From: Pseudomonadota bacterium | Lineage (GTDB): Archaea > Thermoplasmatota > SW-10-69-26 > JACQPN01 > JAJPHT01 | DNA: 64,000 nt | Assembly: GCA_021325135.1 (NCBI GenBank) | Contig: JAJPHT010000015.1 | Coordinates: forward strand, 1 to 64,000 | Direction: 5' to 3' | Notes under the pieces: model-generated | Told to the model about the DNA's origin: nothing | The model's input: the letters and a program-made list of their open reading frames with translations, nothing else | The model's database searches: none | Shown: piece after piece, positions 1-64,000 of the stretch | Layout of the letters: the number at the start of each line of letters is the position of its first letter | Numbering within the stretch: position 1 is the stretch's first letter | Made by a program: the position numbers and the translations under genes

Positions 1-1009
1 GTTCCACAACGTCAAGGTCAGCGCGTTCAAGAACAACACGGACCCCGACGGCGTCTCCTACGGCAGCCACGAGAACTACTGCGTGCCGCGCGCCATGGAG
101 TTCCCCGGCGCCTACGTGCGCTCGCTGGTCCCGCACCTCGTCACGCGCATCGCGTTCTGCGGCGCGGGCGACTTCATCGACCGCCGCTACGTGCTCAGCC
201 CCTGCGCGTACCTCACGAGCGAACTGATCTCGGGGGGCAACCTCAGCAACACGGGCATCCTGCACACGCGCGACGAGCCGCACGCGGACCCCACCAAGTG
301 GCGCCGCCTGCACGTCATCATCGGCGACGCGCTCATGAGCGAGTGGTCCATCTACCTGCGCGCGTTCACCACCTGCGGCGTGCTGGAGCTGATGGAGGGC
401 GGCCACCTCAACGACGCGCCCCAGCTCAAGGAGCCCCTGCGCGACATGTGGCACATGGTCGAGCAGCTTGCGCCCGAGCAGTGGCGCCTCGAGCTGACCA
501 ACGGCAAGTGGACGACGCCCATGGCGGTGCAGCGCTACTACCTCGCCAAGTTCGAGGAGCACGGCCTCGTCACGAACCAGGAGGAGAAGGAGGCCCTCTC
601 CACGTGGGAGTGGATCCTCGACAAGCTGGAGGCGGGCGACATCCAGCAATTGAAGCGCAAGGTGGAGTGGGTCATGCGGCTCATCGAGGTCGAGAAGATG
701 ATCGACCTCAAGGGGCGCGACGAGAACGTCGAGATCGCCGCCGCGAAGCAGTATTCCGAGCTTTCCGGCGCGTCGGGCCTCTATTACAAGGTCCTCAACG
801 CTGGCGCGGTCGACCGCCTCACCACCGACGACGAGATCAAGAAGGCCATGACGACGCCGCCCCACACGCGCGCCGAGGCCCGCGTGAAGCTCCTCGACGA
901 GTTCGAGATGGGCAGCATCGACTGGAGCGAGATGTCCATCCTCACCGAGGACGGCGGCTACGAGCGCGTCCACCTGCCCGACCCCTACTCGACCCAAACC
1001 CCCCTTTGA
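1..1009 (+). CDS. Pup ligase/depupylase (PafA/Dop) family protein, 5'-truncated by the window edge
   Basis: Frame open from nt 2: FKNNTDPDGVSYGSHENY...LVTRIAFCGAG...HTRDEPHADPTKWRRLHVIIGDALMSE...PPHTRA...IDW...LPDPY. These match the PafA/Dop motifs FKNNTDxxGxSYGxHENY, TRDEPHAD..YRRLHVIxGD, PP.TRA, VDW and DPF. PafA versus Dop cannot be decided without the N-terminus. Confidence 0.92.
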   Translation, partial: FHNVKVSAFKNNTDPDGVSYGSHENYCVPRAMEFPGAYVRSLVPHLVTRIAFCGAGDFIDRRYVLSPCAYLTSELISGGNLSNTGILHTRDEPHADPTKWRRLHVIIGDALMSEWSIYLRAFTTCGVLELMEGGHLNDAPQLKEPLRDMWHMVEQLAPEQWRLELTNGKWTTPMAVQRYYLAKFEEHGLVTNQEEKEALSTWEWILDKLEAGDIQQLKRKVEWVMRLIEVEKMIDLKGRDENVEIAAAKQYSELSGASGLYYKVLNAGAVDRLTTDDEIKKAMTTPPHTRAEARVKLLDEFEMGSIDWSEMSILTEDGGYERVHLPDPYSTQTPL

Positions 1010-1026
1010 TGGGCCCTCCTTGGCCC

Positions 1027-1128
1027 AGGGTCCAAAGAACGCGACGAGCGCAAAGAGCGCCAAGGTCGCCACGTCCTCTTCCGTCGCGTCCTTTGCGCTC
1101 TTCGCGCTCGTCGCGTTCTTTGGACCCT
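1027..1128. repeat. Long imperfect inverted repeat built from 9-nt periodic units
   Basis: agggtccaaagaacgcgacgagcgc pairs perfectly with gcgctcgtcgcgttctttggaccct (25 bp); the stem extends to ~47 bp with four isolated mismatches. Units: aaagaacgc/gacgagcgc/aaagagcgc/caaggtcgc. Confidence 0.9.
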
Positions 1129-1201
1129 TGACGCAGGGAGAGAAACCGATTTGGCTGCCCCCACCAAAGCCTCTTCAACCGGAGCGCCGTCCGGAGGCGT
1201 G

Positions 1202-1528
1202 ATGCCCGACGACGAGGAGGTCGACCTCCACGAAGGAATGCCGGTGACGAACGAAGCCGGCGAGAAGCTCGGCACCCTCGCGGCGCTGCTCGTCGCCGAG
1301 GACGAGGAGGAGGCCGAGTTCCTGCTCCTCAAGGCCGGCAACGAGGACCGCCTCGTGCCCTTCGAGGCCGTGCTGGGCGTCGGGGACGGCGACCTCATCC
1401 TGGACGTGCCCGCGGAGGCGCTGGCGCAGTTCCCGCAGATCCTCCCCAACCGCGACCCCACCGAGGCGGAGATGGACCGCGCCTACGAGGTGTTCGACGA
1501 GAACGCCGAGTACGAGCCCGACGAGTAG
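1202..1528 (+). CDS. Small acidic PRC-barrel-like protein
   Basis: GGAGG upstream of GTG/ATG; LHEGMPVTNEAGEKLGTL...RLVPFEAV resembles the PRC-barrel pattern; very acidic. Confidence 0.65.
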   Translation: MPDDEEVDLHEGMPVTNEAGEKLGTLAALLVAEDEEEAEFLLLKAGNEDRLVPFEAVLGVGDGDLILDVPAEALAQFPQILPNRDPTEAEMDRAYEVFDENAEYEPDE

Positions 1529-1531
1529 GGC

Positions 1532-1738
1532 TCAGCCGCTCTTGGCGGTCTTCTTCTCCTTCTCGTACTCCTTGCGCTCCTTCACGATGGCGCCAGGGCG
1601 CATCTGCTTGAGCTTGTTCACGCAGACGTCGCAGATGGCCAGCGGGTGCGGGTCGTTGGGCTCGTCCAGGAAGACGAACTGCGCCACGCGCTTGTTGCGG
1701 TGCGTGGTCGGCTCGAACTCGCAGTACTTGATGACCAT
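1532..1738 (-). CDS. Small putative zinc-binding protein
   Basis: 68 aa with C..H and CDVC motifs, basic tail, host-like codon usage. Confidence 0.6.
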   Translation of the reverse strand: MVIKYCEFEPTTHRNKRVAQFVFLDEPNDPHPLAICDVCVNKLKQMRPGAIVKERKEYEKEKKTAKSG

Positions 1739-1816
1739 CGCCTGCGGGAGAAGGGTCTCTCAGCTTGAGCGTTTGGGGGCCCCTCCGCCGGTTTTGCCTT
1801 CCTGGTCCGGCCTGCA

Positions 1817-1894
1817 CGATGCAACCCGAACCAACGAACCACCGAACCCGCGTAAGACCCGTGGTCCGGTGGTTCGTTGGTTCGGGTTGCATCG
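1817..1894. repeat. Perfect 28-bp inverted repeat with 8-nt periodic arms
   Basis: cgatgcaacccgaaccaacgaaccaccg (1817-1844) and its reverse complement (1867-1894), 22-nt loop; outer ctggtcc/ggaccag can also pair. Confidence 0.92.
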
Positions 1895-2005
1895 AGGAGC
1901 GGGACCAGAGAGACAAACCTCCTGCGTGCAGCCTCCAGTGGAAGAGCACCCCGATATCGCACGACAAATCCATAGCCCCCCACCTGGCTGCCCGGCGCGA
2001 TCCCC

Positions 2006-2728
2006 ATGGTGGACATGGAGCCTGCAAGCTGGAAGAAGGGCATCGCCGAGCTCATCGGCACCTTCGCGCTCATCTACATCGGCGTCGTCGTGATCCTGGC
2101 GCCCGCCGCGCCCGGCACGAAGCACCTCGTCGAGATCGCGCTCGCGCATGGCCTCATCCTGGCCTGCCTCGTGAGCGCCACCATGAGCATCTCCGGCGGG
2201 CAGCTCAACCCCGCCGTGACCATCGGCCTGCTCACGGGCCGCAAGATCAGCGTCTCCCAGGCGGGCATCAACATCGTCTGCCAGGTGATCGGCGGCGCGC
2301 TGGGCGGCCTCCTCGCCAAGGCGAGCCTGGGCAACATGGACATCTCCGGCGGCATCCCGGCCCTGGCGCCCGGCGTGAGCACTGGCACGGGCATCCTGGT
2401 GGAGGCCATCGCGACGTTCCTCCTGGTGAGCGTCGTCTACGGCACGGGCGTCGACCCGCGCTTCGGCGGCCGCATCGGCGGCCTCGCCATCGGCCTCACC
2501 GTGGCGGCGGACATCATGGCGGTGGGCCCCATCACCGGCGCCGCCATGAACACGGCCCGCTGGCTGGGCCCCGCCATCGCGCAGGGCCACTTCAACGACG
2601 CCGCGGTCTACCTCATCGGCCCCATCCTGGGCGCGATCGTCGCGGGCGCCATCTGGGCCTACGTCCTCCTGGAGGACCGCCCGCACCCGGAGCCCCAGGC
2701 GCAGATGCGCCCCAAGGGGAACCTGTGA
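2006..2728 (+). CDS. MIP family aquaporin
   Basis: AELIGTF, ISGGQLNPAVT, second box GAAMNTARWLGP, YLIGPILGA; six TM helices. Confidence 0.93.
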   Translation: MVDMEPASWKKGIAELIGTFALIYIGVVVILAPAAPGTKHLVEIALAHGLILACLVSATMSISGGQLNPAVTIGLLTGRKISVSQAGINIVCQVIGGALGGLLAKASLGNMDISGGIPALAPGVSTGTGILVEAIATFLLVSVVYGTGVDPRFGGRIGGLAIGLTVAADIMAVGPITGAAMNTARWLGPAIAQGHFNDAAVYLIGPILGAIVAGAIWAYVLLEDRPHPEPQAQMRPKGNL

Positions 2729-2729
2729 G

Positions 2730-3275
2730 CTAGCGCTCCCCACGCAGGCTGCGAAGCTGCGAGACGATCCCCAGCGCCGCGACCACCAGCGTCCCACCCA
2801 GGAGGAATATCTCCTCGTTGGGCGTGGGCGCGAAGAGCGAGAGCAGGCTGCCCACCGCGAGCCAGCCGCCCTCCACCGCCGTCGCGACGACGAGGATGAC
2901 GCGGTTCGCGACGAGGCCGATGATGCCGCCCACCACCGCGGCGACGACCACGGCCCACGCGGGCCAGCCCATCGCGACGGCGAGCAGCACCGCCAGGGAG
3001 CCCGCCAGGAGCGCGCCCACGAAGCGGAACGCCACGACGAAGAGGATGGCGAAGAGGACGCCGCCCACGAGGGCCGCCACGAGGCCGATGAGCGGGTTGA
3101 GCGTGAGGAGCGTGCCGCCCAGGAGGCCCAGCGCGAAGCCCGCCACGAACCCGGCGAGCCCCGCGAGGCCCCGCGCCAGGCGATAGCCCGCGAAGGCGAT
3201 GACGAGCCCCACGAGGAGGCCCAGGATCGCGGAGAGGACGCCGCCGGCTCCCCCGACGTGGACGAGGGCCGCCAC
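2730..3275 (-). CDS. Multi-pass membrane protein (DUF4203/TMEM198-like)
   Basis: Almost entirely hydrophobic; AFAGYRL..GFVAG and ATAVEGG...G..SQ pattern. Confidence 0.7.
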   Translation of the reverse strand: MAALVHVGGAGGVLSAILGLLVGLVIAFAGYRLARGLAGLAGFVAGFALGLLGGTLLTLNPLIGLVAALVGGVLFAILFVVAFRFVGALLAGSLAVLLAVAMGWPAWAVVVAAVVGGIIGLVANRVILVVATAVEGGWLAVGSLLSLFAPTPNEEIFLLGGTLVVAALGIVSQLRSLRGER

Positions 3276-3278
3276 GGC

Positions 3279-4034
3279 TCATCCGCTCCGCTTGACCATG
3301 GTGACGGAGGCCTGCGCGGTGGGCATGACGACCACGTCCTGCACGTTGACGTGCGCGGGCTGCTCGACGCACCACGCGATGGTCTCCGCGACGTCGGCCG
3401 CCGTGAGGGGCTGGTAGCCCTGGTAGACCTTGGCCGCGCGCTCCTTGTCGCCGCGGAAGCGGACCTCGCTGAACTCCGTCTCCACGAGGCCCGGGTCCAC
3501 GCTGGTCACGCGCACGCCCGAGCCGTGGACGTCCATGCGGAGCCCCTCGGTGATGGCGCGGACGGCGTGCTTGCTCGCGCAGTAGACCGCGCCGCCGGGG
3601 TAGACCCAGTGGCCCGCCGTGCTGCCCAGCATGACGACGTGCCCCGAGCCGCGCCTGAGCATGGCAGGGAGGCAGAGGCGCGTGATCCGGAGGAGCGCCT
3701 TCACGTTCACGTCGATGACCTCGTCCCACTCGTCGGGGTTCCCCTCCTGGAGGGGCTCCGTGCCGCGGGCGAGGCCGGCGCTGTTGACCAGCACGTCGGG
3801 GGCGAAGAGGTCGGGCTCGGCCTTGGCCAGGCGCGCGAGCCCCGCCGCGTCGCGCACGTCCAGGGCGACGATCCGGGAGCGCGTCCCGTGGGCCTTGGCG
3901 AGGCTTTCCGCCAGCGCCTGGAGGCGGTCCTCGCGGCGGGCCAGGAGGGTGAGGTGGAGGCCGCGCGCGGCCAGGGCCCGGGCGGTGGCCTCGCCGATCC
4001 CGCTGGACGCGCCCGTGATGAACGCCGTTCTCAT
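3279..4034 (-). CDS. SDR family NAD(P)-dependent oxidoreductase (YdfG-like)
   Basis: TGASSGIG, VNSAGLARG, YCASK, PGLVETEFS. Confidence 0.93.
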   Translation of the reverse strand: MRTAFITGASSGIGEATARALAARGLHLTLLARREDRLQALAESLAKAHGTRSRIVALDVRDAAGLARLAKAEPDLFAPDVLVNSAGLARGTEPLQEGNPDEWDEVIDVNVKALLRITRLCLPAMLRRGSGHVVMLGSTAGHWVYPGGAVYCASKHAVRAITEGLRMDVHGSGVRVTSVDPGLVETEFSEVRFRGDKERAAKVYQGYQPLTAADVAETIAWCVEQPAHVNVQDVVVMPTAQASVTMVKRSG

Positions 4035-4127
4035 CGGGCCGGGAGGCGCGCGCCCATGATTATCCCTTGCCGCACGCGCCGAAAGCCGGGGAATCCTTCA
4101 TGACGGGGGCGCGGCATCCGGCTCGCG

Positions 4128-4280
4128 ATGAAGCCGAAGGGCGGGAAGCTTCCTTCCATCTCCGTTGAGGGCCGCAGCGAAGCCAAGGTGGAGGTCCGCG
4201 ACGGGAAGATCGTCAAGGTCTGCGGGGCGTGCAGCACCATCCTGGACCGCGCAACGGGCCGCTGCCCCAACGGACACTGA
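4128..4280 (+). CDS. 50-aa zinc-finger microprotein (below the ORF-track cut-off)
   Basis: MKPKGGKLPSISVEGRSEAKVEVRDGKIVKVCGACSTILDRATGRCPNGH*, with CxxC-x10-CxxxH; followed by a T-run. Confidence 0.65.
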   Translation: MKPKGGKLPSISVEGRSEAKVEVRDGKIVKVCGACSTILDRATGRCPNGH

Positions 4281-4287
4281 ACTCTTT

Positions 4288-4407
4288 TTAGGCGGTGGAG
4301 CCGGCGGGCTGCGGCGAGGCCGCCCTCATCATCTGGACCATGGCGTGGTCGCGGGCATGGCGTTCGCACCAGTCGTTGGGCTCTCCGGCGGGGTAGAAGC
4401 AGGGCAT
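4288..4407 (-). CDS. Possible 39-aa small ORF
   Basis: MPCFYPAGEPNDWCERHARDHAMVQMMRAASPQPAGSTA*; convergent with the zinc-finger microprotein; no family recognised. Confidence 0.3.
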   Translation of the reverse strand: MPCFYPAGEPNDWCERHARDHAMVQMMRAASPQPAGSTA

Positions 4408-4511
4408 CGACCCCCGAGGCGCCTCGGAAGGGTTTGAGCCCTCCGTTCATGGACTCCCGGCCGAAAGGACTCCGGGGGAGCCCTCCCGAAAGTCCCGAGA
4501 CGCCAGCCCTT

Positions 4512-4937
4512 ATGCGGCGCCTCCGGGTTCGCGCCCAGGTGGACCCGCCCCCCGAGATCGTGGCCTTCGCGCGCCGCCACGGCGCGGGCTCCCTGGCCTT
4601 CCTCCCCACGCGGGAGGGGCCCCTGATCCCGTTCCTCATGCGGCTCCACGATGGTCTCCCCGAGGGGGGCGTCGCGGTGGTGGCCGACGTGGTCTGGCAG
4701 ACCGCGCCCACGCCGGACCTCATCCGGGCCTTCGCCCCCGCGCCCGGCCGCGAGAAGGTGCGCCCCATCGAGGGGTGGGAGATGCAGGCCGAGCATGCGG
4801 GGCTCGCCATCGTGGAGCGCCTCGACGTGCCCTCCTCCTCGTGGGCGCCCCTGGCGACGCCCGAGCAGCGCGCGGCCCTGGCGGGCGACGCCCGCGGCGC
4901 GGCGAAGCTCGCGGCGTGGGCGCTGCGCAGGGCGTGA
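4512..4937 (+). CDS. Hypothetical protein
   Basis: ATG at 4512, GC3-rich codons, no recognised motif. Confidence 0.55.
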   Translation: MRRLRVRAQVDPPPEIVAFARRHGAGSLAFLPTREGPLIPFLMRLHDGLPEGGVAVVADVVWQTAPTPDLIRAFAPAPGREKVRPIEGWEMQAEHAGLAIVERLDVPSSSWAPLATPEQRAALAGDARGAAKLAAWALRRA

Positions 4938-5069
4938 GGATTCCCGGCTCGCCTTGGTCCGCCTCTCCGGTGGACTCCATCTCGTCCTGCTGAGGGCTGC
5001 TCTTCCGTCACCCTTCAACGCGACGACGCCACGACGCGACGATTTTCTCAAGCGAGGCTGGCGCCCGTC

Positions 5070-5621
5070 TCAGGGGAAAAGACGCGCCACGACCAGGTCT
5101 GCGATCTCCTCGGGCGTCTTGTCCTGGGAGCCGATGACGAGGTCGTAGTGGCGTGGGTCGTTGGGGTCGAAGCCGTAGAACTCGCGGTAGCGCTTGGCCT
5201 CCGAGGCCTCGCGGTGGCGGTTCTGGTGCAGCACGGACTCCACGTCGCGGATGCCCTCGCGGTTCGCGACGCGCTTGGCGCGCACGTCCTCGGGCGCCTC
5301 CAGAAGGACCTTGAGACCGCCCGCGTTGGCCTGCGCGACGTGCCACGCGGCCATGCGCCCTTCCAGGATGCAGCCGCGGCGGCGCGCCACGTCGATCATG
5401 CGGCGGTCCAGCTCGGTGTCGACCTCGGGGTGCTCCTCGGCGTACTTGCCGAACTGCACGAGGTCCATGGCGTGCTCCTTCGCCATCTCGCGGAAGAACT
5501 GCCCCGCGTAGACGTGGGGGATGGAGAGGCGCGCGGAGAGCAGGCGGCAGAGCGTGGTGGTGCCCGTGCCGGGGAGGCCGGCGACGGCGACCAGGGGGGG
5601 CCGCGCGAGCGTGGCGCTCAC
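5070..5621 (-). CDS. cmk: Archaeal cytidylate kinase
   Basis: GLPGTGTTT P-loop, AGQFFREMA, LEGRMAAW; GTG start overlaps the upstream stop, GGAGGAG RBS; canonical adk-DUF106-cmk order. Confidence 0.92.
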   Translation of the reverse strand: MSATLARPPLVAVAGLPGTGTTTLCRLLSARLSIPHVYAGQFFREMAKEHAMDLVQFGKYAEEHPEVDTELDRRMIDVARRRGCILEGRMAAWHVAQANAGGLKVLLEAPEDVRAKRVANREGIRDVESVLHQNRHREASEAKRYREFYGFDPNDPRHYDLVIGSQDKTPEEIADLVVARLFP

Positions 5622-6370
5622 GGCTCCTCCTTGAACACCATGGGCCCGCTGGCGATGGTCCGGCTGCGGTACTCCCAGAGCTTCAGCGCGCGCTGGGCGA
5701 TCTGGCCCAGGGGGATGCCGAAGAGCGAGTAGAGCACGATCCAGCGGGGCAGGAAGCCCAGGAGGTAGAAGTGGTGCTCGGGCGGGTCGGTGTTGAGCGT
5801 GAGGTCCCAGGCGCGGTCCCACGGGACGTGGATCACGTGGTGCCCGGTGGCGACGAAGAGGCCCGCGCCGGCCGTGGCGGTGGCGGCGGCGAAGAGGCCC
5901 GCGAGCCACGCGAAGATGGGGATGACGAGGAGCATCGTGAACGCCATGGGCTTCATCTGCTCCGTGCTCATCTCCGCCTGCATCTCCATGATCTGGGGCT
6001 GCGCGTCGGTGAGCTTCTTCAGCTTGTAGGTGTTGTTCTCCTTCCGCGCGGCGGCGAACTCCTTCTGGAAGCTGCGCATCGCCTCCTGCACGCGCGCCAT
6101 GTTCACCCAGTCGATGAGGAAGTGGCGGATCGCGGTGGTGGAGACCACGAGGAGGACCGACGCGAGGAGGATGGTGAGGAGCGGGTACGCGCCGCCGAAG
6201 CCCAGGGCGGGCTGGAGGACGTAGCCGGCGTACTGGCCCAGGACGACGCGCAGGCCCGGGTTGAACAGGATGAGGATGACGAGGCCGAAGGAGACGAAGA
6301 GCAGCACGGTGGTGACGGGGCTGCGCGTCTTGCGGCCGCGGACGACGACCTGGTCGGCCACGAGGCTCAC
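5618..6370 (-). CDS. EMC3/TMCO1 family (DUF106, Oxa1 superfamily) membrane protein
   Basis: TM, coiled coil, QMKPMAFTM, C-terminal WIVLYSLF; position between adk and cmk. Confidence 0.88.
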   Translation of the reverse strand: MSLVADQVVVRGRKTRSPVTTVLLFVSFGLVILILFNPGLRVVLGQYAGYVLQPALGFGGAYPLLTILLASVLLVVSTTAIRHFLIDWVNMARVQEAMRSFQKEFAAARKENNTYKLKKLTDAQPQIMEMQAEMSTEQMKPMAFTMLLVIPIFAWLAGLFAAATATAGAGLFVATGHHVIHVPWDRAWDLTLNTDPPEHHFYLLGFLPRWIVLYSLFGIPLGQIAQRALKLWEYRSRTIASGPMVFKEEP

Positions 6371-6915
6371 CCGATGACCTTGACGACCTGGTCGCGCGTC
6401 TCCTCGACCTTGCCGTCGGCGTTGCGCACGATGGCGACCGTGGCGCCGGTGAGCGTCGCCAGCGTCATGGCCGCGGCGCGGTTCACCGCCTGGTGGGTCG
6501 CGATGTCGTCCTCGCTGTCCGCGTCGCGCGCCCGCGACGGGTCATTGCTGCGGCGGCCCAGGATCTCCTTGGGCGAGGCCTCCACGAGGATGATCTGCTT
6601 GGGCTTGAGCGCCTCCGCGACCCACTTGGGGATGCCGGGGAGGTAGCCCTTGGGCGTCTTGATGGTGCAGTGCGTGTCGACGATGACGCCGCCCATCTGG
6701 GCGATGGCGTGCGCGGCCTGCTCCTGGATCTCCCGCTGGATGGCGGGGTCGAGCTTGCGCATCTCGTCGCGGTCCTTCACGAGGCCGCGGCGCTGGGCGA
6801 CGTGGAACATCTCCGTGCCGTAGACCACGACCTTGTAGCCCTTGGCCTTCTGGGCGGCGTCGATGACCGTGCTCTTGCCGACGCCCGGAACGCCGGTGAT
6901 GATGACGACGCTCAT
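6367..6915 (-). CDS. adkA: Archaeal adenylate kinase
   Basis: ITGVPGVGKST, RDEMRKL, DTHCTIKTPKGYLPG. Confidence 0.96.
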   Translation of the reverse strand: MSVVIITGVPGVGKSTVIDAAQKAKGYKVVVYGTEMFHVAQRRGLVKDRDEMRKLDPAIQREIQEQAAHAIAQMGGVIVDTHCTIKTPKGYLPGIPKWVAEALKPKQIILVEASPKEILGRRSNDPSRARDADSEDDIATHQAVNRAAAMTLATLTGATVAIVRNADGKVEETRDQVVKVIG

Positions 6916-6946
6916 GCGGTCCTCGGGCCGCCGCTAAGGGGTGCCC

Positions 6947-9900
6947 CTACTTGGGCGTTGCGGGGCCGAGACGGTAGCCCTGCGCGGCCCCTTCGCCCTC
7001 GCTGCGGACCAGGCCCCGGCGCTCCATCGCCTTGAGGTGGTAGCGCGCAAGCTGCCGGCTGACGCCCAGGCGCCGCGCGACCTCCGCCGGGCCCAGGCCG
7101 GGCTCCTGCCGCAGCAGCGCCGTGACCTGCGCGGCGACGTCCCCTTCGGGGGGCCCCGGGGGCTTGGCGCCCGTGACGTAGTAGCGGCGGCTGGTCCACT
7201 CCACGTGCGAGCTGACGTAGCCTTCGCGCTCCAGCACGCGCAGGTGGAACACGAGCACGCCGTTGGCGAGGCCCAAGGCCTGCCGAAGCTCCTCGAAGCG
7301 CAGGCCCGGGTGGCGCGCAACGTGGTCGTGCACGCCCTGGCGGACCTCGTGCTGGAGGACGTCCTGCTTCACGAGGCGCGTGTAGAGCGGGAGCGTCGCC
7401 GCCGCGCCCGCGATCCGGCCCGCGTCGGTGCGGGCGAACGCGACGATCCCCGCGCCGGCCACAAGGGCGCCCCCCGCGGCCAGCCCCACCATGGCGAGGC
7501 TCAGGCCCCCGCCCTGCCCGCCGCCGGGGGGCGGCGTGGGCGGCGCGGGGGAGGCGGCCGCGACGCGCACCGGCACGGGGACGCCCACGACGAGGCTGTC
7601 GTCGGACCCGTCGTGCAGGTCGAAACGCAGCGTGAGGTTCGTGCCCGGGAGCGCCTGCGCGCCCGCGCGCACGAGGAGGTGGACCGGTGTGGCCACACCG
7701 GTGGGCAGGGCGCGCCCTTCGGCGTCCTCGCTGCTGGCGCCCACCTGGTCCTGCGTGCCCGCGACGCGCGGCAGACCCAGCGTGAGGGCGCTGCCGTGGT
7801 TCGTCAGCGTGACGGTGACGTTGACCACGCCGCCTGGCGGCACGAGCGCGACCGCGGGGAAGACCGTCACGTCGACGCGCGGCGCATCGGGGGCCGCGGC
7901 CGTGACGGCGGTGGGCGTGACCGCCACGGGGGTCGTCGCGACGGGCGGCGCCTCCTGCGGCGCGACGACGAGGATGGTGGTGTTGGTCCCCGTGCCGTTG
8001 GGGAGCGTGAAGCCCACGAGCTTGGGGCCCGGCGTGTCGAAGGCCACCTGGCGCGTGAGCGTCTGCGAGCCGCCCGGCGCGACGTCCACGGGGACGACGA
8101 GGTCGGCCAGCCCCGAGGCGTACATCGTGACGTTGGCGTGCAGGTCGGCGACGAGCCTGCTGGAGAGGTCCGCGCTCACGGCGATGGTCTGGCCGACGGA
8201 GGCCGTGGCCGGCGCGCGCACCTCGCTCCACGACACGAGGGGCGGGATTGTCTGGGGCACCGACACGTGGACCGTCCGCGCGAGGGAGGTGCCGCCGTTC
8301 TCGACGAAGCGAAGCTCCACGTCCCCCTCGCGGCCGAAGTGGACGCTCTGACTGAGCGTCCCGTTCCCCAGGGGCCCCAGCGTGACGTTGGTCTCGTTGA
8401 GGGCCTTGCCGTCCTGGAGGAACGCGATGCTCGCCGAGACGTCCTGCGTCCAGTCGTTGCGCAATTCCACGGTGACGGTCGTGTCGTCGCCCACGACCGC
8501 GTCCGTGGGCGCCGTCATGTTGGCGAGGCGAAGCTCGACGGGGGCGGAGAGGACGCCGACGGATCTCACCGGGGTCTGGGGGGCGAAGGGCGCGACGGTC
8601 CACAGCTCGACGCCCGAGTCGTCCATCTCCTCCGCCAGGAAGACGGGGTTCCCGTTGGGCATGACGACCGCGGAGGAGGTCCACGAGGTCGGGCGCTGGA
8701 AGGACTCGTCCCACTGGTAGGGCAGCGCGACGGAGGAGCCGTCGCCCATCGCCTCCTGCCAGCGCGTCCTCTGGTTCACGATGTTGGGGAAGAGCCAGAC
8801 GCGCCCCGCGCCCGCCGCGACGGCCAGGGTGTCGGCGTCCTGGTCGTCGCCGTTGACGCGCCGCGCCTCCCGGACCTGCCCCGTGGAGTTCAGCCTGACG
8901 TACCATCCGTCCTGGCTGCCGTAGCCGGTGACGTTCCGCGCCGCGGCGAAGACCGCGTGGATGGTGCCGTCATCGCCCACGACGGGCTCGCCCGCGAGGC
9001 GGTCGCCGATGTCGTCGCGCGATCGCACCGCGGACACCTCGGCGGGCGTCGTCCACGTGCGCCCTCCGTCGTCGGATCGCGCAAGGGAGGGCGCGCTGCC
9101 CGTCCCGACGTCGAAGAGGAGCATCGCGACCGTGCTGCCGCGCGCGCCCAGGTGGAGCGACGTGCCGCGGCCGTAGACGAAGCTCGCGAGGTTGGTGCCC
9201 GACCCGTCCTGCGAGAGGCGGTCGACCGAGACGTCGCTGCCCACGAGGCGGGCCACGAGGGCCGACCCGTCGTGCAGGACCGTCATGCTGCCGTACTGGT
9301 AGGCGGCGAGCCCCGCGGCGTCGGGCACGTCCTCGGAGGAGGCCGCGCGGGTGGCGGTGTCCAGCTGCGCGAGGCGCCAGGGCGTGGCGTTCCCGAAGGC
9401 GCGGTAGGCGAAGCCCACGCGCCCGTCGTCCAGCTCCGCCATGGCCCAGCCGCCCGGGCCGTCCGCGGGCGTCAGCGTCTGCGGCGGGCCCCAGGTGAAC
9501 CCGTTGTCGTGGGAGACCTCGACGGTGAGCGCGTGGCCCTCGATCCAGCCCAGCACGAGGTCGCCGGACCGCGTGGCCAGGAGCCGCGGCATGGCCTCGT
9601 TCACGTCGCTGGCGTGCGCGGCGGCGGTCGCCTTGGCGGACGTGGAGTCGCCGACCCAGGTGGGGAAGACGGTGGCGTTCTGCCTTGCGCCGCCCGACGT
9701 GACCGAGACGGAGAGGACCGCGTCGGCGCGCAGCGACTCGACGGAGAAGCCGTTGTCGCCCGGCTGGAGGGTGAGGTTCGCCATGCGGTCGTTGACGCGC
9801 CCCAGGACGCGATCGTCGTGGGACACCTCCAGCACGGCCGTCGCCGGACGGTCCGAGGTCACGTTGAGGTGGAGCGCCGTCCCCTCGCGGTCGATCCGCA

Positions 9901-9988
9901 GGCCGAGGACCGGGTCCGCCCCCAGGGCCGGAGGCGCGACGCCCACCAGGAGGAGGGCAAGAAGGATGCCGGGGACGACGCGGCGCAT
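6947..9988 (-). CDS. Membrane-anchored protein: signal peptide, BNR/Asp-box propeller, CARDB/Ig-like domains, TM, tandem winged HTH
   Basis: MRRVVPGILLALLL signal; Asp boxes SHDNGFTW and SDDGGRTW; TM LAMVGLAAGGALVAGAGIVAF; C-terminal HPGLRFEELRQALGLANGVLVFHL and EPGLGPAEVARRLGVSRQLARYHL. Confidence 0.82.
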   Translation of the reverse strand: MRRVVPGILLALLLVGVAPPALGADPVLGLRIDREGTALHLNVTSDRPATAVLEVSHDDRVLGRVNDRMANLTLQPGDNGFSVESLRADAVLSVSVTSGGARQNATVFPTWVGDSTSAKATAAAHASDVNEAMPRLLATRSGDLVLGWIEGHALTVEVSHDNGFTWGPPQTLTPADGPGGWAMAELDDGRVGFAYRAFGNATPWRLAQLDTATRAASSEDVPDAAGLAAYQYGSMTVLHDGSALVARLVGSDVSVDRLSQDGSGTNLASFVYGRGTSLHLGARGSTVAMLLFDVGTGSAPSLARSDDGGRTWTTPAEVSAVRSRDDIGDRLAGEPVVGDDGTIHAVFAAARNVTGYGSQDGWYVRLNSTGQVREARRVNGDDQDADTLAVAAGAGRVWLFPNIVNQRTRWQEAMGDGSSVALPYQWDESFQRPTSWTSSAVVMPNGNPVFLAEEMDDSGVELWTVAPFAPQTPVRSVGVLSAPVELRLANMTAPTDAVVGDDTTVTVELRNDWTQDVSASIAFLQDGKALNETNVTLGPLGNGTLSQSVHFGREGDVELRFVENGGTSLARTVHVSVPQTIPPLVSWSEVRAPATASVGQTIAVSADLSSRLVADLHANVTMYASGLADLVVPVDVAPGGSQTLTRQVAFDTPGPKLVGFTLPNGTGTNTTILVVAPQEAPPVATTPVAVTPTAVTAAAPDAPRVDVTVFPAVALVPPGGVVNVTVTLTNHGSALTLGLPRVAGTQDQVGASSEDAEGRALPTGVATPVHLLVRAGAQALPGTNLTLRFDLHDGSDDSLVVGVPVPVRVAAASPAPPTPPPGGGQGGGLSLAMVGLAAGGALVAGAGIVAFARTDAGRIAGAAATLPLYTRLVKQDVLQHEVRQGVHDHVARHPGLRFEELRQALGLANGVLVFHLRVLEREGYVSSHVEWTSRRYYVTGAKPPGPPEGDVAAQVTALLRQEPGLGPAEVARRLGVSRQLARYHLKAMERRGLVRSEGEGAAQGYRLGPATPK

Positions 9989-10063
9989 GGGCAAGCGGGC
10001 AGCCTCCGGGCGGGACTTGAGCCCAGTGGAGGGGTTTTGTCGGGGACGCCCCACCGGCAGGGG

Positions 10064-10396
10064 TTACACGTCCGGCTCGTCGTCGGCCGCGGCCTTCTTC
10101 GAGGCCTTCTTGGCGGGGGCCGCCGCGCTCGCGGCGCCCTTCTGCTTCTCGGCCTCGCTGATGTCCCACGCCTTCAGCGCGTCGGCGAGCTGGTTGATGA
10201 CGGCGCGGTCGATGGGTAGGGTGCAGCCCCCCTTCTTGTAGCGGGGCTCGCCGTCGCTGCCGTAGAAGCCGCGGGCGAGGCGCAGGTAGGGCGTCGCGCG
10301 GTTGCCGTCCTTGACGAGGTTGATGGAGAGCTCCAGGAACTCGCCGCCGTTGTTGAACTCGACGCGTTCGTTGGAGAGCATCTCGAAGTCGGGCAT
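10064..10396 (-). CDS. Small soluble protein, possible PC4/PUR-like nucleic-acid-binding fold with a Lys/Ala tail
   Basis: Beta-rich YLRLARGFYGSDGEPRYKKGG followed by a helix; PAKKASKK tail. The fold is inferred. Confidence 0.6.
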   Translation of the reverse strand: MPDFEMLSNERVEFNNGGEFLELSINLVKDGNRATPYLRLARGFYGSDGEPRYKKGGCTLPIDRAVINQLADALKAWDISEAEKQKGAASAAAPAKKASKKAAADDEPDV

Positions 10397-10482
10397 GGGG
10401 CGGGCGAGGGGGGCGGCCGCTTAAGGGCTTTCCGGGTCCGCGCAGCGCAAGCGTGATGGCCCCTCCCCCGGCTGCGCGCCTC

Positions 10483-11619
10483 ATGTCCTTCCTCTCGCAC
10501 CTGGAGTGCGGCAAGTGCGGCGAGCGCCACGACGCGGACGCGCCGCAGAACCTCTGCCGCAAGTGCGGCAAGCCCCTCCTGGCGCGCTACGACCTGGAGG
10601 CCGCCCGCGAGACCGTCACGCGCGCGACGTTCGAGAAGGGCCTGGACACCCTGTGGCGCTTCGCGCCCCTGCTGCCCGTGCGCGACCCGCGCCACGTCGT
10701 CTCGCTGGGCGAGGGCATGACGCCTTTGCTATCAGGCGGGCGGCTGGGCCTTCCGGGCCTCCTCGTCAAGGACGAGACGGGGAACCCCACGGGATCGTTC
10801 AAGGCGCGCGGCATGAGCGCCGCCGTCTCGCGCGCGACCGAGCTTGGCATCCGCCGCTTCGCCGTCCCCAGCGCGGGCAACGCGGGCGCGGCGCTGGCGG
10901 CCTACGCGGCGCGGGCGGGCGCGACCGCGGACGTGTACCTGCCCGCCGACACGCCCGCGCCCATCTGGCGCGAGTGCGAGGCCGCGGGCGCCACGGTCCA
11001 CGCGGTGAAGGGGCTCATCACCGACGCGGCGAAGGAGGTGCAGGCGCGCAAGGACGTCTTCGACGTGAGCACGCTGCGCGAGCCCTACCGCATCGAGGGC
11101 AAGAAGACCATGGGCTACGAGCTGGCGATGCAGATGGGCTGGACGCTGCCCGACGTTATCGTGTACCCCACCGGAGGCGGCACGGGGCTCGTGGGCATGT
11201 GGAAGGCGTTCGACGAGATGGAGCGGCTCGGCCTCATCGGCTCCGCGCGGCCGCGCATGGTGAGCGTGCAGAGCGAGGGCTGCGCGCCCATCGTGCGCGC
11301 GTTCACCTCTGGCGCCGAGCACGCGGAGCCGTGGGAGAATGCCTCCACCAAGGCATGGGGCCTGCGCGTGCCGCGGGCCATCGGCGACTTCCTGATCCTG
11401 CGCGCGATCCGCGAGAGCAAGGGCGCCGCCCTCGCGGTGAGCGAGGGCGCCATCGCCGAGGCCAAGCGCGCCTTCGCCCGCGACGCGGGCATGCTCGTCT
11501 CGGAGGAGAGCGCCGCGACCCTCGCCGCCGTCCGCGCGATGCGCGACTCGGGCGACCTGCGCGGCGGCGAGCGCGTCGTCCTCTTCGCCACCGGCGCGGC
11601 GTGGCCCTACGGCCTGTGA
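10483..11619 (+). CDS. thrC: Threonine synthase (PLP-dependent)
   Basis: N-terminal CxxC..CxxC, LGEGMTPL, NPTGSFKARG, SAGNAG, EGKKT, PTGGG. Confidence 0.92.
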   Translation: MSFLSHLECGKCGERHDADAPQNLCRKCGKPLLARYDLEAARETVTRATFEKGLDTLWRFAPLLPVRDPRHVVSLGEGMTPLLSGGRLGLPGLLVKDETGNPTGSFKARGMSAAVSRATELGIRRFAVPSAGNAGAALAAYAARAGATADVYLPADTPAPIWRECEAAGATVHAVKGLITDAAKEVQARKDVFDVSTLREPYRIEGKKTMGYELAMQMGWTLPDVIVYPTGGGTGLVGMWKAFDEMERLGLIGSARPRMVSVQSEGCAPIVRAFTSGAEHAEPWENASTKAWGLRVPRAIGDFLILRAIRESKGAALAVSEGAIAEAKRAFARDAGMLVSEESAATLAAVRAMRDSGDLRGGERVVLFATGAAWPYGL

Positions 11620-11670
11620 CGGGCTGCCGCGCGCGCAACCGCCAAATACCGCCCCGCCCGTGGCCGCGGC

Positions 11671-12426
11671 ATGGAGCTCACCCGCCTGCCCGAGATCCCG
11701 TACGACGACGCGCGACGGCTCCAGGACGCGGGCGCGCCCACCGTCGCCGCGCTCGCGTCCGCGAAGGACGTCGCCGCGCTGGCCCACCGCGCCGGCCTCG
11801 GCGTGGAGGCGGTCGAAGGATATCGCGCCGCCGCGCGCACGCACGTCGAGCGCCTCATGTCCCGCGCGGGCGTGCAGAGCGAGGCCGACCTCGCCGCGGC
11901 CGACCCGCACGCGCTCGCGCAGTCCACGGGCCTCCCCCTCGCGGAGGTGGAGGAGTTCCAGCGCGCCGCGCACGCGGCGCTGGGCCACGTCGCGCCCACC
12001 ACCGCGCAGACGCACCCCGCCCTCGCGGAGCCGGAGACGCGCCGCATCGAGGTTCAGGGTCCGCCGCCCGAGGCCGGCGCGGACCGCATCGTGCTCGCGG
12101 ACGGCGCGCCCACCGCGCGCCTCGTGGTGGGCGGCCGCGTGCTGGAGGCGGTCCCCATCGTGACCGGGCGCTTCGTGGAGGACGCGGACGCGGCCCTCGC
12201 CCGGGCGGGCGAGCACGGCGTCTTCCTCACGGTGGGCGCCAGCGACGCCATCGCGCGCGTCGAAGGCCAGACGACCGTGGGCCTGCCCATCTTCAAGCTC
12301 CGCGCCGAAGGCGGCGAGCAGCGCGTCCGCATCAAGGACATCCGCGAGAAGGGCGCCCCCGCCGCGCCCGCGCCGGAGGCCCCTCCAGCCAAGAAGGGCC
12401 TCCTCGGGCGCTTCATGAAGCGCTGA
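11671..12426 (+). CDS. Helix-hairpin-helix repeat protein (DUF4332-like)
   Basis: LTRLPEI...RLQDAG..TV..LA repeated twice, plus a C-terminal beta domain. Confidence 0.65.
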   Translation: MELTRLPEIPYDDARRLQDAGAPTVAALASAKDVAALAHRAGLGVEAVEGYRAAARTHVERLMSRAGVQSEADLAAADPHALAQSTGLPLAEVEEFQRAAHAALGHVAPTTAQTHPALAEPETRRIEVQGPPPEAGADRIVLADGAPTARLVVGGRVLEAVPIVTGRFVEDADAALARAGEHGVFLTVGASDAIARVEGQTTVGLPIFKLRAEGGEQRVRIKDIREKGAPAAPAPEAPPAKKGLLGRFMKR

Positions 12427-12480
12427 GCGTTCGTCGATCGTCGCGCAACCGCTATCTCCGGCGCGCACCCAACGGCCGGC

Positions 12481-12834
12481 ATGGATCTCACGGCGATCCC
12501 TGGCGTGGGCGTTGCGTACCGCGACCGCTTGAAGCAGGCGGGCATCCGGGACGTCGCCGACCTGGCCCGCGCGCCTGACTTGTCAAGCCTCTCCGAGTGG
12601 AGCGACATCCCGCCGGCGCGCCTCGCCACCTTCCAGGCCCACGCGCTGCGCCTCCTGGACCGCACGCCCGCGGACGACGACGCGGACCTGGGGATCGTCC
12701 TCGACGCGCCGCCCCGCCGCCTGAGGCACGTCCCCCTGGTCGTGCTGCGCAAGGCGGGCATCCGCGTCGTGGCCGCCGTGGGCGCGCTGGGGGCGACGCT
12801 GAGACCGGGGCAGAAGGAGAAGAAAGCGGCCTAG
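12481..12834 (+). CDS. Helix-hairpin-helix protein (DUF4332-like)
   Basis: DLTAIPGVGVAYRDRLKQAGIRDVADLA. Confidence 0.75.
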   Translation: MDLTAIPGVGVAYRDRLKQAGIRDVADLARAPDLSSLSEWSDIPPARLATFQAHALRLLDRTPADDDADLGIVLDAPPRRLRHVPLVVLRKAGIRVVAAVGALGATLRPGQKEKKAA

Positions 12835-12836
12835 GC

Positions 12837-13502
12837 TCAGATCAGGTTGAGCGCGTTCTCGATGCGGTTCAGCTCGGGGCCCGTGGTGAGCGTGCCCACG
12901 GCGGCGCCGAAGGAGTTCGCAAGGAGACCCGCGCCGATGAAGGGCGCGCCGTGGTTCACGGTGCCGATGTCGGCCTCGACCTTGAGCAGGCCTTCGAGGA
13001 GGTCAAGCTCCTGGTCGTTGGCCTTGGGGTGGCAGAGGACGCCCTTCTGCGTGACGCACGCCGCGGAGCCCACGGTCTTGATCCCCGCCAGCGTGCCGCG
13101 CTCCACGGGGACGCCCAGCACGTCCGAGACCGACTTCTCGGCCTGCTTGGAGAAGTCGGGGTTGAGGAACGCGCCGTGGTCGTTGCAGAGGATGTTGTTG
13201 CCGGCCGCGTTGAACTTCCCCGCGACGCGGCCGACCTTGAGGCCGAGCTTCTCCAGCACCGCGATCTCGTCCTCACCGGCGAAGTCGGCGACGACGGCGC
13301 CGCGGCTGTTCATGGCCACGACGCTGCCGAGGATGTTGGAGCCGCCCAGGGTCATGGGGACGACGTCGACCTTCAGCGCCTCCTTGAGCTTGAGCTGGAG
13401 GTCCTCCGGAACGGACGGAGGCACGAGCGCCACGCGGTCGCTGGCGCGGCCGAACACCCCGACGTAGGGGCTGCCGTTGAGGTCAATCTGAACGAGGGGC
13501 AA
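12837..13502 (-). CDS. eif6: Translation initiation factor aIF6
   Basis: GSPYVGVF, AGNNILCND, GTVNHG, TTGPELNRIENAL; TTG start. Confidence 0.96.
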   Translation of the reverse strand: MPLVQIDLNGSPYVGVFGRASDRVALVPPSVPEDLQLKLKEALKVDVVPMTLGGSNILGSVVAMNSRGAVVADFAGEDEIAVLEKLGLKVGRVAGKFNAAGNNILCNDHGAFLNPDFSKQAEKSVSDVLGVPVERGTLAGIKTVGSAACVTQKGVLCHPKANDQELDLLEGLLKVEADIGTVNHGAPFIGAGLLANSFGAAVGTLTTGPELNRIENALNLI

Positions 13503-13523
13503 ACGGTCGACGTCCTGGAGGAC

Positions 13524-13787
13524 TCACGCTTCGGGCATGCTGACTTCGACGACGCCGTCGTCGAAGCGGATCGCCTTGACGCGGATGCGCCGGGGCGGCT
13601 TCTGGATCCCGCGGGACCAGACGGCTTCGTTGACGGGGTTGTCGATCCAGATCTTGTCCTCCTCGCTCTTCATGTGGCGCGCCAGGAAGATCTTGATCTC
13701 CTTGACGGCGCGGTTCGCGCGCTTGCCGCGGGGGGCGAGGGAGGCGTTGCGGAGGGGGATGGTGTAGATGCGCTCGAGTTCAGCCAT
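13524..13787 (-). CDS. rpl31e: 50S ribosomal protein L31e
   Basis: ERIYTIPLR...KRANRAV...NEAVWSRGIQKPP. Confidence 0.97.
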   Translation of the reverse strand: MAELERIYTIPLRNASLAPRGKRANRAVKEIKIFLARHMKSEEDKIWIDNPVNEAVWSRGIQKPPRRIRVKAIRFDDGVVEVSMPEA

Positions 13788-13792
13788 GGTGA

Positions 13793-13945
13793 TCAGCCCT
13801 TCTGCATGTGGCTGCGGCGCCAGTGGTGGCGCTTGGGGTGGTTGGTGAAGCGGCGGTTCGTGCGCTGCATGATCCAGGCAGGAACGCGCCGGTTGCGCTT
13901 GTTCGCTGCGGTGAGACGCAGCTTCTTGCCGAGGGACTTGGGCAT
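13793..13945 (-). CDS. rpl39e: 50S ribosomal protein L39e (missed by the ORF track)
   Basis: MPKSLGKKLRLTAANKRNRRVPAWIMQRTNRRFTNHPKRHHWRRSHMQKG; alternative in-frame ATG at 13954. Confidence 0.96.
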   Translation of the reverse strand: MPKSLGKKLRLTAANKRNRRVPAWIMQRTNRRFTNHPKRHHWRRSHMQKG

Positions 13946-13950
13946 GAGAT

Positions 13951-14283
13951 TCATCTCCGTTCGATGGTGGTGTCGCGTTGCTTGGGAGCGACCCGCGCCA
14001 GGAGCTGGCGAAGGGTCTCGTCGTCGATGCGGCGTTGGACGCGCCCCTGCTGGTAGAGCATGACCAGCTGCTGCTCGAGGCTCTCGGCGACGTCCGGGCG
14101 CGCCATGCGCACCCGGGTGAGGCGCTCGCGGGCTTCGGGCTCGAGGATCGCGCGCAGGATCACGTCCCGCTGCGCGGCCTGCTCGGCGCGGGCCGCTTGC
14201 GCCTGCTGCTCGCCCGCGGCCTGCTGCTGCAGCTCCGCGAGCTTGCGTCGGCGAAGTTCTTCGAGCTGGGCGTCGTCGTCCAT
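13951..14283 (-). CDS. PDCD5-family DNA-binding protein
   Basis: LEELRRRKLAEL...ILEPEARERL..RP...IDDETL; canonical position after rps19e. Confidence 0.94.
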   Translation of the reverse strand: MDDDAQLEELRRRKLAELQQQAAGEQQAQAARAEQAAQRDVILRAILEPEARERLTRVRMARPDVAESLEQQLVMLYQQGRVQRRIDDETLRQLLARVAPKQRDTTIERR

Positions 14284-14295
14284 GGTCTCATCGCG

Positions 14296-14748
14296 TTAGT
14301 ACTTGGCCAGGCCGGCGATCTGGGCCTGGACGGTCTGGCGGACCTCGTGGGCGCTGTTATCGAGGATGCTGCGGCCCTTGGCGGACACGCGGCGGCCCTC
14401 GCCCTTCACGTTCTCCACGAAGCCAGCGCGCTCGAGCTGCTGGAGGCACTCGCGGATCACGGAGCCGGAGCCCTTCTTGGCGCGGTTGGGCTTGCTGCCG
14501 CGGTCGCGGCTGCCGCCGAACTCGCTGCGAAGGCGCTCGGTGCCGATGGGGCCCATCACGTACACCTTGCGCAGCACCGCGGCGGCGCGGACGTGCCACC
14601 AGTCGGCCTCGACCGGGGGCTTCTCCGCGTGGATGCCGGTGGTGACGAAGGGGGCCCAGGCGGGAGGCACGATGGCCTTGTCGCCCTTGAGCTTGCCCGC
14701 GACGCTGCGGATGAGCGCCTCGGCGGGGACATCGTAGACGGTCGTCAT
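14296..14748 (-). CDS. rps19e: 30S ribosomal protein S19e
   Basis: MTTVYDVPA...PPAWAPFVTTG...WWHVRAAAVLRKVY...GSGSVIR..LQQLE. Confidence 0.97.
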   Translation of the reverse strand: MTTVYDVPAEALIRSVAGKLKGDKAIVPPAWAPFVTTGIHAEKPPVEADWWHVRAAAVLRKVYVMGPIGTERLRSEFGGSRDRGSKPNRAKKGSGSVIRECLQQLERAGFVENVKGEGRRVSAKGRSILDNSAHEVRQTVQAQIAGLAKY

Positions 14749-14890
14749 GGATCGGGACTCCTTGTCTCTCCCGTCAGGGGTCAGGGTGGGCCCGGAGGTC
14801 CAGCCCTGCCGCGTCACGCCTTGCGGCGCGACCGAGGAGCGATCTGGCGCTCCCGGGCGGGGATGCTGCGAAGCGCACGCCCCTATATAA
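14749..14890 (-). promoter_or_regulatory. TATA box plus structured 5' leader of the rps19e operon
   Basis: TTATATA at 14890-14884; hairpins ggagcg/cgctcc (14853-14836) and gtcgcgcc-GCAA-ggcgtgac (14832-14813); third stem cagggc..ccctg; AGGAG before the ATG. Confidence 0.6.
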
Positions 14891-14937
14891 GCCACGCGGC
14901 GCCGGGGGTGCGTTCCAAGGCGCCAGCGCGTTCGGCG

Positions 14938-15168
14938 CTATCGGCTTTCCAGGATGAGACGGTACATTCCCTCGCACGCTTCTTCCTCGGTCTCGAACTC
15001 GCCGAGGAGGGTCGCTTCACCTCGCTCCATGTATTGGACGAGCCACCGGCCGGTGTGCCGGGAGCGCCAGATCCGGAAGCCGTACTCCCGCCAACTCTCG
15101 TCCAAGGAATACCAGCTGGCGGGCACGCCGGCCGATTGCAGCAGCTCCGCCATACGAAGCCGGTTCAT
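14938..15168 (-). CDS. Small protein resembling polymorphic-toxin immunity proteins
   Basis: GVP...YSL...W.V.Y.ERG......F..EEEAC pattern recalled from genes next to TNT-type toxins; not verified. Confidence 0.5.
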   Translation of the reverse strand: MNRLRMAELLQSAGVPASWYSLDESWREYGFRIWRSRHTGRWLVQYMERGEATLLGEFETEEEACEGMYRLILESR

Positions 15169-15222
15169 GGCCTGTCTCCTGGTTCCGACAAATCCAACGC
15201 CCGCTTCAGCCTGTCCCCAGGA

Positions 15223-15789
15223 CTAGTTGCTCCCGGTCCCCGCGTCGCCCAGGGGGAACCGCGCGGGCTTGCGGCCGCTGGCGGGCTCGGCGTCCTCTCG
15301 GGCGAGCACCGAGACGGGGAGCCCCGCGTCGGCGCGGACCTCCAGCGCCTTGTGCATGGCGTCGAAGCTGCGGGCGAACGCGCGGGCCCTGGCGCCCTCG
15401 GCGGCCCGCTCCTGGAGCACGTCCTGGACCGCGGAGACGATCTCGGCGAGGCGCACCGGCTTGATGAAGCAGCGGTCGAGGCGCGCCTCGTTGACGCCGC
15501 GCTCGGCCAGGTGCGCGTCCGGGTAGGCGGTCATCATGAAGCGTGCGACCTGGGGGTGCAGGACCCGGACGCGCGCCAGGAGGTCGAGCCCCGTCATGCC
15601 CGGTATCTGGTAGTCGCTGAGGACGACGTCCACCTGCGCATGGTGCAGGACGCGAAGGGCCTCCTGGGAGCTGCCCGCCGTGAGGACCTCGATCCCGGCC
15701 CGGTGGAAGACGGCCTGGAGGACGTCGCGGATGGCGGGCTCGTCGTCGACGACGAGGACGACCGCCGGGGGAAGCGTCAAGGGCGGCAT
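15223..15789 (-). CDS. Response regulator receiver protein
   Basis: VLVVDDE, SDYQIPGMTG, MMTAY, FIKP. Confidence 0.9.
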   Translation of the reverse strand: MPPLTLPPAVVLVVDDEPAIRDVLQAVFHRAGIEVLTAGSSQEALRVLHHAQVDVVLSDYQIPGMTGLDLLARVRVLHPQVARFMMTAYPDAHLAERGVNEARLDRCFIKPVRLAEIVSAVQDVLQERAAEGARARAFARSFDAMHKALEVRADAGLPVSVLAREDAEPASGRKPARFPLGDAGTGSN

Positions 15790-15870
15790 GGGGAACCCCA
15801 GTCACCGTGGCGCGCGGGGGGTATTTGGGGGGCCGTCCGCCGCCCCGGGACGGACGCTGCGCTGGCCCGG

Positions 15871-15902
15871 AAAAAATGAGAAAAGGGGGGCCTCAGGCCC
15901 CC
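15871..15902 (-). terminator. Hairpin plus U-tract terminator after the cupredoxin gene
   Basis: Minus strand gggggcc-tga-ggccccc followed by cttttctcatttttt. Confidence 0.6.
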
Positions 15903-15911
15903 GAGGCTCGC

Positions 15912-16343
15912 CTACGGCTCGACGACGATCAGCCCGTGCATCTCCGGGTGGAGCTTGCAGTAGTAGGGCAGCGCGAAGGAGCCGTCGGGGAGCGCCTTCG
16001 CCGTCGCGCAGGTGGAGGTCGTGGGCACGCCGCCGACGTCGTAGGTGGCCTGGAGCTCGCTGCCCACGATGGTCAGCGTCACGGGCGTGCTGGCCGCGGT
16101 GTTGCTGTACGTGACGCGGAAGCACGTGTCGGTCACCTGGATGCCGGAGCCGTCGGCGTTGACGTGCGTGATGTCCAGGGCGGTCCACGAGACGGTGGAG
16201 CCGCTCGTGACGATGGCGACCGGCGTCACGAAGCCGAGGGCCGAGCCCTGGAGCCCGCACGGGTTGGCGCAGGTGGCGGGGACGGCGGCGATGGAGAGGC
16301 CGGAGACGGCCAGCAGGGCGAAGAGGGGAAGGGTCAGACGCAT
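15912..16343 (-). CDS. Secreted cupredoxin-like (blue copper) protein
   Basis: Signal peptide; GSTVSW...H; C-terminal YYCKLHPEMHGLIVV type-1 Cu loop. Confidence 0.82.
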   Translation of the reverse strand: MRLTLPLFALLAVSGLSIAAVPATCANPCGLQGSALGFVTPVAIVTSGSTVSWTALDITHVNADGSGIQVTDTCFRVTYSNTAASTPVTLTIVGSELQATYDVGGVPTTSTCATAKALPDGSFALPYYCKLHPEMHGLIVVEP

Positions 16344-16348
16344 GGGGA

Positions 16349-18187
16349 TCACCAGAGGTTGAGGTTGAGGTCGAGAGGGGTGTTGACGTCGGCGCCCGCG
16401 ACCCAGACGGCGTTGTCCTGGGCCTGCGAGGGGCCGCCGATGTACGTGTCGGCGCCGCCGACGTCGAGGTAGTCGCCCACCACGTTGCCGCCGTAGCCGT
16501 TGATGTCGATGAGCGTGGAGCCGCCGGCGAGCACGCCGCGGCCCTGCATGACGGAGCCGCCGGCACCGTTGGCGTTCATCTCGTGGTGGTCGTTGCCGCC
16601 CACGTCGATGAACAGGCCGTAGGCAGCGCCGATGCCGCCGAAGCCCTCGTTCATGGTGTGCGCCTGGTAGGGGCTGATGGAGGTGCCCTCGTACCAGTCG
16701 TCGCCGCCGAGGTCGAGGAAGACGCCGGCGCCGCCGAGGCTGCCGGTTCCATACTCGCAGTTGAGCAGGGGGTTGATCCACGGGTTCGTCGCGTGGTCCG
16801 TGACCTCGTACTCGTCGTTGCCGCCGTCGTCCACCATGACGCCCAGGCCCGCGAAGGCGCCGAAGCCCATGGCGTAGAAGTCGGTGGTGACGCCCTCGTC
16901 GTCGGCGTAGTACGTGTCGGCCGCGCCGCCCTGGTCGACCAGGACGCCCGTGCCGCCGTAGAAGCCGGTGCCGTCGGTGTAGATGCCCTCGAAGCCGGCG
17001 CCGTTGGGGATGCCCAGGCCGTGGCTGAGCCACTGGTCCCAGCCGCCCGCGTCGGCGCTGATGCCCACGCCGCCCAGCCCGCCGAAGCCCTGGCCGAACT
17101 CCCAGATGCTCTCGCCCGTGCTCTGCACGTTGAGGTCGTAGACGTCGTTGCCGCCGGTGTCCAGCAGGAGGCCGTAGCCCGCCTCGCCGAAGCCCTGCGC
17201 GCCGCCGTCCACGTACTGGAAGAAGGGGAAGCCGCTGCTGCGCGTCATGGTGGAGTGGTACTGGTCGTCGCCCGCGACGTCGTAGAGGACGCCCAGGCCG
17301 CCCAGGATGCCCGCACCCTGCGCAAGGCTGGGCGCGCCGTTGTACGTGTACACGTCGTTGCCGGCGAGGTCCAGCGCGACCGCGACCGCGAGGCCGTTGC
17401 ACACCGCGAACTCGTCGGTGAGGTCGGGGCACGCCGCGGCGGTGCGGACGTTGTAGTGGTCGTTGCCCGCGGGGTCCACGACGAGGATCGGGTCCTGGCC
17501 CGAGTACGTGTCGTCGCCGGTGCTGCCGAGGATCACGAAGCCGAAGGGGTCCTTGAAGATCGGCGTGGAAGTGCGGGGGAACGCGGGGACCGCCTGGCGG
17601 AACGCGTTCATCGCCGCGACGAGGCCGTCGGCGCGCGCCACCATGGCGTCGCGCTGCTCGGCCGTGAGCAGGGGCGCGCGGCTTGTGAGCGGGTCCGAGA
17701 CGCGGGCCTTCACGTCCTTGGCGATGGGAAGCTGGCCCTCGTAGGCGTCCGCGACGGCCTTCACGAGGTCCGCGAAGGGCCCGCGCACGTCGGCGGGCAC
17801 GGCCGCGGCGCGCGCGGCGAGGTCGGCGGCGTCCGCCGGGTGGCCCGCGAGGGCGTCCAGGCGGCCCACCTGGGCCGCGAGGTCCGCGTGCGCGGCGGGC
17901 GCGGGGGCGCCCAGCGCCGCGAGGCGCGCGGGCGAGGCCACGCGCGTCCAGTCCGCGGGCGAGCGGCCGTTGAACGAGCCGTGCAGCGACGCCTGGGCGT
18001 TGGCCACGGGGTCGGAGCCCGTCTTCGCCGGGACGGACCAGAGGGCGGAGACGGCGGGGTCCGCCGCCAGCTCACCAAGGGTCCTGTAGTCGTGGGCGCT
18101 CGCCACGGGCGTCCTCAAGCCCATGGCGGCGCCGAGTCCTGCGGTGGTGACTAGCGCGATCAGAATGATAGCAGCTGCGCGTCGCAA
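16349..18187 (-). CDS. Secreted protein with repeated GxG..GxLxDxxG[ND]DxY units
   Basis: Signal peptide; about ten repeats such as DPAGNDHY, DLAGNDVY, DVAGDDQY, DTGGNDVY. Confidence 0.8.
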   Translation of the reverse strand: MRRAAAIILIALVTTAGLGAAMGLRTPVASAHDYRTLGELAADPAVSALWSVPAKTGSDPVANAQASLHGSFNGRSPADWTRVASPARLAALGAPAPAAHADLAAQVGRLDALAGHPADAADLAARAAAVPADVRGPFADLVKAVADAYEGQLPIAKDVKARVSDPLTSRAPLLTAEQRDAMVARADGLVAAMNAFRQAVPAFPRTSTPIFKDPFGFVILGSTGDDTYSGQDPILVVDPAGNDHYNVRTAAACPDLTDEFAVCNGLAVAVALDLAGNDVYTYNGAPSLAQGAGILGGLGVLYDVAGDDQYHSTMTRSSGFPFFQYVDGGAQGFGEAGYGLLLDTGGNDVYDLNVQSTGESIWEFGQGFGGLGGVGISADAGGWDQWLSHGLGIPNGAGFEGIYTDGTGFYGGTGVLVDQGGAADTYYADDEGVTTDFYAMGFGAFAGLGVMVDDGGNDEYEVTDHATNPWINPLLNCEYGTGSLGGAGVFLDLGGDDWYEGTSISPYQAHTMNEGFGGIGAAYGLFIDVGGNDHHEMNANGAGGSVMQGRGVLAGGSTLIDINGYGGNVVGDYLDVGGADTYIGGPSQAQDNAVWVAGADVNTPLDLNLNLW

Positions 18188-18255
18188 GCGTGTGCCTCCG
18201 AGGACGGAGCCGCCGCGCTCGCTATGTAGCTCTGGCTACAAACTTGAATCCAATG

Positions 18256-18558
18256 TCAAAAATCCTCCAAGCCTCGCTTGTGGCGAGGCGGGCGGTAGAA
18301 GAGCGCGGTGTGGCCGCGCACCTCCACCAGGCGGACCCGGGCGGCGGCGGCCAGCTGCTTCGCCAGGTCCTTCGCGTCGGCGTCCTCCCGGGCGCCGCGG
18401 AGGATGCGGACCTTGATCAGGGGCTCGCGCTCCAGGCGCTGCTGAAGCTCCTTCACCACGCCCTCGCTGACGCCCTCCTTCCCCACCTGGAAGGCGACGG
18501 GAAGGGTTTGCCCGCTGGCGCGCAGGGCGGCGAGGTCATGGCTCGTCAGGTCGGCCAT
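18256..18558 (-). CDS. yhbY: YhbY/CRM RNA-binding protein
   Basis: FQVGKEGVSEGVV...LIKVRIL...VEVRGHTALFYR. Confidence 0.92.
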   Translation of the reverse strand: MADLTSHDLAALRASGQTLPVAFQVGKEGVSEGVVKELQQRLEREPLIKVRILRGAREDADAKDLAKQLAAAARVRLVEVRGHTALFYRPPRHKRGLEDF

Positions 18559-18880
18559 GGGCCGCCGATGCCGGTCCCCGTGATAAGACCTTCCGCCGCA
18601 CGCGCCCGCACGCCAGGCACGTCGTGACGCGCCGCCCCTCCCGGACGCGCACGCGCGACGTGACGCCCGGCTGGAGGAACGCGAAGCAGCCGCGGCACAC
18701 CCGCGAGTCGAGGGCCAGGCCGCGAAGCTGGTAGCGCGTCTTCACCCGCCACGCCAGCTGCGCGTAGCGGTCCGCCCGGTCTCGGCGCCCCGCCCGCAGC
18801 GCCTCCTGGGCCAGGTCGACGAGCCGCGCCACGCGCTCGCGGGCGACGTCGCGCTCCTCGCCCTTGTTGCGCCGGACCAC
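18536..18880 (-). CDS. rnp4: RNase P protein component 4 (Rpp21)
   Basis: VARERVARL...ADRY...CRGC..L.PG..RVR...TCLACG..RR; adjacent to yhbY. Confidence 0.9.
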   Translation of the reverse strand: MVRRNKGEERDVARERVARLVDLAQEALRAGRRDRADRYAQLAWRVKTRYQLRGLALDSRVCRGCFAFLQPGVTSRVRVREGRRVTTCLACGRVRRKVLSRGPASAAHGRPDEP

Positions 18881-18995
18881 GCCCCGCAGACGCGCCCGCG
18901 CCGGATGAGCCCTCCGAGGGCGCCCACTCCCCCGAAGCTTTCATAGAGGGGCAGAACTTCTCGCGCCACCCCCTGAGGATGACTCAGGCGTCTTT

Positions 18996-19079
18996 GCGGA
19001 CGTCGCCTAGCCCGGTATGGCGCGGCACTGGAAATGCCGTGTCTGAAAGGACCCGGGAGTTCAAATCTCACCGTCCGCG
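18996..19079 (+). tRNA. tRNA-Ser(GGA)
   Basis: Acceptor stem GCGGACG/CGTCCGC with discriminator G; anticodon arm CGGCA-CT GGA AA-TGCCG; long variable arm; T-loop TTCAAAT; no encoded CCA and no intron. Confidence 0.93.
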
Positions 19080-19107
19080 CTTCCTTTGCCCACGCAGGGT
19101 GCTGCAT

Positions 19108-19668
19108 TCACCTCAGCGTGATCGTCGTGTCCGCCCCGTAGGTGGGGGGCGTCCGGAAGTCGGCGTCCAGGGGGGCGCCCGTCTCGGGGAGGAGCGTCAT
19201 CTGGACAGGCTGGCGGGGCGCGAGGGGCGCGCCAAGCTGGAGCTGGAGCCGGACGAGGTCGCCCGCGAAGAGGACGGCGCTGTGGTTCGTTCCGCGGATC
19301 CACGAGGTCGAGAAGCCGGGCGCTCCGTAGGAGTACGTGGCGACGTGCGTGCCGTCAGAGACCCGCAGCAGGAGCCTCGTGAGGTCCATGGGGGGCGCGC
19401 CGGCGGCAAGCTCCAGGTGGACCTCGACGGCGTCGACGTCCGCGCCCGTGCCGTTGCGCGCGCCGTAGACGCCCACGATCCGGAGGTTGGAGGACACCTC
19501 CGCGGTGGCCTCCTGGCCCGTGCTCTGGGCGCGCGCCTGGAGCGTGCCGGTCGTGCCGATGAGCACGGCCGCGGCGACGGCGGCCACGAGCACCATGGCG
19601 ATGAAGACGATGAGGGTGCCGACGCCGACCTCGGCGCGGTCCGTGGGGAAGGGGCGGTTGCTGTTCAG
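19108..19668 (-). CDS. flaB: Archaellin 3 (non-canonical CTG start or 1-nt frameshift at the 5' end)
   Basis: DRAEVGVGTLIVFIAMVLVAAVAAAVLI is in frame upstream of the ORF-track ATG; no in-frame ATG/GTG/TTG precedes it; GGTGA lies before CTG 19668. Confidence 0.85.
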   Translation of the reverse strand: MNSNRPFPTDRAEVGVGTLIVFIAMVLVAAVAAAVLIGTTGTLQARAQSTGQEATAEVSSNLRIVGVYGARNGTGADVDAVEVHLELAAGAPPMDLTRLLLRVSDGTHVATYSYGAPGFSTSWIRGTNHSAVLFAGDLVRLQLQLGAPLAPRQPVQMTLLPETGAPLDADFRTPPTYGADTTITLR

Positions 19669-19741
19669 CGCATCACCGCGCCCCCCGTCGGCGCCGCGAA
19701 GGGATGGCCCCCTCGCGACCGCACAAAGGGACGCGGCCGGA

Positions 19742-20305
19742 TCACCGCAGCGTGACGGTGGTGTCGGTGCCGTAGGTGGAGGGCGTCTTGAAGTCCGCGC
19801 TGACGGGCGAGCCCGTCTCGGGGACCAGGGTCACCTGCACGGGAGTGCGCGGCGGCACGAGGGTGCCCAGGTTGAACGACAGCTCGACCAGGTCGCCGCT
19901 GGTCATGACGCCGCTGTTGTTGGTGCCTCGGATCCACGACGTGGAGAAGCCCGGCGCGCCGTAGGAGTAGGTGTAGACGTTGGTGCCGTCCGAGTAGCGG
20001 ATGATCAGCTTGGTCAGGTCCATGGGCAGGGCGCCGGCGGAAAGCTCCGTCTGCGTCTTGATGGTGTAGACATCGACGCTCGTGCTGTTCCGCACGCCGT
20101 AGACGCCGGTCACCTTGAGGTTGGACGCGACCTCCTGGGTCGCCTCCTTGCCGGTGCTCTGCGCCCTCTGCTGCAACGTGCCAGTGGTGTTGATGAGCAC
20201 GGCGGCCGCGACCGCGGCCACGAGGACCATCGCGATGAACACGATGAGCGTGCCCACGCCGACCTCGGCGCGGTCGGAGCGGTGGAAGACCCGGCGTGAC
20301 GTCAT
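19742..20305 (-). CDS. flaB: Archaellin 2
   Basis: Class III signal DRA/EVGVGTLIVFIAMVLVAAVAAAVLINT..LQQRA..TG. Confidence 0.95.
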   Translation of the reverse strand: MTSRRVFHRSDRAEVGVGTLIVFIAMVLVAAVAAAVLINTTGTLQQRAQSTGKEATQEVASNLKVTGVYGVRNSTSVDVYTIKTQTELSAGALPMDLTKLIIRYSDGTNVYTYSYGAPGFSTSWIRGTNNSGVMTSGDLVELSFNLGTLVPPRTPVQVTLVPETGSPVSADFKTPSTYGTDTTVTLR

Positions 20306-20398
20306 GGGAATCGCGTGCCCGCCACCGCAGGACCCCGACATGATGGGTTGTCTGTCAGATTGGGCAACGATCTCAGGCAAGAGGGGGAGCGTGGAGTT

Positions 20399-20447
20399 GG
20401 AAGGAGGAAAGGGAAAAGAAGGGGCCGCCGCCGGGGGGCGACGGCCC
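20399..20447 (-). terminator. Hairpin plus pyrimidine tract after archaellin 1
   Basis: gggccgtcgcc..ggcggcggccc followed by cttcttttccctttcc on the minus strand. Confidence 0.55.
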
Positions 20448-20458
20448 GGGGCGCCGCT

Positions 20459-21025
20459 TCAGCGCAGCGTGATGGTCGTGTCCGTGCCGTAGGTCGAGGG
20501 CGTCTTGAAGTCCGCGTTGACCGGGCTGCCGGTCTCGGGGATCAGGACGACCTGGACGGAGGTGCGCGTGGGCAGCGTGGTGCTGATCAGGTTGAACGAC
20601 AGCTCCACGAGGTCGCCGCTGGCCATGACGCCGCTGTTGTTGGTGCCGCGCACCCAGGTGGGCGAGAAGCCGCTGGGGCCGCCGTAGGCGTAGGTGTTGA
20701 CGGTGCTGCCGTCGGAGTAGCGGATGATCAGCTTGGTCAGGTCCATGGGGAGCGCGCCCGCCGACAGCTCGACCTGGCTCTTGACAGTCCAGATGTCGTG
20801 GCTGGTGTCGTTGCGCACGCCGTAGACGCCCGCGACCTTCAGGTTGGACGCGACCTCCTGGGTCGCCTCCTTGCCGGTCGACTGGGCGCGCTGCTGGAGG
20901 GTGCCGGTGGTGTTGATCAGCACCGCGGCAGCCACGGCCGCGACGAGGACCATGGCGATGAACACGATGAGCGTACCGACGCCGACCTCGGCGCGGTCGT
21001 TCACGAACTTCTGGTTGGCCTTCAT
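20459..21025 (-). CDS. flaB: Archaellin 1
   Basis: MKANQKFVNDRAEVGVGTLIVFIAMVLV; AGGTGA RBS. Confidence 0.95.
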   Translation of the reverse strand: MKANQKFVNDRAEVGVGTLIVFIAMVLVAAVAAAVLINTTGTLQQRAQSTGKEATQEVASNLKVAGVYGVRNDTSHDIWTVKSQVELSAGALPMDLTKLIIRYSDGSTVNTYAYGGPSGFSPTWVRGTNNSGVMASGDLVELSFNLISTTLPTRTSVQVVLIPETGSPVNADFKTPSTYGTDTTITLR

Positions 21026-21155
21026 GGGTTTGGTCACCTGAGGTGAGGTCGCGCCTTGGACGTATTTCAACGGGTAGGTGGAGGCTGTTTCGGCGAGCCT
21101 GCGAGGCCGCCGGAGGCTTCAAGACCGGCTTCCGGCGCGCCCCCTTGGGGCCCCC

Positions 21156-22253
21156 TCAGGGCGCCTGCGTGTCGCGGGACGCCAGCAGGGCGTCGACCTC
21201 CGCGAGGGCGCGCTCGGCCAGCTTGCGCGCGGCGCGGTGGTCCAGGCGGCGCGTCCAGAGCGCCAGGAGGCCCGGCCCGCCCAGGCCCAGCCTGCCGCCG
21301 CTGGCGTTGGGGTGGCCCCCTCCGCCGAACGCCTGCGCGACGGTGTGGCACACCGGGACGTCCTTGCGGCTGCGCAGGCTGAAGGCGCCCGTGGGCTTGA
21401 CCAGGATGGAGAGGTCCGCGCCCTTCTCCTCCAGCGCGTGCAGCGTCTCGTTGGTGGGGACGCGGCCGTAGGCGAGGCCGATCCTCGCGCGCTTGCCGCG
21501 CACGATGCGGCTGCGCTTCAGGGCCCAGCGCACCAGCTCCGCGTTCTCCTTGCGGTCCTTCGCGGCCCACCGCTCCAGGGTCGCGTCCACGATGGTCCGC
21601 TTGCGCAGGAGGTGGCGGATCCAGCGCTCGCTGCCGGCCTCGACCACGGCGTGGAAGAGCGTGATGCTGCGCGGGTCCTGCCGCAGCCACAGGTCGTGGT
21701 CGCGCGCGACGGCGGCCAGCTCCGCGGCCCACTTGTCGCCGGGGAGGAGCGCCTTCTGGACGAGGGAGGCGCCCGACTCCTGCGCGCTGAAGTCGACGGT
21801 GAGGTCGCACCCCGCGCGGAAGGCGTCCAGGTCCACGCCCTCCCACTGCTTGTGGTGGTGGTCGCGCCACGCGACGCGCCAGCCGTCCTCGGCCAGGTTG
21901 CGCAGCGTCTCGGCGGCGCGCTGCCCCTCGCCGCGCTGGAGAGAGAGGTCGCTGATGACGAGCCCGCGCGCGCGGCTGGGGACGCGCGTGAGCAATTCTA
22001 GCGCGTCCACCGTCTCGTGCGGCTCCAGGAAGATCGTCTCCACCGCGCCGTCGCCGTAGGCCGCGCGCACGAGCACGTCGCACGTCGCGCCGTCCATGCA
22101 GTCGCCGTGCGTGAAGTGGACGATGGTGCTGGCGGCGTAGGCCTTGCGGTAGAACTCCCGCTCGAAGCGCCAGTCCTTGTACGCGCCCGGCCGGAAGAAC
22201 GACGGGGGCGGGAGGCCAGGCAGCACGCCCGCGGAGTCCCGGGGCGGATTCAA
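21156..22253 (-). CDS. DHH/DHHA1 family phosphoesterase (start uncertain)
   Basis: THGDCMDG, ISDLS, DHH, SLRS, GGGGHPNASG. Confidence 0.88.
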   Translation of the reverse strand: MNPPRDSAGVLPGLPPPSFFRPGAYKDWRFEREFYRKAYAASTIVHFTHGDCMDGATCDVLVRAAYGDGAVETIFLEPHETVDALELLTRVPSRARGLVISDLSLQRGEGQRAAETLRNLAEDGWRVAWRDHHHKQWEGVDLDAFRAGCDLTVDFSAQESGASLVQKALLPGDKWAAELAAVARDHDLWLRQDPRSITLFHAVVEAGSERWIRHLLRKRTIVDATLERWAAKDRKENAELVRWALKRSRIVRGKRARIGLAYGRVPTNETLHALEEKGADLSILVKPTGAFSLRSRKDVPVCHTVAQAFGGGGHPNASGGRLGLGGPGLLALWTRRLDHRAARKLAERALAEVDALLASRDTQAP

Positions 22254-22280
22254 AAGGGTTCCGGGTCGAAGGCGGAGCCC

Positions 22281-23978
22281 TCAGGCCGCGTGCGCGTCTC
22301 CAGGGGCCGCCACCGGGCGCGCAGGCTGCCCCGCGAGGGCGCGCGCCCGCGCGACGGCGTCGGGGAACGTGGGGAAGACGTTCTCGGGCCCGACGCGCGC
22401 GAGGAGGCCGAAGCGCCCCATCTTGGCGCGCGTCTCGTCGGGCACGTGGGAGAGGAGCACCCACTGGCCGTTGCGGTGCAGGCGCTCCACGGCGCGCTCG
22501 AAGGTGCGCAGGCCCGTCTCGTCGATGGCGGTCACGCTGTTCATGCGGAACACGATGACCTTGAGGCTCTTGAGGTCCGCGCGCTCGAAGGTCTGCGTGA
22601 AGCGGTTGGCGGCCCCGAAGAAGAGGGGGCCCCGGATCTCGTACACGAGCACGTCCTTCTCCAGGCCTTCGAGCCCCCTGCGCTCGGTGCCGGTCCACTC
22701 GGGCTCGCCCACGAAGTTCGTCATGTCCACCATGCGGCGGATGAAGAGGAACGCCGAGAGCACGACGCCCACGATCACGGCCTCCACGAGGCCCGACCAG
22801 ACGACGACGAACGTGGTGACGAGCATGACGGCGGTGTCGCTCTTGGGCGCCTTGTGGGCCTCGAAGATCGCGCGCCACTCCACCATGCCGAAGCCTGTCG
22901 TGAGCAGGATGCCCGCGAGGACCGCCAGCGGGATGTACGTCGCGAGCCCCGCCGCCAGGAGCACGATGGCGAGGAGGATGATCGCATGCGCCATGCCCGA
23001 GAGGCGGCTGCGCCCGCCGTTCTTCACGTTGACCATGGTGCGCACCGCGGCGCCGCACGCCTGGTTCGCGCCCAGCGCGCCGGCCGCGGCGTTGGCGACG
23101 CCCTGCGCGACGAGCTCGCGGTTGCCGCGCGTCTTGTTGCCCACGACGGCGTCTGCGAGCACGCAGGTGAGGAGCGTGTCGAGGCTGCTGATGGCGGCGA
23201 GGCCCAGGGCGCCCACGACGAGGTCGCGGGTCCACTCGGGGTGCCGCGCGAAGAGGCCGAGGTCCAGCGCGAGGTGCGGGAGGCCCTGCGGCAGGGGCTG
23301 GATGTGGCGCACGCCCGCGAGGGCCGGAAGGAGCGTCGCGCCCAACGTGAGGACCACCAGCGCCAGCAGGCTCCCGGGGACCTTCTTGAGAAGGCCCGCG
23401 ACGCCGCGGTCGGGCGCGCGGCGCATGAGGCGCGGATAGAGCCACGTCACGGCGAACGCCAGGGCGCACAGCAGCGCGGCGACGTAGACGACGCCCGGGG
23501 CGCGGCCTGATAGCATGTCGAGGAGGCCGCGCCAGTAGTCGTACCCCGCGGCGGGCTCGCTGGGCGCGATCACGTACTGGAGGCCGCTCCAGAGGATGAT
23601 CAGCGCGATGCCGTTCATGAAGCCCGTGACCACCGGGTACGGGATGTACTCGATGACGCGCGCGAGGCGGAGGACGCCGAAGAGGACCTGGAAGAGGCCG
23701 GAAAGCGCGACGGCCAGGAAGCCGAAGAGGATGGCGTCGCCGCTGGCGAAGCCGCCGTGCGTCGCGACGAGGCCCGCGGTGAACACCGCGAGGACGCCCG
23801 TGGGGCCCGTGATGGCGTAGCGGGCGCCGCCCAGCATCGCCGCGAGGAAGCCCGCGACGATGGCGCTCCAGAGCCCGGCCGCGGGGCCGTAGACGGGGCC
23901 GAACGCGATGAGGCCGAACGCCAGCGCGAGGGGCAGCGCGACCACGGCCACCGTGAGGCCGGCCAGCAGGTTCGGCAC
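22281..23978 (-). CDS. SulP family anion transporter with STAS domain (start uncertain)
   Basis: LLAGLTVAVVALPLALAF, ITGPTG, PYPVVTGF, NRELVAQG.AN, GPLFFGAA. Confidence 0.92.
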   Translation of the reverse strand: MPNLLAGLTVAVVALPLALAFGLIAFGPVYGPAAGLWSAIVAGFLAAMLGGARYAITGPTGVLAVFTAGLVATHGGFASGDAILFGFLAVALSGLFQVLFGVLRLARVIEYIPYPVVTGFMNGIALIILWSGLQYVIAPSEPAAGYDYWRGLLDMLSGRAPGVVYVAALLCALAFAVTWLYPRLMRRAPDRGVAGLLKKVPGSLLALVVLTLGATLLPALAGVRHIQPLPQGLPHLALDLGLFARHPEWTRDLVVGALGLAAISSLDTLLTCVLADAVVGNKTRGNRELVAQGVANAAAGALGANQACGAAVRTMVNVKNGGRSRLSGMAHAIILLAIVLLAAGLATYIPLAVLAGILLTTGFGMVEWRAIFEAHKAPKSDTAVMLVTTFVVVWSGLVEAVIVGVVLSAFLFIRRMVDMTNFVGEPEWTGTERRGLEGLEKDVLVYEIRGPLFFGAANRFTQTFERADLKSLKVIVFRMNSVTAIDETGLRTFERAVERLHRNGQWVLLSHVPDETRAKMGRFGLLARVGPENVFPTFPDAVARARALAGQPARPVAAPGDAHAA

Positions 23979-24139
23979 GGGGTCCGCGAAGGTCTCGCGG
24001 ACGTCCTCGCGCAGGGCTCGGAGGAAGGGGCGGCGCGCGGTCTCAGACGTGGGGGATCGCCAGGCCCCCGCATCTCCCTGGGTGACGTAAACCTTCGCGG
24101 AAAGCCGAAGGGACCGTTCGATGATCGCGAAACGACCAA

Positions 24140-24262
24140 GGGGGGTTCGGGGGGCGAAGCCCCCTGACGTGAAGGAACGTCGAGCAGACGACTGAAACGT
24201 CAGGGGGGCGAGCCCCCCTGAAACCCCCCCTTTTTGCCGCGCTGCGGCGCGGCCGGACGACG
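24140..24262. repeat. REP/MITE-like palindromic element, copy 1
   Basis: gggggttcggggggcgaagccccctgacgtgaa...cagacgactgaaacgtcaggggggcgagcccccctgaaacccccc plus right arm gccgcgctgcggcgcggccggacgacg. Confidence 0.88.
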
Positions 24263-24271
24263 CCCGACGCC

Positions 24272-24937
24272 TTAGACGGTGGCCGAGAACCCGCACGAGG
24301 GGCAGGTGACCGCCAGCGGGCGGACGCCCTCTGCGGAGAACTCGTTCGAGCAGGAGGGGCAGCGCAGCGTGATGCGCTCCGGCGCGGGCGCCTCCATGGG
24401 GAGGGGAGCTTCCACCAGGCCCTCGATGGCGGGGATCTCCACCTCGTGGCGCGCGGGCTCCGGGGCGGGGGGAGGCGCGCTGCGGGCGCGGAAGGAGAAG
24501 AGGGTGCCCGACGAGGCGGCGCCCTCCACGGCGGGCGCCTCGCGCTTGCCCTTGCGCGCGGGGAGGCTGAACGAGAAGCGCTTCTTCTGCGGGGGCTCGG
24601 CCACGGTGGGCGGGGCCTTCGCCTCCGCGAGGCCGACCTCGGTGAGCTTCAGCGCGTCGTGCTGGAGCGTCTGGCGCTTCATGCGCTGCGCGCGGGCGGC
24701 CATGATGGCACGGCCCCACGCGGAGACGAGGATGCCGCCCAGCGCCACGACGCCACCCGCGAGCGCGACGTACGCGTAGGTGATGTCGTACACGCGCGTG
24801 CCGCTGTAGGCGTACATCGCGATGAGGAGGCCGACGATGGACAGGCCGAGGCCGATCCACACCGACACGTGCGTCGCGGGCTGGGCCCGCTTCTGCGCCG
24901 TGGCCACGGGGGCCGATCCTGCGTCCCCGCACATCAA
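24272..24937 (-). CDS. Two-TM membrane protein with Pro-rich linker and C-terminal zinc ribbon
   Basis: Two hydrophobic helices; TLRCPSC...RPL..TCPSCG. Confidence 0.75.
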   Translation of the reverse strand: MMCGDAGSAPVATAQKRAQPATHVSVWIGLGLSIVGLLIAMYAYSGTRVYDITYAYVALAGGVVALGGILVSAWGRAIMAARAQRMKRQTLQHDALKLTEVGLAEAKAPPTVAEPPQKKRFSFSLPARKGKREAPAVEGAASSGTLFSFRARSAPPPAPEPARHEVEIPAIEGLVEAPLPMEAPAPERITLRCPSCSNEFSAEGVRPLAVTCPSCGFSATV

Positions 24938-25554
24938 GCTTGTTGGGCCGACGTGCGGGCGAGGAGCGCGCGCAAGGCGTCAGCCACCACGGCGTCGGGC
25001 GCGCGCGAGGCGTCGATCCTCGCGAAGCGCCGGGACTCCTCCTTGGCGAGGCGCAGGTAGTTGGCCCGCACGCGCTCCAGGAGGTCGCGGCGCTCGAACT
25101 TCTCGGCGGCACCGCGCTGGCTCACGCGCCGCAGCGCGGTCTCCACGTCCACGTCGAAAAGGAGCGTGAGGTCGGGCTTGAGGTCGAACGCCATCTCGGT
25201 GTCCTGGAGCCACGTGACCGCGTCAAAGCCCGGCTTCGAGAGGAGCGCCCCCTGGTACGCGAAGGTGGAGTCGCTCCAGCGGTCGCTGAGCACCAGGGCG
25301 CCCCCCGCGACCTCGGCCTCGACGTCGAGGGCGTGCTGCGCGTGGTCCGCCATGAAGAGGAGCGCCTCGCTCCAGGGGTTGAGCGACTCCCTGAACCCGC
25401 GGCGCACGGCCTCGCCCAGCCAGGTGCCCGTGGGCTCCGCGCGCTCCTTCACCACGAGGCCGCGCCCGCGAAGGGCCTGCGCCACGGCGCGCAGCGCGGT
25501 GGACTTGCCGCTGCCGTCGATGCCTTCGAACGTGACGAGGAGGCCGCGGGCCAC
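24934..25554 (-). CDS. tmk: dTMP kinase
   Basis: TFEGIDGSGKST, EP, LSDRWSDSTFAYQG, KPDLTLLFD. Confidence 0.95.
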   Translation of the reverse strand: MARGLLVTFEGIDGSGKSTALRAVAQALRGRGLVVKERAEPTGTWLGEAVRRGFRESLNPWSEALLFMADHAQHALDVEAEVAGGALVLSDRWSDSTFAYQGALLSKPGFDAVTWLQDTEMAFDLKPDLTLLFDVDVETALRRVSQRGAAEKFERRDLLERVRANYLRLAKEESRRFARIDASRAPDAVVADALRALLARTSAQQA

Positions 25555-25643
25555 GAGGTCGCAGCGCGGGGCGGGCGGATAAGCGGCGCGGGCCAAAATC
25601 CTAAAGACCGACCCCCCGCTGCCCGCCCCAGAGGGACCGCGCG

Positions 25644-26549
25644 ATGAAGCTCCTGCACAAGGGCAAGGTGAAGGAGGTCTACGCCTTCGGCGAGGACAAG
25701 CTGCTCTTCAACTTCACCGACCAGATCTCGGTCTTCGACAAGATCATCCCGACGCTGGTCCCCAAGAAGGGCGAGGCCCTCTGCCGCACCGCGGCCTACT
25801 GGTTCGAGGAGACGAAGGCGCTCGGCCTCGACACGCACTTCCTCGGGCTCCAGGACAACGACAAGATGCTGGTCAAGCGCCTGCGCATCATCCATGATTC
25901 TGCGCAGATCACGCCCAAGACCGTCTCGTTCTTCATCCCGCTGGAGGTCGTCTGCCGGCACTACCTCGCGGGCTCCATGCACGACCGCGTGAAGTCCGGC
26001 GAGGCCACCGCCGAGCAGCTTGGCTTCCCCAAGGGGCACGCCCCCAAGTACGGCGAGAAGCTCCCGCGCCCGCACATCGAGTTCACCACCAAGCTGGAGG
26101 CCACCGACCGCCTGCTCTCCGAGGGCGAGGCGCTCAAGCTCAGCGGCCTCACCGAGGCGGAGTTCAAGGACCTCAAGGCCGCCGTCCTCAAGATCGACGA
26201 GCGCATCGCGCGCAACGCCGAAGCGCGCGGCCTCATCCACGTCGACGGCAAGAAGGAGTTCGGCATGAACCACGAGCGCGCGCTCATGGTCGTCGACACC
26301 TTCGGCACGCCCGACGAGGACCGCTGGTGGGACAAGAAGCTCTACGAGAACGAAGGCAAGACCGTGGAGCTGTCCAAGGAGATGGTGCGCCAGCACTACC
26401 GCGACATCGGCTACCACGAGAAGCTCTACGCCGCGCGCAAGGCCGGGCATGTGGAGCCCCCCATTCCTGCGCTTCCGGACGACGTCACGCGGAAGGTCAC
26501 TGCGCTCTACGTCGACCTCTACGAGAGGCTGACGGGGAAGGCGTGGTAG
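25644..26549 (+). CDS. purC: SAICAR synthetase
   Basis: GKVKEVY, FTDQISVFD, IPLEVVCR, EFTTK, DGKKEFG, TPDEDRWW, SKE.VR. Confidence 0.96.
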   Translation: MKLLHKGKVKEVYAFGEDKLLFNFTDQISVFDKIIPTLVPKKGEALCRTAAYWFEETKALGLDTHFLGLQDNDKMLVKRLRIIHDSAQITPKTVSFFIPLEVVCRHYLAGSMHDRVKSGEATAEQLGFPKGHAPKYGEKLPRPHIEFTTKLEATDRLLSEGEALKLSGLTEAEFKDLKAAVLKIDERIARNAEARGLIHVDGKKEFGMNHERALMVVDTFGTPDEDRWWDKKLYENEGKTVELSKEMVRQHYRDIGYHEKLYAARKAGHVEPPIPALPDDVTRKVTALYVDLYERLTGKAW

Positions 26550-26569
26550 GGACCTGACGGGCAACCTCG

Positions 26570-26610
26570 TGGGGAACAAATGGGGCCCTTTTGTTCCCCA
26601 GGGTTTATGC
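26570..26610 (+). promoter_or_regulatory. Inverted-repeat operator and TATA-like box of vapBC-1
   Basis: tggggaacaaa-N9-tttgttcccca directly before gggtttatg, about 30 nt upstream of ATG 26635. Confidence 0.65.
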
Positions 26611-26634
26611 CGTGAGGGCGCCCATGGGCATTCC

Positions 26635-26868
26635 ATGGCGAAGTCCGCCGAGCTGAAGGTCCGGATCGAGTCCGATCTCCTGGCGGAGGTCGAAGGGCTT
26701 GCCGCCGAGATGGGCAAGAGCAAGAGCGAGGTCGTGCGCGCGGGCATCCTCGCCCTCGTGCAGCAGCGCGAGAAGCGCGCCGCGCTGGATGCCCTCAAGG
26801 AGATGGCCAAGGAGGACAAGCCCCTCCGCAAGGGGAAGGGGGCCAAGCTCCGCTTCCGGCTCCAGTAG
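26635..26868 (+). CDS. RHH/CopG antitoxin (VapB-like)
   Basis: LKVRIESDLLAEVEGLAAEMGKSKSEVVRAGI; directly upstream of a PIN gene. Confidence 0.85.
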   Translation: MAKSAELKVRIESDLLAEVEGLAAEMGKSKSEVVRAGILALVQQREKRAALDALKEMAKEDKPLRKGKGAKLRFRLQ

Positions 26869-26877
26869 GATGGCTCC

Positions 26878-27261
26878 ATGGCCGTCGTCATCGACACGAA
26901 CGTCCTCTGGCACCCCGAGGTCCTCGACCTGCTGGAGGATGAGGACGTCGTCGTCCCCGCGCTGGTCTTCCTGGAGCGCAGCCGCCAGCTTCGCCAGCGC
27001 GGCCGCGACCCGGACGACCTCCTCCGCAACCTGGAGCGGCTGGGCTGGCGCGTCGAGCCCTTCGACGTGGAGCACGCCTACCGCAGCGCCCTGCGCGCGC
27101 CCTTGGACGACAAGGCCTGGATCAAGCTCGCCCGCGACGCCATCATCGCCGGGCACGTCGGGCCGGGGGACGTCCTGTGGACCTTCAACGCCAAGGATTT
27201 CCGGGCCCTCGGCGTCGCAAAGGAACGGGTTGTGGACCTGACGCGGAGCCCGCGATCGTAG
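26878..27261 (+). CDS. PIN-domain toxin (VapC-like)
   Basis: VVIDTNVL, E, DAIIA, LWTFNAKDF. Confidence 0.88.
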   Translation: MAVVIDTNVLWHPEVLDLLEDEDVVVPALVFLERSRQLRQRGRDPDDLLRNLERLGWRVEPFDVEHAYRSALRAPLDDKAWIKLARDAIIAGHVGPGDVLWTFNAKDFRALGVAKERVVDLTRSPRS

Positions 27262-27285
27262 ACCTGTGGCTCTTGGCTTGGCAAA

Positions 27286-27435
27286 CTACCCGACAGCCTC
27301 GAACTCCACCGTCCGGTTCACGTAGACGTCCATGAGCCGGTTCAGCAGTTCGTCGTAGGTCTCTCCCTTTTTGCCCAGCGCCCGCAATCGGTCCCGGGTC
27401 GCCTTGGTGAGCGGAACCGTGGTGATCTCGCCCAT
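27286..27435 (-). CDS. Small RHH-like DNA-binding protein
   Basis: TTVPLTKATRDRLRALGKKGETYDELLNRL; divergent from the giant surface gene. Confidence 0.75.
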   Translation of the reverse strand: MGEITTVPLTKATRDRLRALGKKGETYDELLNRLMDVYVNRTVEFEAVG

Positions 27436-27595
27436 GTTCCCCAGGGCAGAGGCGATTTGACAGTTATGAGTTTCTATCGTTGCCTTATAGAATCGCGCCC
27501 GCGCAGTGGCGGATCGGTTCAAAAGCCACTCCGGAAGGTTGAATAGCGCCCGTCGTGTCCAGCGGAAGCGTCCCCTCAACGAGGGAGGTTGCCCC

Positions 27596-30500
27596 ATGCT
27601 TGGCCGTCAGCGCCTGCTCGCTGCTTGGATCACCGGTCTCGTCGCAGTCTCCGGCACGGTGGCCCTCCTTCCCCTGGCTTCCGCAAGCGACATCTCCGCC
27701 CCGACCCCGGATGGGATCGCGATCTTTGTCAACGGAATCGAGTCGACTCCCTCCGCCCAGCAGCAGGGAAAAATCGGGACTTCGATTTCATTCGCGATCT
27801 ATGGCAATCTGACCTTCAACACCGCCACGCAGTGCATCACAGGGAGTCCACAGTTCAACGCGAGCGCCGACCTTTCGGCATTTGATCCGACTCTCGGACC
27901 CAACGCGGTCTTCAGCGTGCCCAGTCCGCCCCCGTCTGATCCAGCCGGGACGGCAATGGTGACCTACCATATTGTCGCAACCAAGACGATCACGGTCACA
28001 GCAGGGAGCAAGGACGGTCTCGCGACCGGCTTCCGTGGATACATCACCGCCAGGTGCACCGCGGACGCCGGCGGGACTCCTGTGCCCCATTCTGCCGGCA
28101 TCGATTCCACCGACAAGGTTTTTCTCGACAACGCAAAGCCGTCGCTCTCGCTCGTTCCGTCCGTGCAGAGCGGCCGAGGAGGGGCCGGATCGGTCTTCAC
28201 GCTGAGCCTATCCAGCATCTCCTCCGACATTGATAGCTACAGCTTCGATCTCAAGGACCTCCTTTCAACGTCGCCGACGACGGTTTCGGGCGCAGGCCTC
28301 CCGTCGTCCTCCCTGGGCCCGTTCACGTTGGGAGAGACTGACAAGCAGAATCCTCAGGTCACCGTGAGCCTGACCGACACCCACGGCAACTCGAACTCGC
28401 TCACGTTCCCCGCCACCGGCCTGGACTCCCACCGCCCCGCCGCGATCTCGCCGACCGCGACCCCGAAGCCCGGTCCTGCCGTGCAGGTGAGCTGGGTCCC
28501 GTTGGCGACGGACACGGACGCGGACAACGTCTCGGTCGTCGTCAAGGATCTCGCCACGGGCGTCTCGTCGAGCCCCATCCTCTGCGCCCAGAACGGCCCC
28601 GCCAACGGTTGCACGAAGACCTCGGACCGGAACTCGGGCCTCATCGTCTACAACCTCTCTTCCACGGCCTTTGCCTGGCAGACGCTCCATGACTACGGAT
28701 TGACGCTGACCACCGTGGATGCCGTCGGGAACACCGGTGGAAGCGTCATCCAGAGCGTCAGCACCCTCAGCAACCCCTCTGCCAACGTGCAGTACACCCC
28801 CGGCGCGACCCGCGGCATCGGCAGCACGTTCCAGCTTCAGATGGTGAACGCCAACTCGCAGACCGCGCGCGTCGACGTGGACGTCTCAAGCGTCTCGAGC
28901 CAAGGCGTCATCCCCGTCGGCACGACGCCCGTCAACGTCACCGTCACGCCGCACGGCTCGCCCCCGTCCATGACGGCGCAGGTGGTCGGCGCGGACGTCA
29001 ACAATACGCCCGTCAAGCTCTCCACCCGCATCGTCGACGCCTCCGGCAACGACGTGACGGCCTCCCAGCTTCCCGACCCCGTCGCCCCCCTGGCGACGAA
29101 CCTGACCGCGGTGCCGCGCCCCGGTGGCTCCATCACGGTGTACCTCAAGCCGGCGGCGTCCGACGTTGATATCAATGGCTTCGTCGTCGCCAGCTCGCCC
29201 TCCATCGGCAACGGCACGCTCTACCTGCCCGCCACGTCGTCCAACGTGTCGGGCGGCGTCTACTACTGGAACTTCACGCCCGACCTGCTGACCATGGGCA
29301 CGACCTACACGTTCACCGCGCACGCCAACGACAACGCGGGCAACGCGGGCGCGCTCTCGCCCTCGGCCTCGACGCGCGCGGCCGTCATCCCCATCCTGCT
29401 CCAGCTCAACGCGGTCCCCGTGGCGGGTTCCTTGATGCCGACCCTCAGCGGCAGCGTGCTCGGCAGCGGCAACGACGGCGTCAACGTCGCGGTGACGAAG
29501 GTCGTGAACGGCGTCACCAACTACTGGACGTGGACCTCCGGCAACGCCTTCCAGACGACGCCCTTCACGCGGGAGCTCGCGGTGTCGGGCGGCTCGTTCC
29601 TCGCCACCAACCTCACCGCGCTCACGGCCGAGGGCAGCTACGCGATCACGGTCACGGCCTACGACAGGTCCGACCCCGCGACGCTCGTGGACTCGCGCGC
29701 CTCGTCGTTCACCCTCGACCACACGAGCCCCGCGCTCACGCCCGAGGTCAGCGGCTCGGGCGTCAAGAACGGCTACGCCGACGGCGGGCCCGACCTCGCC
29801 TCCATCCAGGCGCAGGCCACGCAGATCAAGCTCAACGCCACCGCGACCGACGCCGGGGGCTCGGGCCTCTCGGCGTTCCGCTACGCCATCGTGGACGCCA
29901 ACACCGTCCCCGTCACGGGCATCGACGGCCTTCCCGTGGTCTTCACGTGCCCCGGCCCCTTGTGCGACGACCTGAGCGCGGCGCCCCTCGTCGCGGGCCA
30001 GGCCGGCTTCGCGGGCACGTTCGGCCTCCGCGTCAACGACCTCCTGCCGGGCACCTACGAGATCAACGTGTCCGTCGTGGACCGCGCGGGCAACTCGCCC
30101 GCGAGCGCCACCACGCTGAAGGACTCCTTCACGCTGGCGCCCCGCGTCGCCATCGACGCCAACAACCCGCCCATCGCGGACGACGCGGGCAACCTGCTCG
30201 TCCACCCGCTGGCGGCGTTCGACGCCACGCACACCTTCGACGGCCGGACCACGTGCAGCGGCACGACGTGCGGCGTCTCGCAGGTCACGCTCTTCGCGCG
30301 CACCCGGGGCGGCGACCCCGGCGACCACGGCCAGCAGATCGGCGACTCCGTCTACCTGCCCAGCAGCGCGAACCCCGTGCCCTACGACGCCGGCGGCCGC
30401 ACGCCCGCGCCGCTCTACTTCGACTACTTCCAGGGCTCGGTCAGCCTCGGCGGCCTCGACCGGAACACCACCGAGGTCCGCGCCCAGGCCACCGTGACCC

Positions 30501-33500
30501 TCGCGGACCAGAGCACGTCCACGGCGTTCTCCAGCTGGACGTCCATCGTGCCCGTGACGAACCCCGCGAGCATGTTCTTCGTCTACCCGTCCAACGGCAC
30601 GGTGAACATGACCAACGCGGCGCCGGACGTGGGCTTCTCGGTGCGCCTCGACCGCCCCAGCCTCCAGGCGACGCCGAAGATCAACTACACGCTCTTCAAC
30701 GCGGTCACGCAGAAGTACTACACGCTCTCGGGCGCCGCGGTGAGCCCCGTGGGCGGCCTGCCCCCCGCGATCGCGAACGTGAGCGTCCCGCTCACCGAGG
30801 CCGACGGGGACTCCACGTTCTTCTTCAACTGGACCCTGGGCGGCGTGCTGCCCCCGGGCAACTACTACGTCAACGCCAGCGCGTGGGACGGCCAGACCGG
30901 CGCCGCCATCGGCGCCGCCGCCTCGGCCCACTTCGGCGTGCAGGACCAGGCGCCGCAGGTCCTCGTCGACGTGACGCCCCCGTACTCCGACTGGCCCACC
31001 AAGGCGACGCTGGATTCTGCGGGCACGACGTATGCGCCTCGCGTGTTCAACGTGACCGTGCGCATCGTGCACGGCTATGCGCACCTCCCCTCCAGCGGCG
31101 TCACGGGCGTCCTGGGCCTCAACAACGTGACCACGCCCTACGCGGACCCCGCGACGTACCGCATCGCCCTGCGGGACTTCCGCGACGAGACGCCGCTCCA
31201 GTCGGTGGCGCTCTTCCAGGTGGCGCTCCCCGCCTCGGCGCGCGACGCGGCGGCGTTCCTCCTGCAGTTCAACGCCTCGACCGACTCCGCGGCCCTCTTC
31301 GGCGACGCGGCCAACGGCACGTCCACCAGGATCGTCCACCTGGACGCCTCGCCCCCCGTGCCCTCCGTGCTCCTCGCGGACACGCAGGCGACGGCGGCGC
31401 ACTTCGGCGGGGCCTCCGACGAGCTTCGCATCATCGGCGTCTCGCAGGACGCCTCGTCGGGCACCTCCAAGGTGGAGGTCAACCTCTACGACGTCACGCA
31501 CGACAAGACGTTCGTGTGGGACGCGGACCCCAACGGCGCCTGGGTCGCGGGCGACGTCGCGTCGTACATGACCAGCGACCTCGTCCACCCGGGCAACGGC
31601 ATCGGCGGCGTCATCTCCAACCTCACCGTGCGCAACGTGTGGGTCCAGCACCTCGCGCGCCAGGGCGGCGTCGACCAGGCGCTCTTCACGGTCAACGACT
31701 CGACCCGCGCGCGCTCCGACGCCAACGGCGTCGACAACGGCAACCGCTACAACCCCATCGGCCTCGACCCCGGCGCGCTCTACCGCGTGCGCGTCCGCGC
31801 GACGGACCTCATGGGGCTCTCGAACACCACCGAGACGACGCTGCGCATCGACGCCATCGCCCCCGTCCTGGCGACCCCCTTCACGGTGCCCAGCTTCGGC
31901 GGCTGGATCCCGGGCTCCGGGCCCTTCATCCAGACGACCAACGTGTCGGACAACGCGTGCATCGCCCGCGTCGTGCTCCACGGCGTCTCGCCCCTCACGA
32001 ACTCGAGCTACGCGGCCAACTTCACGCCCCCCGGCGGGTACTCGTGCAACGCGTACCACAACAACGTCGTCTCCCAGTGGAGCGTCAACCTCCAGGACTG
32101 GCCGCTGCTGCGCTACGAGCCCGGCGTGTGGACCTACTGGGTCGAGGCGCTGGACGGCGCGGGCAACAACGTCACGAGCGGGACCGTGCAGGTCTACGTC
32201 CGCGACGACCAGCCCCCCGTCTCCACCGTGCAGCTCCAGCCCGCCATCATCGGGCAGGGCAGCACGACGCGCATCGTGGCCCACGTCACGGACAACTGGC
32301 GCGTGGGCAGCGTCACGCTCTCGGTCTACCCGCAGGGCAAGACGACGCTCCTGAAGCGCATCGCCATGGCGGGCGACCCCAACAATCCCCCCGACGCCAA
32401 CGGCATCGGCAACTACTCCGCGGACCTCGCCTCCGGCCTCGGCCTCGCGCTGGACGTGGGCAACTACACGTTCGACGTGTTCGCCGGCGACGGCAACACC
32501 ACCGCGGCGTGCGCCGAGTGCCTGCACGCCAACGCCACGCTGCGCGTCGTCACCGAGGCGCCCCCCGACATCCGCTTCGAGCGGCCCGCCGAGGGCGTGA
32601 CCTACGTCAACGCCACGCCCACCATCGCCATCCGCGTCACGGGCACCAACCTGACCGTCCCCGGCGTCGTCGTGACCGCGGGCAAGAACGGCACGCTCTC
32701 CGCCGTCTCGCCCACCTTCGCGTTCCAGGCGGGCAGCAACAACTCCGTGCTCACCGGCTCCTTCGACGCGGTCCCGCTGGCGGCCGGCGACAACTACACC
32801 GTCCGCGTGAACGTCACCACCGCGACGGGCTTCTTCGCCACCGTGAACCGCTCGTTCAGCGTCGACGCCGCGGCGCCCAACGTCACGGCCACGCCCACGG
32901 GCAACGTCACGCTCGCGGGGGCCCAGTGGGCCGGCCGCGGCGCGACCGTCGCGCTGGCGGCCCACGACGACCTCTCCGGCGTCGCCGCCATCACGTACTC
33001 GGTCAACGGCGGCCCCACGCAGACGTATCGCGCCCCCGTGGACGTCGCGGGCCCCGACGGCACGTGGACGCTGGACTACGCGGCGGTGGACCGCGCGGGC
33101 AACGCGCAGCGCAACCGCTTCACCATCCAGCTCGACGCCACCGGCCCCTCCGTCAGCGTGCTCCAGACAGGCTCCACCGTGAACGTCACGGTGAACGACC
33201 GCTCGGGCCTCCTCAACGACTCGGTGAAGCTCTTCTACGCGCTGGGCGGAAGCGGCGTCTACCAGACGGCGCCCATGACCCGCGTGGGCACGACCAACGT
33301 GTTCACCGGCGCCATCTCCGGCGACGTGGCGCGGGGCTTCTCGTTCTACGTCACCGCGCGCGATGCCCTGGGCAACGACGGCAGCAACGGCACGGCCACC
33401 GCGCCCAACGTGGTGCCCCCCGCGACCGCGGCCGAGAACACGCCCCCCACGGTGAAGATCGTGACCCCCGCGCAGGGCGACTCGCTGCGCGACACGGTGA

Positions 33501-34141
33501 ACGTCCAGTACGTCGCGCACGACCTGGAGTCGGCCGACCCGCTGCTGAAAATCACCATCTCGCTGCGCAGCCCCGACGGCACGGGCCAGAACCTCGTCAC
33601 CGACTCCGACAACTCGGGCACCTACGTCCTCAACGCCAGCGGCATGCCCGCAGGCTCCTACACCCTCGTCGTGCGCGCGAGCGACGGCGACAAGGCCAGC
33701 ACGGACCAGGTGACGTTCAACCTGGAGGCGGGCCGCGCGGTGGAGGTCGTGAACCCGCCCCCCGCCAGCGGCGACGTGGACCAGCCCATGGCCTTCGCGG
33801 TGCGGTTCAACCCCATCGGCAAGACCGTGGCGCAGGCCACGTGGACCGCGTCCAAGGACGGCCAGGTCTACACCAGCGGCGTGCTCACCGCAGGCCAGGG
33901 CGCCTACGCGGCGAGCTTCACGCCCAAGGACCCCGGCGTCTACGACATCAAGGTCCAGGCTACCTACACCGACGGCACCAGCGACGCGCAGCCCACCACG
34001 GTGGCCACCGTCACCGTGGCCGGAGCGGCCGCGGCGCCCGCCTCCGGCGGCCTGCCGGCGTCCTTCCTCGTGCTCATCGTGCTGGCGGTGGCGACCATCG
34101 CGCTTGCCGCCTACGGCGCCTTCGTGAGGTGGAAGCCGTGA
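27596..34141 (+). CDS. Giant (2181 aa) surface glycoprotein with Ig-like/FN3-like repeats and a C-terminal TM anchor
   Basis: GGAGGT RBS; signal peptide; repeated D..GN / LD..P domain boundaries; many NxS/T sequons; C-terminal FLVLIVLAVATIALAAYGAF-VRWKP. Confidence 0.88.
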   Translation: MLGRQRLLAAWITGLVAVSGTVALLPLASASDISAPTPDGIAIFVNGIESTPSAQQQGKIGTSISFAIYGNLTFNTATQCITGSPQFNASADLSAFDPTLGPNAVFSVPSPPPSDPAGTAMVTYHIVATKTITVTAGSKDGLATGFRGYITARCTADAGGTPVPHSAGIDSTDKVFLDNAKPSLSLVPSVQSGRGGAGSVFTLSLSSISSDIDSYSFDLKDLLSTSPTTVSGAGLPSSSLGPFTLGETDKQNPQVTVSLTDTHGNSNSLTFPATGLDSHRPAAISPTATPKPGPAVQVSWVPLATDTDADNVSVVVKDLATGVSSSPILCAQNGPANGCTKTSDRNSGLIVYNLSSTAFAWQTLHDYGLTLTTVDAVGNTGGSVIQSVSTLSNPSANVQYTPGATRGIGSTFQLQMVNANSQTARVDVDVSSVSSQGVIPVGTTPVNVTVTPHGSPPSMTAQVVGADVNNTPVKLSTRIVDASGNDVTASQLPDPVAPLATNLTAVPRPGGSITVYLKPAASDVDINGFVVASSPSIGNGTLYLPATSSNVSGGVYYWNFTPDLLTMGTTYTFTAHANDNAGNAGALSPSASTRAAVIPILLQLNAVPVAGSLMPTLSGSVLGSGNDGVNVAVTKVVNGVTNYWTWTSGNAFQTTPFTRELAVSGGSFLATNLTALTAEGSYAITVTAYDRSDPATLVDSRASSFTLDHTSPALTPEVSGSGVKNGYADGGPDLASIQAQATQIKLNATATDAGGSGLSAFRYAIVDANTVPVTGIDGLPVVFTCPGPLCDDLSAAPLVAGQAGFAGTFGLRVNDLLPGTYEINVSVVDRAGNSPASATTLKDSFTLAPRVAIDANNPPIADDAGNLLVHPLAAFDATHTFDGRTTCSGTTCGVSQVTLFARTRGGDPGDHGQQIGDSVYLPSSANPVPYDAGGRTPAPLYFDYFQGSVSLGGLDRNTTEVRAQATVTLADQSTSTAFSSWTSIVPVTNPASMFFVYPSNGTVNMTNAAPDVGFSVRLDRPSLQATPKINYTLFNAVTQKYYTLSGAAVSPVGGLPPAIANVSVPLTEADGDSTFFFNWTLGGVLPPGNYYVNASAWDGQTGAAIGAAASAHFGVQDQAPQVLVDVTPPYSDWPTKATLDSAGTTYAPRVFNVTVRIVHGYAHLPSSGVTGVLGLNNVTTPYADPATYRIALRDFRDETPLQSVALFQVALPASARDAAAFLLQFNASTDSAALFGDAANGTSTRIVHLDASPPVPSVLLADTQATAAHFGGASDELRIIGVSQDASSGTSKVEVNLYDVTHDKTFVWDADPNGAWVAGDVASYMTSDLVHPGNGIGGVISNLTVRNVWVQHLARQGGVDQALFTVNDSTRARSDANGVDNGNRYNPIGLDPGALYRVRVRATDLMGLSNTTETTLRIDAIAPVLATPFTVPSFGGWIPGSGPFIQTTNVSDNACIARVVLHGVSPLTNSSYAANFTPPGGYSCNAYHNNVVSQWSVNLQDWPLLRYEPGVWTYWVEALDGAGNNVTSGTVQVYVRDDQPPVSTVQLQPAIIGQGSTTRIVAHVTDNWRVGSVTLSVYPQGKTTLLKRIAMAGDPNNPPDANGIGNYSADLASGLGLALDVGNYTFDVFAGDGNTTAACAECLHANATLRVVTEAPPDIRFERPAEGVTYVNATPTIAIRVTGTNLTVPGVVVTAGKNGTLSAVSPTFAFQAGSNNSVLTGSFDAVPLAAGDNYTVRVNVTTATGFFATVNRSFSVDAAAPNVTATPTGNVTLAGAQWAGRGATVALAAHDDLSGVAAITYSVNGGPTQTYRAPVDVAGPDGTWTLDYAAVDRAGNAQRNRFTIQLDATGPSVSVLQTGSTVNVTVNDRSGLLNDSVKLFYALGGSGVYQTAPMTRVGTTNVFTGAISGDVARGFSFYVTARDALGNDGSNGTATAPNVVPPATAAENTPPTVKIVTPAQGDSLRDTVNVQYVAHDLESADPLLKITISLRSPDGTGQNLVTDSDNSGTYVLNASGMPAGSYTLVVRASDGDKASTDQVTFNLEAGRAVEVVNPPPASGDVDQPMAFAVRFNPIGKTVAQATWTASKDGQVYTSGVLTAGQGAYAASFTPKDPGVYDIKVQATYTDGTSDAQPTTVATVTVAGAAAAPASGGLPASFLVLIVLAVATIALAAYGAFVRWKP

Positions 34142-34779
34142 GCCCCGAGGTCATGGGCGTCGAGCTGGACGCCGACCTCCGCGCGTGGGGCAACGACCAG
34201 CGCCGCGTCGGGAGCCTCCTGGCCCTCATCCTCGCGGCGGCGTTCCTCGTGGCCGCGCTCGTCGTCTACTTCGTGCTGGGCCAGGATGGCGCCATCGCGT
34301 ACTGGACGCTCCTCGTCCTCGTCGCGCTGGCCCTCCTCTTCGAGGTCCTGCTCCTCGTCCTGCGCCCCAAGGCGGCGAGCCCCGCCGCCGAGCCGGCCGC
34401 GGCCGCCGCGCCCGCCGAGGCGCGCCCCGAGCCCGAGCCCCAGTGGGACGCCCCCGCGCCGAAGCCGGCGCCCGCGCCCGTGCGCACGCTCACGCTGCGC
34501 TGCTCGGACTGCGGCACCGTCTTCGACGTGGCCGACACGGGCGAGCGCCCGCTGCGCCACGTCTGCCCGGGCTGCGGCGCCGAAGGCACGCTGCGCGACG
34601 AGGTCCCCGCGCCGGCGGCCCCCGCGGTCCCGCTCCCTCCGCCTCCCGTGGCCATCCCGGTGAAGCGCCTCAAGCTCCGCTGCGGCGGCTGCAAGGAGGT
34701 CTTCACCATCGAGGACAGCGGCGAGCGCCCCCTGCGGCGCCCGTGCCCCTACTGCGGGCGCACCGGAGAGGTCAGGTAG
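34138..34779 (+). CDS. Two-TM protein with Pro-rich linker and two zinc ribbons
   Basis: GTGA overlap with the giant gene stop; LRCSDC..GERPLR..CPGC and LRCGGC..GERPLR..CPYC. Confidence 0.8.
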   Translation: MSPEVMGVELDADLRAWGNDQRRVGSLLALILAAAFLVAALVVYFVLGQDGAIAYWTLLVLVALALLFEVLLLVLRPKAASPAAEPAAAAAPAEARPEPEPQWDAPAPKPAPAPVRTLTLRCSDCGTVFDVADTGERPLRHVCPGCGAEGTLRDEVPAPAAPAVPLPPPPVAIPVKRLKLRCGGCKEVFTIEDSGERPLRRPCPYCGRTGEVR

Positions 34780-35243
34780 GCGCCCAGCCACGGCAGCGGC
34801 GCGAGGCCGGCCGCCGGGGGAGGCGTCAGCTCGCACAGGATGGGCAGGGGGCCCGCGTTGAGGAGGCAGTCGTAGCCGGGGCACGAGGCGCCGGCCGCGT
34901 TGACGACGCAGACGCCGTCGCAATCCGCCAGGCCCACGTTGACGACGCAGTGCGTGTCGCAGTCGGAGCCGCCCACGTTGAGCTGGCAGTCGCTCTTGCA
35001 GTCGCCCTGGACGTTCACCAGGCACGTGCCGTTGCCGCGGCAGCTGCCGCCGGGCGAGACGACGTGGACGGCGTTCACGGTGCAGGACGCGCTGCAATCC
35101 GCCGCCACGTTGATGGTGCAGCTCCCGCCCGCGGCGCAGGGGTCGGGCACGCTGACGACGCAGTCCGCCGCCGCGGAGGGCACGAAGGGCACGATGCCGG
35201 CAAGGAGGGCGGCGAGAAGGGCGACGAGATGGAGTTTCTTCAT
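34749..35243 (-). CDS. Secreted Cys-rich repeat protein
   Basis: Signal peptide MKKLHLVALLAALL; seven CxxN repeats, mostly at 12-14 aa period. Confidence 0.75.
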   Translation of the reverse strand: MKKLHLVALLAALLAGIVPFVPSAAADCVVSVPDPCAAGGSCTINVAADCSASCTVNAVHVVSPGGSCRGNGTCLVNVQGDCKSDCQLNVGGSDCDTHCVVNVGLADCDGVCVVNAAGASCPGYDCLLNAGPLPILCELTPPPAAGLAPLPWLGAYLTSPVRPQ

Positions 35244-35324
35244 GGACAGCCTCGCCCGCGGCACCATCGTCCCGAAGCATATACTTGCGTCGAAAAATGG
35301 AGAAAACGACCAGAGGCGGACTCC

Positions 35325-35516
35325 TCAGGGGAGGCGCCCGTCGACCAGCGCCTCCACGATCGCGGCCACCTTGTGGGGCCGCCCTCGTCGAACGCGCCGT
35401 CCACGGGGCCCCCGGCGGCATCCGGCTCCCGATCCCCGAGATGGGATCGGGGTCGCCCGCCGCCGCGATGGGCAGGAGCAGGAGGCACGCAAGGGAAGGG
35501 GAAAGGCCGCTCGCAC
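35325..35516 (-). pseudogene. Possible frameshifted small secreted-protein gene
   Basis: Protein-like pieces in different frames: VRAAFPL / LACLLLLPIAAAGDPDPI / EPDAAGGPVDGAFDEG / PHKVAAIVEALVDGRLP*; shifts lie near C/G runs. Confidence 0.3.
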
Positions 35517-35618
35517 GCTGGCGACCGGGCCCTGCCGGGCCTTCAAGGTTCTCCGCGGCCCGCGGACTTGCTGTGATTCCCGGATAAGGACGATATCACC
35601 GAGGGCCATCCAGCCCCG

Positions 35619-37562
35619 ATGCGAGCCATCGTCCTGCTCCTCACCCTGCTGACGCTGACGCCCCTCCTGCCCCTCGCCGCCGCCTCCGCGGCGCCCACCC
35701 CCGTCGACGCCGCGGGCCCCGACGCCGAGGGCGCCTGGGCCCTGCGCTACGACGCCGCGCGCGACGCGCCCGGCCGCGCCGCGGCGAGCCTCGACGTCGA
35801 GGTCCGCGACGGAGGCTCCACCCTCCGCGCCTCGCGCGACCTGGGCGCCCTGGACCTCCCCGCGGGCGCGACGCGGCTGAACCTCACCTTCCTGCCCGCC
35901 GAAGGCCCGGGCGACTACGCGGTCTCCCTGGTGCTCGACGGCCTGGAGGGCGAGCCGCTGGCCTTCCACGTCGAGGGGAGCCACGGCGCCAGCGCGCAGG
36001 TGGGCTTCTCCGTGCCCGACGAGCCCACCTGGCTCAACCTCACGTCGGACTCCGTGAACGCCGAGGGCAAGCAGAAGTCGCCCGGCGACGACGTGATCAC
36101 GCGCCTCACGCTCCACGACGGCAACGGCCTCGCGGACCTCGACCCCGCGCTGCGCTGGCGCGTCGACGGCCCGGGCTATCACGACGAGGGCGCGCTGCCC
36201 CTCCCCTCCGCGCCCTCTGCGACCGACGCCAGCGTCGAGCACCGCTGGCACGCCTCGCCGCTGGCCAACGCGACGTACCGGCTCACGCTCTCCGCCACGC
36301 GCCAGGGCGCCGCGCTGGCCAACGCGACGCGCACGTTCGTCATCAAGGACGCGCCCACGACGCTGGCGCCCCTCTCGCTCCCCAACGTGACGCCCGACGC
36401 CGACCTCGCGCTCCCCGTGGACGTCGTCCTCGCGGACCGCAACGGCGCGCCCGGCGCCGGCACGCTGGAGGCGCGCGTCTACCGCGGCAGCCAGCGCGCG
36501 GACGGGCTCAACGCGACCTTCGCCGACGGCAACGCCACCGTGGACCTGGCGCTGGGTCGCCCCCGCGGCGTCAGCGCGGAGGGGGCCGGCCTCACTGCGT
36601 TCCCGCTGACGCTGCGCGTCCCAGCGGGCGCCGCGCCCGGGCAGGCCCGCCTCTCGATCCTGCTCAACGGCGCGCTCCTGGGCTCCGCCACGCTCAACCT
36701 CAGCGCGCTTCCCACCCTGGCGAACCTCACCGCGACGCCCGAAGGCGACTCGCTCCGGTTCGACGCCTCAGGCTCCGGCGAGGGCGTGCTCCACGTCGAG
36801 CTTCGCGACGGCGGCCTCGCGAACGCCGCCGACGCGCCATTCGCCAACGGCTCCGCGCAGGCGCGCCTCGACGCGCCCGGCCCCGCGCGGGCGCTGCGCT
36901 GGAACGCCACGCTGCTCGCGCGCCCGGGCGGCGCGCCCCTCGCGTGGCGCGAGGGCGTCTGGACGCGCGCCGCGCCCGAGGTCTCCCTGCGCCTGCTGCG
37001 CGGCCTGCCGCGCCTCCCCGCCGCGTGGAGCGTCGAGGCGCCCGGCTGGGACCTCTCCGGAGCGGCCTTCAACGCGACGTTCACGCGCTGGGACGGCGCG
37101 CCCGAGCCCAACCTCACGGCGCGCTTCGACGGCTCGACGCTGGAGGTGGCGGGTCCCCCGACGCTGGAGCCGGGCCGCTACGCGATGATCGTGCGCCTCG
37201 CGCTCCCCAACGGCACCGTGGGCGTCGCGAACGCCACGCTGGACGCTGGCCCCTGGATGCGCGTCCACCTGGGCGCGCCCGTGGTCGCGGGCCGCGTCGC
37301 GCGTCTGGACCTCGCCAACGACGGTGGCCTCGCGGTGCGCCGCCTTGTCGTCGAGACGGAGGGCAACCTCACCGTGGCCCTCTTCGTCAACGGCTCCGCG
37401 GTGGCGCCGCGCGCGTCGCCCTCGGGCCGCCTCGTCTTCGACGGCCTCTCCCTGGCGCCGGGCGACGCGGCCGCGCTGGACGTGCGCCTCCCCGAGGGCC
37501 CGCTCCCGGCGGGCTTCCACGCCGGCGTCGTCCGCGTGCTCGCGCTCCCCGGGGGCTCCTGA
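35619..37562 (+). CDS. Secreted beta-rich hypothetical protein
   Basis: Signal peptide, many NxT sequons, Ig-like composition. Confidence 0.75.
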   Translation: MRAIVLLLTLLTLTPLLPLAAASAAPTPVDAAGPDAEGAWALRYDAARDAPGRAAASLDVEVRDGGSTLRASRDLGALDLPAGATRLNLTFLPAEGPGDYAVSLVLDGLEGEPLAFHVEGSHGASAQVGFSVPDEPTWLNLTSDSVNAEGKQKSPGDDVITRLTLHDGNGLADLDPALRWRVDGPGYHDEGALPLPSAPSATDASVEHRWHASPLANATYRLTLSATRQGAALANATRTFVIKDAPTTLAPLSLPNVTPDADLALPVDVVLADRNGAPGAGTLEARVYRGSQRADGLNATFADGNATVDLALGRPRGVSAEGAGLTAFPLTLRVPAGAAPGQARLSILLNGALLGSATLNLSALPTLANLTATPEGDSLRFDASGSGEGVLHVELRDGGLANAADAPFANGSAQARLDAPGPARALRWNATLLARPGGAPLAWREGVWTRAAPEVSLRLLRGLPRLPAAWSVEAPGWDLSGAAFNATFTRWDGAPEPNLTARFDGSTLEVAGPPTLEPGRYAMIVRLALPNGTVGVANATLDAGPWMRVHLGAPVVAGRVARLDLANDGGLAVRRLVVETEGNLTVALFVNGSAVAPRASPSGRLVFDGLSLAPGDAAALDVRLPEGPLPAGFHAGVVRVLALPGGS

Positions 37563-38002
37563 TGCGTGGCGCGTGGCTGGCGCTCCTCCTCGCGCTCCCG
37601 GCCGCCGCGGCGTTGGACGCCTTCCCCGCCGAGTCGCGCCTGGGCGCCACCGAGGCGCGCTTCCTCGTGCGCCTCCCCGACGGGGGCGCGCTGCGCGTCC
37701 GCGCCGACGCGCCGGTGGACGTCGCCCTCGCGCCCCCCGGCGGGGAGCCCGAGGCGTTCGCGCCCGCTCCGGCGAGCTTCACCGTGGGGACCGCGACCGC
37801 GTGGCACGGCCTCCCGGGCGCGGTGGAGATCGTCGCGCGCCGCGCGGACGCGACGAGGCCCGTCACGCTGGAGGCCGACGACGGCGCGGGCGGCGTCGAG
37901 CTGGAGTGGCCCGCGCAGGCGCCCGCGCGATGGGCGCCCGCCCCCGGCGCGCTGGCGCTCGTGGGGCTCGCGGGCGCGGCGCTCGCGCTCCGAAGGATGT
38001 AG
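37562..38002 (+). CDS. Small secreted protein with a C-terminal sorting-like anchor
   Basis: TGATG overlap; MRGAWLALLLALPAAAA signal; APAPG-hydrophobic-RRM tail. Confidence 0.7.
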   Translation: MRGAWLALLLALPAAAALDAFPAESRLGATEARFLVRLPDGGALRVRADAPVDVALAPPGGEPEAFAPAPASFTVGTATAWHGLPGAVEIVARRADATRPVTLEADDGAGGVELEWPAQAPARWAPAPGALALVGLAGAALALRRM

Positions 38003-38060
38003 CTACAACCGCAGTCCAAGTGTGGGAACATATATGCAACCCGAACCCCAGCTCGTCCTG

Positions 38061-38300
38061 ATGCCAAGCCGATCCGTCACCCGACGCGTGCGCCTCACGC
38101 CCGAAGAGGACAAGCGCCTCTCGCGCATCGCGAAGCAGCGCGGCGCCGACGTGAGCAAGGTCATCCGCGAGGCCATCGACCTCCTGGAGCGGGAGGACGC
38201 GCGCCGCGCGGCGTACGACCGCATGATCGAGATCGCGGAGAAGGAGCAGAAGGCCCTCCAGGGGCGCCCGCCCCCCAAGGAGCGCTGGGCCCCCAGGTAG
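38061..38300 (+). CDS. RHH/CopG antitoxin (VapB-like)
   Basis: RVRLTPEEDKRLSRIAKQRGADVSKVIREAI. Confidence 0.85.
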   Translation: MPSRSVTRRVRLTPEEDKRLSRIAKQRGADVSKVIREAIDLLEREDARRAAYDRMIEIAEKEQKALQGRPPPKERWAPR

Positions 38301-38307
38301 GTGGACC

Positions 38308-38697
38308 ATGCGGATCGTCCTCGACACGAGCGCGCTGTTCTACCCGCGCGCCCTGGCCTCGCTGCGCTCGGACCACCCCGGCGCGGAGCCCGTGATCCCC
38401 ACCGTCGTCCTCCTGGAGCGGGCGCGGCAGCTCTCCCGCGCGGGCCTCGACGGCGCGGGCGAGATGCGCGCGTTCGTCGAGCGCGGCGGGCTCACGCTGG
38501 AGGCGTTCGGCCCCGAGCAGGCGCTCCGCAGCCACCAGCGCGCGCCGCGGGACGACCGCCTCTGGGCGCGGGCGGGCCGCGACGCGATCATCGCGGGCCA
38601 CGTCGCGGAGGGGGACGTCCTCTGGACGGCGAACGCGCGCGACTTCCTCGACCTGGGCCTGGCGAGGGAGCAGGTGCTCGACGTCCGCGGCCTCTAA
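38308..38697 (+). CDS. PIN-domain toxin (VapC-like), paralog of 26878-27261
   Basis: IVLDTSAL, RDAIIAGHV..GDVLWT.NA.DF shared with the first copy. Confidence 0.88.
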   Translation: MRIVLDTSALFYPRALASLRSDHPGAEPVIPTVVLLERARQLSRAGLDGAGEMRAFVERGGLTLEAFGPEQALRSHQRAPRDDRLWARAGRDAIIAGHVAEGDVLWTANARDFLDLGLAREQVLDVRGL

Positions 38698-38723
38698 ACC
38701 TGCGCGTGGCGCTCCCCGCCGCG

Positions 38724-39167
38724 ATGCGGGAGATCGAGGCCTCGGGCGTGATCCGCGCGCCGCTGGATCGCGCGTGGGCGTGGTGGACCGACTTCGGCGA
38801 GGTGGGCGAGCTGTTCGTCATCGACCACGGCGTCTCGCGCACGCGGCGGCGCGTGATCGCGCGCGAGGGCGACGCGCTGGTGCTGGAGGAGCGCGGCGCG
38901 GGCCCCAAGCCCGGCATGCTCCTCGTGCGCCACCGCGTGACGATCCTCCCCGCGGAGCGCGCGCTGCGCGAGGAGGTCACGTTCCCCGCCCGCGTCGTGA
39001 CGCGCTGGGAGTTCCGCGAGGACCCGGAGGGCACGCGCGTCACGCGCCGCGTGGATCGCCGGGGGCTCGCGCGGCTGGCGCCGGCGGGGCTCTCCCGCCG
39101 GTGGGTCCAGCGCGACCTCGACGCCCACGTGGCGGCCGCGAACCGGGAGCTTACGCAGGCAGCGTGA
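38724..39167 (+). CDS. SRPBCC family protein
   Basis: IEASGVIRAPLDRAWAWWTD...WEF....GTRVT, C-terminal helix. Confidence 0.75.
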   Translation: MREIEASGVIRAPLDRAWAWWTDFGEVGELFVIDHGVSRTRRRVIAREGDALVLEERGAGPKPGMLLVRHRVTILPAERALREEVTFPARVVTRWEFREDPEGTRVTRRVDRRGLARLAPAGLSRRWVQRDLDAHVAAANRELTQAA

Positions 39168-40869
39168 CGATCCGCGCCCAGGTCTCCTCGCTCCCGTCGA
39201 AGCCCACGACGCGCAGCCTCGCCACGTAGATGCCGGGCCGCGCGTAGGCGTGGCTTACGGAGGAGCCGAAGGCGAGCCATCCGTCGCCGAAGTCCCAGAT
39301 GGCGAGCCCCTGCGCGCTCGTAGAGAACGTGCAGGCCATCCCGGCGCAGCGCACTCCCAGCCCGGTGGCCGGCGCGGAGGCGCCCTGGACGACGACCGAG
39401 GTCGTGGCGCTGGCCGTGGCGCCCTGGTCGTCGGTGACGGTGAGCTTGACGCCGTGCGTGCCGGCGCCCAGGAAGACCGTCGTCTGCGCGCCCTGCGCGA
39501 TGACCTGGCCGTTCTCGCTCCACGTCCACGACACGATGCGCCCGTCGGGGTCGCGCGAGGCCGTGCCGTCCAGCGCGACCGGCGCGCGGTCGAACCCGGC
39601 GGGGAGCGTGACCGCGAGGCGGGGCGCCACGACGGCGATGGGCGGCTGGTTCGTCGAGCCGCCCGGCGCGGGCGTCGGGGTCGGCGAGGGCGCGCCGCCC
39701 TGGCCCAGCGCCGCGTCGAGGCTTGCCTTGGCGTCGACGATGCCGTAGCCGAGCTGCTCCGTGCGGCCGCGGCCGCCGTCCTGCGCGTTCGCTTCGAGCA
39801 CGTCGCGCAGCTTCGCGTTGCTCATGGGCACGCGGCCCGCGACCAGCGCCGCGACGCCCGCGACGGCGGGCGTGGACATGCTGGTGCCGCTGAGCGTCTT
39901 GTACGCGTCGTCGGCCGCGTTCCACGTCGATAGCACCTGGTAGCCGGGCGCGGCGAGGGCGGCCTCGGGGCCCTGGCTGGAGAAGCTGCACAGCGAGCGC
40001 GAGGACGTCGTGCAGGTGACCGCCACGACCTGCGGGTACGCCGCCGGGTACTCCACGCAGTCCGTGCAGGGGCCGCTGTTGCCCGCGGCCGCGACGAGGA
40101 GGCTGCCCCGCGCCCAGGCGTAGGAGACCGCGGAGGCCAGGAGCGCCGATCCGGAGCCGCCCAGGCTCATGCTGATGACCGTGGCGTGGTGGTCGGCGCA
40201 CCAGCGGATGCCGCTGGCGATGTTGGAGTCGTAGCCGCTGCCGGTGGAGTCGATGGCCTTCACGGCGTAGAAGCCCGCCTGGGAGATGCCCGCGACCCCT
40301 TTGCCGTTGTTCATGGTCGCCGCCGCGATGCCCGCGACGTGCGTGCCGTGGCCGTTGTCGTCCCACGGGTCGCTGGTGCCGTGCACGAAGTCCCAGCCGC
40401 CCAGCCAGCGCGCGCCGGCAAGGTCCTCGTGCGTGGAGCGGACGCCCGTGTCCACGAAGCAGATCGTGGCGCCGGGGCCGCCCGACGCCTCGGGCCACGC
40501 CTCGGGCGCGCGGACCTGCTGCGGCGCGTACTGCTGGGACCAGAGCGGATCGGAGGGCGCGTCGCGGACCCACGTCTGGGACGCGTCGGCCTCCACCGAG
40601 AGCACGTTGGGATCGTCCTGCGTCGAGAGCAGGCCGACGGCGGAGGGCGCCACGACGGCGAAGCGCAGCGCGGGGTCGACGCGCACGACGTCGCCTCCGC
40701 GGAACGACGCGCCCGGCGCCAGCCCTTCGGGGAACGCCTTGAACGTCACCACCAGGGGGCTGGAGGGGGCGGTGGCCGCCGCGGCGGCGGGCTCCGCCGC
40801 GACGAGGGTCGCCAGCAGACCGATCGCGATGCAGGCCGTCAGGAGGGGGACGGGGGTGCGGGCCTTCAC
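39151..40869 (-). CDS. Secreted S8 subtilase with PKD domains
   Basis: DTG, HGTHVAG, AAAGN, GTSMSTP; DGTASRDPDG..W.W and WDFGDG. Confidence 0.94.
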   Translation of the reverse strand: MKARTPVPLLTACIAIGLLATLVAAEPAAAAATAPSSPLVVTFKAFPEGLAPGASFRGGDVVRVDPALRFAVVAPSAVGLLSTQDDPNVLSVEADASQTWVRDAPSDPLWSQQYAPQQVRAPEAWPEASGGPGATICFVDTGVRSTHEDLAGARWLGGWDFVHGTSDPWDDNGHGTHVAGIAAATMNNGKGVAGISQAGFYAVKAIDSTGSGYDSNIASGIRWCADHHATVISMSLGGSGSALLASAVSYAWARGSLLVAAAGNSGPCTDCVEYPAAYPQVVAVTCTTSSRSLCSFSSQGPEAALAAPGYQVLSTWNAADDAYKTLSGTSMSTPAVAGVAALVAGRVPMSNAKLRDVLEANAQDGGRGRTEQLGYGIVDAKASLDAALGQGGAPSPTPTPAPGGSTNQPPIAVVAPRLAVTLPAGFDRAPVALDGTASRDPDGRIVSWTWSENGQVIAQGAQTTVFLGAGTHGVKLTVTDDQGATASATTSVVVQGASAPATGLGVRCAGMACTFSTSAQGLAIWDFGDGWLAFGSSVSHAYARPGIYVARLRVVGFDGSEETWARIVTLPA

Positions 40870-41024
40870 GCCCGGGCATCCACCCTGGCGCCAAGACGGA
40901 GGGAGGGAGCGTCAGGTCCGCGCCCGCGACGCCGCGACGCGGCCGAAAGGAACGAGGGTCGGTCACTATTGGAAACCACCCGCCGAGGCTTGATGGGGCG
41001 CACCCGCCTTGGCCGCGCAGACAG

Positions 41025-41282
41025 GTGGTTCCCGTGTACCGAGCCGAAGTCCGCATCGAGCTGAAGCCTGGCGTGGCCGACCCCGAGGGAGCGAACACCA
41101 AGAAGGCGCTGGAGCTCCTGGGCTTCAAGGGCGTCAAGGCCGTGAAGTCCGTCCACGCGTTCAGCCTGGACGTGGACGCCGCCAGCGAGACCGAGGCCAA
41201 GGCGCAGGTCGAGGAGATGTGCAAGCGCCTCCTCGTGAACCCGGTCATCCACACGCCGCGCATCACCCTCCAGAAGGCGTGA
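41025..41282 (+). CDS. purS: FGAM synthase subunit PurS
   Basis: LKPGVADPEG...MCKRLLVNPVI. Confidence 0.95.
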   Translation: MVPVYRAEVRIELKPGVADPEGANTKKALELLGFKGVKAVKSVHAFSLDVDAASETEAKAQVEEMCKRLLVNPVIHTPRITLQKA

Positions 41283-41285
41283 TCC

Positions 41286-43649
41286 ATGAGCGCGCTCACG
41301 AACCGCAGCAAGGTCGTCTTGGAGAGCCCGAAGGTCTACGCCATCGACCTCGCGGGCGCCAGCGACGCCGAGCTTCTGGAGATCAGCAAGACCATGGGCA
41401 TCGGCCTGGACGCCAGCGAGATGCGCGTCGTGCAGGAGCACTTCGCCAAGCTGGGCCGCGCGCCGCGCGACATCGAGCTGGAGGCCCTGGGCCAGGCGTG
41501 GAGCGAGCACTGCTGCTACAAGAGCAGCAAGCCCGTGCTCAAGCGCCACGTCTATGGCATCCACGAGGACCGCCTCGTCGCCCGCGAGGACGCGGGTGTG
41601 ATGCGCTTCGACGGCGAGTGGGACTACGTCGCCAAGATCGAGAGCCACAACCACCCCAGCGCCATCGAGCCCTACGGCGGCGCGGCCACCGGCATCGGCG
41701 GCGTCGTGCGCGACGTCGTGTGCATGGGCGCGCAGCCCATCGCCCTCATCGACCCCCTCTTCTTCGGGCCGCTGGACACGCCCTACGAGAAGCTCCCCCC
41801 GGGCACCAAGCACCCCAAGTACCTGGCGGGCGGCGTCGTGTCGGGCATCCGCGACTACGGCAACCGCATCGGCATCCCCACCGTCGCGGGCCTCATCCAC
41901 TTCCACCCCAAGTTCCTGACCAACTGCCTCGTCAACGTGGGCTGCATCGGGATCATGAAGCGCGAGAACCTCATCCACTCGCGCGTCGGCAACGTCGGCG
42001 ACCTCTACATCCTCCTGGGAGGGCGCACGGGCCGCGACGGCATCCACGGCGTGACCTTCGCCAGCGCGGACCTCGCCGAGGACGCCGAGGAGTCCAGCCG
42101 CAGCGCGGTGCAGCTTGGCGACCCCATCACCAAGGAGCCGCTCATCCACGCGTGCCTGGAGGCCAACGAGAGGAAGCTTCTCACCGGGTTCAAGGACCTG
42201 GGCGGCGGCGGCCTCTCGTGCGTGTGCGGCGAGATGGCGCTGGACGCGGGCGTCGGCGCCGAGATCCACCTCGACCAGGTCCACCTCAAGGCGCCCGACA
42301 TGAAGCCCTGGGAGATCTGGGTCAGCGAATCGCAGGAGCGCATGATGGTCACGGTCCTCCCCGAGAACGTGGAGAAGGTCCTCGCCATCGCCAGCAAGTG
42401 GGACGTCGAGGCGCGCGTCATCGGCACCGCGATCCCCCACAAGACGGTGCGCGTCATGTGGAAGGGCAGCGTCGTCTTCGAGATGGACAGCGAGTTCCTC
42501 TACGGCGGGCCCGTCTACAACCGCCCCATGGAGATCGTCGACGTGCAGGCCGCGACGACGAAGCGCCCCGCGCCGCGCGAGGACTACTCCAAGGCGCTTC
42601 TGGAGCTGCTGGGCCACGAGAACCTGGCCAGCCGCGAGAGCGTCATCCGCGTCTACGACCACGAGGTCCGCGCCCGCACCGTGCTGAAGCCCCTCCAGGG
42701 CAAGGTGGGCGTCGCGAGCCACGGCGACGCGGCGGTGCTCAAGCCCGTCGCGGACTCCTGGAAGGGCCTCGCCATCACCTGTGATATCAACCCGCACATG
42801 ACCGACGTGGACCCCTACTGGGGCACGCTCTCGGGCGTCGACGAGCTTGCGAGGAACCTCGCCTCGGTGGGCGCGCGGCTCGACAGCATCGCGGACAACC
42901 TCAACCTCCCCAACCCGCAGAAGCCGCTCCAGATGGGGCGCATCGAGATGGGCGCCAAGGCGCTGGGCGACGGCGCCCGCGCGCTGGGCACGCCCTTCAT
43001 CAGCGGCAACGTGAGCATGTACAACGAGTCGGCCTACACGCCGATCCCGGTGACGCCCAGCCTCCTGGGTGTGGGCATCGTGCAGGACATCCGCAAGTGC
43101 GTGACCACCGACCTCAAGCCCGAGGGCGGCCCCCTCTACCACGTGGGCGTCGTCAAGGACGAGATGGGCGGGAGCCACTGGTTCGCGCTCGCGGGCGGCG
43201 AGAGCACGGCGGTCCCGCGCGTCGACCTGCGCGAGACGAAGGCCTTCAGCGAGGCCGTCGTGTCCGCCATCGAGAAGGGGCTCGTCTCCGCGGCGCATGA
43301 TATCAGCATGGGCGGCCTCGCGGTCGCGCTGGCCGAGATGTGCATGGGCGGCGACGTGGGCGCCAGCGTGGACCTCTCCGCGCTGGGCGACCTCCCCACC
43401 GACGTGAAGCTCTTCAGCGAGTCCAACACGCGCTGGCTCGTCCAGGCGAAGGACGGCGCCGCGTTCGAGGCCCACATGGCCGCCGCGGGCGTGCCGGTCC
43501 AGCGCCTGGGCGGCGTCGGCGGCGACGCGATCCGCGTCAGCGACCGCGCGCCCCCCGCGTCCCGCGCGGGCTTCGTGGGCGTCCTGCACGTGCCCGTCGA
43601 GGCCGCGCGTGCCGAGTTCTCCACCGGCCTCAAGAGGAGGATGGCCTGA
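41286..43649 (+). CDS. purL: FGAM synthase subunit PurL
   Basis: WSEHCCYKSS, ESHNHPS, TGRDGIHG, DLGGGG, SESQERM. Confidence 0.97.
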   Translation: MSALTNRSKVVLESPKVYAIDLAGASDAELLEISKTMGIGLDASEMRVVQEHFAKLGRAPRDIELEALGQAWSEHCCYKSSKPVLKRHVYGIHEDRLVAREDAGVMRFDGEWDYVAKIESHNHPSAIEPYGGAATGIGGVVRDVVCMGAQPIALIDPLFFGPLDTPYEKLPPGTKHPKYLAGGVVSGIRDYGNRIGIPTVAGLIHFHPKFLTNCLVNVGCIGIMKRENLIHSRVGNVGDLYILLGGRTGRDGIHGVTFASADLAEDAEESSRSAVQLGDPITKEPLIHACLEANERKLLTGFKDLGGGGLSCVCGEMALDAGVGAEIHLDQVHLKAPDMKPWEIWVSESQERMMVTVLPENVEKVLAIASKWDVEARVIGTAIPHKTVRVMWKGSVVFEMDSEFLYGGPVYNRPMEIVDVQAATTKRPAPREDYSKALLELLGHENLASRESVIRVYDHEVRARTVLKPLQGKVGVASHGDAAVLKPVADSWKGLAITCDINPHMTDVDPYWGTLSGVDELARNLASVGARLDSIADNLNLPNPQKPLQMGRIEMGAKALGDGARALGTPFISGNVSMYNESAYTPIPVTPSLLGVGIVQDIRKCVTTDLKPEGGPLYHVGVVKDEMGGSHWFALAGGESTAVPRVDLRETKAFSEAVVSAIEKGLVSAAHDISMGGLAVALAEMCMGGDVGASVDLSALGDLPTDVKLFSESNTRWLVQAKDGAAFEAHMAAAGVPVQRLGGVGGDAIRVSDRAPPASRAGFVGVLHVPVEAARAEFSTGLKRRMA

Positions 43650-44495
43650 ATGGTCTACCGAAAGGACATCAAAGTGGCCGTGCTCCGCATCGAGGGCACC
43701 AACAACGAGCAGGAGATGTGGGACAACTTCCACGCCATGGGCGCGCAGCCTGAGCTCGTGCACCTCAACCAGCTCGTCAAGAAGGACCTGCCCAAGGAGG
43801 AGAGGCGCAGCCTCGCGGACTACCACGTCCTCATGCTGCCCGGCGGCTTCAGCGCGGGCGACTACATCCGCGCCGGAGCGATCTACGCCGCGCGCATGAA
43901 GGCGGCGATCCCCAAGGAGATCGAGCAGTTCGTCGCCGCCGAGAAGCCCATCGGAGGCATGTGCAACGGCTTCCAGGTCCTCGTGGAGCTTGGCCTCCTG
44001 CCGGGCAAGGGCGCGGTCCTCCCCGACCAGCCCATGGCCGTGCTCAACCGCAACGACAGCGCGCTCTTCGAGTGCCGCCCCACGCTGCTGAAGCACGAGA
44101 GCCGCGGCAAGTGCGTGTTCACGCGGAGCATCCCCCGCGGCGAGGTGCGTCTCATCCCCAGCGCGCACGCCGAGGGGAAGTTCATGCTGGAGGCCTCCGA
44201 GCGCGAGCGCGTCCTGCGCGAGCTTGCCGAGCGCGACCAGGTCGTGTTCACCTACGCGGGCCCCGACGGCGGCCCGGCGGCCTACCCGTGGAGCCCCTCG
44301 GGCTCGACGGCGGGCATCGCGGGCGTCTGCAACGACATGGGCACGGTGTTCGGCATGATGCCGCACCCCGAGCGCGTGTTCCACCGCTGGCAGCACCCCG
44401 ACTGGACGCGCGACGCGCGGCACAAGCCCGACGGGCCCGGCGACGGGCGCGCCGTCTTCGAGAGCGTGCTGGCCTACGTGGAGAAGCGGTTCTAA
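43650..44495 (+). CDS. purQ: FGAM synthase subunit PurQ
   Basis: PGGFSAGDY, CNGFQ, AHAEG, GMMPHPER. Confidence 0.97.
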   Translation: MVYRKDIKVAVLRIEGTNNEQEMWDNFHAMGAQPELVHLNQLVKKDLPKEERRSLADYHVLMLPGGFSAGDYIRAGAIYAARMKAAIPKEIEQFVAAEKPIGGMCNGFQVLVELGLLPGKGAVLPDQPMAVLNRNDSALFECRPTLLKHESRGKCVFTRSIPRGEVRLIPSAHAEGKFMLEASERERVLRELAERDQVVFTYAGPDGGPAAYPWSPSGSTAGIAGVCNDMGTVFGMMPHPERVFHRWQHPDWTRDARHKPDGPGDGRAVFESVLAYVEKRF

Positions 44496-44498
44496 AGC

Positions 44499-44690
44499 GG
44501 GGGGTTCGGGGGGCGCAGCCCCCGGAGGCCAGCGTCGTTCGGCCGCGCCGCAGCGCGGCTACCCGAGGGGGTTTCAGGGGGCGAAGCCCCCTGACGTGAA
44601 AGGACCGTTCCAACAGACGACGAAAACGTCAGGGGGGCGAGCCCCCCTGAAACCCCCCTCTTGGCGGCGCTGCGGCGCCGCCGAACGACG
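44499..44690. repeat. REP/MITE-like palindromic element, copy 2 (most complete)
   Basis: Extra REP unit at 44499-44524, then a 158-bp unit with termini cgtcgttcgg (44533) / ccgaacgacg (44690) enclosing the same core as copy 1. Confidence 0.9.
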
Positions 44691-44766
44691 AGGAAATGGA
44701 GATTGTGCAGCCGCTTCTAGCCGTGTTCCACAAAGGGCGCGTAGCGGGCGCGCCGAGCCCCTGGCC

Positions 44767-44958
44767 ATGCCTGAGCGCCGCGACCAGGACGAGGTCCTCC
44801 GGAAGAAAGGCAACGTGACCAAGAGCGACCGCGGCCTCCAGGTGTGGGGCGACGAGGCCGAAGGGGACCCTGGCCAGGCGGGCACGGGCTCCGAGGGCAC
44901 CGCGTCCCGCGCCGCGCGCATCACCCGCGGCCAGCGCGAGTCGCAGGAACGCGCCTGA
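44767..44958 (+). CDS. Small hydrophilic hypothetical protein (63 aa)
   Basis: MPERRDQDEVLRKKG...ESQERA; host-like codons; likely disordered. Confidence 0.55.
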   Translation: MPERRDQDEVLRKKGNVTKSDRGLQVWGDEAEGDPGQAGTGSEGTASRAARITRGQRESQERA

Positions 44959-45034
44959 CCTCGCAGGCGCAAGGCTGCACGGGGCGGCGCCTCAAGACCC
45001 GCCCCGTGGGTGGCGCGCGCGGAGGCACTCCCCC

Positions 45035-45499
45035 ATGCGATCCGCGCTCCTTCTCACGCTTCTCCTCACGACCGCCGCCATCGGCTTCGTCCCCGCCGCC
45101 AGCGCGGGGTGGACCGTCGTCTGCGCGCCCAAGCTGGACTGCGTCGCGGGCGTCTGCGTCTCGGGCTGCGGCAGCGATGCCCTCGTCTGCTTCGCCGTGG
45201 GCAACACCGCGCCCCCCGCCTGCATCTTGAACCCGTGCCCGCCCCAGCGCTGCTATCCCGAGCCGCGCTTCTCCGGCGTCCACGTCTACCGCGAGGTCTT
45301 CCCCGGGTGCGCCACCACGTCGCTGCCCCTCGTGGGAGCGCGCGCCAGCGCCGACGCCGCGGGCCAGCACGCCGACGCCCTCTTCCTCACCGCGCTCGTC
45401 GTGTGCGGCACCATCGTCGGCCTGGACGTGACGCCCGGCGCGCTCGACCCCACGGCCACGCCGCAGGCCCAGGTCCAGCCGATCCTGGTCCTGCTTTGA
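45035..45499 (+). CDS. Secreted Cys-rich hypothetical protein
   Basis: Signal peptide and ten Cys residues. Confidence 0.6.
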   Translation: MRSALLLTLLLTTAAIGFVPAASAGWTVVCAPKLDCVAGVCVSGCGSDALVCFAVGNTAPPACILNPCPPQRCYPEPRFSGVHVYREVFPGCATTSLPLVGARASADAAGQHADALFLTALVVCGTIVGLDVTPGALDPTATPQAQVQPILVLL

Positions 45500-45544
45500 G
45501 CGGGTCACGAAAGGGTTCTTGCCGGGCGGATCGCTCCTCGCCGC

Positions 45545-46231
45545 GTGGAGCCGATCCGCCCCGCGGATGAGCCCCTGGGCCTCGCCTTGGGCGCGCTCTC
45601 CAGCCCGACGCGCCTCGCGATCCTGCGCAGCCTCCGCACGCCGCGCACGCTGCGCGAGATCGAGATCGGCGCCGAGGAGGACGGCCGCCCCATCACGCGC
45701 CAGGCCGTGCGCCGCCACCTCGATACGCTCGTGGAGGCGGGCCTCGTCACGACCCGCGAGGCCGGCAGGGACTACGGCGACACCACCGAGTTCATCCTCA
45801 ACCACGCCCGCGTCTACGGCATCGCCGAGGACGTCCGCCAGATGGCGCGCCTGCGCCCCGCGGTCGACCCGGGCGGCCACACCGTCGTCGCGGGCAACGC
45901 CTCGCCCACGCGCCCCCGCGGGCCGGTGCTCATCCTCGTGAAGGGCGCGGACGACGGCGCCGCGTTCCCCCTCGACCCCTCCGCGGGCGAGCGCGAGTGG
46001 ATCGTGGGCCGCCGGCGCGGCGTCGGCGTGTGCCTCGACTTCGACGCCACCGTCAGCTCCGAGAACGCGCGCATCACGTGGCGCGACGGCGCGCACTGGA
46101 TCGAGGACGTCCAGGGGAGCCGCAACGGCACGCTCCTCAACCTGCGCCTCCTCGTGGCCGGCGAGCCCGCGCGCCTGGAGCACGGCGACCTCGTGGGCGT
46201 CGGCCGCAGCGCGCTCCTCTACTGGCGCTGA
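45545..46231 (+). CDS. ArsR-type HTH plus FHA domain regulator
   Basis: ALSSPTRLAIL...TRQAVRRHLDTLVEAGLV; FHA motifs IVGR, VSSENA, IED..SRNGT, L.HGD...G. Confidence 0.88.
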   Translation: MEPIRPADEPLGLALGALSSPTRLAILRSLRTPRTLREIEIGAEEDGRPITRQAVRRHLDTLVEAGLVTTREAGRDYGDTTEFILNHARVYGIAEDVRQMARLRPAVDPGGHTVVAGNASPTRPRGPVLILVKGADDGAAFPLDPSAGEREWIVGRRRGVGVCLDFDATVSSENARITWRDGAHWIEDVQGSRNGTLLNLRLLVAGEPARLEHGDLVGVGRSALLYWR

Positions 46232-46239
46232 GCGGTGGG

Positions 46240-46361
46240 CGTTCGGCGGCGCCGCAGCGCCGCCAAACGCGGGGGTTTCAGGGGGCGCAGCCCCCTGACG
46301 TGAAATCCCGTTCCAGCAGACGACTGAAACGTCAGGGGGGCGAGCCCCCCTGAAACCCCCC
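46240..46361. repeat. REP/MITE-like palindromic element, copy 3
   Basis: Left arm cgttcggcggcgccgcagcgccgccaa plus the shared core; supplies the last codons and stop of the kinase gene. Confidence 0.88.
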
Positions 46362-48359
46362 ACTTAGGGCGCGCGCCATCTCGCCCGCGTCCTGGTAGCG
46401 GCGCGCGGGATCCGTCTCCGTCGCGCGCGCGAGGATGGGCTCCAGCGCCGCGGGCGCCGCGCCGGGGAAGAGGCGCCGCCCGATGAGGCCCAGCGCGAAC
46501 ACGTCGGAGCGCGTCGTGGGGGGATCGCCGCGGCGCTGCTCGGGCGCCAGATAGTCGGGCGTGCCCAGGGGGACCGCGTCCACGGGCGCGGTGCGGCCGC
46601 GGGCGAGGCGCGCGAGGCCGAAGTCCGCGATGCGCGCGCGGCCCTCGCCCGAGAGGAGGACGTTGCGCGGCTTCAGGTCGCCGTGGACGATGCCCTTCGC
46701 GTGGACGGCGGCGGCGCCGTCGGCGACGTCGCGCAGGAGCGACGCCGCGCGCTCGGGTGGCAGCGGGCCCCCGCGCAAAGCGTCCTCCAGCGAGCCTCCC
46801 TCGGCGTGCTCCAGCACGAGGACCCACGCGCCGCGGCGGCGGAACGCGTCGTGGACCGCGACGACGTGCGGGCTCGCGAGGCCGCCCGCGACGCGCGCCT
46901 CCTGGAGCGCGGCCTCGTCGCCGCCGTCGCCCGTGTCGCGCACCTCCTTGAGGACCACGCGGCGGCGCAGCGTGGCGTCCTCCGCGAGGAAGGCGCGCCC
47001 CGAGCCGCCCGCGCCCAGGAAGCGCTCCACGCGGTAGCGCCCCGCGACGGAGAGCCCCTCGCGCAGCGGCCCGCCGGCGCCCTCGTCCGCGATGCGCGCG
47101 AGGAGCGCGGCCGTCGTCTCGTCGAGGCCCAGGTCCTCGCGGAGGCGGCGCAGCGGCTCGTCCTTCAGGGGGTCGCGCCCTTCGGAGAGCGCGTCGGAGA
47201 CCGCGCGGCGGTACGCGTCCTGCGCGGCGGCCGCGTCGCCCGGCAGCGGCACGCCGTAGAGCTGGCGCGCGAGCTGGTCGACGACGCGGCGGAACCCCTG
47301 CGAGAGGAGCACGACGCCCGCGAGCAGGAGGAAGTCCAGCGGCGTCAGCGCGCCCGTGGCGCCGGTGAGCGCGAGGCCCACGACGGGGATGAGGAGCGCG
47401 CCCGCGGTCACGACGGCCAGCGCGACGAGGAGGCGGGCCGCGCGGCGGCGCTGCGCGACGGTCAGGCCCAGCGCGTCGTGGCGCACGAGGGCGGTGGACG
47501 CGAACGCGCCGAAGAGCACGAAGCGGATCGCGGCGCCCGCGCGGCCGAAGAGCGCGGTCGCGGGGGCCGAGGGCGCCCCCCAGAGGATGCCCGCGGCCAT
47601 GTCAAGGTCCGGGAGCTTGATGAGGAGGATGAGGAAGAACGAGCCGCCCAGCGCCCAGGCCATCGCGCGCCGCTGCCTCGGGTCCGCCCGGCCGCGCGCC
47701 GAGGAGAGAAGGAGCGTCGCCGCGACGCCGGCCACGAGAAGCGCGCCGCCCACCTCGGCGGCGAGGTAGCTCCACGGGGGGTTCGGCGCGGAGGAGGCCC
47801 GGAGGTACGCCTCGTAGAGGTTGGCCGCGAGCGTCGGGCCGTAGGGGACGGCCAGGAGCGCCACGGCGATGAACAGCGGGCGCCACGAGGCGCGCTCGGG
47901 CTCGCGAAGCATCCCCTCCAGCGCCCAGAAGAGGAGGCCCACGTACACCGTGGCCGTGAAGAGCGAGAGCGCCGCGGGGTACGCGAACGTCCGGTCGTTC
48001 ACAAAGGGCACGGTCGTGACGCCGGCGCCCCAGAGCGCGAGGGCGAACGCGGGCGCCGCGACGAGGAGGACGCGGGCGGGCCGCCGCATCGCGCCGGGGC
48101 GCACGTTGGCCGCGAAGAGGTAGAGCGCCAGGGGGTCCAGCGAGGCCGCGACACTGGCGAGCCGGAACCAGGGGAGGGACTCGCTGTCGGGGAGCGATCC
48201 GCGCGCCGTCTCCGCGACCTGGTTGAGCGCGACGAGGCCCAGGAACGCCGCGAGCCACAGCGCGGCGCGGGAGCGGCGCGCGGCCGGGAGGAGCGCCGCC
48301 GCGAAGGTGACGCCCACCACGGCGGCGGCCGCGCGCAGGAGGATCTCCGTCCCGACCAT
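46332..48359 (-). CDS. Multi-pass membrane Hanks-type Ser/Thr protein kinase
   Basis: About 8-9 hydrophobic segments, then GAGGSG, VVLK, EAR, HGDLKPRN, DFG, GTPDYLAPE, SDVFALG, DP..R. Confidence 0.92.
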   Translation of the reverse strand: MVGTEILLRAAAAVVGVTFAAALLPAARRSRAALWLAAFLGLVALNQVAETARGSLPDSESLPWFRLASVAASLDPLALYLFAANVRPGAMRRPARVLLVAAPAFALALWGAGVTTVPFVNDRTFAYPAALSLFTATVYVGLLFWALEGMLREPERASWRPLFIAVALLAVPYGPTLAANLYEAYLRASSAPNPPWSYLAAEVGGALLVAGVAATLLLSSARGRADPRQRRAMAWALGGSFFLILLIKLPDLDMAAGILWGAPSAPATALFGRAGAAIRFVLFGAFASTALVRHDALGLTVAQRRRAARLLVALAVVTAGALLIPVVGLALTGATGALTPLDFLLLAGVVLLSQGFRRVVDQLARQLYGVPLPGDAAAAQDAYRRAVSDALSEGRDPLKDEPLRRLREDLGLDETTAALLARIADEGAGGPLREGLSVAGRYRVERFLGAGGSGRAFLAEDATLRRRVVLKEVRDTGDGGDEAALQEARVAGGLASPHVVAVHDAFRRRGAWVLVLEHAEGGSLEDALRGGPLPPERAASLLRDVADGAAAVHAKGIVHGDLKPRNVLLSGEGRARIADFGLARLARGRTAPVDAVPLGTPDYLAPEQRRGDPPTTRSDVFALGLIGRRLFPGAAPAALEPILARATETDPARRYQDAGEMARALSGGFQGGSPP

Positions 48360-48440
48360 CCTTCGTGGGCCAGCGCGGCGCCCCCCATTGAGGGTTCCGG
48401 GCGCGGCAGGCCTTTTCCGGGGATGCGGCGATGGCCCCGC

Positions 48441-49484
48441 GTGGCCGCCGTCCGCGGGCTCCTTCAAGGCGACGCCGTGCTCGTGCCCGACGAGAAGGAG
48501 GCCAACGCGCTCTACAACAAGGGGAGCTTCGGCGTCCCGCAGCGCGGCGGCGCGCTCCGGCTCGACCTTGTCGAGGCGCTCTACCTCGTGGAGGCCGCGC
48601 GCCTGCGCGTCGAGGGGAGCGACGCGGCCTCGCTGCTGCGCCACGCCAGCGCGCGCGAGCCGGACTTCGAGATCCGCTACATCGTCTACCGCGACCTGCG
48701 CGGGCGCACCTTCGCCGTGAAGCCCAGCTCGCACCTGGACTACCACGTCTTCCCGCGCGGCGCGCTCCCGGGCAAGACGGCAAGCTCCCACGTCGTGCGC
48801 TGCGCCAGCGAGCGCGGGCGGTTCGACCCCGCGGGCGTGCTCGCCGAGATGGACCAGGCGAAGCGCCTGGGCAAGAAGCTCCTTCTCGCCCTCGTGGACG
48901 AGGAGGGAGACCTCACGTACTACGACGTGGCCGAGCCCGACCTCCGCTCCGGCGTGCAGGCGCTTCCGGGCGCGCGCGTGAAGGCCGTGCTGCTGGAGGA
49001 CCGCGTCATGGTGCTGGACGCCGACGCGGCGCGCGCGCTCTTCGCCGAAGGCTACTTCGGGCGCGACGTGGGCCTGGGCCTCCAGCTCTCGCTCCCCGAG
49101 GCGCTCTATCTCGCGGAGGCGAAGCGGCTCGACGTGGAGGACGCGGAGGGCAAGGCGGTCCCTCCGTTGGACCTGGCCGAGCGCGCGCGGCGCCTGGAGC
49201 CCGACTTCGACCTGCGGCAGCGCCTGTACGTTCACCTGCGCCAGGCGGGCGTCGTCGTCAAGACCGGCTTCAAGTACGGCACGCACTTCCGCGCGTACAC
49301 GGGGCCGCCCGACGAGGAGCACGCGCCCTACCTCGTGCATGCGCTCGCCGAGGGGCGCCTTCTCCCCTGGCCCGAGATCGCGGGCTTCGTGCGGCTCGCC
49401 CACGGCGTGCGCAAGCGGCTCTTCTTCGCGGCGCCCTCCGGAGGCGCGTTCCGGCTTCTGGAGCTGGCGCGGACGCGTCCGTGA
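48441..49484 (+). CDS. endA: tRNA-intron splicing endonuclease, two-unit (alpha2) type
   Basis: Two repeats (L..VEALYL...VY.DLR); catalytic unit KTGFKYGTHFRAY...H...RLAHGVRK. Confidence 0.94.
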   Translation: MAAVRGLLQGDAVLVPDEKEANALYNKGSFGVPQRGGALRLDLVEALYLVEAARLRVEGSDAASLLRHASAREPDFEIRYIVYRDLRGRTFAVKPSSHLDYHVFPRGALPGKTASSHVVRCASERGRFDPAGVLAEMDQAKRLGKKLLLALVDEEGDLTYYDVAEPDLRSGVQALPGARVKAVLLEDRVMVLDADAARALFAEGYFGRDVGLGLQLSLPEALYLAEAKRLDVEDAEGKAVPPLDLAERARRLEPDFDLRQRLYVHLRQAGVVVKTGFKYGTHFRAYTGPPDEEHAPYLVHALAEGRLLPWPEIAGFVRLAHGVRKRLFFAAPSGGAFRLLELARTRP

Positions 49485-49577
49485 AGAAATCGACAGGAAC
49501 GCGCATTGTCACTCGGGGTGGCGACGGACTAACGGCAACGTCGCATCCAATAACCTTAAGACGCGAATCGCGTGCAG

Positions 49578-49707
49578 GGCCTCCAGAGGGCGGGAGAGCT
49601 TCCCAAGCTCCGCCGGGCTCGCGCCTGGTTGCCTCAGCCTCCCAACACTTCCCGCCCTCCACGGGGCCCCGGTCTTGTTCCCGGGGCCCCAGCCTCCCAA
49701 TTCTCTG
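49578..49707 (+). ncRNA. Candidate structured small RNA
   Basis: TATA-like aaccttaag at 49552-49560; 10-bp closing stem 49586-49595/49650-49659 enclosing two hairpins; 10-bp hairpin 49663-49690; cagcctcccaa occurs twice. Confidence 0.45.
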
Positions 49708-49847
49708 ACGCAGCGCGCTGGGCCGCCCGCGCATCGGGCCCGCGCGTCCAAGCCGTTTGTGGAGGAAACCTGTGGTTTCACCGGGCGCGACCGAGCCCCG
49801 GCGAGGGTGCCCGCGACGGAGAAGCAAACCTTTCTGGGGGGTCCCCG

Positions 49848-50282
49848 ATGCGCGCCGCCGTGAAGGTCGCCGAGGCCATCGAGCGCCTCCGCCCGCGGGT
49901 CCCTCCCGGCATCCGTCTGGAGGAGGACGACCTGGGGCATCTCCTGGCGTTCGTGCGCCGCGACATGCTGCACCTGGACGCGGACGCCCTGAGCGATCGG
50001 CTCGCGGCGTGGACGCGCGACCGCCTCGCGAAGGAATTGCCCCGCGCGCAGGCCACCATCTCGTTCCGCCACGCGCGGCCCGTGGACCCGCACGACGAGT
50101 CCACCATGGACATCCAGGAGGGGTGGCTGGGCCTGGAGCCCTCGGTGTGGATCGAGGGGCCGCAGGTGAGCGAGGCGGAGGTCGCGGCGCTCGCGCGCGT
50201 GCTGCCGGATTTCCTCAAGCTGCTGGAGGGGCGCGGCCGCCCCTCGGGGTTCCGGCGCTACGACGAGGGCAACGCCGAGTGA
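49848..50282 (+). CDS. Hypothetical protein
   Basis: ATG at 49848, host-like codon usage. Confidence 0.6.
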   Translation: MRAAVKVAEAIERLRPRVPPGIRLEEDDLGHLLAFVRRDMLHLDADALSDRLAAWTRDRLAKELPRAQATISFRHARPVDPHDESTMDIQEGWLGLEPSVWIEGPQVSEAEVAALARVLPDFLKLLEGRGRPSGFRRYDEGNAE

Positions 50283-51175
50283 GCGGGCCGGCGCCGCGCC
50301 TTGTCCCAGCGGCGGATCTCGGCGTCGACCCATGAGGCGAGCCGCTCGCGCGCGACGAAGGTGCCCTGGGGCACGGAGAACGTGACGTGCGTGGCGCCCG
50401 GCAGCGCGCGCAGCTTCTCCTCCGCGACGTGCGCCTCGGCGTAGGTCCTCGCGTAGCCCACGAGGAACGTGCCGGGCGGGTCGTGGTGCGTGACCATGCG
50501 CTGCGCGTTCGCGAGGCGCAGCGCGCGCAGGTCCTCCGGGGCCGCGACGTTCACGTAGGCGTTGTAGAGGATGGCGCCCTCCTCCCGCGTGGCGTCGGTC
50601 GCGGGGAACGCCATGAGGTCGCCCTCGCGGAGCATGCGGTCGCGCCGCTCGCGCACCGTGCGCGGCGTGAGCCCCGTCGCGTCCGCCAGCGCCCGGGCCG
50701 TCCCGCGCGGCGCGTCCATGACCGCGCGCAGGACGCGCCAGTCCAGGGGCGAGAGCGGCGGGCGCTCCGCAAGCTCGCGCGGGTCGTTGGGCGTGACGAG
50801 GGCGTCGGGCGCCTCGCGCCCCGTGACGCGCGCCAACTCTGCAGGGAGCGGCGCCTCGGGGTCCTCGCGGTAGAGCATCGCGACGGTCGCGCTGGGGTAG
50901 GCGCTGGCGGCCCACGCGACCTCGGGCGCGAGGAGAAGGTCCCGCGCGTCCACGTCGTCCACGCCCGGCGCGTACACGGCGAGGCGCGCGTGGCGGCGCA
51001 GCGCGATGGCGGAGGGCCCGCACGCGAAGCCCAGGAAGACGCCCGCCCGCGCGAGGCGGTCGAGCCGCGCGCGCACGGCCGTGCCGCTGGTCCCGATCTC
51101 GCGCCCCAGGGACTCGTAGCTCTCGAAGGGCGAGCGGACCAGCGCCATGAGGATGCGGCAGTCGCGCTCGTCCAT
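50258..51175 (-). CDS. Lrp/AsnC-type regulator with two HTH units
   Basis: MDERDCRIL..L..SP..SY..LGREIG.S..AV..R and LSPLDWRVL....DAPR....LA..TGLT..TV..R. Confidence 0.85.
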   Translation of the reverse strand: MDERDCRILMALVRSPFESYESLGREIGTSGTAVRARLDRLARAGVFLGFACGPSAIALRRHARLAVYAPGVDDVDARDLLLAPEVAWAASAYPSATVAMLYREDPEAPLPAELARVTGREAPDALVTPNDPRELAERPPLSPLDWRVLRAVMDAPRGTARALADATGLTPRTVRERRDRMLREGDLMAFPATDATREEGAILYNAYVNVAAPEDLRALRLANAQRMVTHHDPPGTFLVGYARTYAEAHVAEEKLRALPGATHVTFSVPQGTFVARERLASWVDAEIRRWDKARRRPAHSALPSS

Positions 51176-51224
51176 CGTCTCGCCCTTCCTACGCGGCGCC
51201 CCCAGATAACGAGGCGCCCCGACC

Positions 51225-51278
51225 CGCTTGGAAAAGCGGCTTCTTTATATATTTATAAAGAAGCCGCTTTTCCAAGCG
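51225..51278. promoter_or_regulatory. Perfect 25-bp inverted repeat with an AT-rich centre in a divergent promoter region
   Basis: cgcttggaaaagcggcttctttata-TATT-tataaagaagccgcttttccaagcg. Confidence 0.85.
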
Positions 51279-51322
51279 CCACGCGGCGCAGGATTATCCG
51301 CCCTGGCGGGCTCCGCAGCCCC

Positions 51323-51964
51323 ATGGCCGAAGCGGCGACCGCGTGGACGCACACGTTCCCCCGGAACGACCTCGCCTCCGCGCGCCTCGCGTTCGAGAGC
51401 GGCGTCGCGCCGCGGCTCGACGTGCGCGGCGCGACGCTGGGCGCGGGCCTCGCGCGGTGCAGCTTCCCCGACCCCGCGCCCCGCGTGGGCCTCGTCCGGG
51501 ACGAGCTGTCCATCGACTACCACGGCTTCTTCCGCTGGTTCTTCCTGGGCCGCTATCCCCCCGGCCTCGTGGAGATCAACGACGCGATCCCCTGGAGCGT
51601 CGCCGTCGAGGGCGGCGTGGCGAAGGCCTCCATGGACCTCCGCACCGTGCAGCTGCAACGCTTCGAGGTGGGCGGCGGCGCGGCGAAGGTCGAGCTTCGC
51701 CTGGGGACGCCGCGCGGCATCGTCCCCGTCCGCGTGAGCGGCGGCGCCGCGCGCTTCGTCGTCACGCGCCCGCCCGGCGTCGCGGCGCGCCTGCGCGTCT
51801 CGGGCGGCGCGGCGCACGTCGAGCTTGACGAGCAGTCGCTGGGCGCGGTGGGCGGCGGGCTCACGCTCACGAGCCGCGGCTGGGACGAGAAGGGGGACGG
51901 GTTCGACATCAAGATCGGCGGCGGCGCGGCCCGCGTCGAGGTCCGCCCGGAGGGTTCAGCATGA
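51323..51964 (+). CDS. Beta-repeat protein (LiaF/DUF2154-like), first gene of the ABC operon
   Basis: Five GG(A/V)A.V repeats; ATGA overlap with the ATPase gene. Confidence 0.7.
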   Translation: MAEAATAWTHTFPRNDLASARLAFESGVAPRLDVRGATLGAGLARCSFPDPAPRVGLVRDELSIDYHGFFRWFFLGRYPPGLVEINDAIPWSVAVEGGVAKASMDLRTVQLQRFEVGGGAAKVELRLGTPRGIVPVRVSGGAARFVVTRPPGVAARLRVSGGAAHVELDEQSLGAVGGGLTLTSRGWDEKGDGFDIKIGGGAARVEVRPEGSA

Positions 51965-52983
51965 GCGACGCGATTCTGGCGAAAGACATCACGCACACCT
52001 ACAAGGGCGGCAAGCGCGCGGTGGACGGCGTCTCCTTCCACGTGGAGAAGGGCGAGTTCTTCGGCTTCCTGGGCCCCAACGGCGCGGGCAAGAGCACGAC
52101 CATCAAGATGCTGGCGACGCTCCTGCACCCCGACGCGGGGCAGGTCGTCGTCAACGGGCTCGACGTCATGCAGCAGCCGGTCGCCGTGCGCCGCAGCATC
52201 GGCTACACGGCGCAGGACACCAGCGTCGACGAGGAATTGACCGCGCGCGAGAACATCCGCTTCGCGTGCGAGGCCTACGGCGTCCCGCGCGCGCAGCGCG
52301 AGGCGCGCATCGATCAGCTTCTCGACCTCGTGGACCTGGCCGACGTGGCCGACAAGCGCGCGAGCACGTTCTCGGGCGGCATGAAGAAGAGGCTCGACAT
52401 CGCGACCTCCCTCGTGCACGACCCGCCGCTCCTGTTCCTCGACGAGCCCACGACGGGCCTCGATCCCAAGGCGCGCATGAGCCTGTGGGCGTACTTCCGC
52501 GAGCTGAACAAGCGCGGCACGACCATCTTCCTCACCACGCAGTACCTGGAGGAGGCGGACCAGCTCTGCCAGCGCATCGCCATCATCAACGACGGCAGGA
52601 TCGTCGCCACCGGCACGCCCGACGAGCTGAAGGCGCAAGTGGGCGGCGACGCGCTGGAGGTCCACCTGGAGATCACGAAGCCCGACACGCTGGAGCGCGC
52701 CCGCGAGGTGGTCGCGAAGTCCGGCCTCCTGGGCCCGGGCGACACCGTGGGCCTCTCCACCGGCGGCCTCACCGTCACCTCGCCCCGCGCGAAGCGCATC
52801 GGCGCCGACGTACTGGGCAGCCTCAAGAAGGAGGGGTTCACCGTGCTATCGTTCAACGTCCGCAGCCCGACCCTTGACGACGTGTTCCTGAAGCTCACCG
52901 GCGCCACGCTGGAGGAGGCGCAGGAGAAGGCCAAGGCCAACGCGCCCACGGGCGGCCGCGGCGGACGCCGGGGTGGTCGCTGA
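51961..52983 (+). CDS. ABC exporter ATP-binding protein (DrrA-like)
   Basis: GPNGAGKST, FSGGM, LFLDEPTTGLD, TTQYLEEAD. Confidence 0.95.
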   Translation: MSDAILAKDITHTYKGGKRAVDGVSFHVEKGEFFGFLGPNGAGKSTTIKMLATLLHPDAGQVVVNGLDVMQQPVAVRRSIGYTAQDTSVDEELTARENIRFACEAYGVPRAQREARIDQLLDLVDLADVADKRASTFSGGMKKRLDIATSLVHDPPLLFLDEPTTGLDPKARMSLWAYFRELNKRGTTIFLTTQYLEEADQLCQRIAIINDGRIVATGTPDELKAQVGGDALEVHLEITKPDTLERAREVVAKSGLLGPGDTVGLSTGGLTVTSPRAKRIGADVLGSLKKEGFTVLSFNVRSPTLDDVFLKLTGATLEEAQEKAKANAPTGGRGGRRGGR

Positions 52984-53774
52984 TGGCGAACTACGCGGCG
53001 GAGGTCTGGTACAACTTCAAGCGCTGGATGATCAAGACGGTGCGCAACCCGTTCGTCATCGGCTTCGGCCTCATCCAGCCCATCATCTGGCTGCTCCTCT
53101 TCCCCAACGCCATGAAGGGCGCCTCCAACCTGCCGCTGGACTACGTGGTGTGGTTCGCGCCGGTGGTCGCCATCCAGACGGCCCTCTTCGCGGGCAACGG
53201 CAGCGGCATCGGCCTCGTGGAGGACATGCGCATCGGCGTGTTCAACAAGCTCCTCGCGAGCCCCATGGACCGCAGCGCCATCTTCGTGGGCAAGACCCTC
53301 GCGGGCGCGGCCACCGTCGCCGTGCAGGTCCTCCTCATCGAGATCCTCGCGGCCCTCACCACCAAGGGCAGCTCGCTTCCCACGGGCCTGGGCGGCGCGG
53401 TGGGCGTCATCGCCATCGGCATCCTGTTCAGCCTGGGCTTCGCGGGGCTTTCGAACATCATCGCGCTGGCGACCAAGAGCACCGAGGCGACCATCATCAT
53501 CGGGAACTTCATCCTGCTCCCGCTGCTCTTCGCGTCCGGCGCCTTCGCGCCCACGAGCCAGCTTCCCGGCTGGCTGAAGGCCATCGCCGAGGCGAACCCC
53601 GTGAACTACGGCATCGAGGCCGCGCGCCACCTCATGCTGCCCGCGCCGTGGGGCGACCGCCTCACGAGCCACGGGCTGGGCGTCGACCTGACGGTCATCG
53701 TCGCGTTCGACCTCATCTTGGTGACGATCGCGGCGTTGATGCTGCGCCGAGCGACGGCGGCCAAGGGCCGGTGA
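52983..53774 (+). CDS. ABC-2 type permease (DrrB-like)
   Basis: Six TM; LLASP, LLFASGAFAP, LPGWL, NPVNY. Confidence 0.93.
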   Translation: MANYAAEVWYNFKRWMIKTVRNPFVIGFGLIQPIIWLLLFPNAMKGASNLPLDYVVWFAPVVAIQTALFAGNGSGIGLVEDMRIGVFNKLLASPMDRSAIFVGKTLAGAATVAVQVLLIEILAALTTKGSSLPTGLGGAVGVIAIGILFSLGFAGLSNIIALATKSTEATIIIGNFILLPLLFASGAFAPTSQLPGWLKAIAEANPVNYGIEAARHLMLPAPWGDRLTSHGLGVDLTVIVAFDLILVTIAALMLRRATAAKGR

Positions 53775-53835
53775 GGGTTCGGCAGGAGCCCAACGTCCCC
53801 GAAGGGTCCATGGGGCGGCGCCTCAAGTGCCGCCC

Positions 53836-64000: not shown

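Follow-up and report, generated by a model that had tools for sequence, protein, structure and literature searches.

The enzyme gene and its chromosomal setting

The window, a 64,000-nucleotide stretch that forms the start of contig C15 in the assembly of a Thermoplasmatota archaeon of class SW-10-69-26, opens in the middle of a gene. Frame 2 of the plus strand is open over 335 codons (nt 2-1009), and its translation contains all of the motifs from which an initial annotation, made from the letters alone, had recognized a homolog of the pupylation enzymes PafA and Dop in an archaeal chromosome. That identification is borne out by the motifs, by conservation throughout the class (see below) and by profile searches, in which the Pfam Pup_ligase model (PF03136) matches the window part over profile positions 124-440 with an E value of 2e-70 and 238 bits, against a cut-off of 25. 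The top PDB matches are Dop and PafA, with sequence scores slightly higher for Dop.

The remainder of the gene lies on a second contig. Positions 1-102 of the window overlap the end of contig C18 in an exact and unique 102-bp match, which fits the 66-107 bp end overlaps common to most contigs of this assembly. Joining the contigs through this overlap places the 5' part of the gene on the minus strand of C18 (L003 377 down to 103). The complete gene then begins with a GTG 275 bases ahead of the window and ends at nt 1009, a total of 427 codons of which the window holds residues 93-427. A chimeric assembly at the C15 end, the first objection that the initial annotation raised against itself, is ruled out by the unique overlap and by the genome of a same-genus relative, which can be aligned through the C18/C15 junction from -1785 to +1010 (82%) with no break. 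An orthologue from the same genus, 95% identical over the window part, stood in for the joined 427-aa protein in full-length searches and structural models. The enzyme model has the PafA/Dop fold, with TM scores of 0.86-0.87 against 4BJR, 7OXY and 4B0R.

The gene and its surroundings look native to the host, as had been claimed. Codon usage is host-like, with a GC3 of 0.974 (0.975-0.989 in host genes), and the window carries an adenylate kinase (PRK04040) and an archaeal cytidylate kinase, each above its cut-off, with archaeal core genes on both C15 and C18. Two minor features of the window may be recorded here. The intergenic stretch after the enzyme stop codon (1030-1130) looks self-complementary, and similar sequence occurs elsewhere on C15, at about 124600-124900. 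A 110-aa open reading frame on the minus strand (10064-10396) has a host-like look and no NCBIfam match.

Active site and family membership

The N-terminal GxExE motif, singled out beforehand as a place where the homology might break down, is intact as GSEHEY on the C18 part of the protein, and the catalytic Asp sits in DVGH, which resembles the DVG of PafA; the DHAH of Dop is absent. Within the window, comparison with Dop shows an intact HEN motif (68-76, plus strand), its His115 corresponding to Dop H155, and the TRDEPH and RRLH..D catalytic motifs (266-328, plus strand) are likewise intact in the alignment. Indeed, the metal, nucleotide and catalytic residues (GhExE, the catalytic Asp, HxN, the TRD Arg, RxH..D and the C-terminal Trp) are invariant in 31 Thermoplasmatota sequences.

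Two other positions have changed. In the alignment, Cys160 (203-205, plus strand) stands where the SQR motif of the family has its Arg (Dop R205), and Thr176 (251-253, plus strand) replaces the Arg that corresponds to R201 of Corynebacterium glutamicum PafA and R221 of Dop. Arg is found at position 160 in 0 of the 31 Thermoplasmatota sequences and Arg or Lys in all 135 of the others, while position 176 is Thr in 31 of 31 and Arg or Lys in 134 of 135. Dop R205 presumably counts among the arginines that hold the free C-terminus of the tag. The equivalent of Thr176, PafA R201, forms a salt bridge to the C-terminus of Pup (PMC8599861).

Assignment to one of the two known branches of the family fails on both sides. 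The window part scores 196 bits with the PafA model (TIGR03686) and 185 bits with the Dop model (TIGR03688), where the cut-offs are 551 and 492, and the full-length orthologue misses both as well (244 and 236 bits). The spacing from GxExE to NGxR is 41 residues, which leaves no place for the Dop loop; most PafA-type enzymes have 39-49 and Dop-type enzymes mostly 70-120. The position of Dop T217 is occupied by Asn in class SW-10-69-26 enzymes. All told, none of the marks of Dop (a score above 492 bits, the loop, DHAH and T217) is present, and of those of PafA the enzyme shares the absence of the loop but not the score, the placement in the PafA clade or the Arg equivalent to R201. [quoted passage not shown]

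Distribution and inheritance

The enzyme gene is present in single copy in 21 of 21 genomes of the class. Its HMM matches in 19 of the 20 relatives, and the twentieth holds the 3' end of the gene at a contig edge. A second PafA/Dop paralog, which had been expected upstream of the window, does not occur in this genome. Outside the class the enzyme is sparse, with one occurrence among 380 sampled genomes of the phylum and 15 among 201 genomes of the class that includes a 'Thermoplasmata' relative.

In a midpoint-rooted tree of mostly unnamed sequences, with long branches and a shortened bootstrap run, the enzymes from Thermoplasmatota group together as a single clade (support 99). This clade is nested among three sequences of archaeal context, one labeled Nitrososphaerales and two located beside dph5 or dph6, and stands apart from the groups that contain actinobacterial PafA and a named bacterial Dop. 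Inside class SW-10-69-26 the tree matches the family groupings, as expected for vertical inheritance. Recent transfer of the gene from bacteria, another of the objections foreseen, is excluded by its class-wide single copy and by the separation of the clade from bacterial PafA and Dop.

An upstream ATPase and the archaeal proteasome

The initial annotation placed the rest of the system upstream of the window and considered that it could not be completed from there. The whole genome yields an ATPase on C18, in the predicted direction, and a candidate tag farther along C15. The ATPase is a 510-aa AAA+ protein of the Mpa/ARC type, identified by profile and fold matches (C18, L003 4967-6499, minus strand), and once the contigs are joined it lies 4.6 kb upstream of the enzyme on the same strand. 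Its best NCBIfam model is that of the pupylation ATPase (TIGR03689), matched over the full length with 360 bits, under the cut-off of 505. The protein has a coiled coil, two beta domains and one AAA module, and its top 30 fold matches are all mycobacterial Mpa. Cdc48 comes first in a plain PDB sequence search because it has two AAA domains; an assignment as PAN or Cdc48 is rejected, since a true PAN and two Cdc48-like proteins are encoded by other genes of the genome. Genes of the ThiF and ThiS families are also present. Sixteen of 20 class relatives have the ATPase at E<1e-90 (the misses include one genome that is 95% complete), often 1-6 kb upstream of the enzyme. Near the ARC gene, FEN1 and a protein that by the look of its sequence resembles L-isoaspartate methyltransferase recur in relatives (L048, L050, L055, L058). 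In the present genome the last ARC codons, stop included, are repeated about 150 bp downstream (C18, L003 4811-4951).

The C-terminal docking motif (GxYx/HbYX) is absent from the ATPase, with EVM, EVQ or EVA at the 15 complete C-termini; the GxYx motif is what Mpa needs for docking to the proteasome (PMC6466877). The 20S subunits of the host, two tandem beta and two separate alpha (C49 12529-13828, C11 31249-31986 and C12 18733-19563), are all archaeal-type and lie on contigs other than that of the enzyme. No linked bacterial-type prcBA was found, there is no proteasome gene among the conserved neighbors of the enzyme, and the regions around the four subunit genes contain no match to the candidate tag. 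The idea that the pathway feeds the native proteasome is therefore unsupported, given an ARC without a docking tail in a genome that has PAN, and we put the chance that tagged protein is delivered to the archaeal 20S at slightly below even. Of the two alpha subunits, the second has diverged further and might work with another regulator.

A candidate tag with an internal glutamine

When all open reading frames surrounding the enzyme gene in relatives were clustered, a single small family emerged directly downstream of it. The orthologue in this genome is a 60-aa candidate tag at C15 129867-130049 (L072 5868-6050, plus strand), outside the window and 129 kb downstream of the enzyme; enzyme, ATPase and tag are not an operon here. 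The forecast of a small modifier is matched by this candidate but not in its details: the candidate is not upstream, and its Gln is internal rather than part of a terminal G[EQ]. The family occurs once per genome in 20 of 21 genomes of the class and directly follows the enzyme in 12. A second tag-like match, on C35 (E 6), has a GC3 of 0.57 and no acidic core and is a chance hit. Directly upstream of the tag (C15 about 129600-129870) is a small open reading frame that resembles ribbon-helix-helix regulators, an arrangement also seen in at least two same-genus genomes.

The tag has a basic N-terminus, an acidic middle and the sequence KKGQ followed by 8-9 residues. In all 20 class genomes with a tag, GQ is followed by 8-9 further residues and the Gln is invariant; nucleotide changes over the KKGQ motif and tail are mostly synonymous. 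Among 120 homologs, the Pup-like position holds Gln in 115 and Glu in 5, and tail length ranges from 6 to 37 residues, the first six of which are conserved. The tag does not end in the terminal G[Q/E] of Pup and UBact tags. Pup itself (PF05639) has no match in the genome or to the tag in a Pfam search, and the tag has no meaningful match, whether Pup or UBact, in Pfam or NCBIfam.

Relatives outside the class give the internal residue its register. A sister clade has an arc-enzyme-tag operon, and the three of its tags that were read have Glu plus six residues, within a KARKGE motif followed by the tail. Outgroup tags end in KARDGE and ARSGQ with no tail, and the position of the Gln/Glu is fixed by the tail-less outgroup end, which matches the sister-clade motif almost letter for letter. 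The prediction that enzymes with both arginines go with tail-less tags was borne out in the two such relatives with a readable tag, which end in GE and GQ. That said, loss of the arginines and gain of the tail map to a single branch, and so amount to one coupled event and not a statistical correlation.

A modeled complex of the orthologous enzyme with the tag gave a score of 0.64, where the best of three controls gave 0.00. Among 80 solved complexes and 110 mismatched pairs, this mark was reached by 58 of the former and 2 of the latter. Contact agreement between runs was at least 75% and the partner pLDDT at least 58. The contacts involve tag residues 4-43, Gln51 and the tail not being confidently placed. 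The score may reflect likeness to known structures, since PafA-Pup and Dop-Pup complexes have already been solved. With that reservation, binding of the tag to the enzyme is supported by the model.

A possible mechanism and its alternatives

Enzyme, ATPase and tag have one common distribution, and the best explanation is a three-part Pup-like tagging module that has been vertically inherited in class SW-10-69-26. The system probably works like pupylation. The 60-aa tag would bind the Pup groove of the enzyme, as in the model, and present the invariant Gln51, which from the alignment appears to be the counterpart of the terminal Gln/Glu of Pup. The enzyme would turn the Gln51 side chain into a gamma-glutamyl phosphate, either by direct phosphorolysis or by deamidation followed by activation with ATP, and would couple it to a lysine on a target, with the tail staying on the tag. 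Loss of the two arginines would suit a residue that has no free alpha-carboxylate and would give the tail room. The ARC hexamer could then capture the tag and unfold or disassemble the target, much as Mpa does. To our knowledge, all characterized Pups attach through their terminal residue. Cyclization of the Gln onto a lysine in the tail is unlikely, since lysine is missing from most tails of the sister clade.

The demands on the enzyme are considerable. PafA has both ligase and depupylase activity, and that of Mycobacterium tuberculosis is unable to deamidate PupGln (PMC5358908); Dop, for its part, can be turned into a ligase (PMC7947786). It follows that the single archaeal enzyme must do both jobs, which no natural family member is known to combine, or that an unlinked deamidase exists. 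That one enzyme deamidates the internal Gln and ligates it to target lysines, for unfolding by ARC, is from the sequences a somewhat better than even proposition. A fuller version is more tentative and less likely than not: one archaeal GS-fold enzyme may deamidate, ligate and perhaps also remove the tag through the internal Gln. The attached tag would be branched, its C-terminal tail free, and the chemistry would be distinct from both terminal Pup attachment and ubiquitin/SAMP conjugation; the enzyme would belong to an archaeal branch of the family that is old and works for an ARC unfoldase independent of the proteasome.

The strongest competitor, itself unlikely, dispenses with conjugation. 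The enzyme would modify the small protein only, as a Gln/Glu switch or by addition of a small amine, and the tag would then regulate ARC, or act as its adaptor, without covalent linkage. A lone enzyme acting on Gln is what a deamidase would look like, both Gln and Glu are found at the tag site, arginine loss could alter the chemistry of the enzyme and ARC has no docking tail. Yet the Dop loop is missing and the DVG motif is PafA-like, a pure deamidase would have no purpose where the tag is of the Glu type, and tail-less relatives with the same operon resemble ordinary Pup-type tags.

Somewhat less probable again is that the tag is a precursor, its tail cut off by a protease and its Gln converted to Glu by an unlinked deamidase, which would leave the enzyme an ordinary PafA-type ligase of the terminal residue. 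Such a scheme preserves known chemistry, agrees with the lack of the Dop loop as in PafA, and would account for tails of 6 to 37 residues as propeptide-like variation. Six tail residues are nonetheless conserved, no such protease or deamidase was found among the conserved neighbors of the enzyme, and the arginines that hold a free C-terminus were lost in exactly the clade whose tags have tails.

An internal Gln is the usual donor in transglutaminase reactions, and a third possibility, which we regard as very improbable, makes the enzyme a Dop-like eraser and leaves another enzyme, such as a transglutaminase, to link the internal Gln to lysines. The slightly higher PDB sequence scores for Dop than for PafA also point this way; the missing Dop loop, the Glu-type sister-clade tags, which are not transglutaminase donors, and the conserved neighbors, among which no transglutaminase-type gene was found, point the other. 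Equally remote is an inactive or scaffold enzyme, or a gene acquired recently from bacteria or produced by misassembly: two family-invariant arginines are gone and the scores fall far under the PafA and Dop cut-offs, but the remaining catalytic residues are all invariant, the gene is single-copy class-wide in a tree that tracks the family groupings, GC3 is host-like and the junction is confirmed in a relative.

Comparison with known tagging systems

The actinobacterial Pup-proteasome system (Pup, PafA, Dop, Mpa/ARC and PrcAB) shares with the archaeal module a GS-fold enzyme whose metal, nucleotide and catalytic residues are identical, a small, charged tag bearing G[Q/E] and an Mpa-like ATPase, and its arc-enzyme-tag gene order recurs in archaeal relatives. 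There are also differences. The archaeal module has one enzyme, not two; its putative acceptor residue is internal and followed by a conserved tail, and two pocket arginines are lost. Its tag has no detectable similarity to Pup, its ATPase lacks the GxYx tail, there is no bacterial-type 20S, and the host keeps PAN, Cdc48 and ThiF/ThiS-family genes. The UBact system of Gram-negative bacteria is reported to have, likewise, a small Pup-like tag that the Pup model does not match, beside PafA/Dop-family genes and an ARC-like ATPase. Unlike the archaeal tag, UBact is said to end in G[E/Q] and to be linked to proteasome genes.

Two further bacterial cases are comparable in particular respects. In C. 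glutamicum, no 20S is linked to ARC, which still works on tagged proteins and disassembles, among others, tagged iron-storage complexes (PMC12288473); it offers a model for the tail-less archaeal ARC. That bacterium, however, uses PafA together with Dop and a terminal acceptor residue and lacks a proteasome, whereas the archaeon has its own 20S. Planctomycetes have single-copy PafA/Dop homologs that, as here, fall outside the PafA and Dop clades, and in Rhodopirellula no proteasome is linked; these homologs differ in being bacterial, in aligning partly with the Dop loop and in their linkage to a membrane protein, and a tailed tag is not reported for them (PMC7947786, PMC2588565).

The combination of one enzyme with an internal likely attachment point suggests a tagging chemistry that has so far not been described. 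No report of an archaeal pupylation-type system was found in the literature searched; the UBact paper reportedly makes brief mention of an ANME-1 locus. Family surveys of PafA/Dop cover bacteria only (PMC2588565, PMC7947786), and pupylation is described from bacteria only in the literature searched (PMC2588565, PMC7947786, PMC12288473). A class-wide archaeal module would be a second tagging route alongside SAMP-type modifiers, and enzymes outside both bacterial clades bear on the origin of Pup, PafA/Dop and ARC. It also raises the mechanistic question of whether a single member of this family can combine the roles of Dop and PafA, with an internal residue as substrate. Protein labeling might benefit from a ligase able to use Gln or Glu inside a chain.

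The neighborhoods of related genes vary. A locus labeled Nitrososphaerales (L110) has ARC and enzyme adjacent, with no same-strand tag reading frame after the enzyme. One outgroup genome, G401, has two ARC-enzyme modules (L115, L116), neither enzyme with a Dop loop; its tag ends in GQ and is tail-less, and a penultimate Tyr occurs at the C-terminus of the second ARC only. Five relatives (L049, L050, L059, L060, L062) have a helix-turn-helix-like gene directly upstream of the enzyme, and in one family the enzyme-tag pair has for neighbors what look, by sequence, like an HflX-like gene and a second AAA ATPase.
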